From the NCBI GenBank assembly GCA_951406725.2, contig OX597822.1, positions 930,001-994,000 on the forward strand: DNA of 64,000 nt, in the 5' to 3' direction. The notes under the pieces were generated by a model that worked only from the letters and a program-made list of their open reading frames with translations, searched no databases and was not told the origin of the DNA. This DNA is from Octopus vulgaris (taxonomy: Eukaryota). This document shows positions 1-64,000 of the stretch, in pieces. A program made the position numbers and the translations under genes. Positions within the stretch are counted from its first letter, which is position 1, and every line of letters begins with the position of its first letter.

Positions 1-388
1 TCTTTCACTCTTTCACCCTTCCTATATATATATATATAAATCGTTTTCTTTCTTTCTCCCTCACCTAGTCATCTCTCTCTCTCCTCTTTTCTCTGTCTCT
101 CATCCCATCAACCCGGATCCCTCACTGTCAGTTCTGGTAGATGCAGTTCACACCACACTTCACTGTTCAATGACAATATAAGGTTGACTGACAAGTTATT
201 AATAAAAAAAAAAAGAATTCGCTCTTTTGGGGAAAATCTTTCTTTCTAACTGTATATGTTATACTGTGTATCAGTGTACGTGTAAGCGTAAAGCTGAGTA
301 TGAATGTATGTGTATATATGTATGCGTGCATGCATGTATGGATATATGTGTATGCGTATAAATACATACCTCTGTGTATGTGTGTGTG

Positions 389-443
<55 letters not shown>

Positions 444-480
444 GTATGTATATATATATATATATATATATAGATATATT

Positions 481-835
481 ATATAGAGGGTACTACTATT
501 CATAGATACCGCACGCTTGAGTTTGTTGCACTGATGAGCATAGAATGCATATTCTGCATTAAGTGCGAAATCACAGGTGATATGTAACTAAATTCTTTTT
601 TTAAATGACTTGCTTTGAAGTTTTGCATTCGGTAAAATTTGTTTATTTTAGTAGTTTTGACCGCAAGGGTCCCTCCTAGCGTGCGGTATCTATGAATAGT
701 AGTACCCTCTATATAATATAAATGAACATTTTCAAAGTGGAAAAATTTACGGATTTTTTCTCTTACGAGGTTTTTCACGCTAACTACTGATGATTTCTTA
801 TAAAGATTTTAAAAAAGATTTTAAATAAATATATA
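481..835 (+). mobile_element. Penelope-like (PLE) terminal-repeat remnant with inverted duplication, family shared with 28630-29165
   Basis: 37-bp inverted repeat 481-517 / 678-714 encloses a hammerhead motif; sits in (TA)n; closely similar copy at 28850-29165. Confidence 0.7.
525..588 (+). ncRNA. type I hammerhead ribozyme motif
   Basis: gttgca-CTGATGA-gca[hairpin]tgc-GAAA-tcac ag gtga-TA-tgtaac: stems I, II and III all pair and the core is canonical. Confidence 0.8.
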
Positions 836-859
836 TAGTTATATATATATAAGAGAACT

Positions 860-1065
860 ACTCTACATTAAGAGCAAATCCGTTTCCCGCAATTCAGGCA
901 AATTCTTCGCAGTGAACATATAGAAAATTGGGCAGATAACATCAAACCAAATTTCACAGTCCCCCCCTTCAACCAGTGCAAAGACACAATCTCTCAACTA
1001 GAACGTTTGAATAAAGAAACTTTTTTCATTGAAAAATACAGAACACGCCTTAATATGCTCGCATA
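860..1065 (+). pseudogene. Penelope-like GIY-YIG endonuclease C-terminal fragment
   Basis: Manual translation SEHIENWADNIKPNFTVPPFNQCKDTISQLERLNKETFF..EKY...LN resembles the PLE endonuclease end (H...F......R..KE..FI......LN); frameshifted. Confidence 0.55.
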
Positions 1066-1678
1066 ACCAACTTTTATCTTTTTACATATTTCAATTCACG
1101 ATTATATCTCTGTAGATAAATCCCCTCACTAAACAAGGTTTTCGAAACTTGTCTTTGTCTGTACATATATATTCCCCTCCCATTACTGAAAGCTGAACAG
1201 TTATGTCCCTTACCTACAACAATAACAATAATAACGATAACCAATTACCGCCCTTTATTTATCTACTTGTGAAGCCATTCACTCTTGAATTTCATCACAC
1301 ACAACATGGACAAAATTTCTTCTTAGGAGAAAATACATATTCAAATAACTAAAACATAATATCATGAATAGCGATAGCGAAACCGGTCGATATATTAAAA
1401 ATTATATTAAAACTATGTAAATGTGCGTATTTTCCTTTTTTAATTTCTTATATACATTACAACTCACCACGTAGGGATAATCGAAATTCCTCTTTTCTGT
1501 TACAACTATATATATATATATGTGTGTGTCGCCATGATTTCCTGCTAACCCCACAAGTTTTATTCTGTCTCTGTTCATTTCCTCGTGTTCCTCTCTGTTG
1601 AAGAGCGTAGGCCCGAGCGTCAAACTAATGCATCTGGTTGTTGTTTATACCCTGTCTTCGTGTTTTATTTTTCTGTAA

Positions 1679-1747
<69 letters not shown>

Positions 1748-1852
1748 GATGTACACCTAGTGGTCATCTCCAGATTCTTTTCTATATGCTAAGCCACTGG
1801 TTCAAATTGATATTAAGCAAATTTATATCAATATTTTTACTCTTATTATTTA

Positions 1853-1907
<55 letters not shown>

Positions 1908-1944
1908 CATATATATGTATGTATATATATATATACATATATGT

Positions 1945-2110
1945 TATATTAAATTGGAGATAAAACCACTATTAGGCAAATCAAACAGTGAAAATCATAA
2001 GCCAATACATAGAAAAAAAATATATATATAAAATATAAATATAAAAAATATAAAATATAAAATTCCAAATTAAAATATTTAAATTAAAGTTAAAATTTAA
2101 AAAATAAATT
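1945..2110. repeat. AT-rich repeat family (agataaaaccactattaggcaaatcaaacagtg), probable PLE terminal repeat
   Basis: Same sequence at 38612, 40545-40745 (inverted), 53180 and 53870-54055 (inverted). Confidence 0.65.
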
Positions 2111-2392
2111 TGCCGAACCGCTAAGTTACGGGGACGTAAACACACCAACACTGGTTATCAAGCGGTAGTGAAGGAGAAACACATACACGTACACACACGC
2201 ACACACACACACACACACACAAATATATACAACAGGCTAATTTTAGTTTTTGTCTACCAAATCCACTCACAGGGCTTCGGTGGGCCCTAGGCTATAGTAG
2301 AAGATACATGCCAAAGATGCCACTGAGTAGCACTGAACCCGGAACCATATCGTTAGGAAGCAAGTTTCCTACCACACAGTCACGCCAGCGCG
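2110..2392 (-). mobile_element. tRNA-derived SINE family B
   Basis: Matches copies at 11695, 27325 and 34668; A-box/B-box head on the minus strand, internal (CA)n. Confidence 0.75.
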
Positions 2393-3399
2393 ATAGATTT
2401 TGTTCGCAAAATCAGAGCGTACCCCACTCCAATTGCCATCAACGGGCCGCCAGACCCAAGTGTTCCGGCGTGATTTTGCCTCCCCAGTTGCTGATGCTGC
2501 CTCCGTTATTCCTATTTGAAACTAAGCCGGGATTTCGTTTTTTCATACACAAAAGATCTCTAACATAAAGCACGAGGATGCAATTTGGCAATATATTTTT
2601 CTGTCGATTTAATCAACCCTATATTTTTCTAGTACTTATTTTATCGCCTGTGAAAGAATAAAAAGGAAAAGTTGTTCACTGCGGGTTTTGACCTCGGAAT
2701 ATAAAGAAACGCAAAGCATTGTTTTGCGACGACCTACCAATGCTGTTACCCATCGGCCAATTTGTAGTTGCATTATATAAATGACATTGCTTTTAACGCA
2801 AATTTTGCCCCAATCGACCTTCCGTATATATAATTATTGCTTGGCTGATAAAATAAACAATAGCTAACGGAATAAAAGAAATTTTTTGTTGTATTTATAT
2901 GTATTTATTTTATAATGATATCACGGAAAATGTTCAGCAGGGAATTAACATTGAAACAGCGCAATCCTACCATGTGTTAAGACATTTGTATCAATTGGCA
3001 AAATCGCTTCGAATAAGCATATTTAAATACTGACAAAGAGGACAGTTGGGATTATCAGCAATTACTGTGGTAATTCCCCCAAAATCCTCTACAAATCTGT
3101 TAACCATTTGTCCAGCTCAAACTGGAATGTTCTGCTCATCCGTTTCTAGAATACTAAAATGAAAATAAGGAGCTTGTATTTGAATGGAATCAGAGGCCAT
3201 GAAAAAGAAAGAATTAAACTAGGAGACAGGGAGATTTTCATTTCTCGCATAAATCGTTCGGTCCAGGTTAACTGAAAAATAAAATGAAATGAAATAAATG
3301 AATGAATAAAAACAAAAGGAAAGAAGGAAGGAGGATATGATCCATTCATTATATGGCACATAATTTGGAAGTGTTTCTATTAAAAAAAAAATTAGCAGA

Positions 3400-4230
3400 T
3401 ATTTCGGTTTCTTATAGCAAATTACCGTATCAATTTTGCTAGAGGTTGAGGAAAATGGTGAGAAGAGTCAGTTCCAATGAATTAATTAGGTGTATTCATT
3501 ACCAGAATTGATCGAAAAATTACTTCGAGTAGAATTTGAACTTTCGGCAATAAATATTTATTTTACGGATTTTAATATCGTTAAGAGTATTTTGTTCATA
3601 TATTCATCTTATAAATATTGTTCGTGAAACCAACACTGGTAAAATAGTACATTTGTTTGTGCGTGGAACAAAAATTCTTCCTGTTCTTTAAGTTTTGAGT
3701 TCATATACTGCCGAGATCAACTTTTCCCTTCATTCTTTAGGTGTCGATAAAATAAATTCCAGTTAAGTAAAGAGGTCAGTCTAATCGTCTGGTTCCCTCT
3801 CTCCAAAATACCAGGCCTTGTGCTTCTATTATAGAAAAAGGGAATAATATCTGTAAAAACAACGCTGGAGAAATAGCACAATCGTAAGAGTGTGCAACAA
3901 AATTTATTTCAGCACTTTACGCTGTGAGTTCAAATTCCGTCTGGACTAAATTTCTTTACCTTTCATTCACCCAGGGCTGATAAAATACATTTCCAATCAA
4001 GTAATAGGGTCGATGGTATCGACTGATTCCCTCATTCCAAAATCCTTCGTCTTCTATCAAAGTTAGAATTCATTTTTAGCATAACAGAATCATTAGTTCA
4101 AATCCCATCAAAGTCAAATTTGCCTTTCAATTCTCCAGAGTCGATACAACAAACAAGTAGTTTAATAATGAGATCGATGGTAACCACTGGTCTCTCCCCA
4201 CAGATTTTTTAGAACTTTTGCACAAATCTG
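3400..4230 (+). mobile_element. head-to-tail cluster of degenerate tRNA-derived SINE family A copies
   Basis: Repeated gagttcaaat (B box) ...cctttcatcc..gtcgataaaata core at about 200-bp spacing. Confidence 0.6.
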
Positions 4231-4269
4231 TGCGGCGGGCATGTCACTTGATAAGATTTTAAAATCAAG

Positions 4270-5067
4270 CATCCATCTCATTTTTAAGTACTGTCACTGG
4301 AAAAGTTAAATTTCAAGAATAGTCCTTTCTCTCATCTGTGAAGATGGTGCGGACCGAAGAGTGGAGTTTTTCGAGTGGAACTTGGCATGATATGTAGAAG
4401 TTTTACACTTTCCAACAAAGACTGTCTGGAGTGATGAGCCTGCATTTAAATCAAACGCCACAGTCGCTGTGAATCTGCGTATTACAGAGGAACACCATGT
4501 TAATTTACCTAAAGTAGAGTACAGTAGAGTGCAGTTTTTCAACAAAATGTTGATACTGGCGTTACAGTAACTGGTTATATGTATTTGAAGATGGTGCGAT
4601 AATCTGTCATATCAAGCATTCAAAAGGATTTTCAAGATGTGCAGTTTCATTTCCGGTAAGATGAGCACCTCCACCCTATCATAGTAATGTAAAAGCCCAC
4701 TTTCTTGAGATTTTACGAAATAGGTGGACTGAGAGTGGAGATTCAGTTGAATACCCTCTGTGTTTACCGGACCTCAGACCACTAGACTTATTCCAACTGG
4801 AGATATTTAAAAAATAAAGTTTACAATACAAAACAAGCAACAATCGAATTAACGGCAGCGATTGAACGAGAATACATACAAATACCGAACGAAATGTTTC
4901 TTCATGTTTAAGATTCAGTTGCTTCGCGCTTTCAGCAGTTTCTGGACAAAAACGGTTACCAGTTTCAAAACCTGTAGATTCTATCAAATTTTGAAAATGA
5001 GTTGTATTTAAAAAAACACTGACTTCATAGTTAATGATTGCACGTGTACATTTTTGGAACACCTTGT
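4270..5067 (+). mobile_element. Tc1/mariner-superfamily transposase fossil, 3' part
   Basis: VEYP..LPDLRPLDLF.W.YLKNKVY-like motif near 4745-4825; terminal tttttggaacaccttg-TA TIR end. Confidence 0.65.
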
Positions 5068-5265
5068 ATGTATGTATGTATGTATGTATGTATGTATGTA
5101 TGTATGTATGTATGTATGTATGTATGTATGTATGTATGTATGTATGTATGTATGTATGTATGTATGTATGTATGTATGTATGTATGTATGTATGTATGTA
5201 TGTATGTATGTATGTATGTATGTATGTACGTACGTACATACATACATACATACATACATACATAC
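5066..5265. repeat. (TATG)n/(TACA)n microsatellite
   Basis: Direct inspection. Confidence 0.95.
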
Positions 5266-5363
5266 AAACGTAAGTTACGGAAGTTGCAAAAATGTAACTA
5301 CATGTGGGCTGTTGGCGATTTTTTCCTCCTTCTTTCTTTTCTTTTGAACTTTCCTGTATCTCC

Positions 5364-5400
5364 TGTTTCCGAAGAAGAGCTTTGCTCGAAACCTAAAACA
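5364..5400 (+). ncRNA. minimal hammerhead ribozyme variant (U4C core)
   Basis: tgttt-CCGAAGA-a-gagc ttt gctc-GAAA-cc-TA-aaaca; stems I and II pair, stem III collapsed. Confidence 0.55.
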
Positions 5401-5521
5401 ACCACCCTTTCCTTCTCTGAGCGTCTTATTAATACTTTGCATGTGCTACGTCCCCGCATTTATTTTTCTTGTCCTTTTCTCCGTTTTTTAATCGTATATA
5501 TATATATACACATACATACAT

Positions 5522-5568
<47 letters not shown>

Positions 5569-5594
5569 TTATCTATCTATCTATATATATATAT

Positions 5595-5679
<85 letters not shown>

Positions 5680-5688
5680 CATAAATAC

Positions 5689-5741
<53 letters not shown>

Positions 5742-5785
5742 ACGTTTCTAAATATCTGAGAGAGATATAAACAGTAGTGGTACGA

Positions 5786-6105
5786 TAGAGTAGTTATGTA
5801 CCGTCAACTTGATGTGACAGTCCCATGAAGGGAATCACACCTCCACCCCCACCCAGCTAAGCCTGCACCCAAAGACTAGTTTCTGAGTCTTTGCTCGTCA
5901 TCAGTCTGGAGTAGCATGGCCTGCTAGTTGGAGATGCTTGTCTAGCCTTTGTAGTGGAGGTATTTGTCTCCCCCTTGTAAACATAAGGATACAGGAAATG
6001 TGTCAAGGCCGATAAGAAGCGTTGATGTTTCCTAGGGTTAAATAGCAGTGGTGTGATTCCCTTCATAGGACTGTCATATTAAGTTGACGGTATACAAATA
6101 CTCTA
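5786..6105 (-). mobile_element. PLE-type remnant with about 55-bp inverted repeats
   Basis: 5786-5841 is the imperfect reverse complement of 6050-6105; a hammerhead motif lies inside. Confidence 0.65.
5868..5910 (-). ncRNA. minimal type I hammerhead ribozyme motif
   Basis: Minus strand tccaga-CTGATGA-c gag caaaga ctc a-GAAA-ctag-TC-tttggg; palindromic stem III ACTAGT, GUC cleavage triplet. Confidence 0.65.
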
Positions 6106-6329
6106 TATATATATAATTTTTTGTTTAATAGTGACAAATATGTCTCGAATTATGGTGTAACGTCCGTAACTCACGTCTCGTTTTCGTATAACTATGACTG
6201 TATTTCCTCATACTTTTGTATCTCCTTTTATCTAACATGTTGCTGAATGTATAACCTGACCCAGGTTGCAAGCAAAAGAAATTATCATCATTGCCATTTA
6301 TACATATATTTCATGCCCTTTTCTTTTAC

Positions 6330-7550
6330 CCTTTCGATTTTCTATGTAAACTCCCAAACGTTATGCTTACTTTAGTAAAAGTCCGCAACATCCATCGTCC
6401 TGATAGCAAATACAAGGAATTATTCTGAGTTCAAAACAAACCGAAATAAAAATTGCCTTTCAACTCTCCGGGGTTGGTAAATTACGACTAATGTATTAGA
6501 CAAGTACTGAGTAGGGGAAGGAGCGATGTAATCGGTTAACCCCTTCTCAACACGGCTGACCTGGTGTTAAACTAAAAACACTTTAAGTGAGATGATTTGT
6601 TAGAATCGTTAGATCGTCAGACAAAATGCCTAGTGGTATTTGAGTACAGATCCCTCCGTTATCCACTTTATCTTTCATCCCCTCGCCACCGGTCTCTATA
6701 AACTAATAAAGAGCCATTCAAGTGCCGGGGTCAAGGGGAAGAAATAATCACTTCTCTCAAAATTGCTGGTCTTGTGCCTAAATCAGAAACTATGTAAGGG
6801 CAACGAATTGGTAAGATCTGCCAGGGTGTCGAACAAAATATCTTGGTATATTTCGTCCGATACATGTCGTTCCGAGTTCGAATCCCGCTTTGTATCCTTC
6901 CGGGGTAGATAAAGTAAAATACTAGTCAGTTGGTATAAATTTACCTCTACCCGCCCACCAAATGAAAAATAAATAAATAAAGGGCATGTGTCTAAAATAA
7001 GAAACAATTGGCGCGCTTGCAGAATCGTTGGGGCGTCGGGTAAAATGCCTCGCGACATTTGTTAAGTATCTTTACGTTCTGACTACAAGTGCCGCGAAGA
7101 TCAATATTGAATTTCATCCTTTTGGGGTCGATAATTTAAAGTACTGGAGTGCTACTATTGGGATCGATGGTATCGATTAGCCCACTCCCCTAAAATAGGC
7201 GACCTTGAGCTCAAAATGGAGCCTTTATATTTCAGGGTCGATAAAATAAGTCCTTGTTGAGTTTACCCCCCACCCCGTAATTGCTGGCCTTGTGCCAAAA
7301 TCTGAAAACATTATTACTATCAGAACAGAAGGCGCGGGTAGGGAGTATCGTTAACACATCGGACCAAATGCTTGGCGGCATTTCTCTTGTATTTACGTTC
7401 TGAGTTCAAATTCTGCTGAGATCAATTTTGCCCTTTTTTCTTTCGTGGTCAATAGAATAAGTACCAGTCGAGCACAGTGATCTTTGCAATCGACTTACCC
7501 TCGTCTCCAAGGTTTAAAGCCTTGTGCCTATAACAGAAAGTATTATTATT
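6330..7550 (+). mobile_element. tandem cluster of SINE family A copies
   Basis: About 6 same-orientation degenerate copies with agaatcgtt head, gagttc B box, ggtcgataaa-agtac core and ggccttgtgcc tail. Confidence 0.65.
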
Positions 7551-7838
7551 ACTATTAGAATTACAACAGTCACAGCAATAACTGGCCGCAAATTAACACT
7601 AACAGGATAATTATAATGAATTTCTTAATTTTTTTTTTGCAAAATCCTTCTCCAACGTATCAGAGGACCTTTCGTCAACCCTAGATTTTCTTTGCAACAC
7701 CATATTTTTCACCCTATTCACGGAAGTACATTTATTGTCAGACTCCTTTCCTTCAATTTGCCATATTTCCTGTCTTCACCTGACATCGTGATAGTTCCAC
7801 AACAATCGTTCTCCGCCATTGTGTGTGTGTTTGTGTAC

Positions 7839-7873
<35 letters not shown>

Positions 7874-7932
7874 CATGTATATATATATATATATATATGT
7901 ATGTATACATGTATATATATATATATACATGT

Positions 7933-7988
<56 letters not shown>

Positions 7989-8896
7989 GTATATATATAT
8001 ATAATTAGTGTTCACTCGAAAATTTGATTTCGAGTGATCTTTCGTTATTTTCCCCTCTATGCATGCGTGAATTGCTTTTCAGCTTACATTGTCTGGGAGA
8101 CTCTTCTTATAGTAGGGGAAATAGCTAAATTCTTTGGCTGCTATTTCTAAATGTTCGGTATGTGGTAAAGCAAATTTTTTGCTGAATCCCTAATTATATA
8201 AAGTAATGTTGAAGTTTACCGTAAATGGTCCTTTTACATACTGAACACTATTGGTAAAATTATTAATTACTAATTGATTAATTAGTTTTACCCTTTATTA
8301 TTATTGACAATATATATATGTATGTATGTATACGTACATGCGTGCATGTATGCATACATACATATATACATACATACATACATACATTAACTATTTGTTA
8401 TTTTATTGATTCGTGAACATATTGGGTAGCGTAGGATGCTTTTTTGACATCTTTATACTCTAATCTTAGCTGACCCCGTCATACGCACATACGCCCACAC
8501 ACACACACGCACACACACACACACACACACACATGCATACGAACACAATCACACGCAAAACATATGCGTGCACTTCTGTCTGCACCTACAATCTCTCTTC
8601 TTCACTCTCTCTCCCCTCAACACACACAAACACAAACACACTTCCTCTCCGTTTCCTTCTCGTCCCGTTCGTGTCTCTGTATGTCTTGGCGTACATTTCG
8701 CTTATCTCTTTCGTCTCTCCTCTTCTTTCATTGCCGCGACGGAGAAAGAGTCGAAGACAGAAGCACTTCACTGGCTCTCTCTGTTTTCTTCTTCTTCTTC
8801 TTCTTCTTCTTCTTCTCCTCCTCCTTCTTCTTCTCCCCCCTCCTCCCCTCCCCTTCTTCTTCTTCTTCTTCTTCTTCTTCCTCTCTCTGCCTGCCT

Positions 8897-8928
<32 letters not shown>

Positions 8929-9138
8929 TGTTTTCTCTGTCACTTCTGTATTACTATGTCTGACAGCGCGAATCACTCTCACCTCTCCCTCATACACACA
9001 GACTGACAGACAGACTGACAGACAGAAGATCACTGCAGAGAGGAAAGATACATAGAAAAAGAATAAGAATGACAGAGGGAGGGAGGGAGGGAAGGGAGAA
9101 GACAGAGAGAGGGAGAGACGAAAAGAGTGTGGGAAACG

Positions 9139-9187
<49 letters not shown>

Positions 9188-10367
9188 CCGATCATGGCTA
9201 CAGTTCAGTGACTTAAACCTGTGAAAGGATAAGACAATATTTCTCTGTCTGATTCTCTCCCTCCCTCCATTCCCCCCTTTCTTTCTCTTTATTACTACGA
9301 CACACTCTCTCTTTGTCACTATGACGCATTCTCTGTTTCTCCTTTATACCTTTACACTCTCCCTCTCCCTCTAATTCATGATGTAAGCAACTCTTACCTT
9401 TCCCCTTGCACCCTTCTTTTCTTCCTACCCTCTTTCTTCCCCTCACTCACTCTTTCTCCCTCTCTCTCTATTCTCTTTCACTCAGCTCCTCGTCTTTTTA
9501 CTCGCTCATTATATTTTACCCTCCCCTTTCTTGTTGTCTTTCCTTGTTCTCTCTTTCTGTCTCCTCACACTTTTCTCTCTTACCACTTTCCTCCTACCAC
9601 CTATCACCCGAACCTATCTTTTACTGATTGTTTTTTTTTACGTTATCTTTTCTATTTTCTGTTCTGTTTTTATTGTAAAAATTATTCTATTCATTTGAAG
9701 ATAATCAAATTTCCAGTGGGCTTCGTTGTGTCGCGTGGAAGTGTCCATGATTTATCACTTCCGATTCATGATTAGGGGATTGTGGGTCCGACGACAAATT
9801 GCATGGCTAATTCAAACTAAATAAGTCACAACAACACGCATACTTCATCTCCGACGACAATACCGACCTTTAAACTATGTAGCCATCCATCCATCCAACC
9901 AGCCGTCCAGCCATCCAGGCATCCAGTAATACCACCATCCAACAAACCAGCCAACCAGCCTGCCTGTCCAGCCTGTCCAGCCGGACAGGCTTTCATTTAG
10001 CAAAGGCACTAACTATTCCGCCAACCAGCTAAACGAACAACGAATCCAAGTCTCTATGTGGTTGTTCGTTCTGCTAGAAATAGTAACCTAATCTGTACTC
10101 CCCATCCGATCACCGTCTAAGAAAAGGAGAAAGGTAATGTTGGATTAATGTAGCACTGTGTTTATTGTACCAAGGGAGGAGTAAAAATGATTCTGGTTGG
10201 ACTGTCATCATAGGAAAGCTCGATCTTGATGACTTAAGACTAAGCAACAACAATATCAACCAGCTATCCGTGCACTACTTTGCCAGGTAGTCAGGCGTCC
10301 CATCATTCAGCCAAATATCCTGCCACCTACCAAGTCTGTCAACTCTTCAGATAGCTTTCTCATATTG

Positions 10368-10859
10368 GTCAGCCAGTAAGGATATGCATACGATTTGGTC
10401 ATCAAATCTAAATAGAGATTTCAAACTTAAAATCTTCAAAGCCACAGTCGAACCAATTCTACTATATGGCTCAGAAACCCGGACGTTATCAAAGAAGCTT
10501 GAGAGGCGGTTGGATGGAACTTACACCCGCTTCCTTATGAGAGCTCAAAATCTCTCGTGGAAGCATCATCCAACCAAAGTACAAATATATGGGAAATTAC
10601 CACCTGCATCATCTCTTGTGAAAGGGAGAAGAGTCCAGTTTGCTGGACATTGTTGTAGAGCTGAAAACGAGGTAATTTCTACTCTTCTCCTCTGGAAGCC
10701 ATCTGCTCGCGATACCAGAGGGCGCACACTCTCCTATCCTGATGTGATCTCCAGGGATACAGGCATCCAGCAACAGGACCTCCGTAATGCTATGATGGAC
10801 CGTGAGGTCTGGCGTAAATTCCATTGTCTCGACCACGGTCGAACAATGAATGAATGAAA
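10368..10859 (+). mobile_element. 5'-truncated RTE-type LINE 3' end
   Basis: ORF 10384-10857 has KLKIFKATVEPILLYGSET and RRVQFAGHC motifs; (ATGA)n tail; target-site duplication ttctcatattg at 10357-10367 and 10860-10870. Confidence 0.8.
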
Positions 10860-10949
10860 TTCTCATATTGTCTTACTTTACTCAACTCCTGATGAAGTCG
10901 TAGGAACACCGTGTTTTGAGTTTTAGTCGTGTTATGGACAATCTTAGAC

Positions 10950-11385
10950 TTAGCGAATCGTTAACTGGCAGAATCGTTAGCGAATCCAACAAAATGCTTC
11001 TGTTTCTTTATTTACTGGTTTCTAATTACGCCGAGGTCGATCTTGCTGTTCCTCCTTTCAGGATCGATCAAAATAACTACCAGTTGAACACCGGGGTCGA
11101 TGCATCCGACTTACCCACTGCTTTAAAGCTGCTGGCTTTTTACCAAAAATTTGAAAGAATTATTAGATATGGCGAGTTAAGGCGGCGAGATGGTAGAATC
11201 GTTAGCATGCCGGGCGAAATATTTAGCGGTGTTTATCCATCTTTGCGTTCTGAGGTCAAATTTCACCTTTCGTCTTTTCGGAGTAAATAAAATAAGTACC
11301 AGTTGAGTACTGGGGTCGATATAATAGATTTATCCCCCCTACCTTGAAATCGCTGGCCATGTCCTAAAATTTGAAACCAATATTA
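10950..11385 (+). mobile_element. two tandem SINE family A copies
   Basis: ggcagaatcgttagc heads near 10967 and 11180, with the conserved core. Confidence 0.7.
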
Positions 11386-11694
11386 GACATGACGGAGCTC
11401 ATTCGATCTCTCCTAGCTTGACCACAGCTAAATTCTTTCGGATGGAGAAAAAGAGAAAGAGAGGGAGAAAGATGGGAGGGAGAGGGAGGAAAGGCACAGG
11501 GGCAGAAAATGAATACACTCCAATACAGGACTGGTACTTTATTTATTGACCCCGAAGATATGAAAAGCAAGGTTGGCCTCGGCGTTATTTGAGCTGAAAG
11601 TGCCGCCGGGAACCAGAATGAATACCACATGACAATCCATCCGATGCTCCGACGACTCAGCTATTTCAATACCTATCTTTTCTCTCTTTTCTCT

Positions 11695-11896
11695 CTTTTA
11701 CTTGTTTCAGTCATTTGACTGCGGCCATGCTGGAGCACCGCCTTTAGTCGAGCAACTCGACCCCGGGACTTATTCTTTTTATAAGCCCAGTACTTATTCT
11801 ATCGCTCTCTTTTTGCCGAACCGCTAAGTGACGGGGACGTAAACACACCAGCATCGGTTGTCAAGCAATGCTAGGGGAACAAACACAGACACACAA

Positions 11897-11935
<39 letters not shown>

Positions 11936-12076
11936 CGACAGGCTTCTTTCAGTTTCCGTCTACCAAATCCACTCACAAAGCATTGGTCGGCCCGGGACTA
12001 TAGCAGAAGACACTTGCCCAAGATTCCACGCAGTGGGACTGAACCCGGAACCATGTGGTTGGTTAGCAAGCTACTT
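11695..12076 (-). mobile_element. SINE family B, 3' portion (host of the ORF1-only array)
   Basis: Aligns with the uninterrupted copy at 27325-27715 up to ggttagcaagctactt; remainder found at 18761-18800. Confidence 0.85.
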
Positions 12077-14319
12077 TATTTCAAAACATTTGCCATAAAG
12101 GCAGTACACAGATTAAGTTAGCTTTGCGGGCTGGACGAGGACATTAATGAGGTGAATGATAATGAAAGAAAGATGATAAGGATGGGAGAAGACAGAAAGC
12201 GCCCGCCGACTTTTGCTTCTCTAAAACATTGTTCTTTTTAAAAAAGATTAACACAAAACGAGGTATTAAACCTCTTACAATTTTTCCAATTTTGGGCTTA
12301 GCAGTCCATTATTAATACAAAACGAGGTATTAATCCTCTTACAATTTTTCAATTTTTGGACTTAAGTCCATTACTAATAATACATATCGTCCTCGAAATA
12401 GCTTGTGCCCGCGCCCTCCACCATCAACCACGCCTCCCTCAGAACGTAGTCAAATTCCGAGTTCGCGTCGCCCGGGACCAAGTTATAGTCTTCATTGAGC
12501 TCATTTAGCCCTAGCGTCACGTCGAACGCCACGGCCTCCACAGCTACCTGCGGAGGCCATTCGGGGTCCTGTGTGAAGGCTAAAGGTGCTCCCTTGTAGT
12601 GCTCTTCCATCACTTTTTCAATTTCTCCTCCTCTATAGAAGAGGACCAATACATTCAGTTCTTTCGTTGGCGGCACAGTTTCCGCCAACGGTATTCCTTC
12701 TCTTGTCGGTGGCACAACCCCAACCGACGTAGTTCCGCGACATTCCGGTGCCACACTGACAGCCGGCAACGTCCCGTTTTTCTTCCTCTTTTTCTTTTTT
12801 TCCCTTTTCAACTGAGGGAGGGTGCGTCTCCTCCGTGGCTGGAAGATTCGCCCTCCTCTCCTCATCCCTATTATCCTTTGGTGAGCACCCATTGTTGCTC
12901 ACCTTCCTCTTCGGCCTCTGCTTGAGGAGTCCTCTGCTTTCTCGGCCGTTATCGTTCCCTCTTCTAGAGGGGTTTTACTTAACTGTTCCGGGATCCTATT
13001 TTGTTCCCGAGGACAGTTCTTCTTTATGTGGCCGGACTCCAAGCACCGATGACACTTAGGGGGGCGACCCTCAAGCATCACCGGGTACCTGCACCCGGCC
13101 ATTTTCAAAAAATCTGGAAAAACCAGATTGGCTGATTGGGTCCACAGGGTCAAAACTGCTTTCGAGCCAACCCAAGCAGCCGCAGGAAGAACTTTTACAT
13201 TGAGGAGCTTAGTTTCGCTGTCACCCAGACCCCGGCGGATAGTCTCCTCTATCCACTCGGGTTCTATGTCGGGTGGCAGTCCGCAGATCCAAGCTTTCAT
13301 CAATTTCTTTTTTTTGTAAGTGGGCAGAATAAGATTTCCTTACCCTCCAAGGGTTCGCTAGCAAATTTGCAAGCCTCTTCAGGGGTGTCAAACAGCAACC
13401 ACACCGTTCCATATTTGACACCCCTGGAAATGAATTTAATTGTTGGCAAATACTCCTCCAACTCCTCCTCAATTGCCGTCTTTTCGAATAGGGCGATGGT
13501 GTCAAGTGCCTTGGAGTAGGTTCTCAACACCACCGTCCTATCTTCACGGTCCTTCAACCACTTTTTGGGTGGTATGATTTCCCACTCCAAAACTTTGTTA
13601 TTTTTCATTGCCATGTTTTTTAAAAAATATATTCAAATTAGACTCAAAAGCAGGAAGAAAAAAGTTCAAAAGTCTAAATAAATTTGATAGATTTTTGAAA
13701 AAACAAAAAGGAGAAAGCACAACAGAAGGGAAGAAATTAACGGAAAGTCGCAATAAAGAAAAAACAAAAGGGGGGGGGGGTAAATGGAGTTCAAAAGAAA
13801 GTTAATAAACAGAAAAAACACAGCAAAAATATTCTGGCCTTGCGGTACTCCCGGCCTGGGTTGAACCTGGAACACCGCAACTGCAACACAACCTCCACAA
13901 AAAGGTCCGAAAGGTAATCCAATAATGGCTTATTTTTATACTTTTCTTGCGAAGTACTCTGACAAGGGAATAAATTCAACAAATCCAAACACAGCACTGG
14001 CTACCGCCAACGGTGATTTTAACAGTAACTGTATTGAATTCTGAGGATACGCCCCTCCACTGTTTTTTTTTTTTTTTTTTTTTTTTTTTCAATGAACACA
14101 AAAACGGCAGCCGCCTAGCGCAGGCGAAATTGTCTCAGAGTTGGACACAACCTACTGAAATAATAATTGGCACGCAATAAATTATGCCCAACTCACAATA
14201 AACAAAATCACTTACCTCGACAACTTTCCGTTTTTGGTCTTTTTTCTTTAGTTGGAAGGAGCTTGTTACTCACGTCCACTCTAGCTCAACAGGAAGCAAC
14301 CGACTAACTGCGCATGTGT
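12077..14319 (-). mobile_element. ORF1-only L1/Tx1-like non-LTR element, unit 1
   Basis: Bounded by target duplications 12061-12076 and 14320-14335; CCHC ORF1; short 3' UTR ending aaata; no RT. Confidence 0.8.
12374..13614 (-). pseudogene. gag-like ORF1 (RRM-like N-terminus plus zinc knuckle CHRCLESGHIKKNC), frameshifted
   Basis: ORF pieces 13614-13300, 13303-12899 and 12892-12374; homologous to units 2 and 3. Confidence 0.75.
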
Positions 14320-14335
14320 GGTTAGAAAGCTACTT

Positions 14336-16271
14336 TATTTTATATAATTTGCCACTAGGGCAGCACACAGAGTAGTAGCTACGGGCTGGACAAGGACATT
14401 AATGGATGATGGTGGTGGTGGATGAAGATGGTGATGGGAGAAGTCGAAAGCGCCCGCCGACTTTCGCTTCTCTAAAACAATGTTTCAATTCACAATGATT
14501 CAAATTACATAAAAAATGTTCAACAATTCTCCTCGTCAGGTCCCCGAAGCAAATTGTCTTGCCGCCTGCAGACAACTCTGCGACGACAAGTCGGGGCCTG
14601 CAAAGAGAAAAGTAAAATCTTTCCTTTCAAAGGTCTCTGCGACCCTTGACAAAGTATCTTCCGTTACTTTTTCCGCAGCTACCCACGGAGGCCATAACGG
14701 ACTCCTTGAGCCGACCGTGCCCTTACGTTCTCGGTCACCCAAGCCATTCAAAAATCTTTCCACCTCCTCTCCCTTGTGGTAAAGGAGGAGAAGCATCTCC
14801 TCTTCACAGGAAGGGACCTCACACTGCTCCGTCAGTGGCACACTTCCTACTGGCGGAGCCTTGTTCGCGGGTGGCACACATCCCACCCGCGGCTCCGTCG
14901 GCGACACAGAAACGTCAGTCGTCCGACCTCTCCTTTTTCTCCTCCTTCTTTTGGGGGAGACTGCTGACCCAGGGGACTCCGTCACCAGACACGGGGGATT
15001 GCTATCCCCCTCCGCCCCCTGTTGCTCGCCTGTCTCTTTCTTTTCGTGGAGGCAACCTCCTCCACGACTTCCACCGTCTCCCCCTCCAATGAGGGGGCGG
15101 CGGGCGCCTTTTCCCCTTTCTGCTCCGGGGCACCACCACGGCCCTCGGGACAATTCTTCCTGATATGTCCGGGCTTCAGGCACAGGTGACACTTGGGGAG
15201 GCGACCCTCGAGTATCACCGGGTACCTGTGCCCAGCCATTCTCAGGAAGTCCGGGAATTTCATTTCTCCCACGGCCACCGGTGTCCACAGGGTCAAAGTT
15301 GCCTTTTACCCCTCCCAGGCGACCGCGGGAGCCATTTTCACACTCAGTAGTCTGGGTCCGCTATCCCCCAGGCCTCGCCGGATGGTCTTCTCGATCCATT
15401 CCGCCTCCGTGCCCGGGGGCAGCCCACACACCCAGGCTCTTTTTACTTTTCTGCCACAATACGAAGGGAGGAACAAAATTTCCTCTCCCTCCAGTGGCTC
15501 GCTAGCAAATCTGCTAGCTTCCTCGGGGGTACCAAACAGCAACCACACCGTTGCAAATTTAGTCCCCCGAGAAATAAATTTTATAGTTGGCAGGTGGTCC
15601 CCCAACTCTTTCTCTATAGTATTCCTGTCGAAGAGGGCAATGGCTCCACGCGACCTAGAATAGGTTCGTAGGACCACCGTCCTCTTCTCAAGACTTTCAA
15701 TCCACCGCTTGGGTGGGACGACCTCCCATTCCAAAGCGGTGGTTTCTTTTGTTGCCATGTTTTTTTTTTAAATAAATGTATTCAGAATAAAACTAAAAAA
15801 CGAGAAGAAAAGGAAATCCGAAGAAAGTCACAATGAAAAAAGGAGAGAGTCAAATAAAGTTAAAAAGAAAGTCAAATAAAGTTAAAAAGAAAGTCAATAA
15901 CACAGCAAAATCCTTTTGGCCACTTGGTACTCCCGGCCTAAATCGAACCAGGATCGCACAACTTCCACAAAAATTGGTGTAAAATTGGTAGTTCTTCACA
16001 GCACAATACAATTCTCACAATTCGAAGACGGATACGCCCCAAAAATTTTCTCAGCGAGAAAAATATATTTGCCACATGTCGGCAGAATCAGAATTCTGAA
16101 TCCAGTAGGACTTCCTGCATGTAAAAAACAATTCTCAACAAAAACTCCCACTGGACCCAGAAAACAGAATCTTACCTTACATGGGGCTTCCAAAGTTTCA
16201 ATTCAAGACGGCTTCAAAAGCACATCTTCACTGCTTCAGTAGCAAACACAATACTGACTCGCACATGCGCA
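14336..16271 (-). mobile_element. ORF1-only L1/Tx1-like non-LTR element, unit 2
   Basis: Bounded by target duplications 14320-14335 and 16272-16286; 3' UTR shared with units 1 and 3. Confidence 0.8.
14536..15758 (-). pseudogene. gag-like ORF1 (zinc knuckle CHLCLKPGHIRKNC), frameshifted
   Basis: ORF pieces 15758-15306, 15296-14982 and the C-terminal part of 15288-14536. Confidence 0.75.
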
Positions 16272-16579
16272 GTTAGCAAGCTACTTTATTTCATTTAATT
16301 TGCCACAAGGGCAGTACACAGATAGTAGCTACGGGCTGGACATAGACATTAATGAATGATGGTGATGAAGTGAAGATGTTGATGGGAGAAGACGAAAGCG
16401 CCCGCCGACCCCCGCTTCTCTAAGACAATGTTCAATGAATACATTTAGTAAAATGTTCAAAAATGTTCAGAATGTTCAAAAATGTTCAGAATGTTCAAAT
16501 TACATTTTTGCAGAGGAGGTAATAAACCTCCTCTTCAAATGTTCAAAATGTTCAAAAAGTGTTTAACAATTCTCCCCGT

Positions 16580-17808
16580 CAGGTCCCCGAAGCAAATTGT
16601 CTTGCCGCCTGCAGACAACTCTGCGACGACAAGTCGGGGCCTGCAAAGAGAAAAGGTAAAGTGCCTTCTTTCAAAGGTCTCTGCGACCCTTGATAAGATA
16701 GCTTCCGTTACTACCTTTCCGCAGCTACCCGCGGAGGCCATAACGGATTCCTTGAGCCGACCGCGTCCTTGCGCTCTCGGTCACCCAAGCCATTCAAAAT
16801 CTTTCCACCTCCTCTCCCTTGTGGTAAGGAGGAGAAAGCAACTCCTCTTCACAGGAAGGGACCACACTGATCCGTCAGTGGCTCACTTCCTACTGGCGGA
16901 GCCTTGTCCGCGGGTGGCACACATCCCACCCGCGGCTCCGTCGGCGACACAGAAACGTCAGACGTCCGACCTCTCCTTTTTCTCCTCCTTCTTTTGGGGG
17001 AGACTGCTAACCCAGGGGACTCCGTCACCAGACACGGGGGAATGCTATCCCCCTCCGCCCCCTGAGCGTTCTTTGGTGGGCAACCGTTGTTGCTCGCCAG
17101 CCTCTTTCTTTTCGTGGAGGCAACATCCTCCGTCTCCCCCTCCAATGAGGGGACGGCGGGCACCTTTTCCTTTTCATGTTCCGGGGCGGCACCACGGCCC
17201 CGGGACACTTCTTCTTAATATGTCCAGGCTCCGAGCACCGGTGACACTTGGGGGCGCGTCCCTCAAGCATCACCGGATACTGGACCCGGCCATCTTCAGG
17301 AAGTCCGGAAAAACCAGACTCTTGGCCGACTGGGTCCACAGAGTCAAAGTGGCCTTTGACCCTTCCCAGTTAGCCGCAGGCTGCATTTTAACGTTGAGGA
17401 TCTTGGCGTCCCTGTCACGCCAGACCCCGGCGGATGGAAGTCTTCCATCCACTCGGGTTCAAAGCCGGGCGGCAGGCCACAGACCCATAAACGTAACAAT
17501 TTTTCCCCCCTGTAACTGGGGAGAAACAGAATTTCATTGCCCTCAATGGGCTGGCTTGCAAATTTGCAAGCTGCTTCAGCGGAGTCAAATAGCAACCATA
17601 CCGTTGCGTATTTGACTCCCCGTTGAATATGTTTAACGGCTGGCATATAGTCTGCCAGCTCGTTCTCAATGGTGTCTCTCGGAAAAACCATTATGGTGTC
17701 GAGTGACTTTGAATATGTCCTCAGCACCACGGTTCTTTCCTCGAGTTCGTGCAAATATTTTTTGGGAGGTGTTAATTCCCACACAGTGAATTTCTTTGCC
17801 TGTGCCAT
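16580..17808 (-). pseudogene. gag-like ORF1 (zinc knuckle CHRCSEPGHIKKKC), multiply frameshifted
   Basis: ORF pieces 17808-17344, 17452-17270, 17339-17025, 17208-16849 and 16741-16535; 3' boundary approximate. Confidence 0.7.
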
Positions 17809-18124
17809 AACGTAAAATACAACAGTTCAAAATGATAAACTAAAATTAGACACAGAAAGGAGAATAAAAATGCAACAGAAGGGAAGAAATAAAATTAAAA
17901 ATGGCAGTTCAAAAAAGTTTTTAACAAATAAATAATAGACAGAGAAAGAGAGTTCAAATTCAGGCAAAGGAATTCAGTTTTTTTTTTTTTTCCACTTCTT
18001 CGGCCAGAATTGTAATCCAGTGCCAAATGCATTGGTAGAACCCTTGGTAAATAATCCTTGGTAATCCGTGGACAACACAACGACAATTTCAACAATAATT
18101 TTTCCAGACGGACTATGCCGCTTC

Positions 18125-18718
18125 AAAATTACAATTTCTTTTCACTCGACACAGGCAGAAAAATTATATCCGGAGTAAAGTGGAGCCTTATTATTTGCTA
18201 AAAAATATTAAATGCTAAAAAACATTCATGCAAGTAATAAAACTTCACTAAACTCGCAAAAACATAAAACGCCTGCCCGTAGTCGATTCGAACGTTCAAC
18301 AATTCATGTTGAAACAACGCAACATCAATACAATTTTCCTTCCACTCGACACAGGCAGAAAAATTATATCTGGAGCAAAGTGGAGCCTCATTATTTGCTA
18401 AAAAATATTTAATGCTAAAAAACATTAATGCAAGTAATAAAACTTCACTTCGCTCACAAAAATACAAAATTCCTACCTTTAGTCGATTCGAACGTTCAAT
18501 ATTTCACGTTGAAACAACGCGACATCAATACAATTTTCTTTCCACTCGACACAGGCAGAAAAATTATATCTGGAGCAGAGTGGAGCCTTATTATTTGCTA
18601 AAAAATATTTAATGCTAAAAAACATTAATGCAAGTAATAAAGCTTCACTTCGCTCGCAAAAATACAAAATTCCTACCTTTAGTCGAGTCGAAAGTTCAAC
18701 AATTCACGTTGAAACACG
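18125..18718. repeat. 200-bp tandem repeat, about 3 copies, in the 5' UTR of unit 3
   Basis: cactcgacacaggcagaaaaattatatc recurs at 18143, 18343 and 18543. Confidence 0.9.
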
Positions 18719-18760
18719 TGGCATCTGGAGCAGCAAAAAAACACGTCTGAACAGTTCAGT

Positions 18761-18800
18761 GGTTAGCGAGCTACTTACCACACAGCCACTCCTGCGCCTA
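18761..18800 (-). mobile_element. SINE family B 5' head (A box), separated from 11695-12076
   Basis: Minus strand aggcgcaggagtggctgtgtggtaagtagctcgctaacc matches the head of 34668. Confidence 0.85.
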
Positions 18801-19386
18801 TCTCACTTATTAACCAATCAATCGATTCCTCGATACATTGATCCGCTGTCGTATCTTCTTAATAATCGAGATCCGTAAACATCTGGCCATCACCCCAAAC
18901 ATTAGCACTTCCATTCACTTGTCTCATTTAGTAGTGTCATTTTCCCTATGTATTTAACCATCAGCTAGCTGTGTCACCCTTTATCAAGCCGCTTGTAAAT
19001 CTATTCAACCCATTGTTGACCCAATGATCTATACAACCACCAACCACACCGTTAAACCACAAACTCAGTCACTTATCTGACCATCTGACTGTCTGACTAC
19101 TAAAGCAACCATAACTCTTACTGTTAAGCTAATCCTTAAGCCAGCTAGTTTACCTGACTATCATTAGGGCATTAACCATGCGTCAACATAAACTCAGAAC
19201 TGCAAAACCATTAAACTAATCGACCGCCTTTCATTGATCCGTCTCAGAAATCGTCCAGCCTTCGGCTCTTCCTACACGATCCGGCTACCCATCCATTCAT
19301 TCATTCACCCGTTACTCCATCCATCCATCCATCCATCCATCCATCCATCCATCCATTTATCCATTATCCGTCAGACCACCTATCTG

Positions 19387-19480
<94 letters not shown>

Positions 19481-19654
19481 CATGCATGCATCCATCCATG
19501 CAACATGTAGGCAGTTAGTAAAGAGAAATACACACACACACACACAGACGCAAAAACGGCGTTTTTCGTTGCAAAGGAAGTTGATGTACGTAAATCAAGT
19601 ATTTATCTAGCTTAGTGTTTGATATAACCTTATTCGTTTTTATTATCTATGTCC

Positions 19655-19812
19655 AAGCATGGCTGTATGCTAAGAAGCTTGTTTACCAACCACATGGTTC
19701 CGGGTTCAGTTTCACCGTGTTTCACGTTGGGCAAGTGTCTTCTACTATAGCACTGGGAAGACTAAAGCCTTATGATTGGATTTGGTAGGTGGAAACTGAA
19801 AGAACCCCCTTA
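19655..19812 (+). mobile_element. SINE family B 5' half
   Basis: tggctgtatgctaagaagcttg...ggttccgggttcagt...ttgggcaagtgtcttctactatag. Confidence 0.7.
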
Positions 19813-19880
19813 TATATATATACAAAATGGCTGACAGTTAGTAGGGAGAGACACACACAAATAAGAAAGAAGAAAGCAAA

Positions 19881-19925
19881 GGACCACTGATGCGGTCACA
19901 GGAGTGTGACGAAAGAACTCTGGCC
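19881..19925 (+). ncRNA. minimal hammerhead ribozyme motif (A9C, probably decayed)
   Basis: ggacca-CTGATGC-g-gtcaca ggag tgtgac-GAAA-gaac-TC-tggcc; perfect 6-bp stem II. Confidence 0.5.
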
Positions 19926-20119
19926 GAAATAAGATTAAGTTTAATGTAAAAAATAAATAACACTGAAGCAAAGTAACACCAAATATATAGTGCGTGTGTT
20001 TTTTATTGGCTAAACTGGCAAAATGACCATTCCGAAATACAACAATATGTAAACAATCCTAAAATATAAACAGTTTCTTCTCGTTGTATGTCTACGCATC
20101 CAGTCTACTGAAGTTAAAC

Positions 20120-20470
20120 TCCAGCAGACGGCATCTTTAGACATAGGAGGACAATTGCTGATGACGCCGACTGAAGCCGAAACACGTTTTTCTATCAGCC
20201 AGTTTGTCTTTAGACAGTAAAACTCTACTTTGAGAAAATTTCAGCAGACGGCATAGTTATACATAGTAGGACAGTCGCTGATGTGGGCGACTGAAGCCGA
20301 AATACTATTTTCAACCAGCCGGTTTGTCTTCAGACAACAAAATTCTTTTCTTTGAGAAAATTTCAGCAGATGGCATGCTCAGACATAGTAGGACGGTTGC
20401 TAAACAGACGGTACCAATTGAAAGAGAGAACATTTCCAAAACAGTCCACTTGTCTCTGTACAACAAACTC
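20120..20470. repeat. about 120-bp tandem repeat, 2.5-3 copies
   Basis: cagcaga(c/t)ggcat at 20122, 20242 and 20364. Confidence 0.85.
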
Positions 20471-20639
20471 TTCTTCTATGGCATGTTAATATTCTGAAAA
20501 TTTTTTATTCTAGAGATTTTATCTCCCTTCTCTTTCGTAAATCTTTCTTTCCATGGGAAGATAATTTCAAGAAATTAAGAAACAATCTTAGAATTTGCAA
20601 CAACTTTATTCGTTTTGTACTATTAAGAATTATATTTGT

Positions 20640-20928
20640 TTTTTGTTGTTTGTTCCTTCTCGAGCCACGCCTGGCTCATAAGGGCTGGTTTCCCGGTTTC
20701 TTGGCGTATAGGTTCCCCACCTGGACGGGACGCCGGTCCGTCGGCTGCAAGATGCAGGAGGAAAGAGTGAGAGAAAATTGTGGCGAAAGAGTCAGCAGAA
20801 GTTTCGCCATTACTTCTGCCGGAGCCGCGTGGAGCTCATAAACACACACATCGCCCGGTCTGAGATTCGGACCCACGATCCCTCGACCGCGAGTCCGCTG
20901 CTCTAGCCACTAGGCCATGTGCCTCCTC
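20640..20928 (-). mobile_element. tRNA-derived SINE family C
   Basis: Reverse complement of 26496-26800; A box tggcctagtgg; (CAA)-rich tail. Confidence 0.85.
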
Positions 20929-21379
20929 ATTAAGGTTTATATCGATTTATGTATCCCTTATTTGAAAGTATTTTCTGTTGGCATGACTTAGTGGTAAGAA
21001 GTTTACTTCCCAACAACATTGTTTTGGGTTCCGTCCCACTGCGTTGCACCTTGATCAAGTGTCATCTACTGTAGTCCTCGGCCAATCAAAGAAAACTGTA
21101 AGAAGCCCGTCGTACACACACACACATTTTGATCGAATCCCATGCTTGCGGCCCACCACCCGTTTGAATAATTAATACTTTCGAGATTTCGTTAGTTATA
21201 AAACATATGTAGAATGGATTTTATCTACTCCATTCCTTTTGGATATTTATTCGCAAAAACACCAACTTCGATACGGAAAAATTCATAACGTTCTGCGCCA
21301 ACAAAACACCATTTTTCCTGAAAGTTGTTTTTAATGTTTTCTGCGGACTGCACCTTGATCCTTGGATCTTACCTTCACA

Positions 21380-21558
<179 letters not shown>

Positions 21559-21621
21559 GCATCTGTCTGTCTGTCTGTCTGTGTGTCTGTGTGTCTGTGT
21601 GTCTATCTATCTATCTATCTA

Positions 21622-21689
<68 letters not shown>

Positions 21690-22149
21690 GGGTGTATGTC
21701 TTTTCTTCCATTGCTTGACAACCAATGCTGGTGTGTTTACGTCCCTGTAATCTAAAATAAGTACCGCTTTGTGGTATTTATTCCAAGACGACCCCAGTAA
21801 ATAAGTACTGGGCTCGATTTGTACCACTAAAACCCCTTCTAGGCGGTACTCCGGGACATAGACACAATCCAATAACTGAAACAAGTAAAAGGATAAAACG
21901 AAAAAAAAAAATAAAAGGCGCTGCTATATTTCCATTTGTATTTGAACGTCTCGTGTACTACCGACTTTTGTAACTAACAACACCAGAAAACGAAAATGCG
22001 TTGCTATATGACAATGTGTCTGAAAGAATTTCTATTGAATTCTATATTTCATGTAATTGATGGAAGGCAGAAGGCTGAAATGGATGCTAGAATTGCAGGT
22101 GCTGGCGGCACAGTAATGCACCAGCTCTAGCATTCGAGGAGAGGTTGGC

Positions 22150-23060
22150 AGAAAAGCCTAACTCACTCTCTTCATTTCAGTTTTCGGGCCTATCCTCTCT
22201 TATGGTCATGTTGGGTAATGACCAAAAAACAAAACAAAAAAAAAGAAGCGGCTGAAGTGGGGTTCTTCCGAAGGGACTCTAGAGTGATGTTACTCCATAA
22301 GGTACGTGGCTCAGAAATTAAGGAACCTTTCCAGATCGATCAACTACTTCTCCGCTTTGAGAGGTCATAACTCCGGTACTATGGACATGCGATTAGAATG
22401 ACGCCAGATAGAATCGCAAAAGCGATTAAGCCGGCGAGCTGGCAGAAACGTTAGCACGCCGGGCGAAATGCTTAGCGGTATTTCGTCTGCCGATACGTTC
22501 TGAGTTCAAATTCCTCCGAGGTCGACATTGCCTTTCATCCTTTCGGGGTTGCTTAAATAAGTACTAGTTACGCACTGTGGTCGATGTAATCGACTTAATC
22601 CGTTTTTCTGTCCTTGTTTGTCCTCTCCGTGTTTAGCCCCTGTGGGTATTGAAGAAATAGGTATTTCGTCTGCCACTACGTTCTGATTTCAAATTCCTCC
22701 GCGGTCGACTTTGCCTTTCATCCTTTCGGGGTCGATTAAATAAGTACCAGTGACGCACTGGAGTCGATGTAATCGACTTAATCCGTTTGTCTGTCCTTGT
22801 TTGTCCCCTCTATATTTGGCCCCTATGGGCAATAAAGAAATAAGAAAGAATCGCAAAATAGATTATCCAAACTAACACAATCGCCAGAACAAGATGGTTA
22901 GATAATATTCCATAGTTACAGTCGGTCACGCTTGGGCATCTAGCCGGAAAGTGTCATGATGGCTGTTGACGTTTGGTTCGGATAGGACGCTACGGAGAAG
23001 GTGCTTGAGAACTCTACCCACACGAGCTTCTCGGGAGTGGTGTGGGAGAGAAGATGGATT
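22150..23060 (+). mobile_element. RTE LINE 3' fragment interrupted by a SINE
   Basis: AAEVGFFRR...KVRGSEIKE...LLLRFERS*LRYYGHAIRM at 22245-22410; continues after 22858. Confidence 0.65.
22422..22847 (+). mobile_element. SINE family A with internal tandem duplication
   Basis: Body duplicated (22478-22660, 22661-22845); flanked by TSD agaatcgcaaaa. Confidence 0.85.
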
Positions 23061-23999
23061 TCTGTTTATGAATGGATCCTGCAATAACTAGAATCGTGGT
23101 TGCATATTTAAGATATAAATTATGCGGTTATAAATCAACAAATTGCGAAGAAAAACTAAAGCAACATTCGCTTTTCCTTTCATAATGCTCACTTCATCAT
23201 TGATTAAAAATATAGGCTTCTTAACGTCTGTAGATTCTTGGATATTAGAAGGAGAAATTAAGCGAACGTTCGATAAAGAAAAAAACCCCAATAAAAACAG
23301 TTACTTAAGTGGTGGTTGGCTATGTTGGATTGGAGAAATGATGATAGTTGTGTTAAACAACAATTTCTAGAACAGCAACAACCACGACAGCAACAAAGAC
23401 AGCAATGGCAACAACTATAATATTTGATGAAATATTAAGTTTCAAATTTCAGTCCATCAACGAGTCCGTGAAATATATGAAACCAAATCTCTAATTAAAG
23501 ATTCGAGGTGGTCGGAAGTGGAGTAATTAAATCACAAGCAGTAATCACGGCACAACACATTATGTCCTGTGTTTATTACCGACAATCGTATTGGTGGGTG
23601 ATGAATGAATGAATGGGGAGGGGGAGGCTATGGTGGCGGGCTGTAGATCCGAGTGTGGGGGCGATGTGTCGAGATGCAAGACACGTAAAAACACACACAA
23701 GAAAAAAAAGGGAAAAACAACGGCGAGCAGAATAGGGCTTCGGTGATAAACGACGATCTCAATGAAGAAAAAAACACAAACAAACAATAAAATGTAAAAG
23801 AAAAAAAAAACGAAAAACAGAATAACAACAAAGCGAAGGCATAAACCAACTGGTCGGAGCGGTGGGTTGGTGATGTATTGCGGCGTATTGAGAGAAATAC
23901 TAAACACACACACACACACACGCATGAACAAACACACACACACACACACACGTCGTGTAATGTTATTATACGCCATTAACTTTTGTATTCTATTACATT

Positions 24000-24915
24000 T
24001 CTTATGTCCCGTACTCTCTTTTTCTTCCCCCTGCCTCCTCCCTTTTCTCCTCTCCTTGCTTCCTCTCCTTCCTCTTCGCCGTATATTCTTCTACTTCCTC
24101 CACCTCCTCTTCTTTTTCTTCTTCTTCTTCTTCTTCTTCGTCCTCAACCCCTACTCTCCTTCTCTTCCTCCTCCTCCTTCTCTTCCTCTTCCTCCTCTTC
24201 CTACTCCTTCTCTTCCTTCTCCTTCGCTTCCTTCTCCTTCTCTTCCTTCTCCTTCTCTTCCTTCTCTTCCTCCCCTTCCGTCTCCTCTTCCTTCTCTTTC
24301 TCTTCCTCCTCTCCTTCCTTCTTCTCTTCCACTTCCTTCCTCCCCTTCGTCCTCCCCTCCCCCTCCTTCTTATCTTCCTCTCCTTCCTCATCCACTTCCT
24401 CATCCTCTTCCTCCACTTCCTCCACTACCTCCTCCTTCTCCTCTTTCTCCCCATCCTCCTACTCTCTTTAATTTTTCTTATACTTCTTTTCCTCATTCTA
24501 TTTCATTCCTTTCTCTTTATCTTCCTTCAACCTCCTCCTTCTGTTCTTCTTCTTGTTCTTCTTGTTCTTGTTTTTGTTGTTGTTGTTGTTGTTGTTGTTC
24601 TTCTTCTTCTTCTTCTTCTTCTTATTCTTCTTCTTCTTCTTCTTCTTCTTCTTCTTCATCATCATCATCATCATCATTGTCAGTCTTCATTACTCCCCTT
24701 CACATTCTCTCCATCTCTCTATCCTTCTTCATCCCATCTTCCTTTACAATCGTTACTGATCTTCTTTCACGTCTCCTTCACAAACTTTTCCCTTTTCTTT
24801 CTTTTAAAGTTTCTTCCTGCATTCCTTCTGTCTTTTAATCTTTTCTTTCTCTATCTCTTCCAATCACCGTTTGCTTTTTCCTTTGTTCGTTTGTTGGTTT
24901 GTTTCTATCCTTGTT

Positions 24916-24961
<46 letters not shown>

Positions 24962-24971
24962 TTTCTTTGCT

Positions 24972-25007
<36 letters not shown>

Positions 25008-25469
25008 TTTTATTCTTCTCTTTCCCTCTTTCTTTTCCTTTCTTCTCTTTCTTTCTTCCTTGTCTTTCTTCAATTTCTTTCTTTCTTTCCTTCCTTCTTT
25101 CTTTCTCTTTCTTTCTTTCCTTCCTTCCTTCCTTCTTTCTTTCTTTCTTTCTTCCTTCTCATTCTTCCTTCTCTTTCTCTCTTTCTGTCTTTCCTTCCTT
25201 CTTTGTTTCTTTTCTTTTCTCTTTTTCTCTCTTTCTTTCCTTCCTTCCTCCTTTTTTTCTTCTCCTTTTTACTATTTCGTTCTTTCTTCCTTTCTTTCTT
25301 CCTATCTTTGTCTTTCTTTTTCTTTCGTCGTTTCATTCTTCCTTATTCCATTTATAACTGGTCAAACATCATCACACTACAAAGCTACTACACGACCGCA
25401 ACAACAATCAACACTACCACCACCGCTATCAATTCAAGACCACTGTATGACACACCATCTCCTCCACCG

Positions 25470-25527
<58 letters not shown>

Positions 25528-25790
25528 AACCACTGTCGCTACCACGGCCTCTAAAACCACAGCAACAACCATCATCATTGCCACCGCCGCCATCACCGCC
25601 ACCACCGCCACCACCGCCACCACCACCACCGCCACCACCACCACCACCACCACCACAACAACAACAACAACAGCAACAACAACAACAACAACGAAAACAA
25701 CAACAATGTCAACAAGAACAACAACGCTCACCATCACCACAACTACCTCCTCCAGAACCACCACCACCACCACCACCACAGCCAGCATCG
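24000..25790. repeat. long pyrimidine-rich low-complexity tract (CTT/CCT/CTTT) plus TAC/CCA/CAA triplet repeats
   Basis: Direct inspection. Confidence 0.9.
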
Positions 25791-26495
25791 TTTGTAACGA
25801 TCTCGTTAATGGTTCGTTGATGCCTTCATCTGAATAGATAAACAGATTCTTTTGTTCTTTAACTTTCTTTAAATGTTTGACCAGAATTGACTTTTCACGC
25901 CATCTGGTGTGAATTACGGCACTGAATACAAACAAACAAACGAAGAAACAAACACATAAACACATTACACACAAACACGATTATAATTCAAACAGCAAAA
26001 TATATTTTGAGAAATGAGAATGTCCTAATCGCATTAAAAATAAAAGAAATAAACACAGAACATCTTTTACTGTTTGAATTATTTTTATTCGTCAACGTGT
26101 CGAGCAAAATGATCGGCACTATTTCTTCCGGGTCTTTACGTTCTGAGTTCAAATCCCACCGAGATTAATTTTTGCATTTCATCCGTTCGGGGGCAATAAA
26201 ATAACATACCAGTCTGGTGCTGTGGTCGAATATTGGCTTGTAAAGCTTTAGCTTATAATAAGTAATAAAGGCCAAAGGTTTCTATCTTGTTATCTGTAAA
26301 TTAGTACCACACGAATGGCAACGTAGCAAGAGTTTGAAATGGTGCTGGCAGCTGAAGCACTTACACACAAGTCTGATAATTCTTTTAAAACATGTATCTG
26401 CTATCTACCCATACAAATATACACACATGCATACACCATATGCATAATATAGTTCTGTACAGAAGACACTTAATACACCATATATATAATATGGT

Positions 26496-26800
26496 GGAGG
26501 CACATGGCCTAGTGGTTGGAGTAGCGAACTCGCGGTCGAGGGATCGCGGGTCCGAATCTCAGAACGGCCGATGTGTGTGCTTTTTGAGCGAAAACATCTA
26601 AGCTCCACGCGGCTCCGGCAGAAGGTAATGGCGAACTTCTGCTGACTCTTTCGCCACAACTTTCTCTCAATCTTTCCTCCTGCATCTTGCAGTTCACCTG
26701 CGACGGACCGGCGTCCCGTCCAGGTGAGGAACCTATACGCCAAGAAACCGGGAAACCGGCCCTTATGAGCCAGGCGTGGCTCAAGAAGGAACAAACAACA
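26496..26800 (+). mobile_element. tRNA-derived SINE family C
   Basis: gaggcacatggcctagtggtt...ggtccgaatctc head; pairs with 20640-20928. Confidence 0.85.
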
Positions 26801-27324
26801 ATATGTATAATATAGTTCTGTATAGAAGACACTTAATAGTGCCCAAAAGATTCAACCTCAGACTCCGATGTCTTTACAGGGGACCACTCCATAAGGTAAA
26901 GAAAGGCTATAATAGGGACCAAGTTGAGCGAGTATAAAGACAATCATTGAGATATGCAAATTAGACACATTAAGTATGTTAAATATATCAAGTACATCAA
27001 ATATGTATGTCTAATTTGCTTATCTCAATAATTGCTTCATTACTCGCCCAACCTGATCCCTCATATATATAATATATACACATATATATATGCATACATG
27101 CATTTAAGTTTACCAAATGGTCTTTGTTTAAACTGTAGTGTCAATGCCATGTTTCTGGTGTGGAAACCGACTGTCCATTCGAAGGAAATTTTAGAAAATA
27201 TAACCAGAAAAATAACATAACAAAATCTTTGGCACACTCTCAAACGGATTGGCAAACGTACAAAGATGCATGAGGACCTTGATACATATACATTTTATGC
27301 TGTACTGCAGAATATTCTTTTATT

Positions 27325-27533
27325 CTTTTATTTGTTTCAGTCATTTGACTGTGGCCATGCTGGAGCACCGCCTTTAGTCGAATCAAAGCGACCCCAAGAC
27401 TTATTTCCTTGTAAGCCTAGTACTTATTCTATCGCTCTCTTTTGCCGAACCGCTAAGTTACGGGGATCTAAACACACCAGCATCGGTTGTCAAGCGATGT
27501 TGGGGGGACAATCACAAATATACACAGACATAC

Positions 27534-27577
<44 letters not shown>

Positions 27578-27715
27578 GACGGTCTACCAAATCCACTCAC
27601 AAAGCTTTGGTCGGCCTGAGGCTAGAGCAGAAGACACTTGCCCAAGGTGCCACGCAGTGGGACTGAACCCGGAACCATGTGGCAAGCTATTTACCACACA
27701 ACCACTCCTGCACCT
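27325..27715 (-). mobile_element. SINE family B (uninterrupted apart from small deletions)
   Basis: Aligns to 11695-12076 plus 18761-18800. Confidence 0.85.
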
Positions 27716-28139
27716 GATAAAAGGCAAGGTCGACCTCGGTGGAATTTGAACTCAGAACGTAAAGTACCAGAAGAAACGTGCTAAGCATTTTGTCCACTGT
27801 GCTAATGGTTCTGCTATCGATAAATTTTAGCTAAGACTGTCACGGACATATGCAAATGAAAGACGGAAGATGGAATATACGAGAATTTTTATATATCACG
27901 ACATATATTTGGACACATCTAACATCGATCCCTCACGGGTGGGATACTTAACAAATGGTCCGGGAGCATCCGGCGATGCAGATGTGTCTCATCGGGTGAT
28001 AAATACGTATAACTCGATCTTCTCATTTTGTGGGAAGAAAAGCAGCAAAACAAAGGATATATCTTCATTTATATAGAAGATAAAAAATAAAATCCCAGCT
28101 GCAAAAAAGAAAAAAAAAAGAAACAGATAAGCAACACAC

Positions 28140-28298
28140 ACGACGGGATTCTTTCAGTTTCGTCTCTTAGATCCACTCACACGGCTTTGGCCGGCTCCAG
28201 GCTATAATTGAAGACACCTTCCCAAGGAGTCAGGCTGTGGGACTGAACCTGGAACCAAGTGGTTGGGAACCAAACTTCTAACCGTATAGCCACGCCTA
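28140..28298 (-). mobile_element. SINE family B 5' half
   Basis: gggactgaacctggaacc...atagccacgcct. Confidence 0.7.
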
Positions 28299-28324
28299 CA
28301 TACATACATACATACATACATACA

Positions 28325-28358
<34 letters not shown>

Positions 28359-28434
28359 CATACACACACACACATATATATGCATACATACACACACACA
28401 TATATATATGCATACATACATATATATATACATA

Positions 28435-28467
<33 letters not shown>

Positions 28468-28546
28468 TATATATGCATATATATATATGCATATATATAT
28501 ATGCATATATATATATACATACATATATATATATATATATATATGC

Positions 28547-28629
<83 letters not shown>

Positions 28630-28637
<8 letters not shown>

Positions 28638-29159
28638 TGAGGGTACTACTATTCGTAGATACCAACACGCTAAGAGGGACCAATGCGGTCAAAACTACTA
28701 AAAATAAACAAAATTTTACCGAATGCAAAACTTCAAAACACATCATTTTAAAAAAGATGTTGAAGACACCTGCCCTGACTCCTTGGGCAGGTGTCGAATT
28801 CTACGGTTGGCTATCGAGCTTGTAATGTTATGTTTTTCTATTATATTTCTTGAGTTTGTTGCACTGATGAACATAGAAATGCATATTCTGCATTTAAATG
28901 CGAAATCACATGTGGTATGTAACTGAATTCTTTTTTAAAATGATGTGTTTTGAAGTTTTGCATTCGGTAAAATTTTGTTTATTTTTAGTAGTTTTGACCG
29001 CATTGGTCCCTCTTAGCGTGTTGGTATCTACGAATAGTAGTACCCTCAATATAATATAAATGAATATTTTCAAAGAGGAGGAATTTACGGATTTTTTCTC
29101 TTACGAGGTTTTTCACGCTGACTACTGATAATTTCTTTTAAAGATTTTATCCTCAATTG

Positions 29160-29165
<6 letters not shown>
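28630..29165 (+). mobile_element. PLE-type terminal-repeat remnant with about 128-bp inverted repeat
   Basis: 28630-28758 is the reverse complement of 28929-29057; homologous to 481-835. Confidence 0.75.
28858..28923 (+). ncRNA. type I hammerhead ribozyme motif (paralog of 525-588)
   Basis: gttgca-CTGATGA-acat...atgc-GAAA-tcac at gtgg-TA-tgtaac; base of stem II is an A-C mismatch. Confidence 0.7.
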
Positions 29166-29202
<37 letters not shown>

Positions 29203-29854
29203 ATATATATATGCATATATATCATTGTATGGATTAGGCTATTGGAACTTGCTAAACACCGCTGGTCCCAATACGCTTCCTCACATTGGTGTAGCTATCA
29301 AATCATGGCACCACGCCCTGCAGGTAGGTCTATAAGTAACCGAGGTCGTAACCCTTGTCGTAAACTGAGTTTTGCTGACCCGCCCAGTCCGGGAATGGAA
29401 ACCAGGGTCTTGCCACCCCGAATGCAATGCGTTAAGCCCAAAGTACTAGGACACTTGTGTGGGAAGATTATAAATGAAGTCAATCGAAAGAAAGGGAGCA
29501 AGTAGATAAATGCGGCTTAACACTCCCTTAACAATGGAATAGTCATTAATTAAAATCCAGAAAGATCTGAAAAAGAAAATAAGTATTTGTATAAGCAAGT
29601 CATTTGAGATTGGTCGGTGTCAACGGAAGAAACTGTATTTTACATCAACGATATTTTATCAGAAAACTTTATTCTAAATCAGTTGTAAGCGATACCGGTG
29701 CGTATTTTGGTGTGTAATATCATAGATCATGTTTTAATTTAAGTGTAATTCAAGCTTACGAATGGACAAAGGTTATGAAGATATTTTCTGCTCGAATGAA
29801 ACCTGCATTTAACCAGAAAAACAAGAACGACAGCAACCGTATGTGTGTGAGTCT

Positions 29855-29900
<46 letters not shown>

Positions 29901-30146
29901 GCGCGTGCGCGCGTGATTGTTGGTTAACCCTAAGAGGACTCTGATAGATGTGACCTGCAATACAAATGGCTTCTACACCATGGTAACTTGTATGGTTTTG
30001 AAATCTTTATATACTCCAGATTGCATTCGCACTCTTTACGTTTTTATGCTGCGTAGCTATTATATCGCGACAATGTTCCCGTTTGTGGTGACAATCGCCA
30101 ACACCCGATTTAAAAGATTTGAATGCAAATTTCAAGTTAATTTTAT

Positions 30147-30594
30147 GGATCTTTTCGGTTTGAACGGCAGTTTTTTCTAGCGGTGTCATATGAAATTGTC
30201 ACCAATAATTATGACCCTAGTATCGATCTATTGCATTTCAATCTGTTTTAGGGTTAGGGTTAGTTAGGGTTAATTAGGGTTAGGGTTAGGGTTAGGGGTA
30301 GGGGGAAGGGTATTTTTTTCTTCATAAATGTAAATAAACCCAATCTGTTTCTTAAACGAGGGACATATTCATACGGCACAGGATGCTTTTTAACTCAATA
30401 GACGTCACTGATTGGTTGAAATTGCAGAAATTGAAGAAAAAAAACCAACAAATATCTTACAAACTATAGAATTTTCTAAATAAAGCCAAGAGAAAAAGAT
30501 GTTTTATAAACACATTCTACCAGTATACGAAGTTTAACATTTTTTAGTTACCTAGAAATTATGTTAAAAACTGCCGTTCAAACCGAAAAGATCC
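30147..30594. mobile_element. non-autonomous DNA transposon (MITE) with 29-bp TIRs, 8-bp TSD and internal TTAGGG repeats
   Basis: TIR ggatcttttcggtttgaacggcagttttt at both ends; aattttat duplicated at 30139-30146 and 30595-30602; (TTAGGG)n near 30248-30300. Confidence 0.9.
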
Positions 30595-30847
30595 AATTTT
30601 ATCTTAACCAGTAAGCTAGCTGTACTTAACTGATGTTTAACGCATAGATATACAGAAACCTACTATTTAACAGAAGATATATAAAATAATTAATCAACAT
30701 TTGCAATGGAAATGTAAACTTAAATATAGGGACGGCTGTGCTTAATAAGTTCGTTTTGAGAATATGTGGTTTCAGGTTCGAATCTCGCTGAGCGGCGCCT
30801 GAGGAATTTCCTTCCCTTGCGCCTTATCAGTGAATTTGTGTGTATGT

Positions 30848-30879
<32 letters not shown>

Positions 30880-30968
30880 ACACATACAAAGATATATAAT
30901 GATTTCGGTAGTTTTGTGGTATGGGAATATTCTTAATTGAGAACGGTAGTACATACATACATACATAC

Positions 30969-31136
<168 letters not shown>

Positions 31137-31279
31137 AATAAAAAGTATACAAAAAGTACAGGACAGTGTGTGGGGGGATATGTCCATACACACAGAAATA
31201 TCTGTGTATTTGTATGTATGTATGTATGTATGTATGTATGTATGTATGTATGTGTGTGTGTATATACATATATATATAT

Positions 31280-31344
31280 ATAATTGTCAAGACCTTTGTA
31301 AGGTTCAGTATATAGACTGAACCTTACAAAGTCTTGACAATTAT
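31280..31344. repeat. near-perfect hairpin (about 29-bp arms) at the start of a PLE-like remnant
   Basis: ataattgtcaagacctttgtaaggttcagt / actgaaccttacaaagtcttgacaattat. Confidence 0.8.
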
Positions 31345-31612
31345 TTTGTCGTATTTACATACCGAAATTTACCGGTAAATAATTGTTGGTTACATGAAAA
31401 ACCACAGGAAAATTATTTACCATTTTTATTGTATTACCATGTGGATTCCTCATTCCATTACGATTACCCAGAAGGCGCGCATGGCAGAATTTTGGAGGGA
31501 AAATTTACGTCCCCGGTCGTTACTTGGTTTTAACATCTGCGCACTTCCCCCCACTATCTGATGTCGCTGGGTCAGAAGTGAGGGCTGGTGGCATTTGATA
31601 AAGCTACCGAAT

Positions 31613-31684
31613 ATAGCGCTGATGACGGAATTCAAACTCCCCTTTTTTTATATGTTTGTGATCCAGAAACACCGTGTTCGCTAT
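31613..31684 (+). ncRNA. type I hammerhead ribozyme motif
   Basis: atagcg-CTGATGA-c gga...tcc a-GAAA-cac c gtg-TT-cgctat; perfect 6-bp stem I. Confidence 0.75.
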
Positions 31685-31861
31685 TAACGGTAAGTGACTG
31701 AATTCGTATATTTGCCACTCCGGTTTTGTGTATGTGAGCCGCAAGGGCCTTCGTTTTTGGAATCTCCACTTATAGAAATGGAAAAAACGGTCTTTGACTG
31801 CCATTTCTAATTCCTTCGGTATGAGGCGAAACAACTTGCTGCTAGCCAACTTATTTTTCTT

Positions 31862-31939
<78 letters not shown>

Positions 31940-31941
<2 letters not shown>

Positions 31942-32150
31942 GAGTGGGTGCTGAAAAGTTTCTGACTTTGGGTAAAAGAAAATACAGGAGGATCAGTTAA
32001 TTTCTTCAACATATTCCCCTCTCAGATTCACACACTTATTGCAGCAGTCCTTCAGTTTTTCTAAGCCCAGTAAAAGAACTCAGAAGGTTGGGCCTCCACC
32101 TAGGCCTTTCGTGACACCCTTAAAGTCAGGAACCTTTCAGTACCCCCTTG
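31940..32150. mobile_element. mariner-type MITE
   Basis: Imperfect TIRs acgagtgggtgctgaaaagtttctgacttt / aaagtcaggaacctttcagtacccccttgt, TA at the right end. Confidence 0.7.
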
Positions 32151-32186
32151 TATATGTATGTTTTATATATATATATATCTAGACCG

Positions 32187-32214
<28 letters not shown>

Positions 32215-32218
<4 letters not shown>

Positions 32219-32870
32219 CGGTCTAGCTCATTTCTGCTGTTTACTACAGCACTGCTTGGAAGGACGGTGCGTAACGTATGATTGTTGCAATACTCACAAC
32301 AGTGAATGCTGTCAAGGCGATTCCTGCTCGGAGGCCTAAGCAAAGTCTGCAAAATGTGTATGGAGAGGAGTGTATGACCCGCACGCATGTGTACGAGTTG
32401 TTCAGACGTTTCCAAGATGGCCGTAAAAATGTCGATATTCACTAACGTTTTGGGCGACGACCCGCAACCAGCAGAACTTCGAAAAACATCGTAGATGTGC
32501 ATGCAGCTGGTAGGGGAAATCGTCGAATCAGCAGTTTTCAGAGGATGTGCAGATTAATTACGGTTCAGTTCAGTCCATTATCACTGAAGATGTGGGTATG
32601 AGACGTGTGTCTACCAAGTTTGTGCCAAAACTGTTTTCAGCTGACCAAAAAGACACTCGAGTATCAGTTGCACAAGTTCTCCTTCATTGTATTGAGAACG
32701 ATGAAAACCTTTTGAAAACAGTGCGTAGGCCTCTGAGCAGGCATCGCTAAGCTTTTAGCAAAATTTGATGCAGATTCTCTGCTCAACTTTCTCTGTCATG
32801 GTCAATTCAACGATCATACGCTCCTTCAAAGCACTGCTGTAAACAGTGAATGTGAACTAGAACGTTAAAA
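32215..32870 (+). mobile_element. mariner transposase N-terminal fossil flanked by inverted repeats
   Basis: LQNVYGEECMTRTHVYELFRRFQDGR (Mos1-type HTH) and GMRRVSTKFVPKLFS (WVPHEL-like) motifs; 32217-32264 inverted at 32822-32866. Confidence 0.75.
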
Positions 32871-32984
32871 CTTAATGAGCATGCACAACAGAGTTCAAGG
32901 TCAATCTATGCCAAGCGGCTCTACTCTGCGTGATTTAGCTTCGTGACTATGGCGACAGTCCGTATACTTATTGATCGTCTCCCG

Positions 32985-33234
32985 TATGAAAGCTGCCATA
33001 GACAGAGTAATGTCCCAAATGAACCAAGACCACTCGATTCGAGCACGTAGATGATTTAGATCTCATATAGAAGCAGTTGTTGAAGCTGAAAGTGGCTTTA
33101 TTGAAAAATATCATAGAAACAAAGGTTTATGTTTATCCTCACTGCATTTTTTGATAAAGTTATTATCTGTTATTATATATCTATGTCTCTTTTATAAACT
33201 TAAATCTGTCCTGAAATATCTTACACATCATGTA
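32985..33234 (+). mobile_element. Tc1/mariner (maT-like) 3' end fossil
   Basis: KAAIDRVMSQMNQDH.IRA..FRSHIEAVVEAESGFIE; ends in a TIR-like sequence plus TA. Confidence 0.6.
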
Positions 33235-33522
33235 TAAAACTGAGCTGTGTGTGTGTGTGTGTGTGTGTGTGTCTGTATGTGTGCATCATTAAAACTCGAG
33301 AACTACCCGACCTATTTCATTTACATTTTACACATGTATTACTTAGGGTCCATGGAGTATCGTGGGCTAAAATATTTCGACTTCTTGCCCAACGCGAACC
33401 TTGAGCAATCTCTTAGACTCTTTTGGTATTATGTATCAAAAGTGAAACAGTAACATCACTATGGTAATGTGATAGAATAGTCTCACTTTTATATTGTTCC
33501 ACTATGTATATATATAGATGTT

Positions 33523-33582
<60 letters not shown>

Positions 33583-33951
33583 CTAGCAGTATCATCCGGT
33601 GTTGCTTGGGTTTGTTTCGACCCTTTAGAATTGGAATTTTTGAAAAGTAAAAATTTTGCATTATACAACTTTTATCCAGTTGAAATACACCGAAAAATGG
33701 TGACACAGCAATAAAAAAATCGTAGAAAAATAGGGATTTTCATAGAAAAAAAGCACTTTTTTTATGTAAATAATTTTTGGTGTTAACATGGTCCGATTTG
33801 AATTTTATCTTCTACAGAATGAAGAGCAAGCCTTCTTCTATCATACTCTCAATTTTGGTCAACTTGCGCTGCAGGGTCTCGAAGGAGATAGTGTTAGTTG
33901 AAGGCTACCAAACCTGTCACACACAGACAACTTCAGCTTTATATATTTAGA
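33583..33951 (-). mobile_element. non-autonomous Helitron
   Basis: Minus strand begins a|TCtaaatatataaagctgaagttgtc and ends with a degenerate ccc aagcaacac cgg hairpin then CTAG|t. Confidence 0.7.
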
Positions 33952-34655
33952 TTTGCTACACAATACTTTCCATCCTTAATAATGACATTTGGTAGATCCA
34001 AAAGTTAAACACACAGACACACATACAGATACACACACAGACACACAAGTTGAGTTTTATATATATAGATTTCTCAACGGGGATTTCAGGGGAGAATTTC
34101 AGGGAGTCGCTGGCGATGTATCGTGATGATCAAAAATCCGGCCTGCTAAAATTTGGTTAAAGTGATTCAAACTGCAGACTCAACGCAAAATGGTCACATT
34201 TAATTCAAAGCGTTAAAAATGTTATGAAAACAATTGGTATGTGTTCACAAAGTCCAAAAGATTAATACGAAAAAACCCTCCAGGCTACATCCTGAATTTC
34301 TACAATGTTTACGGCGATTCGTTTTTATATCTTGATTTTTTATTTTTCATGCAATTTACGCATGCGTGCACGCGTGGTGAACACAGTTCACGTCAAACAG
34401 CTGACTGAGAAAAGTTCACTATTCAATGCATAGGATAAGGCCTAAACAAACACATTATCGATTTTTGCACTTGCGAGATGAATTTCGGAATAGAAATAGC
34501 GCAGTTCAATTTTCATTCGCCTAAACTTTAAGTGACCCATTTTTTGGTGGTTCTACGATTTGTTGGCTAGGAGGAGATGTGCCGCGAAGTTAAACACACA
34601 GACACGCACACAGATACATACACAGACACACAAGTTGAGTTTTATATATATAGAT
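33952..34655 (-). mobile_element. additional Helitron-like 5' ends, stacked
   Basis: aagttaaacacacagacac...aagttgagttttatatatatagat repeated at about 34002-34070 and 34587-34655. Confidence 0.5.
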
Positions 34656-34667
34656 ATATATAAATAC

Positions 34668-34828
34668 AGGCGGAGGCGTGGCTGTGTGGTAAGAAGCTCG
34701 CTTCCCAACTACATTGTTCCAGGTTCAATCCGCTGCGTGGCACCTTGGGCAACTGTCTTCCACTATAGTCTCGGGCCGACCAAACACTTGTGGGTGGATT
34801 TGGTAGACGGAATGTGAAAGAAGCCTGT

Positions 34829-34830
<2 letters not shown>
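34668..34830 (+). mobile_element. SINE family B 5' half
   Basis: ggcggaggcgtggctgtgtggtaag (A box) ... ggttcaatcc (B box). Confidence 0.8.
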
Positions 34831-34864
<34 letters not shown>

Positions 34865-34951
34865 GTACAAGGTAAGATAGGGGTTATGAATGGAACCCAC
34901 TATGGGATATCAGTTATCGAATATACTGCCGGTAAAGTACCCAAATACTAA

Positions 34952-35029
<78 letters not shown>

Positions 35030-35132
35030 GTATTTATGTGTTTGCATGTGTGTTTGTCCGCCCACACCATCGCTTGAAAACCAATGTTGGTGTGTTACGG
35101 CCCATAACATATATACACATATACATACACAC

Positions 35133-35174
<42 letters not shown>

Positions 35175-36128
35175 GCATATTACTACATCAATTAACCACC
35201 TTCAGAGGCCTTCAACTAGACTCCGAAAGGGAGATGTCAGAACAATCCTAGTGATTCAATCTTGCGTTCGATCCATTCTCGCACTGGGCCACTGTGCCTC
35301 CACTTATATGTACATACATACATACATACATACATACATACATACATACATACATACACACATATGCATACACACACACACACACACACATACACACATA
35401 TATATATATATGTATGTATATAATACAAAATGGCACAAGAACACAAAACATCTTGATAGACAAATACAAAGAAAACAAGGACGGGTCATTCGGAGTTTTC
35501 TTTCCTTAGTCAAGTTCGAGATTATCTTTGCAATTTCGGCTGGTTATACTCGAGATTGCTCCAATCTGGCCAGCCCCAAGGAAAAACTAAACTAAGAGCG
35601 TTAGATTCCTTGGAAGAAAGTGACGTCACCAACGGTTCAAACAACATGAAATACGAGTTAAATACGTTAACAACGTGAAAACAATGAGAAAACAGGACAT
35701 GTAAGCGCAGAGAAAGGACCCTTTATCAGTTGTGGGCTGTCTATCTACTCATCATTTCGAGCATTGAACGACAATATGTGTCTTGAAAGATAGTCGCTCC
35801 CATAAATTCTAAAATAACATTTATGATTTATGGAGGATCAAAGTTGGGAACAAAAATATGACAGTGGAGACATACAAGGAAACCGAACGGAAATAAACAT
35901 GGAAGGTCATTAGACCAGAACGCGCAGAAAATAGTGAACCGATATGTATATATTTATGTATGTATGTATGTATGTTTCTATGTATGAATATATATATATA
36001 TATATATATAATATATAATATATATTTTTAAATATTATACATACACACATACAAATTTATACATATGTGTGAGTACAAATGTCTTTATAACAATGTGTAT
36101 ATGTATATGCATATATCTATATCTATCC

Positions 36129-36210
<82 letters not shown>

Positions 36211-36227
36211 GTCTGTCTGTCTGTCTA

Positions 36228-36288
<61 letters not shown>

Positions 36289-36738
36289 AATGTGTGAGTG
36301 TGTGTTAGTATGTAGGTGTTTCTACACACACACACATACACACTGCGCGCGCACACGCACACAGATATACATACAGACTTCACACATTTACTGAGAATAT
36401 TTTTAACGATTTCACTTTTCGGCAGTGACGCCATGCTATGTATGGCAAGGTCAACTAAGGAAATCTTGTCTGTGTTACAAATAGAGACCTCCGTTGTTCA
36501 ATTCAACCAATCACTTCAGCCTGTCTTCTCGTAGAATTCTAGACACTTGTTTCGCCCAGACTAAATTACATGAAATCCAATCCTTTTTTTATATGAATAT
36601 TAGCAAAACCATATCATTTTCGTCTCTCACATCCAGTTCGAAACAGACTAGTCTCTTTCTGTCTGACTGTCTGTCTCTCTCTTCATATCCCTTTCCTACT
36701 CTCTCTCTCTCCCTCTTCTAGCTCTTTATCTCCCTCCG

Positions 36739-36798
<60 letters not shown>

Positions 36799-36993
36799 CT
36801 AGAAGGCAGTGATGCATTAATATAAATATATATGTGTGTGCGTGTGTGTGTATGTATGCATGTGTATATTTATGCCTTTATATATATGTGTGTGTATGTG
36901 TCTGTGTGTGTATATACACACATCCATACATACATATACATATATGAAACCACACTTTTCATATATGTATGTATGTATGCAGGTATGTATAAG

Positions 36994-37040
<47 letters not shown>

Positions 37041-38170
37041 TATCCGCTTGGATTGTTTTTGGTTTAAAAAATATATATTTCTATATTGATATATATATAT
37101 ATATATATATGGATGTGTGAAAATGCATTCAATTTATGTTGAGAGATGAAAATAGATTACATCCATATTCTGAGTACATACATGCATACATATTTGCACA
37201 CACGCATACATAGATAATGCTAATATATTTGTATTAAATTACGTATCAGTTTAACTAATATCGATATTGATTTCAAGTTTTTGGCACAAGGCCAGCACGT
37301 TTAGGGAGGAGGAAGTCAATTACATCGACGCCAGTGCTCAACAGGCACTTATTTTATCGACATAGCATAGTTAACCTCAGCAGGGTTACCGTAGGGGTTT
37401 CTTAAAACCCCTTCGGTAATGTGATGTTGTTGCTAAAACAGTATTCAATGTCATTTGTAAAAAAGATGAACCCCCGCCACCAGAATTTACAAACTATACT
37501 CCTGCGATTGATAAGCAATACCGCTACATGTACACATATTATCACAAGAAATATTGGTAGAACATTCCTAACACGATATCTACCAAATGCAAACCAAACC
37601 TAACTGGCCTGATATAGTTATTCGGGACGGAAAAGAAAGTTGTGTATTTTCATAGCAGTTTCTGTTCTGAAGGTGTGAAGACTTTTTCCCCAAAACAACA
37701 AGAAGAGATTTTTTTATGGACATCTATATTTCCGATGCTGTTTGCAAATTCACATGTATACACATAACTAGTAACAAATGTCTATGCGCTGACCTGGTCA
37801 AGCTAAGGCTTTCGGGCAAAGAAAAAGATCAGTAATATAAATATTCAAGATTTTCTGAAGTTCAACATGTAACGGTTATCATTCTTGCCATACAGATTCA
37901 AGAGATAAAGCTTTGTATTTTGTTTGAAACTAGCACCATTTTTCTGAATGTATTTCAATAACTAAAAGGTAGTGAAAACATACTTATATATATATATATA
38001 TTAGTACATGCATACGCATAATATTCCATCCATCCATTCATCCATCCATCCATCCATCCATCCATCCATCCATCCATCCATCCATACACCCATCCACCCA
38101 TCCATCCATACAGAATTCTGGTGCATCTAAATTAAGTACCATATTCATTTGAATCTAAATTTTTGCTGAA

Positions 38171-38202
<32 letters not shown>

Positions 38203-38210
<8 letters not shown>

Positions 38211-38404
38211 GTGAATGGAAGAAATGGAGCTGAACGAAGATTCTACAGAATTCCTTTTATTACATTCTACACATGTTTCAAAGGCCACATATTTCCAAAT
38301 TCTGATTGAATAAGGATACCATATTGCAGCTTTCTCTTCATGAAAATCCAGGAAAATTCTGTAGAATCTTCGTTCAGCTCCATTTCTTCCATTCACTAAT
38401 TATA
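38203..38404. repeat. about 52-bp inverted repeat, PLE-type remnant
   Basis: 38203-38254 is the reverse complement of about 38350-38404; adjacent to (TA)n. Confidence 0.75.
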
Positions 38405-38556
38405 TTAAACTTCAATTATCCGCGCCAACGCACGGTTGCAACACCCTATGGTCATAACTCCAACCGTGTTTTTTCTGCTGTGATTTTTGTTACCCAGGTA
38501 TCGGTTAAACTTTTGAATAATCCGTAACCAGATAATTCATCTTTCCATTTCAACAA

Positions 38557-40898
<2,342 letters not shown>

Positions 40899-40956
40899 TA
40901 TACATATATATATACTGTTCAGTATCTATGCGGTGAATAAAATTTATCTTTCTACT

Positions 40957-41012
<56 letters not shown>

Positions 41013-41122
41013 CAATTAAAATCTTAAAAAACTTCAAGAAATTTCAGGTAGATTACCTCATAAGAGAATAAATTTCGAAAATAATATTTCTTGTGCATAA
41101 ATTTATATATGGATTTCTTAGG

Positions 41123-41160
<38 letters not shown>

Positions 41161-41184
41161 CAAGTAGAAAGATGCAAGAAGTCC

Positions 41185-41473
41185 CACGTGATGGATGTAA
41201 TCGCAGAGTATACACGCAGCAAGCTTAGATGGGCTGGACACGTCGCGCGGCTCACTGATAATCGGTGGACCCGCGCAGTTGTCGAGTGGTACCCGCACGG
41301 GAGGAAACGACCACCCGGAAGGCCTCCACGACGGTAGAGTTACGATTTCAGGAGGACGATTGGGACCACGTGGATGAGAAAGGCGCGATCCAGAGATGAG
41401 TGGACAGCGTGCTGTGACCAGCGGTGTCAAATGGACTCCTGACGGACTGGTCGGTCAAGGTGATCAAGGTGAT
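41185..41473 (+). mobile_element. RTE-clade LINE 3' fragment
   Basis: KLRWAGHVARLTDNRWTRAVVEWYPHGRKRPPGRPPRR; short tandem tail tcaaggtga. Confidence 0.8.
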
Positions 41474-42769
41474 ATATATATATGATAGAGATAGAGAGAG
41501 AAAAATGTGAGAGTAGGAAGAGAGAAGAAAAGAGAAGTTGAGAAACCAAAATGATGTTTACATTGACTTCTATAAAACCTTCGGTTATCTCTGGTATCTT
41601 ACTTTTGGGTATCCGTTTCAAATCATACACAAGAATCTTTGTAAGGAACACATTGAGCAATATGGACAAGTGTGCTCTGCGGCTGGGAACAGTACTAGAC
41701 TGTCATGCTTTCAACGGCTTTCATTGAATATCGCAGTAATTAGAATTGACCTAACACGAAACAACAAGAGTAGCAACAACTATGTAAGATAACCGGTGCC
41801 TGTAACACGTATCAATTCACTATAGCTGGAAAGAGATAAATCTGTGGCACTATTTAAAAGAACGGCCTAACTGAAAGCTCTTTTAAGAGTAGATTATAGC
41901 TGCATATAAACTCTTGCAAATAGCGATAACACAGATAGACATCTAATTTAGGTGTGTATATGAATGCGTGTATAGATTATAAGTATTAATGCATGAAGGA
42001 CAATTTGCCTTTCTCTCTGCTGTTGCGTTTGTGCCTTTCTATTTGTCATTCTCTCTCATTTTCTATGTATGTATATATATGTATACAAATATACACACAC
42101 ATTCATATATAGATAGGTAATAGAGAGAGAGAGAGAAAGTAGAATAAATGCTTGTAACAGCTAATGTGTGTGTGTGTGTGTGCGTGTATAACCACACACA
42201 CGCACGCACGCACACACGCGCACACACGCACACGCGGACACACACTCACACACACACACAGAATTGTATGTATATACATGTATCTGTATGTAAGAGTGTA
42301 TATCTGTGTATGTACAGCAGCCTATAATCCTTGTACAAGGCCAAATCCATAAAAATAATCAAATAACAAAACTATAAAAGAAATGAAAAATTAACCACCC
42401 AAACTTATAACAACGAATCTTACACACATATTTATTGACACTCCCGCTTATAAAGATATATCCATATATCTACACTCACATGTTCATGCATGTACACTCC
42501 ATTATATACATGGCCCCACATATACACACGCATACACATAGACATACACACATATACGTACACAACCAGATTTACAGATACATACGTATGAATATGAATG
42601 CGGCCAACTATTCCATATCCTTCTACGCCTCGATCAGAAGAAACCACGTCTGGTGAGTTAGCTCGCCTCTGCGGGTTGAAAAGTCGCTGGAGAAGATACA
42701 TCATTTATCCAACTTGTCTGTGTATATAAAGCTGTGACTGACTCTATTGCATGTGTGTGTGTGTATGTG

Positions 42770-42859
<90 letters not shown>

Positions 42860-43999
42860 CATGCATACGCACATATATATACGTACATACGTACATTCAT
42901 ATGCATATGTACCTACGTACATATGCATTTATACGTGTGTATGTGTGTGTGTTTGTGTGAATGTGCATGTGTACGCGTATGGATGTATGCGATTGTATGA
43001 GGTGTTTTGCGTATTGTGTTACTGTTTAGCATATCGTGACGGCAATCAAACCAATATGTCCGCCAAATGATATTGAAACGGTGTAGTACTGTGATAGCTT
43101 CACACTCTGTCTGTCTGTCTGTCTCTAATAAATAATGTAATAAATAGCGGATGGAGGAGATGGGAGTTTATTGGTGACGAGAATAGTTCTGTTCTTGTTG
43201 TTATTAGTGGCTGGGGTGATGGCAGTTATGATGGTGTGTGTATTTTAGCCTGGTCTGAGGTTTGATACGGTTTGGTTAGGTGTGGTGTGATATGATGTGA
43301 TGTGATACAGTGTGTTGTGGATATAAGTCTTGCTTCTAGTGTTAGAGGTGGTTCTATTGTTTTATTACATTATATTGTATTACATATTGTTTTGTTGTAG
43401 TTTGACGCTCTTTATGCTCTATATTTGTCATATTTTGCTGTATTTTGTTTTATTTCCCTTCAATCCATCCATAATTTCTGGACATATATGAGGCGTCATC
43501 ATTCGTTATTTTCGCATTATGATATAGACTTTAAAATATTTTTTCTCTCTCTTCCTATATATACTATTTCTCCCTTTCTCCATCTGTTTCTTTTAATCAC
43601 ACTCATCGACCATCTATATACCTGCATATTTATACATTAAACTATTGGCATCTCTTTTTCTCTGTCTCCCTCTCTCTTCCTATGCCCCTCTTTATCTCTC
43701 ATCCTCTTTCTCTCCATTCTCTATCTAAATTCATATCCATTTTCGATCAATTTATCTACCTCCCTAAATGCACACACACGCACACACACACACACAGACA
43801 CAGGCACACACACAACTTTATATTTATCTCTATACACATCTATCTATAGTACATAGAATGTATTCCATATAAAGATTCTCATTCTATCATTCTATATATC
43901 AATTTACGCACATCGCCTTCAATATATAATCTATCTTCAACACTAACATACAGGCATCCAGGTTTATCTTTTAAATATATATTACAATAGAATAAACCT

Positions 44000-44220
44000 T
44001 AAAGACGGCAAGCTAGCAGACATGTTAGCACGCTGGGCGAAATGCTTACTGGCATTTTGTCTGTCTTTACGTTCCGAGTTCAAGTACCAGTGAGGTCGAC
44101 TTTGCTGTTTATCTTTCGGGGATCGATAAATTTAGTACCAGTTGCGTACAGGGGTCGATCTAATCGACTTGTCCCCTCCTCAAAAATTCGGGCCTTGTGC
44201 CTAGAATAGAAAAGAATGTA
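44000..44220 (+). mobile_element. SINE family A
   Basis: Head ggcaagctagcagacatgttagcacg, conserved core and tail. Confidence 0.75.
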
Positions 44221-44395
44221 TTAAACCTTATTTGCATCTGTATAAAACCCTCTTCCTTTCTTTTACTTTGACACGATCTCTATCACTCCCAGCCTCTCTT
44301 TCCCTCTCTCTGAATACACTACATGTCTATAGTATTCTACACAAATACATAGTTCCCTACACTATATGCATACACACATGATAAACGTGTGTGTA

Positions 44396-44452
<57 letters not shown>

Positions 44453-44494
44453 GTGTCTGTATATATATAAGAGAGCAAAGTGTACGTACACCGC

Positions 44495-44533
<39 letters not shown>

Positions 44534-44899
44534 AGTGAGAGAGAGATACAAATAAAGAGTTTTTTATTCGAACAAATCGACGTTAGGACTTATACATACA
44601 TACACACAAACCTACATACATACATACATACATATATACATACATACACACACACATACATACATACATACATACATTGATGCATATTTTTCAGTCGTAA
44701 AATGACCATAGGCGACTGAATGGCCGAATGCTTGGGGCATTGCCATTTCTCATTAACTTATGTGCAAGGTACGAAGCTTACGTCCCTTGAATCGTATGAC
44801 TGACTTTACTTATGAATGAATATATATGTTAGTAGCGGTAGTAGTGGTAGTGGTGGTAGTAATGGTGATATTGTGATGGTAGTGGTAGTCATGAGATTA

Positions 44900-45133
44900 G
44901 GGCGGCGAGCTGGTAGAAACGGTAGCACGCCGGCCGAAATGCTTAGCAGTATTTCGTATGTCGCTACGTTCTGAGCTCAAATCCCGCTGAGGTCGACTTT
45001 GCCTTCCATCCTTTCGGGGTCGATAAATTAAGTACCAGTTACGCACTGGGGTCGATATAATCGACTTAATCCGTTTGTCTGTCCTTGTTTGTCTCCTCTG
45101 TGTTTAGCCCCTTGTGAGTAGTAAAGAAATAGG
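44900..45133 (+). mobile_element. SINE family A (near full length)
   Basis: ggcggcgagctggtagaaacgg...; TSD-like ggtagtcatgag at 44884 and 45132. Confidence 0.85.
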
Positions 45134-46356
45134 TAGTCATGAGGTTTGTGTGAGTGTTATGGTTGCTGTTGTTGTTGTTAATAGTGTTGGCGATGGTTGT
45201 CATGGTGGTAGCGCTGTTTCAGTTTTTCTTTAATTGCAACTCAGTCCTCGCCAAATAGTCCAATGAACAATGCCACTTCAAACATGACCCACCTGTTTAC
45301 TCTTTCTTATATGCAGAGAACCCAAAATCACATCGTCAAATGTGTTCTTCTCCAAAACGATTGGGTGTGGTTTGAGGGAGTTTCCTGCTACCATTTCTAA
45401 CCAGTTCTGTGACCACAAATAATCTCCTCTGTTAGATCACTGCATGGAGATTTGTGAATATAAACCGTTCGGCTGTTGTAAAGATAAATGGCTATTTTTG
45501 TTAATGCATTATAATAGCTTGTGTTAGACTGGACAATGGTAAATTTTGTGTTCATGGAATAACATCTACTTCCATCATTGAAAGTGGAAAGAGTGAAAAA
45601 CTATTTCAACAGATTCTGCTGTTAGAAATTTATTAATAATGCTTTCATAATAAACTGCATATGAATTATGGCGGTGTGATTTTAATAGATTCCGTATGTT
45701 CAACATGAAATCGGTCAAATCTGTCTCGTTCGTTTGTTAATGCTATGGTAATGACTGGCTGTGGTTTACTCTGCATTATAGCTGGCATGTCTTTATAAAA
45801 TGAAGAAAGAAGATAATGGTATAATGGTCGGTGAATGTTGATGAAGATTGCTAAGGGTCGGTGTTGGTTGGGATGTTACTGATACAGGAAGTGATGGTGT
45901 TAGCGATTTTATTTTCGCTAATGGTGGTGAGGATGTTGGGAACGATGCTGGTTACGATGTTGTAGGCGATGGCGTATTGGTTAAGGATACTATTGCACAA
46001 GTAAGATATGGGGGTGGAGTGTGGTAATTTTTACATAGTGCACTCTCTGCTGCTTGGTGTAATATTCTGTACATCAGCAGGTACTTTCGCACGCGATGAA
46101 TAGTTACGAGGTGTAGTGTAACCGTCTGAACATAATTCTTACTATCACTGTACACCAATAGATGCAGTTGAGGTTGCTGCGGACAAATTACTTATTTTTG
46201 CCAGCTGAGTGAACTTCAGAAGCGTGAAATAAAGAGCTCAAGAACACAACACATCACCTTGTTGAGGGATCTAACTATTTAGATACACACCTCCACACAT
46301 AAACACATACACACAAATTCATGTTTGTGTTTATATTCATACATATATGTATGTAT

Positions 46357-46836
46357 GTTAAACATGGAGGAGGATCTGTGATTATCTGGGGGTGGCGTGG
46401 AGGCTATATCTTGGAAATCCGCCGGCCCAGTGGTTTTCTTTCATGGCAGAATTAATAGTCAAACCTATTTAAGCATTTTATCTGATCAAATTCATTCTAT
46501 GTTGCGGAACCGTTACTGAATGGCACGAGGAACATTCTAGTGAAGTTGAACACATCTGGCCACCACAGTTCCCAGATCTCAATATTATTCAACATTTATG
46601 GTTACTTTTTAGAAAAACAAATAAGGAGTCGATATCATCCACCATTATCACTACAAGAACTGGAGACTATTTTAGCTGAAGAATGGACAAAAATTCTTTT
46701 GGAAACAATTCAAACTTTGTACGAGTCAATATCTCATAGAATTCAAGTTGTAATTACTACCAAAGGGGGTCCTACCCCATATTAAAATAAATTTGTTTGA
46801 AATATAAGGCGTTTCCATAATTTTGTCCAACCCCTC
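46357..46836 (+). mobile_element. Tc1 transposase 3' fossil
   Basis: VKHGGGSVIIWG, WPPQFPDLNII and KGGPTPY motifs; TIR-like end. Confidence 0.8.
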
Positions 46837-46854
46837 CATATATATATATATATA

Positions 46855-49149
46855 TGCACCATTGTGCGAGTAGTTTACTGTACGTAATAGGAGCTCGGTC
46901 GTGCGAATTTTTGTCGTGACGTAGGAGCGGAAATCTGCAGTACGAGCGAGTTTCATACAAACGACCGCTACTCGGCTCTGAGTTCGCGCCCGCTCTCCAA
47001 ACAGGTACGGTCTCCGCTCGCTCAGTTCACGTGTTTATCTCGTTGTGGTAGCAACCTTGTTGTGTTTTCCAAGTGCTTTTGCTTAGTTTGGGGCATTTTT
47101 TGCTATCATTTTATAATAATTAGTTGTGTTAGCTATGGGTCCTAAGAAGGTTAGTCCAAAGGATAGTGCTGAGAAGAAGAAAAAGCTGATTGCGATAGAA
47201 TTGAAGAAGGAAAACACTGATAAACATGAGAGGAGTGCGTGTAGTGGACATAGCACGTTAATACAAACGAAGTACATCGACGATTTGGACCATCCTAAAG
47301 AAAAAGGTCGAGACCAAGGCGGTTACAACAGCAACTCACATCTGTCCACGAAAATGATGGAAAAATTACTTCCCTTGTGGATCAACGAGAAGCAACACGC
47401 AGGGGATATGATTACGGAGATCATCTTCTGTGAGAAAGCATGAGCGCTGTATAGAGATTACCTGAAGCAGAACCCTGGAACATCGATGGAGGAGACATTA
47501 GCAGACGCATTTAAATCCAGTTGCAGCTGGTTTGATAATTTCAAGAAGAGGACTGGTGTTCATAGCATCGTCAGATATGGAGAAGCAGCGGGTTCTGACA
47601 CGAAGGCAGTTGAAGATTTCGTGAGTGAATTCCGTCAGCTCATCGCAGCCGAGGTGGGTACATCGCACAAACCGGTATTCAACTGTGGTGAAACTGGTCT
47701 ATTGTTTTTGAAAAAAATGCCGAGAGAAACATATATAATTTCAGAGGAGAAGAAAATGCCAAGTCATAAAACCATGAATGATGTGCCAATGCAAGTCAGT
47801 CGAGACTTGAAGATTAAGCCGCTCTTAGCCTACCATTCCGAAAATCCACGAGCGTTCAAGTCGCACAAAATCCTGAAGGAGAAGCTGCAGGTAATGTGGA
47901 TGGCAAACGTTAAAGCCTGGGTCAACAGGCAATTCTTCTCCAAGTGGGTCAACCTTGTCTTCGGACCAGTAGTGAAAAAGTACCTTCTGGAGAACAATCT
48001 TCCTCTCAACACCCTCCTCATCCTCGACAATGCTCCTGCTCACCCACCTAACCTCGAAGATGATATCCTGGTCGAATTTAAATTCATAAAAGTTCTGTAT
48101 CTTTCACACAGCACCACCCCTATCTTGTATCCCATGGACCAATAGGTGATTCATAATTTTAAGTAACTGTACACCGAATACCTGTTTTGTCGGTACTTTG
48201 AAGTCACCAAAAATACAAATGTAATCCTTCGTGAGTTTTGGAAGGAGCACTACAACGTTGTAAACTAACTGAAAATCATCGATATGGCCGGGCAGGATGT
48301 AATGAGGAGATCGCTGAATTCTGCGTAGAAGAAGCTGTGGCCTGACTGCGTATCTGAAAGAGACTTCAAAGGGTTTGAGTTTGAGACACATGTATTTGAG
48401 GAGATGGTATCTCTTGGCAAGTCCATGGGCATCGAGGTTGATGATGGGTATATTAACGATCTCGTCGAGGAAAACTCAGAAGAGGTGATGAGAGATGAAC
48501 TCCTGCAGTTTCACGAGCAGCAGTATTTGGATGCATTGGAGGATAGTATAGCAGAGAAGGCTAGCAGTATTAGTGTTGGCAAAGTGGCAGTATGTTTCTG
48601 AATTTGTAGAAAAATATCATCTTGCAAAAGTAGCCACAGGTCGTGCAGCTGCTTTATTGAAATGACTTTGCTCTCGTGCATTTTCGTAACATTTTGAAAG
48701 GCAGGAAAAAACTGACTTCTCTTGATATGTTTCTAATGAAACGACCCACAAGAATAAAAAGTGAAGATAGGGTTCCAAAAAGCCTAAATTAAGCGGAGAG
48801 AGAAAACCCCAGAAATTGTTCTTCCTGAAGTTTTAATGGAGGAGAATCTCCTTCCAAACAGTAATCCGCCTCCTCGCTCGATCGTCTTCATCGCTCACAA
48901 ATCGTCCCATCTTTAAGGTTAATAAAATAAGTTTATATATTTCTGTTGCATTCTCTTTCGTTAGAATTGTCATTTTACTTGTAACTACACTTTTTTTGTT
49001 TTAAAACGCATAAAAAATTACTTTTGAGTGGTTTTAGTGGGCTGGAACGGATAAATTATATTTTAATTAATGTCAATGGGGAACATGGATTTGTAAAACG
49101 AGTAAAAAGTAAAACGTAAGATTTAAACTCATAGTGCGAGGTATTACTG
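46855..49149 (+). mobile_element. Tigger/pogo DNA transposon with decayed TIGD1-like transposase (about 47135-48865)
   Basis: MGPKKVS start, HTH CENP-B-like FKSSCSWFDNFKKR, DDE_1 motifs VFNCGETGL, LLILDNAPAHP and PMDQ; right TIR gaggtattactg-TA; left boundary approximate. Confidence 0.85.
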
Positions 49150-49229
49150 TATATGCATACATACACATATTACATAATGAATGGCCGTAAGGTGCATTAT
49201 TACCTGAATATTCATATACATACATATAC

Positions 49230-49290
<61 letters not shown>

Positions 49291-49292
49291 AT

Positions 49293-50103
49293 TATAATAA
49301 AGGGTTATTTGCAAGACGTTGCTTAAACCACATACCGAAAATATTAGAAATAGCAGCCAAATAGGTTACCATTACTATTACTACAAAAATAAGTCTCCAC
49401 AAACAACAGTATTTGTAACCCGTATATAGTAAAAAGAAGGAAGACAACGAAATCACAAGTCTAATTTGGATCAATTATGGACGAATCGTTTCTGGATTAG
49501 AATCGAAAATTCATTTCCTCATCAACATAATGTTTCCTATAAATCTAGAAATGCTAGGAAAAAACTCACCCATTACATCAACTCGACCAGGCGACATCGA
49601 ACGATATAACGGTCTGCCAGCATCTCCACATTTATATAGACAAGCGAATTCGTATCTCCCTCCAAAATTTCACCACGTGAGTTACAAAAACAGTACCACC
49701 GAAACGAAGTTTCGCAGATTCACTGTATGGGAGTAATAGTATTCGATACATATAAAGGGTGAAATATAATTAATTTAATAAAATTAATAAATTTCACCTA
49801 GTAGTTTTTTCGGTATGGAAAGGACCATATTCGGTAAAAATTATATATAATTATAATAAAGAGTCATTTGCAACAAGTTGCTTAAACCACATACCGAAAA
49901 TATTAGAAATAGCAGCCGAATTTTCGATTCTAATCCAGAAACGATTCGTCCATAATTGATCCAAATTAGACTGTTTGATTTCGTTGTCTTCCTTCTTTTT
50001 TTACCATATACGGGTTACAAATACTGTTGTTTGTGGAGACTTATTTTTCTAGTAATAGTAATGGTAACCTATTTGGCTGCTATTTCTAATATTTTCGGTA
50101 TGA
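49293..50103. mobile_element. PLE-type remnant with about 185-bp inverted and 65-bp direct repeats
   Basis: 49331-49514 inverted at 49918-50102; 49293-49357 direct at 49853-49917; related to 8130-8300. Confidence 0.6.
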
Positions 50104-50129
50104 AGTCATCAACTTCAAATTTGCATTAA

Positions 50130-50330
50130 TCAAGACTTTACAAGGACAGACAAACGGATTAAGTCGATTATATCGACCCCAGTGGGTAACTGGTACTTAT
50201 TTAATCGACCCCGAAAGGATAAAAGGCAAAGTCGACCTCGGCGGAAATTGAACTCAGAACGTAGCGGCAGACGAAATACCGCAAAGCATTTCGCCCGGCG
50301 TGCTAACGTTTCTGCCAGCTCACCGCCTTT
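50130..50330 (-). mobile_element. SINE family A
   Basis: Reverse complement of 44900-45090. Confidence 0.85.
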
Positions 50331-50612
50331 TAAATCACTATATTTATATATATAATTGATAATGCAACCGTTTCCCTGCATTATGAGATCTAGTTGTGTT
50401 TCCTGAGGCGACATGTAAATATTGTCCCCGTATCATCAATTCTCGGCTTCGAGAGCATCCTCTCTGTGTGTCGTGTTCTGAAGTTAGTAGAAGCCACTGA
50501 GTTTATCAAAATGTGTTGTTATTGAAGGACAGTTGGCAAACTGCTTTAAGTGTGTAGATTTTTGAGTAGATCTGAAGGTAGAGGAACTTCTTTCTCTGTA
50601 CACACACACATA

Positions 50613-50656
<44 letters not shown>

Positions 50657-50733
50657 GGAGTAAGCACATAAATGTGAAACAAGGTGGAAAAAAAGGACTC
50701 AAATACCAGAGGTAGAGTATGCTTTATTTTGTT

Positions 50734-50786
50734 AACAAAACTGTCCGACGAACGGGAACGTGAAACTCCGAGTAACAGCTTTTGTT
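50734..50786 (+). ncRNA. minimal hammerhead ribozyme variant (U4C core)
   Basis: aacaaaactgt-CCGACGA-acg ggaa cgt-GAAA-ctc c gag-TA-acagcttttgtt; all three stems pair. Confidence 0.7.
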
Positions 50787-51344
50787 ATATTTCTGCTGCT
50801 TTTAAGTAAAGTAAAGTATTTATATATATGTATATATATATACATACATATATACACATATATATATATATATGTATATATATGTATATATGTATATATA
50901 TATATGTATGGAAGTCGATATACATAAATGTATGTGTGCGTGTGTGTATGTGTGCATGTGTGTGCGCGCGCGCGTGTGTGTGAGTATGCGTGTATATGTG
51001 TGTTTGTGTGTATTTGGCCTAGCCTATATTTTCGTATAAATAAAAGTTGGCCTGTGTATGCGCTTTTTAGTATCATAATAATTCCCTGCAGTAATTGATT
51101 CTGCTTCGAATGTGTTCTATTGTTATGTTCGAGCGCTGGAGTAGGGCGACCCACCTGCTTTTCTCTTCTTTCTCTATATACAGTCATTCATTACGTTCGC
51201 ATGGCCGAACTTTAAGACCTTGTCTCGGTTGTGCTGCTTACTCAAGCGTTTATAGAGTAAAACTATTATGTGCCAATTACGATCGTGTTGCCGTGTGTGT
51301 GAAATATTTGTTCTAGAATTGCACGCTGACACACAAGAACATGC

Positions 51345-51387
<43 letters not shown>

Positions 51388-51562
51388 AACTTTCTTTCTT
51401 TCTTTCTTTCCCTTTCTTTCTTTCTTTCTTTCTTCCTTTCGCTCCCCCCCCTTTCTATATATCTCAGACACTCAGGCACGTACAATTACATACGTAGAGA
51501 TACGCAGACATACCAACAGGCCGATATATGAATGTGTGTATGTGCATGTGTGTGTGTATCTG

Positions 51563-51614
<52 letters not shown>

Positions 51615-51654
51615 CTACGCACGCACACACACACACACACACACACACGCACAG

Positions 51655-51915
51655 AGGAGTAGCTGTCTGGTAAGAAGATTGCTTTCCACCACATGCATGG
51701 TACCTTGGGTGTCTTCTACTATAGCCTCGAGCCGCGCCATCACTTGATCACCGATGTTGGTGTGTTTACGTCACCGTACATTAGCGGTTCGGCAAAAGAA
51801 CGAACGAATAAATACTAGGGTTACAAAGAATAATTCCTGGGGGCGATTTGTTCGACTAAAGCTGTTGTTCCAGCATGGCCGCAGTGAAATGGCTCAAACA
51901 AATAAAATAAAAAGA
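51655..51915 (+). mobile_element. SINE family B, internally deleted
   Basis: Head ggagtagctgtctggtaagaag and tail ttagcggttcggcaaaag...ccagcatggccgcag. Confidence 0.65.
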
Positions 51916-51959
51916 TACACACACATACATAAATGCATATATACAAACATGTGTGTGTG

Positions 51960-52287
51960 TGTGAAGGTACGCGGCTTAGAGGTTGGGGTATTGGGCTCAT
52001 GATCGTAAGGTCGTGCGTTCAATTCCCGGTGACGCGTTGTATCCTTGCGCAAGACACTTTATTTGACGCTGCTCCAGTCCACTCAGCTGGCAAAAATGAG
52101 TTGTACCTGTATTTCAACGGGCCAGCCTTGTCACACTCTGTGTCACGCTGAATCTTCTTGAGAACTACGTTAAGGGTACTCAAGTCTGTGGCGTGCTCAA
52201 CCACTTGCACGTTAATTTCACGAGCAAGCTGTTTCGTTGATCGTATCAGATGGGACCCTCGTCGGCGTAACCGACGGAGTGATCCTT
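51960..52287 (+). mobile_element. tRNA-derived SINE family D
   Basis: A box cggcttagaggtt, B box cgttcaattccc, ccttgcgcaagacactt core. Confidence 0.65.
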
Positions 52288-52479
52288 TTATATATATAGG
52301 ATTAAAGTAAAAGTTTTATTTTCCAATCACTTTCGAAATCATAACAATTGGTGACTTGAAGTTTTAACTGCTCTTTCTAGCGAGTCAGATATCCTTTTCT
52401 TCGGGTATCTCTTTTGTGTATGAACGTACACTGTATTCTTCTCCTTATATATATATATATGTATGTATATATATATATA

Positions 52480-52700
52480 TACAGGGTGCGATAAGCAAAC
52501 TATTGCCAATTCATACTTTCAATTTCAAGCATGCGCTTTCATTGTTTGCGATTTTGTAGACTACACGTTACAGTAGGGTCAGTTGGGCACGTCTGTGAGA
52601 AAAACAGCCCCATGATGCAATCAACTTTAGCAGAAATTTTGGAACGACATGCTGTACTGCTTGGCATTCGCGCCTGGAGCTTCAATACCAATGTTTATAT
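52480..52700 (+). mobile_element. Tc1/mariner 5' end fragment
   Basis: TA-cagggtgcg TIR-like start after (TA)n. Confidence 0.45.
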
Positions 52701-52834
52701 TGTCATGTAAACTTACGGACGACACACTTCGACTTCCTGGGATTTTCCCATTCTTTCGCTCAGTCAAACACGATTCTACTTATACGAGCTCGGCTCGTCT
52801 CGTCTACTCTCACAGATATTATGAATCTCGCCAT

Positions 52835-52908
<74 letters not shown>

Positions 52909-53121
52909 TCTTTCTTTCTCTTATTTTTTCACTTGTTTCAGTGGTATGCTGGAGCACCACCTAAAGTGATTTTAGTTGAACAGATCGGCCCCAGAACTTA
53001 TCCTTTGTAAGCCTAATTACTCTATCGGACTCTGATGCGAACCGCTAGGTTATGGGGCACGTGACCGCACCAACATTGGTTCTCAAGCGATGGTGTGGGG
53101 AACAAACTCAGACACAAACAC

Positions 53122-53173
<52 letters not shown>

Positions 53174-53435
53174 AAAAATATAAATTGAATTAGAGATAAA
53201 ACCACTATTAGGCAAATCAAACAGTGAAAAACATAAACCAAAACATAGAAATAAAAATAAGTAATATAATATACAAAATATATAAAATATAAAATTCAAA
53301 ATTTAAATTATTTAAATTTAAAGTTAAATCTAAAGTTATTAATTGATATTTATAAATTTATATATGTTGATTCGTTAGTTACTGCACGCATTTTTTTTTC
53401 CCTCCTTCTTTCTGTGTTTTTTTTCTCTCTGTGTA

Positions 53436-53473
53436 TCTTTCTGTTGAAGAGCGTAGGCTCGAAACGTTAAAGA
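53436..53473 (+). ncRNA. minimal hammerhead ribozyme variant (A6U core)
   Basis: tcttt-CTGTTGA-a-gagc gtag gctc-GAAA-cg-TT-aaaga; degenerate paralog near 1590-1625. Confidence 0.55.
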
Positions 53474-53631
53474 CTTGTTTTATTTATATTTCCTGAGCGC
53501 CATACTAATACAATTGTTTGTTTGTTTCCCACCTGCCTTCGTCTTTTGTCTATTTTCATAAAGCTTCCCGTTATATATATAAATATATATTTATTTATTT
53601 ATTTTTATTTTTTATTTATTTATTTATTAAC

Positions 53632-53805
53632 TATATATAACTATCAAAAAGTATTAAAAAGTTTAATATAAGATAAAAAGTAAAACCACTCCGATCGTTT
53701 CATCCCATAAACTAATTCGAATTAGTTTATGGGATGAAACGATCGTAGTGGTTTTACTTTTTATCTTATATTAAACTTTTTAATACTTTTTGATAGTTAT
53801 ATATA
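53632..53805. repeat. zero-spacer palindrome, 87-bp arms, one mismatch
   Basis: Centre ttc|gaa at 53718/53719. Confidence 0.9.
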
Positions 53806-53823
53806 TTTAATAAATAAATAAAA

Positions 53824-53873
<50 letters not shown>

Positions 53874-54146
53874 AAATTTATAAATATAAATTAATAATTT
53901 TAAATTTTTAACTTTAAATTTAAATAATTTAAATTTTGAATTTTATATTTTATATATTTTGTATATTTTATTAATTATTTTTATTTCTATGTTTTGGTTT
54001 ATGTTTTTCACTGTTTGATTTGCCTAATAGTGGTTTTATCTCTAATTTAATTTATATTTATACTGTAAAATTGGATTTAATCCTAAATCTAATTTTTCCC
54101 TGTAAGTTTGGATTTACTGCCTAATATTATTATTATTATTATTATA

Positions 54147-54177
<31 letters not shown>

Positions 54178-54277
54178 GCGTGTGTGTGTATGTGTGTGTG
54201 TGTGTGTGTATTTGTGTGTGTATGTGTGTGTGTGTGCGTGTGTGTGTGTATACATACATACATATATATATGTATAT

Positions 54278-54316
<39 letters not shown>

Positions 54317-54621
54317 TTTCCTGAATTCTATTCAGAATAAATAATAAAATATCTTTGCACCTCATCGAAATTGCATTTCCTGCGAGGCTCTTCCGGTTAA
54401 AAAACACACGGCTGAAATGAAAAGTAAAAATTTGACTTTATCTGAAGCATAATAAGAGATATTTGTATATGGATGTACACCTTTGCTCCGTATGGGTATG
54501 TATAAATATCTGTGGTTATGTTTCTTTAAATATTGTGCTGAAGATGGGAAATAAACTATTTTTACTGCTTATATATATATATATATATACATATATACAT
54601 ACATCTATAATAATAATAATA

Positions 54622-56018
54622 ACACTTTATTAACACTTTAGCCGTCCCAGTTATAAGTTACAGCTACAATATCCTTAACTGGACACTAAATGAACTAACC
54701 AAAATAGATAGGAAAACAAGAAAAATAATGACAGGATCTAGGATGCATCACCCAAATTCTGACTTAGAAAGGCTATATATACAACGTATAGAAGGTGGCA
54801 GAGGCCTTATAAAGCTGGAAAACTACTATAAAATAACCACCACAGGACTGCAAAAATACCTACTTCAGAAGGAAGGAAAACTGATACAAAAAGCGGCAAA
54901 ACACGGGCAAAACGAAAAAACTGTTCCCAGTATTTAAGGAAGCTGACAAATACAAACAAGAAATCATACTACTTAACAAATATGTAGAAGAAGAAGAAGA
55001 AGAAGAAGAAGAAGAAGAAGAAGAAGAAGAAGAAGAAGAAGAAGAAGAAGAAGAAGAAGAAGAAGAAGAAGAAGAAGAAGAAGAAACAACAAAAGCTATA
55101 AAACAAATGAAATCCAAACTAAAACTAGAACAGCAACAGACCATGATAAAACGATGGCAAGAAAAGCCCCTTCATGGCAAGTACTGGACTAAACTAAATG
55201 CAAAAGAAATAGACAAAGAAAAATCCCAGCAGTGGTTGAGAAGCTCAGGACTCAAAGCAGAGACAGAGGGATTTTTAATTGCAGCACAAGACCAAAGCCA
55301 TCCCACCAGAAATTACCAAAAACATGTAATGAAAAGAAATATAACAAGTAACTGCAGAATATGTGGAGATGGACAAGAAACAATAAATAATATTATCTCT
55401 GGCTACCCAGTCCTGGCTAAGAAGGAATATATTCACAGACATGACAGAATTGGGACCTACATACACTGGAAGCTATGCCAACATTATGGAATAACAACAG
55501 AAAAAGATGGTATAAGCACCTGCCAGAAAAGGTCACAGAAAACGAGAAAGCAACCATACTCTGGGATATGTCAATACACACAGATAGAGAAAATAAGGCC
55601 AACAGACCAGATATGGTTGTCAGAGATCATGAAGAAAAAAAAATGCTTTCTAATTTATGTATCAATACCAGCAGATGACAACGTGTCTCTAAAAGAAATC
55701 GAGAAACTTTCAAAATACAAAGACCTGGAAATAGAGGTAACTCGAATGTGGAATCTAAAAACAGAAACAATTCCTATCATAGTAGGTGCATTAGGCATGA
55801 TAAAAAAATATTCAGACAAATACATAACAAAAACACCAGAACTTACAAACACATATAACATACAGAAAATTGCACTACTAGGCACTGCACACATCCTACG
55901 CAGAACACTTTCAATACAGTAACCATCAGAGCATCACAACAATCACAGCACATACCCAAGGCATATAGAGCTGCGCTCGGTAGTGAAGTGAAAGCACGAT
56001 ATAAAAACAAAACTACTG
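54622..56018 (+). mobile_element. 5'-truncated Dong/R4-clade LINE, subfamily A
   Basis: MHHPNSDLERLY...GGRGL, CRICG zinc knuckle, RHD and PD..D endonuclease motifs; frameshifts; (GAA)n expansion 54986-55085; (AAT)n flanks. Confidence 0.85.
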
Positions 56019-56039
56019 AATAATGATGATAATAATGAT

Positions 56040-56587
56040 AAATGCTCTGATGCAGTACCAGTCTGTGGGTCTCATGGCTGCTGATCTTAATTGATTGTAA
56101 GTGCTATCATGTACATTGTTTTGTTTTGGTATAAAAGATGGGCAGCAGCAAATATTCTGCTCAATACCACAGATTTGCTTGTCAGTTGTTTGACCTTAAC
56201 CAATTGACCTTGACCCTTAGTAGCTGATGATATGTGCATCTCTGATCACAAGCAGAAGTAGAGGGGAAGCAGCACAGCCTTGTGTTGAAAGGAATTGGAT
56301 AATTCACCTTTGGAAATATGGGTGGTTCGTTCAACATCCTTAAACAATCTTTATTCAGGGACCTTTTGAGCGGGATGGGCTACTCAATCAGAAAAAAACT
56401 CTAACCTGGTTCCACCTGCAAGGTGATGCGCTATTTATCTTGATATGAGATCACCACGTCACGCACATATGGTTGTGATGCATGCGCCTGGTGTACCCTT
56501 ATCAGACGGGTAGTCATGATGGGTATACTGGGCTTCGTATATTTCACCCCAGTGTCACTTTGATGGCATGCACTGAGCTCTCACTCA
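56040..56587 (+). mobile_element. probable non-LTR 3' UTR or LINE-dependent element inserted in (TAA)n
   Basis: Non-coding 550-bp block lying between TAA arrays and ending directly in (AAT)n, like the neighbouring Dong copies. Confidence 0.4.
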
Positions 56588-56644
56588 ATAATAATAATAA
56601 TAATAATAATATTAATAATAATAATAATAATAATAATGATGATG

Positions 56645-56727
<83 letters not shown>

Positions 56728-56728
56728 C

Positions 56729-58600
56729 AGAAAATATAAACATCAACTATGGAATTTTTCAAGGTGACTCACTTTCACCTTTAATATTCTGCATAGCCCT
56801 AATACTCCTTACAAGTGAATTAAACAGAACAGGGTATGGGTATAAAATTGCCAATAAAAAAATAAGCCATCTATTTTATATGGATGACTTAAAACTCTAT
56901 AGTAAAGACGATAATGAACTTGAAGTCCTATTGCGCACTGTGAAAGCATTCAGCGATGACATCGGGATGGAGTGTGGACTTGAGAAGTGTGCCAAGGCCA
57001 CTTTCCAGAAAGGGAAAGTGAAGACCACAAATTCAGTCGTGTTAGATGTTGACACGGTCATAAGAGAGCTTGAGCAAGAACAAACATACAAATATTTAGG
57101 GATAAATGAAGGCTCTGGTATTCAGCATGCAAGCATGAAAGAGAAGATCAGGAAGGAATGTTATAGGAGAGTTCGTGCAGTCCTGAAATCTGAACTAAAT
57201 GCACGTAACAAGGTGTTAGCTATAAATTCCTTAGCAGTTCCAGTTGTTACTTATAGCTACAATGTGTTGAAATGGAATATGAGTGAAGTAAAGAATATAG
57301 ATAGGAAAATACACAAGCTGCTGAGTTGTAATAGGATGCACCACCCAAAGGCAGACGTAGATCGCCTTTACCTTCTCAGAGCCCAAGGAGGTCGAGGCCT
57401 GATCCAATTTGAACTAGCTTACAAAACAACCACAATTGGACTGGCCAAATATCTCGAAATAACGAATGACTGGATGCTAAAGCACGTGGAAAATCACGAG
57501 AGACGAAAGAAGCTTCATTCTATCATAAAGGAAAGCAAAAGATTTGCTATTGATCTCGTGCAGGATACCCAAACTGAACAACCCGAGGGAAGTACGGCAA
57601 CTATTGTTGCAAAGAAGGTAAAAATAATGGCAACGAAAAAAGCGCACGAGCAATTGGCTGATAGGTGGGAGGAGAAACCTCTGCACGGCAAATATGTGGC
57701 CCGCAGCAAACAAGCTGATGTTGACCAGAAGCAAACCCATCAGTGGCTACGGAGCTCAGGGCTAAAAGCAGAGAGCGAAGGTTTCATCCTGGCTGCTCAA
57801 GGTCAAAGCCTATTAACCCGGAACTACCAGGCCAATGTGATGAAAAATGGAGCAGACCCCAAATGCCGATTCTGCAACGACATGATTGAAACAGTGGACC
57901 ACCTATTCTCTGGATGTAAAGTCTTAGCACCAGGGGAGTATAAATTAAGACATGACAGAGTTGGCCAATATCTACACTGGCTAATTAGTCGGCATTACAA
58001 TATCAAAACTGCCGACAAGTGGTATAATCACCACCCTGAGGCTGTAACTGAAGGAGAAAATGTAACCATTCTGTGGGACTTTCCAGTACATACAGACCGA
58101 ACCATCAAGGCCAATAAACCAGATATTGTTGTGAAAGACCAAAACAATAAAGTTTGCTTATTGATCGACATGAGCATCCCCTGTGATCATAATATCTCAG
58201 CGAAAGAGTTTGACAAGCTCAGAAAATATAAAGACCTACTCATTGAAATTGAGAAAATGTGGCATCTCAAGGCGGTTACAATACCAGTGATCGTAGGAGC
58301 ACTAGGAATGATCAAGAAGGGAACCGAAAATTATATGAGAATGATCCCTGGCTTACCATCCCTGCAAGAAGTGCAAAAGATTGTCTTAACTGGTACATCA
58401 CACGTATTGAGAAGAGCATTATCGATGTGAGAACTGTTGCTGCTCATGTATTTTAACTTAACTTAAAAAAAAATTTAAAAAATGAACGAACTATTGAGTT
58501 TGGTGTAATGGCCTACCAATGTATACTATGAGTTTCTTTGCCCTAGGAGTCGGGAAGACACCCGGCAAGAAATGGAAGCAAATTTGAAAGAAGAAAAAAA
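56729..58600 (+). mobile_element. 5'-truncated Dong/R4-clade LINE, subfamily B
   Basis: Starts in RT (GIFQGDSLSPL, FYMDDLKLY); uninterrupted to the stop at 58430; flanked by (AAT)n. Confidence 0.9.
56880..58430 (+). CDS. partial reverse transcriptase, CCHC knuckle and restriction-like endonuclease (frame open from about 56729, no native start)
   Basis: YMDD, YKYLGI, CRFCNDMIETVDHLFSGC, RHD, NKPDIVV..LIDMSIP, K..KY. Confidence 0.75.
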   Translation: MDDLKLYSKDDNELEVLLRTVKAFSDDIGMECGLEKCAKATFQKGKVKTTNSVVLDVDTVIRELEQEQTYKYLGINEGSGIQHASMKEKIRKECYRRVRAVLKSELNARNKVLAINSLAVPVVTYSYNVLKWNMSEVKNIDRKIHKLLSCNRMHHPKADVDRLYLLRAQGGRGLIQFELAYKTTTIGLAKYLEITNDWMLKHVENHERRKKLHSIIKESKRFAIDLVQDTQTEQPEGSTATIVAKKVKIMATKKAHEQLADRWEEKPLHGKYVARSKQADVDQKQTHQWLRSSGLKAESEGFILAAQGQSLLTRNYQANVMKNGADPKCRFCNDMIETVDHLFSGCKVLAPGEYKLRHDRVGQYLHWLISRHYNIKTADKWYNHHPEAVTEGENVTILWDFPVHTDRTIKANKPDIVVKDQNNKVCLLIDMSIPCDHNISAKEFDKLRKYKDLLIEIEKMWHLKAVTIPVIVGALGMIKKGTENYMRMIPGLPSLQEVQKIVLTGTSHVLRRALSM

Positions 58601-58610
58601 AATAATAATA

Positions 58611-59045
<435 letters not shown>

Positions 59046-59399
59046 AGTAGGGAATATAAATTCAAACTTACAGGGAAAGTTTCAATTTAGGAATTCTAAA
59101 TCAAATTTCACAATATATAATATATTTATATAATTGAGAGAAAAACCTCTATTAAACAATTCAATAGGGAAAGATATTATGGTGTGAATAACGTCTTTCA
59201 CTATTGAATTGATTAATAGAGGTTTTTATCTAAATTATATATGTATATACCACGCATTATACAGTATAATAATAGTGATATCTACATTTTGAAGTAACAG
59301 TAACCAGTTTATTAATATAGAGAATGAGCTTTACGATATGCAATCAAAAGTAGTGTTTAGCTGTTAGCACCTTTATATATATATATATACATACATACA

Positions 59400-59490
<91 letters not shown>

Positions 59491-59572
59491 GTATGTATAT
59501 TTATGTATGTTTATATATGTATGTTTATATATGTATGTGTGTCCGTGTGTGTCTGTGTATGTATTATGTATG

Positions 59573-59603
<31 letters not shown>

Positions 59604-59753
59604 ATATACTTTATTTAAAGCATATTACTCTACCACTGGTATTTGAGTACTCTTTTTTCCACTTTGTTTCACATTTATGTGTTTACTCCGGTATATATAT
59701 ATATATGTATATATTCCTACAAAGTTACATACATGCATACACACGTGCACGCC

Positions 59754-59803
<50 letters not shown>

Positions 59804-60710
59804 CTTATGCATGTGTCATTCTGTGTACGACTGTGTGTATGTGTATATAAGGAGCAGTTTTTCAATCAAAGACGTATTAAAAACACGATTATGTTCACGT
59901 TTGACTCCTCTTCCTTACTTCTTTATGTATGTTCTGAAACAATAACTTTTCTGAAGCAATTTGGTGAAGTTTTGTGCCTGAGCATTCTGCATAAATCGCA
60001 TCGCAATTTCATAACTGATAAAAGGCGGCCAGCTGCCTCACCCCAAATTTCGAGCCTTGTGCCTAGAGTAGAAAAAGATATAGTCCTGTCTCTCTCTAGC
60101 TGTCACATTCTGGATGTTCAGTAAGGACAAGTGCTACAAGTGTTTTTGTCTACTGGTAACTCCCCTGTGATCTGGAAATTTATGGTACATATTACCTTTG
60201 CATATGTGATTGAGAGTAAATGCTATTAGCTATTTGTCTGTCTGTCTGTCTCTTCCTTACAGGAATGCATTGGCAAAGTTGTATATTAGCGTCCATCTTC
60301 GAATCGGCATTTTACTATAATTTATTTGATATGAATCGATTAGTTGCACAGGACCCAATAACTCATATATAACTGAAACACATGTTGGAATCTTATCTGT
60401 TAGAGAATTTTAATAAAGATGTATCGTCCTCCTTTGTTTATTGTCTTTTAAATATACTCTGGAATTTTACATGAAATCTTTCAAAGTCAACTCAAGATTT
60501 ATCAACTGAATGAGAGTACAACTATAATTGTTTGATCTACATGGTTCTTCATGTTTCCTATTGCTCAATATGGTTAGCCATGTTCGGATTTCAACAGACA
60601 GCTCATTAGCCTGGATTTTAATATCCGTATTCCTTTGTGCTAGATATGTGTGTGTGCGTGTGTGTTTACGTGTGTTTGTATCAAATAGTACATTATACAT
60701 AATACCACAA

Positions 60711-60780
<70 letters not shown>

Positions 60781-61194
60781 TATACCGAGACATGGCTGCA
60801 TGGCTAAGAAGATCGCTTTGAGACCATATGTTTTGGTTTCAATCCCACAACGCGTTCTTCGGGAAAGTATTTTCTACTAATTCATTGTGAATGAGTTAGG
60901 TGGAGAGAAACTGCATGGAAAGGTATTGTACATACCTACACACATACACATGTGTGTGTGTGTGTGTATGTACAATACCTGTGTGTGTGTGTATGTGTGT
61001 GTGTGTGTGTGTATGTGTATCAAATAAATTAAAAGCGTGGCTTATCAGCAGTTAGAACCTAAAGGCAAAATTAATAAGTCAAAAAAGGTACTAACTAGTA
61101 CCGCTTTTGCTAAAGATAGGAATTAAAATAACCCCAAAGCCAGAAACGCACTGTTTTAATGATTGGCAAAGGGAGGTAATTCCACAGCGAACAT

Positions 61195-61250
61195 AGCCGT
61201 ATGGCAATTTTGGACTTTGATGTAGACCTTCTTAATCCTCATCAGCAGTT
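61195..61250 (-). ncRNA. hammerhead ribozyme motif, decayed (GAAA>AAAA)
   Basis: Minus strand aactg-CTGATGA-gga...tcc-AAAA-ttgcca-TA-cggct. Confidence 0.5.
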
Positions 61251-61533
61251 CTTAACGCCTAGAGCGAAACTCAACTACCTCTGTTAATCTTATGTAAAAA
61301 AAAAACCGTTGAAGACCTGTGCTGATTTTCAAAACGGTAAAAGTGTATGCAACAAATTAAAAGGGTGGCTTATTAGCAATTAGAACCTAAATGCGAAATT
61401 AATAGAGGTCTCAAAAGTGACAGAGGGAACTAACTAGCACAGATTTTGCTAAAGAAAAGAGTTAAAATAACTCAAAAGCCACAAACATGCTGTCTTAATG
61501 ACTGACAAAGAGGAGTAAGCCCCCAGCGTATAT

Positions 61534-61589
61534 GGCCGGATCGCGATTTCGGATTTAGATGTAGACCATTTTAATCCTCACCAGCTGCT
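61534..61589 (-). ncRNA. hammerhead ribozyme motif, decayed (A6G)
   Basis: Minus strand agcag-CTGGTGA-ggatt...aatcc-GAAA-tcgcga-TC-cggcc; palindromic stem III ATCGCGAT. Confidence 0.6.
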
Positions 61590-61615
61590 CTTAACGCCTA
61601 GGATTAAACTCAGAG

Positions 61616-61669
<54 letters not shown>

Positions 61670-61974
61670 AACACACAATATATATTACAAACTTCTCTGA
61701 TAGAGAGCTTCAGTGTTTTGTTATAATATGTAATAACCATGCAGGAGTCATTGCCGAAATATTCATAATTCAACGTTATACAACAATAGATATTAATATG
61801 CAAACATATGTGTGTGCGGAGCTGGTGTGTGTGTGTGTTTAAGTGTGTGTGTGTGTGTATACTTTCTGTAACTTCACATAAAAAAGTATTTAACTTTGTC
61901 TCCCAAAGTTTAATGAAGCAGATACTATAAAGTGTTCAGTCAACGCTATTATGTATGCTTGCTTGCATGTGATA

Positions 61975-62034
<60 letters not shown>

Positions 62035-62561
62035 TAATACATACACATATATATATATGTATGTTCTCCTTCCCACTCCTAGCTTTCGTTGTCTTTTTCT
62101 ATCTCAGTTGATCAAACGCAACGTTACACCAACGCAAATGCCCAAATATGTATATGCACAAAAGCACATTTGTTCACTAATGTCACCGCATATGCAGCAG
62201 TGACGCCGAAAAATATATAAATTACAGACATATATATATATATATTGCCCATCTGATATATTCAACTAACGAAGGCAGAGCTTATTTGAAGCAAAGCTAG
62301 AAATCCAGGATCTTGAATTATTCACTAATATCTTTTTGCCAGTTTATTTTGTCTCTCTGTCTTATCTCATGGTGCGATGTGAACATTTAAGGTGGTTTCT
62401 AGAGTCAGGGATTTGACTGCTATTTCGGAATGGTGGTGTCTCTCAGATACTCTTATTTACAGTTGTAAAAAATTATTACCTTTGTATGGTATTTATTCCC
62501 ATGCTGGCCACTTGATAGTATCGATATTTAAATATCGATATTATCCTTATTATAAATATAT

Positions 62562-62676
<115 letters not shown>

Positions 62677-62689
62677 AATACACTTCCAT

Positions 62690-63166
62690 TCACTTTAAAT
62701 GTCTCACTAAAGCATTCTTTAAAGTTGTAGAATCTAATTTCCCACGTAACCACAACCACCATTCTATCTTTAACAGATTCAACAGATTCACTTTGAAATT
62801 ATCCTAATCATCTACACCAAATATAGAATCTATTATTACCTCATGTAACAAACGTAAACCTAGCTCTTACTATCTAAATGCATAAACCCTACCATAGACC
62901 TTACACAATGAAAACACTAACACTGATCGCAATGGTGTATCTAATACTCTTGGCCAGACCAATTTAAACAACTTCAACATACGTAATTACCCACGTCGGA
63001 GGGTAATGGGCGCACGGCTGAAACCGACGCAACCACTAATAGGCATACTGATACTAACAATACTAATCATATAATCACTACAAGAAAAAATTCCTATACT
63101 TCAACTACTAATAGGACTAGCAATAATATTGATACTAGCACCAACGGCAATATTACCATTACTGAA

Positions 63167-63234
<68 letters not shown>

Positions 63235-63351
63235 ATAACTACTACTACTACATAGCTACTAGTTGTTGCAATAATAACATCACCTCCACTACCACTGCTA
63301 ATATTAACACTACTACCAACTCAATGCTGCTACTGCCGCTGCCGCTGCTGT

Positions 63352-63382
<31 letters not shown>

Positions 63383-63383
63383 G

Positions 63384-63449
<66 letters not shown>

Positions 63450-64000
63450 TTTATTATTATTATTATTATTATTATAGAGATATCGATAACGGTTATGACG
63501 ATAATTATAGCAATGGTAATACTGGCGTTGATATTAATACTACAAATGACGACAATAATAACAGCAAAATCACGAACGATTTACCTAATACTACCCCAGC
63601 CACTACCAGCAACACCTCATCTCTCTCCCCAAGTAACCATCGTAGAATTGATAGCTGCAACTATAGATCTGGGACAGACTGCTCGCTGCAAGCCCAATGC
63701 AGAAGATTCAATGTCGTATACCAATGCACCGTTCACAACATAGCAAATAACTCCTATAGCTACTACATTGGATCTAACTCAAATTTTAAACAAAGATATT
63801 ATGCACATTTAAACACCTTTAAATATAAAGAGAATAATCATTTTCGCATCACTAGCCAGCCATGTACACCATTTAATTAATAGAAGAATACAATATAGAC
63901 TTTCCTGGTCTATAATAGACTTTGGTATCCCATATCAGGGCCAGCACTCCATTTGTGGACTCTGCTTAAACGCAGCCCTCAAAAAATTTAACCCACTACT
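62690..64000 (+). pseudogene. Penelope-like element (Neptune-type) RT thumb, linker and GIY-YIG endonuclease, decayed, running off the window
   Basis: FFKVVESNFPRNH..FNRFTLKLS*SSTPNIESIITSCNK; then CNYR...CSLQAQC..NVVYQCTV...YYIGS..FKQRYYAH...SWSII...CGLCL at 63655-63975. Confidence 0.8.

Follow-up and report, generated by a model that had tools for sequence, protein, structure and literature searches.

A SINE interrupted by stacked elements

The locus described here raises the question of how three retroelements, none with a recognizable reverse transcriptase, came to stand one behind another at a single position of a SINE, and from where the 16-mer at each of their junctions is derived. In the window, i.e. 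the whole analysed stretch of 64,000 nucleotides of Octopus vulgaris DNA, the SINE and all three units share a common sense, as the earlier note had claimed, and lie on the minus strand. Read in this direction, the array starts with the 5' head of the split SINE (18777..18800), whose terminal A-box-like motif immediately precedes the insertion point, followed by unit 3 (U3; 16287..18760), unit 2 (U2; 14336..16270), unit 1 (U1; 12077..14319) and the rest of the SINE, including a B-box-like motif (11695..12060). The 16-mer forms the 5' end of U3 (18761..18776), U2 (16271..16286) and U1 (14320..14335), with which the units measure 2490, 1951 and 2259 nt, respectively, while the SINE's own copy (12061..12076) represents the downstream half of the original target. 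A motif scan of the window revealed the 16-mer at 12061, 14320, 16271 and 18761, each with 0-1 mismatches, and a fifth match with 3 mismatches at 19672, the head of a different SINE. With 0.40 copies expected by chance and five reached in 0/100 shuffles, the claimed occurrence at all four junctions holds. The variant heading U3, with C at position 9, is also present in unlinked unit-3-type copies.

Each unit contains one ORF1 with a CX2CX4HX4C knuckle (16579..17808 in U3, 14536..15758 in U2 and 12374..13614 in U1, all on the minus strand) and a 3' UTR of 200-297 nt; frameshifts interrupt every one of these three ORFs. A 3' hairpin with a 4-bp stem and a 5-nt loop lies at 12091..12103 in U1, with equivalents at 14350-14362 in U2 and 16301-16313 in U3 on the same strand. 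A query with the 1133-aa ORF2 of the autonomous partner described below revealed no ORF2 similarity in the window array (best E 0.27), consistent with the prior description of one knuckle ORF per unit and no RT. Long terminal repeats were not found either, the units having no terminal repeat beyond the 16-mer. Pairwise DNA identity among U1-U3 amounts to 70-80% in ORF1 and 78-87% in the final 150 nt, and their 5' UTRs are largely unalignable with one another, in accordance with the view that the array is not a simple tandem duplication. The 5' UTR of U3 comprises three 200-bp tandem monomers (18135..18734, minus strand), whose number differs from copy to copy and which may serve as a promoter.

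The ORF1-only family and its protein

Extension to the whole genome confirmed that U1-U3 represent a non-autonomous ORF1-only non-LTR family, as had been proposed: U1-type copies measure 1.9-2.3 kb in 40/40 cases among the matches listed, and the fixed 3' ends and variable 5' truncation of copies agree with the lack of LTRs. ORF1 is open in sibling copies with a length of 393-414 aa, for example about 400 aa in U3-type siblings such as L061 and L063 and 414 aa in the U1-type copy L158. At the level of codon comparisons, dN/dS ratios between subfamilies of 0.14-0.25 (NG86) and 0.2-0.43 (YN00) show that ORF1 has been under purifying selection. As a separate observation, contigs from three runs whose RNA nature is a guess cover the U3-type ORF; they were not counted for expression or start site.

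ORF1 of the Tx1 clade is gag-like, with RRM-type domains and a CCHC knuckle resembling ZCCHC3, and ORF1 of the mammalian L1 type is composed of a coiled coil, an RRM and a CTD. The octopus ORF1 is predicted to be an RNA-binding protein with an RRM-RRM-CCHC organization, since its structure model contains two predicted RRM-like domains in addition to the CCHC knuckle. Pfam searches of ORF1 matched zf-CCHC alone. The best fold match of the model was VIA with Z 8.0, within the range of a common fold, and L1 ORF1p was absent among the listed fold matches. An Atlas feature match of 0.91 to the ZCCHC3 RBD1/RBD2 cluster was obtained at rank 7, with no Pfam match to those domains.

Target specificity and autonomous partners

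Tabulation of flanks revealed that ORF1-only-type 3' ends adjoin the 16-mer in the SINE head in 60/60 cases examined, comprising 30/30 U3-type ends (including the window and three near-identical repeats) and 30/30 U1-type ends chosen without reference to the flank; U1-type copies furthermore adjoin the SINE body in 30/30. These flanks are not random and support the earlier claim that the elements keep strictly to one target in an abundant SINE, located between its A- and B-box-like motifs. The two motifs, recognized by eye from sequence, flank the insertion site; ARAGORN predicted 0 tRNA genes in 4 loci, and Rfam gave no tRNA match in the SINE head. Exact matches to this head exceed 57,000 (57,456 empty and 457 filled), with an exact-match site occupancy of about 0.8%. 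Instead of poly(A), a short, fixed A/T-rich terminus joins the copies directly to the target.

This fixed 3' junction before the 16-mer is common to ORF1-only and autonomous families. Starting from a truncated neighbour element in L070, three two-ORF APE-RT families (B1, B2 and B3) were traced that use the same SINE target as the ORF1-only units, and the search for an autonomous partner suggested at the outset was hence successful. B1 and B2 are two-ORF elements of 5.5-5.7 kb, and B3 is an older family with a B2-like ORF1. Autonomous 3' ends are located on the motif in 50/50 cases, i.e. 30/30 for B1 and 20/20 for B3. ORF2 is open in L142 and L149 (1133 aa, with APE, RT and zf-RVT), Exo_endo_phos, RVT_1 and zf-RVT scoring above the Pfam cut-off, and its best solved relative is human L1 ORF2 (E 8e-66), R2 giving E 8e-22. 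These families probably belong to Tx1 within the L1 group; none of the best 120 homologues carries a Tx1 or L1 label. The first 30 zf-RVT loci considered as partners were rejected as other L1-group families, with the motif at the end in 1/30.

About 30-45 common 3' bases and the common target make B1-B3 the likely helpers of the ORF1-only family, whose units would then be mobilized in trans. The 3' hairpin is common to ORF1-only units and autonomous families, with a T-A to C-G change in the hairpin of B1 and, among older copies, one from GCC/GGC to GTC/GAC. Derivation of the ORF1-only family from a helper by simple loss of ORF2 was rejected by comparison with B1 and B2, as the U-type ORF1 core is 22-27% identical to theirs and is not sister to them. 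At an identity of about 25% to the helpers' ORF1, the family is not a recent deletion derivative of B1-B3.

Origin of the 5' 16-mer and proposed mechanism

According to the earlier note, each insertion regenerates the target by a target-site duplication (TSD), and this was not borne out at the 5' junctions. In solo full-length insertions, the first 14 nt of the 5' and 3' motifs are identical in just 29/70 loci, a set that includes one mis-parsed two-unit site (L070). Among 33 informative solo insertions, the 5' 16-mer follows the element subfamily in 22, the local target in 5 and neither in 6, with the subfamily mode derived from the same copies that were scored. One 15-nt variant of the 5' motif is found in 10/14 copies of one subfamily as against 0/56 empty SINE heads, and 40/40 U1-type copies among the matches listed extend over the full length, 5' motif included. 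In 5'-truncated copies, a hand count gave 0-2 nt duplicated in 13/24 and real duplications of 4-16 nt in 11; true target duplications in such copies span 0 to 16 nt with no fixed length. The 5' 16-mer thus mostly travels with the element and is mostly not a TSD, although the five informative solos and the 11 truncated copies with real duplications indicate that both sources contribute. Since the 16-mer tracks the subfamily and duplications can be as short as 0-2 nt, the element RNA likely has the downstream target half at its start, by which the site would be rebuilt.

The explanation that we consider probable is that of an ORF1-only family which the ORF2 of its helpers directs to the SINE and whose own RNA carries the downstream target half and rebuilds the landing site. 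The helper ORF2 would bind the common 3' hairpin and terminus, introduce a bottom-strand nick opposite GGT|AAG and then prime reverse transcription. Second-strand cleavage would be loose, in keeping with duplications varying from 0 to 16 nt, and a full-length cDNA could anneal via its 5' 16-mer to the upstream end, yielding precise full-length copies. As has been reported for TRE5-A, ORF1 may act in cis by packaging the RNA that encodes it. With the 16-mer residing on the element, each full-length insertion would restore a landing site and let further copies stack, and such re-use, with some local duplication, would produce arrays.

Formation of arrays and alternative explanations

Another element follows 14/30 U3-type and 17/19 U2-type copies, and at other loci as many as 7 units of the U2 subfamily stand in an uninterrupted row; among the matches listed, 37/40 U1-type copies are solo. 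Arrays are far commoner than the site occupancy of about 1% predicts, and re-use of rebuilt sites leaves this frequency unexplained. Distances to the nearest sampled sibling are 0.15% for U1, 1.2% for U2 and about 3% for U3, values that are upper bounds and do not fix the order of insertion. Arrays exhibit no consistent gradient with the youngest unit at the 5' end, and in the window U1 is the youngest-looking unit. Serial insertion, as claimed, is plausible, but its order and timing do not follow from these data.

One possible, if doubtful, source of the excess is that arrays are built in one reaction, the RT jumping to another RNA and chaining units, since a finished full-length cDNA would be identical in its terminal bases to the nicked target primer. 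Besides the enrichment of arrays, the similarly low private divergence of many adjacent U2 and U1 units and the frequent position of B2 as the 3' neighbour of ORF1-only units are in its favour. However, B1 sits 5' of ORF1-only units in L142, L143 and L145, in two arrays the 5'-most units are members of a younger sublineage, and units at 2% and at 10% from their nearest siblings occur together in some arrays, a mixture that diverse donors could also cause. One-reaction chaining is compatible with the explanation based on element-borne target sequence, in which it would replace the step of site re-use. Equally tentative is a broader proposal that an old, independent ORF1-only lineage parasitises SINE-targeted LINEs and has come to carry one target half permanently at the 5' end of its RNA, with a finished cDNA mimicking the nicked primer and one RT chaining several different elements into one insertion.

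It is somewhat less likely that only few, protein-bound SINE heads are accessible, for example through Pol III tethering of the TRE5-A kind (PMC3159450), so that the same loci are hit repeatedly. This would account for array enrichment and for the adjacency of U1-type copies to the SINE body, but U2-type copies mostly lie kilobases away from the B box and U1 copies are predominantly solo. More improbable is that each 16-mer is a true TSD of fixed length into which later elements insert, in the manner of ancestral R1. The motif at every junction, the local variant carried by five informative solos and some truncated copies (e.g. L300, L105 and L184) and the uniform motif variant inside each of two U2 arrays would fit; as the sole source of the 5' motif, it is largely refuted by the preponderance of subfamily-specific 16-mers and of duplications of 0-2 nt. 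Unequal exchange or tandem duplication at the locus, following a single insertion, is very unlikely as the main route: near-identical pairs (0.1%) in ABAB and AA patterns occur in two U2 arrays, but array members often have closer relatives on other chromosomes than next to them and arrays combine ORF1-only with autonomous families. With window units just 70-80% alike, this route is excluded for the window and accounts for part of the long U2 arrays only. Amplification of a SINE-plus-element composite, with the shared flank hitch-hiking, can be dismissed despite SINE halves on both sides of nearly all copies, as these halves differ in variants locus by locus, one nucleotide is the insertion point of several unrelated families, and truncated copies of varied length retain both halves, which refutes it.

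Significance and comparison with known systems

Our literature search, with Repbase and Dfam outside it, retrieved no description of this family, this combination or a SINE-targeted Tx1 element. A paper on O. vulgaris repeats reports 13 recently active L1-Tx1 families, the word "target" being absent from its text, and its repeat library may hold the families described here (PMC13282606). The safe havens of nucleotide-exact LINEs are extended by a SINE head dispersed in tens of thousands of copies, with parasitism at three levels, i.e. SINE, targeted LINE and ORF1-only passenger. SINE targets vary in sequence, unlike homogenized rDNA, so that element-borne and target-borne 5' bases can be separated, a distinction relevant to the unsettled issue of second-strand priming. 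As the element-borne target sequence goes along with full-length insertion in nearly 100% and the helper ORF2s are open, such priming is testable and may be of interest for retrotransposon-based gene insertion.

Each ingredient has a precedent in HAL1, TRE5-A.2, HeT-A, Tx1-Mar or R1 arrays. HAL1 (half-L1) elements have a 3' poly(A) tail. The octopus units differ by lacking such a tail and by their strict sequence target, RRM-RRM-CCHC ORF1 and just about 25% ORF1 identity to their likely helpers, but like HAL1, which arose several times independently, they are non-autonomous and encode ORF1 only (PMC5753468). In the Tx1 clade, Tx1L, Keno and Tx1-Mar are APE-RT elements whose insertion sites lie in other repeats, transposons among them, and non-autonomous SINEU passengers share their targets, often in tandem (PMC4494074). 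The likely octopus helpers are likewise repeat-targeting APE-RT elements with passengers stacked in tandem, but these passengers encode ORF1 whereas SINEU are non-coding, and a SINE head is absent among the targets named there (piggyBac, Mariner, Harbinger, LTR elements, U2, U5, 5S, satellites and microsatellites; PMC4494074).

TRE5-A.2 of Dictyostelium is ORF1-only, is moved in trans, requires a 3' hairpin and inserts in a tRNA-gene context, with TRE5-A ORF1 preferring cis (PMC3159450). The octopus units resemble it in ORF1-only content, the hairpin and their presumed movement in trans; however, TRE5-A.2 is a direct ORF2 deletion of its own helper and is position-specific via TFIIIB, whereas the octopus family is nucleotide-exact. 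R1 of Drosophila forms arrays by re-insertion; as in octopus, one target copy separates the units, but with a true 14-bp TSD (PMC2718515) in place of duplications of variable length and a mostly element-borne 5' motif. Moreover, the RNA 5' end of R1A in the melanogaster group carries upstream target sequence for precise joining (PMC2718515), while octopus units carry the downstream half, target a dispersed SINE and, as array members, mostly lack ORF2. HeT-A is gag-only and arranged head to tail with an RT-encoding partner (PMC5537684), much as the gag-like-only octopus units are, but it is added at the ends of chromosomes and has no internal sequence target, whereas the octopus elements repeatedly enter one defined position of a SINE head.

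Array in the window

The minus-strand array proved to be organised as the earlier note had described, with one SINE, at 18777-18800 and 11695-12076 (minus strand), split by three units and the 16-mer target motif present at four junctions with 0-1 mismatches each, against 0.40 expected by chance in the window. From 5' to 3' the units are U3, U2 and U1, and they are as divergent as had been claimed, since their ORF1 are 70-80% alike pairwise and their 5' UTRs are mostly unrelated, with the last 150 nt common to all three and three 200-bp monomers in U3. In this assembly every one of the three ORF1 carries a frameshift, and a search of the array for an ORF2 remnant found none. Elsewhere in the window, the open frames at 56727-58427 (+) and 10291-10854 (+) look by eye like reverse-transcriptase fragments of other LINEs and that at 47444-48142 (+) like a fragment of a pogo/Tigger-like transposase.

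Genome-wide target and probable autonomous helpers

When the U3 3' end was used as genome query (1531 candidates, 40 scored, 30 loci fetched), U3-type 3' ends were found on the motif at 30/30 fetched loci, one with only the first 6-7 motif bases. A U1 3' 29-mer, chosen without any flanking sequence, has 213 exact genome matches, and the SINE body adjoins the first 30 without exception. The SINE-head target is shared by other genomic copies, as had been proposed, and the window observation is real and well supported. By exact match, two common SINE variants have 197 and 260 filled junctions and 28,847 and 28,609 empty heads. A set of 30 filled sites, chosen by genome order, divides into 19 with ORF1-only-type and 11 with autonomous-type 3' ends.

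The autonomous family B1 was recognised through a foreign, truncated 3' end at locus L070. The APE-RT partner with the same target and 3' end, for which a search had been suggested, is represented by B1, B2 and the older B3, the likely helpers, which insert at the same nucleotide, with 3' ends on target in 30/30 (B1) and 20/20 (B3) cases. B1 and B2 are 5.5-5.7 kb long with two ORFs; ORF2 is open at L142 and L149, a domain search identified APE, RT and zf-RVT domains, and L1 ORF2 is the closest among solved structures. Architecture and targeting make the Tx1 clade their likely affiliation. Helpers and passengers have sequence in common only over the last 30-45 nt; a 4-bp hairpin lies within this stretch and shows compensating changes, the counts of which take in duplicate loci. 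Non-targeted L1-group elements with open ORF2 and ~5.4-kb spacing also occur (C2:73046133-73062761 and others), several of their 3' ends adjoining apparent 5' ends of other elements.

Source of the 5' motif

The 5' 16-mer is mostly element-borne, and regeneration of the target by TSD is not borne out in the form earlier put forward. U1-type copies in genome order are full length with the motif at the start in 40/40 cases and solo in 37/40. Comparison of the two motif copies at 70 solo full-length loci, one of which was mis-parsed, showed agreement over 14 nt at 29 of them. In the cases whose local target is unlike the subfamily's usual variant, 22 have a 5' motif that matches the subfamily, 5 one that matches the target and 6 one that matches neither; the motif follows subfamily in B1 and B2 as well. 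One 15-nt motif variant is present in 10/14 copies of a subfamily and 0/56 empty heads, and four U3-type copies have A in place of the target base preceding the motif. Truncated copies, counted by hand with two complex junctions left out, show 0-2 nt duplicated or a small deletion in 13 and 4-16 nt duplicated in 11. A first nick at a fixed position may be followed by a second cut loose in position, and full-length cDNA would anneal via the target half that it carries itself. PMC2718515 offers precedents for target sequence at the RNA 5' end (Drosophila R1A) and for array build-up through re-insertion (ancestral R1).

Several unusual junctions were observed. A non-targeted autonomous element at L159 (1870-8000, minus strand) has its 3' end on the motif and is preceded by a second motif copy and ~500 bp of ORF1-only 5' UTR, which can be read either as 5' UTR capture or as a long duplication. 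Internally deleted copies of 290 nt (L064, 8057-8346, within a 12.5-kb repeat present three times) and 106 nt (L112) retain the 5' motif, the first 5' UTR bases and the 3' end. At L027, the 5' junction of a truncated copy bears the upstream SINE head in inverted orientation, such as snap-back synthesis would produce.

Formation of arrays

Target occupancy is ~0.8% by exact match, and stacking would therefore be expected to be rare. Copies preceding another element nevertheless amount to 14/30 for U3-type, 17/19 for U2-type and 5/30 for B1, all three being best-match rather than random sets, and to 0/30 for U1-type. Up to 6-7 consecutive units make up U2 arrays, in which sublineages are mixed and near-identical pairs are present; new insertion therefore occurs in them, and so does either local duplication or the repeated use of a single donor. 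Distance to the nearest sibling is 0.15% for the window U1, 1.2% for U2 and ~3% for U3, and unit ages have no steady direction along arrays. Hot loci, a preference for junction sites and chaining of units in one reaction are candidate causes of stacking.

ORF1 and lineage of the passengers

Octopus sinensis supplies the closest homologue of ORF1, an uncharacterised protein (66%), and other named matches are from Octopus and Argonauta. A model (pLDDT 73, 8 sequences) predicts two RRM-like domains upstream of the knuckle, and there is a ZCCHC3-like lead. Over a 200-residue core, ORF1-only subfamilies are 63-99% alike among themselves; their identity to B1/B2 is 22-27%, and that to a non-targeted family 25-31%. 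In the analysis, which covered 16 of the 28 open ORFs, they group apart on a branch that is long and of unsure root position. A fresh deletion derivative of the helpers examined was rejected on this low identity and separate branch. Between subfamilies, NG86 gives dN/dS values of 0.14-0.25 and YN00 values of 0.2-0.43; a single pair of very close sequences has 0.6. Thus, own branch, low identity to helpers and low dN/dS together point to an old lineage whose ORF1 has been maintained. The subfamilies are mosaic, with 5' UTRs, ORF1 C-terminal halves and 3' ends exchanged (L268, L276, L277, L279, L127, L061).

A second ORF1-only type lies at L160 (5760-10000, +), with an open 411-aa ORF1 at 7597-8829 that is 34-41% identical to autonomous ORF1s and 25-29% to the U family. 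It follows a non-targeted L1-group element in tandem and has the same 3' terminus as that element. In this genome, passengers of the ORF1-only kind seem to have more than one origin.

Comparison with known systems

No account of the ORF1-only family or of the SINE-head target was found in the literature; Repbase/Dfam, outside the search, may contain the family. PMC8869645, PMC11203168 and PMC4758252 served as background only. TRE5-A.2 (PMC3159450) and HeT-A (PMC5537684) are likewise ORF1-only passengers of a targeted helper. HAL1 (PMC5753468) is alike in content; however, the octopus family differs from it in not deriving from the helpers examined and in having no 3' poly(A) tail. The octopus helpers, in turn, resemble the transposon-targeting Tx1 families covered in PMC4494074.

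Follow-up and report, generated by a model that had tools for sequence, protein, structure and literature searches.

A candidate 3′ recognition module in three ORF1-only LINE-like units nested in one SINE of Octopus vulgaris

Three units inserted in one SINE of the octopus genome carry an ORF1 and no endonuclease-reverse transcriptase (RT) of their own, and the question that this locus raises is how the RT of a partner would select their RNA as template. The original prediction was that a hairpin and possible pseudoknot near the 3′ end of each unit is the cis signal read by that partner. We analysed the units, their junctions and their 3′ ends in the whole 64-kb stretch of DNA (the window).

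The units, their target and their junctions

The three units are arranged head-to-tail on the minus strand, all within one tRNA-derived SINE; each is 1.9-2.5 kb long, and the gap from the last ORF1 stop to the 3′ hairpin is only 110-160 nt (Table 1). The endonuclease-RT ORF2 is absent from all three. They are non-autonomous, LINE-like elements with ORF1 only.

Table 1. Coordinates of the units, their target and the elements of the 3′ module (positions in the window)
Feature	Position	Strand	Remarks
Unit 1, ORF1-only element	12077-14318	minus	ATG 13614; last stop 12374-12376; frame broken
Unit 2, ORF1-only element	14336-16271	minus	ATG 15758; in-frame stop at codon 151, frameshift later; last stop 14536-14538
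Unit 3, ORF1-only element	16287-18759	minus	ATG 17808; several frameshifts
Unit 3, 5′ region	18130-18725	minus	~200-bp tandem repeats
SINE, 3′ part (interrupted, tRNA-derived)	11702-12076	minus	B-box-like motif 31 nt past break
SINE, 5′ part (interrupted)	18777-18799	minus	A-box-like motif immediately ahead of break
Target-site duplication, right copy	12060-12076	minus	up to 17 bp
Target-site duplication, left copy	18760-18776	minus	
Unit 1 AATAAA	12075-12080	minus	last 1-2 A shared with target copy; without poly(A)
Unit 2 AATAAA and internal target copy	14319-14339	minus	AATAAA 14334-14339; target copy 14319-14335
Unit 3 AATAAA and internal target copy	16272-16290	minus	AATAAA 16285-16290; target copy 16272-16286
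Unit 1 hairpin S1	12186-12221	minus	12 bp, two bulges; 10-nt loop 12200-12209; candidate pseudoknot strand 12201-12206
Unit 2 hairpin S1	14438-14472	minus	12 bp, one bulge; loop 14451-14460
Unit 3 hairpin S1	16386-16420	minus	loop 16399-16408; three G-U pairs due to AAA>GGG at 16410-16412
Unit 1 spacer L3	12132-12185	minus	54 nt; a variable part free of G is followed by the conserved blocks CATTAATGTC and GTCCA
Unit 1 S2, candidate pseudoknot partner	12126-12131	minus	6 Watson-Crick pairs
Unit 2 S2, candidate pseudoknot partner	14381-14386	minus	5 Watson-Crick pairs and 1 G-U
Unit 3 S2, candidate pseudoknot partner	16331-16336	minus	
Unit 1 S3, terminal stem-loop	12091-12103	minus	4 bp, variable 5-nt loop
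Unit 2 S3, terminal stem-loop	14350-14362	minus	
Unit 3 S3, terminal stem-loop	16301-16313	minus	

The ORF1 product has an RRM-RRM-CCHC layout with a tandem RRM fold. The zf-CCHC domain was matched with E=0.002-0.06, under the gathering score in three of five proteins; the Atlas neighbours of ORF1 belong to CCHC, ZCCHC3-RBD and RRM clusters, and the structure model of a relative (P0002) matched tandem-RRM structures with a best E of 5e-5 and low TM-scores. The nearest relative is from Octopus sinensis. Residues are identical at 68/103 positions as against 12/33 fourfold sites, indicating purifying selection on the protein. A tandem-RRM or Type I (RRM/CCHC) ORF1 occurs in Tx1-group elements and is not exclusive to Tx1 (PMC5203782). 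The units, which encode no RT by which a clade could be assigned, probably belong to the L1/Tx1 group.

A 15-17-bp target copy from the tRNA-like head of the split SINE is present at 4/4 junctions, every unit stops at the same base beside a target copy, and poly(A) is lacking from all the 3′ junctions. When the window was searched for the target sequence with up to 3 mismatches, the sole other match was an uninterrupted SINE; in the six other SINE copies that were aligned, the site differs slightly in sequence and is free of insertions. The empty site shares 84-87% identity with the two SINEs of the window that are its best relatives. A tRNA gene as target was rejected, as ARAGORN found 0 tRNAs in the window and the empty site gave only a low-threshold tRNA-like fold. 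The target is the head of the SINE, a possible specificity seen at one locus, in one SINE copy with three divergent units.

Identity between units at fourfold sites is 35/77 (units 1 and 2), 9/19 (units 1 and 3) and 8/23 (units 2 and 3). The host SINE has diverged far less from its relatives than the units have from each other; therefore the units diverged before the SINE copy arose and arrived separately, and local tandem duplication as their source was rejected on the same comparison. Unit 3 is a mosaic: its 5′ half is nearer to unit 1, and its 3′ half agrees with unit 2 at 93% of sites, with 55 differences in 789 aligned sites across the whole 3′ halves. Units 2 and 3 thus have a recent common 3′ half, leaving only two independent lineages, so that the structure described below does occur in all three units, as originally claimed, but its independence was overstated. 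This mosaicism shows that tails are exchangeable, which would raise 3′ similarity without long-term selection.

The 3′-terminal hairpin and the sequence downstream of it

The minus-strand pattern of hairpin S1, with the invariant 10-nt loop that had been predicted, matched three times in 64 kb, once in each unit and ~135-145 nt ahead of its 3′ end, and in 0/100 shuffles (mean 0.00, n=100). As a negative control only, the exact pattern was searched in bacterial and archaeal genomes and gave 0 loci. The arms of S1 are 73-100% paired in the ensemble, with modest folding z-scores of -1.3, -2.7 and -1.5 for units 1, 2 and 3. The inner stem had been given as CGAAAG/CTTTCG for unit 1 as well, where it is actually CAAAAG/CTTTCTG; this substitution plus 1-nt insertion keeps 12 pairs and adds a second bulge. 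The altered stem of unit 3 pairs by G-U on the sense RNA only, just as predicted (12 pairs and -15.0 kcal/mol in sense, -7.1 in antisense). A second hairpin further upstream was rejected as a core part, being missing from unit 2.

As a lead only, the AAA>GGG change of unit 3 may stem from ADAR editing of an RNA intermediate that was written back into the genome, which, if true, would be proof that the RNA adopts the hairpin in vivo. In the comparison of units 2 and 3 the number of A>G triplets expected by chance is 0.002; overall, A>G changes are not in excess (12 A>G versus 9 G>A in 55 changes), and the first A of the triplet has a 5′ neighbour G, which ADAR disfavours (PMC8809894). Another, mixed cluster of changes lies at 16661-16667.

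The spacer downstream of the hairpin varies freely, in agreement with the original prediction: it has indels, unit 1 is identical to unit 2 at 14/33 and to unit 3 at 15/31 positions, and the part ahead of ATTAATG has no G in any unit. Past the spacer, a 6-mer of the loop finds a complementary 6-mer in all three units, which upholds the complementarity on which the suggested pseudoknot was based, but the helix is not above chance, an equally good one being found in 5.5%, 11.9% and 6.3% of 1000 shuffles for units 1, 2 and 3. The candidate has L1=3, L2=1 and L3=49-54 nt; the gain on pseudoknot formation is only -0.4 to -1.5 kcal/mol by a rough Dirks-Pierce-type estimate, and the partner strand is only 41-79% unpaired in the nested ensemble. 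A pseudoknot is therefore possible but would be only marginally stable, and whether it forms is about a toss-up.

The TGCC/GGCA stem past the complement (S3), followed by AATAAA adjoining the target, was correctly predicted for all three units. Toward the 3′ end the order pseudoknot, hinge and stem can be drawn, with a pseudoknot helix at chance level. In none of the three units does S3 form part of the minimum-energy fold when the module is folded by itself. When the whole module was folded, 112, 3 and 144 of 200 shuffles were as good or better for units 1, 2 and 3; only the module of unit 2 thus beats its shuffles. A short motif in the hinge is complementary to the first target bases and may form pairs either with the RNA made by read-through or with the target DNA strand that is displaced. 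We rejected this complement as evidence, since an equally good one arose in 3.2%, 3.4% and 12% of 2000 shuffles and, of 155 other 10-mers of the SINE, at least 12 gave better pairing.

Comparison of the columns of stem, loop and partner strand with the rest of the module gave 46/50 against 59/97 identical for units 1 and 2 (Fisher p=3e-5) and 44/50 against 60/95 for units 1 and 3 (p=0.001), p-values that are optimistic because the columns were picked after the alignment was seen. The former figure is also far above the fourfold sites of the same units. In total, 65/66 pair cells form pairs, as compared with 34-55% for slid partners. Four changes are one-sided and one is the substitution plus insertion described above, and all retain sense-strand pairing, with a probability of ~0.018 for random changes of the same three types. 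Two-sided covariation across copies, by which the structure was to be checked, did not appear at any of the 22 named pairs or 33 RNAalifold pairs in these three sequences of two lineages, a set with almost no power. Conservation is patchy, with invariant blocks around a spacer at 42-48% identity with indels. The unpaired blocks (loop, 10/10; CCATC; CATTAATGTC, 10/10; GTCCA) are as invariant as the stems, and the constraint may therefore act on sequence and not on shape.

A proposed signal for a partner RT and the alternatives

We lean towards the reading that each unit has, in its final ~140 nt, a 3′ module that acts in cis and is read by the RT of a partner, and that the units represent a target-specific, non-autonomous LINE with ORF1 only. 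The context agrees with this part of the original prediction (ORF1-only units, no poly(A), separate insertions, conservation), while the lack of covarying pairs and of a partner in the window counts against it. The RNA would fold the 12-bp hairpin, the loop of which would pair with the 6-mer 49-54 nt downstream into an H-type pseudoknot, followed by the hinge and the small terminal stem-loop. The endonuclease-RT of an autonomous partner would bind this fold in trans, aided by the ORF1p of the element. Transcription past AATAAA into the target copy, where units 1 and 2 have a CA ~15 nt on, within the usual cleavage distance, would give an RNA bearing target sequence, which would anneal to the nicked target strand and let the cDNA start exactly at the end of the element. 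Such read-through and priming on target sequence would account for three features of the locus: junctions that are identical, the lack of poly(A) and units stacked at a single site.

An autonomous element carrying the motif, which the original prediction had called for, was found neither in the 64-kb window nor among longer ORF1-RT proteins. A covariance model built from the three units detected no fourth module copy in the window (28 other hits, the best with 14 bits and E=0.5), so the RT-bearing fragment at 56727-58427 is without the module. No longer ORF1-RT fusion protein was present among 1831 and 8000 candidates, which is weak evidence. Rfam gave 20 matches at E<=10 over 11500-19200 (best E 0.025), none at the gathering score, none a ribozyme and none an rRNA. 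Among the papers listed in literature searches, none dealt with the octopus family or its 3′ structure; the family may already be catalogued elsewhere, for instance in Repbase or Dfam.

Alternatively, the structure may be real and serve the transcript, in 3′-end formation, stability, export or packaging by ORF1p, with the RT reading only the read-through target or a transient poly(A). The canonical AATAAA lies directly downstream of the module in 3/3 units, and ORF1p is an RNA-binding protein with two RRMs that evolves under purifying selection, both of which would suit a role in the transcript. We nevertheless consider this explanation unlikely, as the module corresponds, in lying within the last 140 nt and in the pseudoknot-hinge-stem order, to R2 modules that bind the RT protein, and a non-autonomous element would presumably need some handle for mobilisation in trans.

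A function at the DNA level, for instance as a 3′ promoter for the next unit, would make the GC-rich loop and the CATTAATG palindrome factor sites and the inverted repeat incidental. HeT-A forms head-to-tail arrays, in which the 3′ end of a unit supplies the promoter for the next. The units here are likewise head-to-tail, units 1 and 2 start with GCGCATG-like and TCAGT/TTAGT motifs, which resemble NRF1 and initiator sites, and the unpaired motifs are completely conserved. We regard it as quite unlikely, since the changes keep sense-strand pairing, including G-U pairs that are relevant only in a single strand, and unit 3 leads the array without an upstream module.

To the same small extent, the module might have no special function. 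The tails would then be similar through gene conversion or because they were recently exchanged, and both the hairpin and the 6-bp complement would have been present by chance in one ancestral sequence. The units are demonstrably mosaic, the z-scores are modest, the pseudoknot helix has a chance level of 5.5-12%, and two-sided covariation is nil; but a neutral recent swap would give uniform divergence and not the patchy conservation seen, and every change preserves pairing. A self-cleaving or nuclease-blocking RNA that frees individual units from transcripts running through the array is very improbable: tandem, co-transcribed, target-specific elements such as R1, R2 and R4 often use ribozymes, though at their 5′ ends (PMC5786205), and the module, despite its candidate pseudoknot, has no ribozyme among its Rfam matches and, when threaded by eye on an HDV-like topology, lacks P1 and the 3′ strand of P2.

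Relation to known systems and implications

The partner-RT reading is best understood, by analogy, as a stringent-type 3′ recognition signal, with a pseudoknot-hinge-stem as in vertebrate R2. In the 3′ UTR of A-clade (avian and turtle) R2, a pseudoknot-hinge-stem binds the RT and is complemented by a 4-nt target pairing (10.1101/2024.11.11.623112). A-clade R2 would share with the units site-specific insertion and the 3′ order, as it can be drawn for them, of pseudoknot, single-stranded hinge, short stem-loop and target-derived nucleotides able to pair with the primer. It differs in being autonomous, in its 28S rDNA target and in a resolved fold within 65 nt, whereas the octopus units are ORF1-only and SINE-targeted, with a 12-bp S1, a 49-54-nt loop 3 and a pseudoknot that is a candidate. 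The GGAAAAG hinge motif of A-clade R2 is absent from the octopus module alignment, and the likeness would be convergent.

ORF1-only LINEs are represented by HAL1 (L1 clade), HeT-A (Jockey clade) and Ag-Sponge (CR1 clade) (PMC5786205), which likewise encode only ORF1p and rely on the RT of a partner; the octopus units differ from them by a fixed tRNA-derived SINE site, a 15-17-bp duplication and no poly(A). Tx1-Mar and SINEU target another transposon and stack on each other, and Tx1L, Keno and the Tx1-Mar and SINEU families resemble the octopus units in inserting into multicopy RNA-gene-like sequences or other transposons, with adjacent copies (PMC4494074). Tx1-clade elements also share the RRM/CCHC type of ORF1 (PMC5203782). 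The Tx1L, Keno, Tx1-Mar and SINEU elements are, however, autonomous or non-coding, and the part of the source consulted describes neither a SINE-head target nor a 3′ pseudoknot for them (PMC4494074).

Terminal structured signals are a known mode of recognition in stringent-type LINEs (PMC3747384). In UnaL2, SART1 and a monocot L1 lineage, as here, a terminal stem-loop with conserved loop and flanks is the probable recognition signal (PMC3747384, PMC7265360); the octopus module is longer and possibly pseudoknotted, and the compensatory changes of the monocot stem-loop have no two-sided counterpart in the octopus set. R1Bm needs downstream target sequence (cited in PMC7265360). The contrast with poly(A)-only recognition of mammalian L1 drawn in the original prediction is thus fair, but it describes the usual case among LINEs and is no novelty.

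A more far-reaching scenario, which seems to us improbable as a whole, is that an octopus lineage of the L1/Tx1 group independently evolved an R2-like pseudoknot-hinge-stem signal and parasitises the SINE: the target would complete the poly(A) signal, the transcript would end in and prime on the target duplication, and only correctly targeted copies would propagate. The hinge motif complementary to the target and the AAA>GGG change of unit 3 might be further marks of such a history.

On present evidence, the module is an ordinary kind of signal in an unusual element. If the partner-RT reading is true, a site-specific LINE that is not of the R2 group would have its template signal in a compact stretch of ~140 nt, and this would be a second, convergent 3′ pseudoknot-hinge-stem used in template choice. 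It would also bear on a point that PMC3747384 leaves open, namely whether the L1/Tx1 group had stringent recognition ancestrally. The module further provides a handle with which to search for the autonomous partner that is missing here, the endonuclease-RT of which would target the SINE.

Divergent ORF1-only units in one SINE

The window DNA is of animal type and rich in microsatellites. Three head-to-tail units of 2.2, 1.9 and 2.5 kb (units 1, 2 and 3) lie on the minus strand between 12077 and 18759, each with one decayed ORF, and no ORF2 was found after ORF1 in any of the three. Among 419 candidates, this ORF had a single close relative, a protein of Octopus sinensis that is uncharacterised and matches at 65% identity (E=1e-88); its predicted model matches tandem-RRM structures at a mean pLDDT of 75. 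Pfam found a zinc knuckle in the unit protein at E=0.002-0.06, below gathering; its Atlas neighbours were CCHC, ZCCHC3-RBD and RRM clusters; and a wider search gave 34 proteins at E<=0.001, mostly remoter ORF1-like proteins with at least one spurious match. The unit protein is of the RRM/CCHC type of LINE ORF1p, and the units likely belong to the Tx1 clade. This ORF1p type is described in Tx1-group elements (PMC5203782). In one database protein, P0008, an N-terminus almost matching the start of unit 1 ORF1 is followed by an integrase domain. Though probably a chimera of gene models, P0008 shows that more copies of the family exist elsewhere.

Units 1 and 2 begin alike, with motifs that are a possible internal promoter, and splice-donor-like GTAAG motifs follow ~100 nt later. 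A GC-rich block conserved within their otherwise divergent 5' UTRs is flanked by TTTTTG runs and preceded by a GGTTC motif which we take to be B-box-like; no Rfam match to the block was found. The 5' region of unit 3 (18130-18725, minus strand) is made up of roughly three ~200-bp repeats in tandem, which share 89-91% identity and resemble L1 promoter monomers.

The three units together (the cassette) split one tRNA-derived SINE, with its 5' part at 18777-18799 and its 3' part running from 12076 down to about 11702. The break falls between an A-box-like and a B-box-like motif. A 15-17-bp target sequence was present at all four junctions (18776, 16286, 14335 and 12076). AATAAA ends each unit, and its final one or two A are shared with the adjoining target copy. 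The unit 3' ends have no poly(A). The window has 7 other SINE matches, and with the cassette removed the empty site shared 84-87% identity with the best two of them. By comparison, identity between units at fourfold-degenerate sites was low (35/77 for units 1 and 2, 9/19 for 1 and 3, 8/23 for 2 and 3), while amino-acid identity was 60-66% across the N-terminal and middle parts of ORF1. From this we infer that the units had diverged, with ORF1p under selection, long before the present SINE copy arose, and arrived separately at the same base. Insertion is thus probably sequence-specific, on the evidence of a single locus. The target sequence of the invaded SINE copy (18760-18776, 12060-12076) is a variant unlike that of 6 aligned uninvaded copies, and the units may therefore target only one SINE subfamily.

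Coordinates of features in and around the units
Feature	Position	Strand	Remark
Hairpin S1, invariant 10-nt loop	12186-12221, 14438-14472, 16386-16420	-	pattern search
Hinge motif AGCTA(A)CT	12117-12123, 14374-14380, 16324-16330	-	complements first target-copy bases
Second hairpin GAGG...CCTC	16513-16533 (unit 3), 12324-12338 + 12260-12274 (unit 1)	-	
Decayed ORF, one per unit	starts 13614 (unit 1), 15758 (unit 2), 17808 (unit 3)	-	
GC-rich block GGCCGGGAGTACC...GGCCA	13825-13875 (unit 1), 15905-15955 (unit 2)	-	
GCGCATG-like + TCAGT/TTAGT start motifs	14300-14320 (unit 1), 16250-16272 (unit 2)	-	
Mosaic comparison	unit 3 16287-17808 vs unit 2 14336-15758	-	post-knuckle part 93% identical
Uninvaded SINE copies compared at target sequence	34668, 27715, 2364, 19650, 28279, 20996		alignment
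Non-LTR RT fragments	56727-58427, 54885-55919, 39666-40310	+	RVT_1 E=1e-11 in first; presumably R4/Dong-like
Mobile-element relic	10291-10854	+	C-terminal fragment; presumably RTE-like C-terminus
DDE_1 transposase relic	47444-48142	+	E=4e-16
Mobile-element relic fragment	63449-63877	+	no Pfam match; in our judgement possibly GIY-YIG-like

Pairing in the 3' terminal module

The last ~140 nt of each unit form a module of hairpin S1, a spacer, a candidate partner 6-mer (S2), a hinge and a terminal stem-loop (S3). The hairpin with its invariant 10-nt loop was recovered in all three units, with 3 matches versus 0 in 100 shuffles, and is real. The stem as written in the original prediction holds for units 2 and 3 but not for unit 1, which has CAAAAG/CTTTCTG; there a substitution and a one-base insertion jointly preserve 12 pairs. 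The three G-U pairs of the unit 3 stem form on the sense strand only, as anticipated, the sense hairpin folding at -15.0 and the spoiled antisense at -7.1 kcal/mol. When pairs were counted over the hairpin together with its 6-bp loop partner and the terminal stem of 4 bp, 65/66 cells were paired, against 34-55% with slid partners. Among the three units, variation was one-sided in four pairs and two-sided in 0/22, and RNAalifold detected two-sided covariation in 0/33 pairs. If changes of the three types observed fell at random, the chance of pairing surviving every one of them would be ~0.39 x 0.15 x 0.32 = 0.018. Folding stability alone was unimpressive: hairpin z values were -1.3, -2.7 and -1.5, and the whole module folded better than shuffles in unit 2 only. 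A second 3' UTR hairpin, GAGG...CCTC, differs between the units: unit 3 has a long form (-18 kcal/mol with flanks included), unit 1 has two short copies, and unit 2 has none.

The loop is complementary to the downstream 6-mer as proposed, though an equally good helix was available in 5.5-12% of shuffled downstream regions. The geometry of this candidate pseudoknot suits the H-type (loops of 3, 1 and 49-54 nt), and the only S2 position to vary, C/U facing a G, can pair in either form. The gain over the plain hairpin was only -0.4 to -1.5 kcal/mol in a rough Dirks-Pierce-type estimate, and the partner strand is partly occupied by other predicted folds. The chances that the pseudoknot forms are about even. 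In predicted folds of all three units the hinge motif pairs with read-through RNA; this complementarity to the target is not clearly above chance, being equalled in 3-12% of shuffles, and other SINE segments pair better.

Cephalopods edit their RNA heavily. The unit 3 stem shows three adjacent A>G changes (AAA>GGG, 16410-16412, minus strand; 0.002 expected by chance), and such clustering in the one long stem is the pattern that ADAR editing of RNA would leave. Editing of an RNA intermediate, fixed by reverse transcription, is a possible origin; there was no overall A>G excess (12 vs 9), and the site has a 5' G, a context described as unfavourable for ADAR (PMC8809894).

Conservation of the tails

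In the first half of ORF1, units 2 and 3 share ~66% identity, and after the knuckle only 55/789 sites differ, a pattern by which unit 3 is a mosaic and the independent tails number two only. Lineages of the units may thus have recombined or exchanged sequence by template switching. In its first half, unit 3 ORF1 matches unit 1 (about 75%) more closely than unit 2.

Counted per aligned column, identity of unit 1 to the others is 64-72% over the last 200 columns, up from ~50% over the 700 nt before them, and blastn gave 79-80% over 173-184 nt. The hairpin arms and loop, partner 6-mer and S3 arms were identical at 46/50 (units 1 and 2) and 44/50 (units 1 and 3) positions, versus 59/97 and 60/95 for the remaining module columns, both classes having been picked after the alignment had been viewed. 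The spacer proved as variable as predicted (42-48% identical, with indels), and a G before ATTAATG is absent from it in all three units. The unpaired blocks CCATC, CATTAATGTC and GTCCA were also conserved in full. This patchwork fits selection on shape or on sequence and separates neither; it favours selection over a neutral swap of tails, and chance combined with tail exchange is an improbable account of the module.

A proposed role for the module in insertion

An ORF1-only element must recruit the endonuclease-RT of a partner, and such LINEs are known in HeT-A, HAL1 and Ag-Sponge (PMC5786205). No partner was found. The window yielded no fourth copy of the module, bacterial and archaeal genomes, which served only as a control, yielded no copy at all, and protein searches, a weak test, brought up no ORF1-RT protein of greater length. 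Two of the non-LTR RT fragments in the window adjoin AAT/TAA-type microsatellites; none of the three fragments carries the module. No description of this octopus family was found in the literature covered.

Tx1-Mar and SINEU elements insert into another transposon, where they lie beside one another (PMC4494074). Accurate starts by R1Bm require downstream target sequence (cited in PMC7265360), and stringent-type LINEs carry structured 3' signals (PMC3747384). In its predicted layout the octopus module is similar to the R2 module; the octopus element is not an R2 member.

A role at the level of the transcript is an unlikely explanation of the module, and a promoter that acts as DNA on the following unit rather more so; a ribozyme, without Rfam support, is very improbable. 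The hairpin is probably functional, and the module probably works like a stringent-type LINE 3' signal. We moderately favour a reading in which the module would be the template-recognition signal, the transcript would continue about 15 nt beyond AATAAA into the target copy, and this target-derived RNA tail would anneal to the nicked strand, making cDNA begin exactly at the element end. Such read-through and annealing would explain the identical junctions, the absent poly(A) and the stacking of units.
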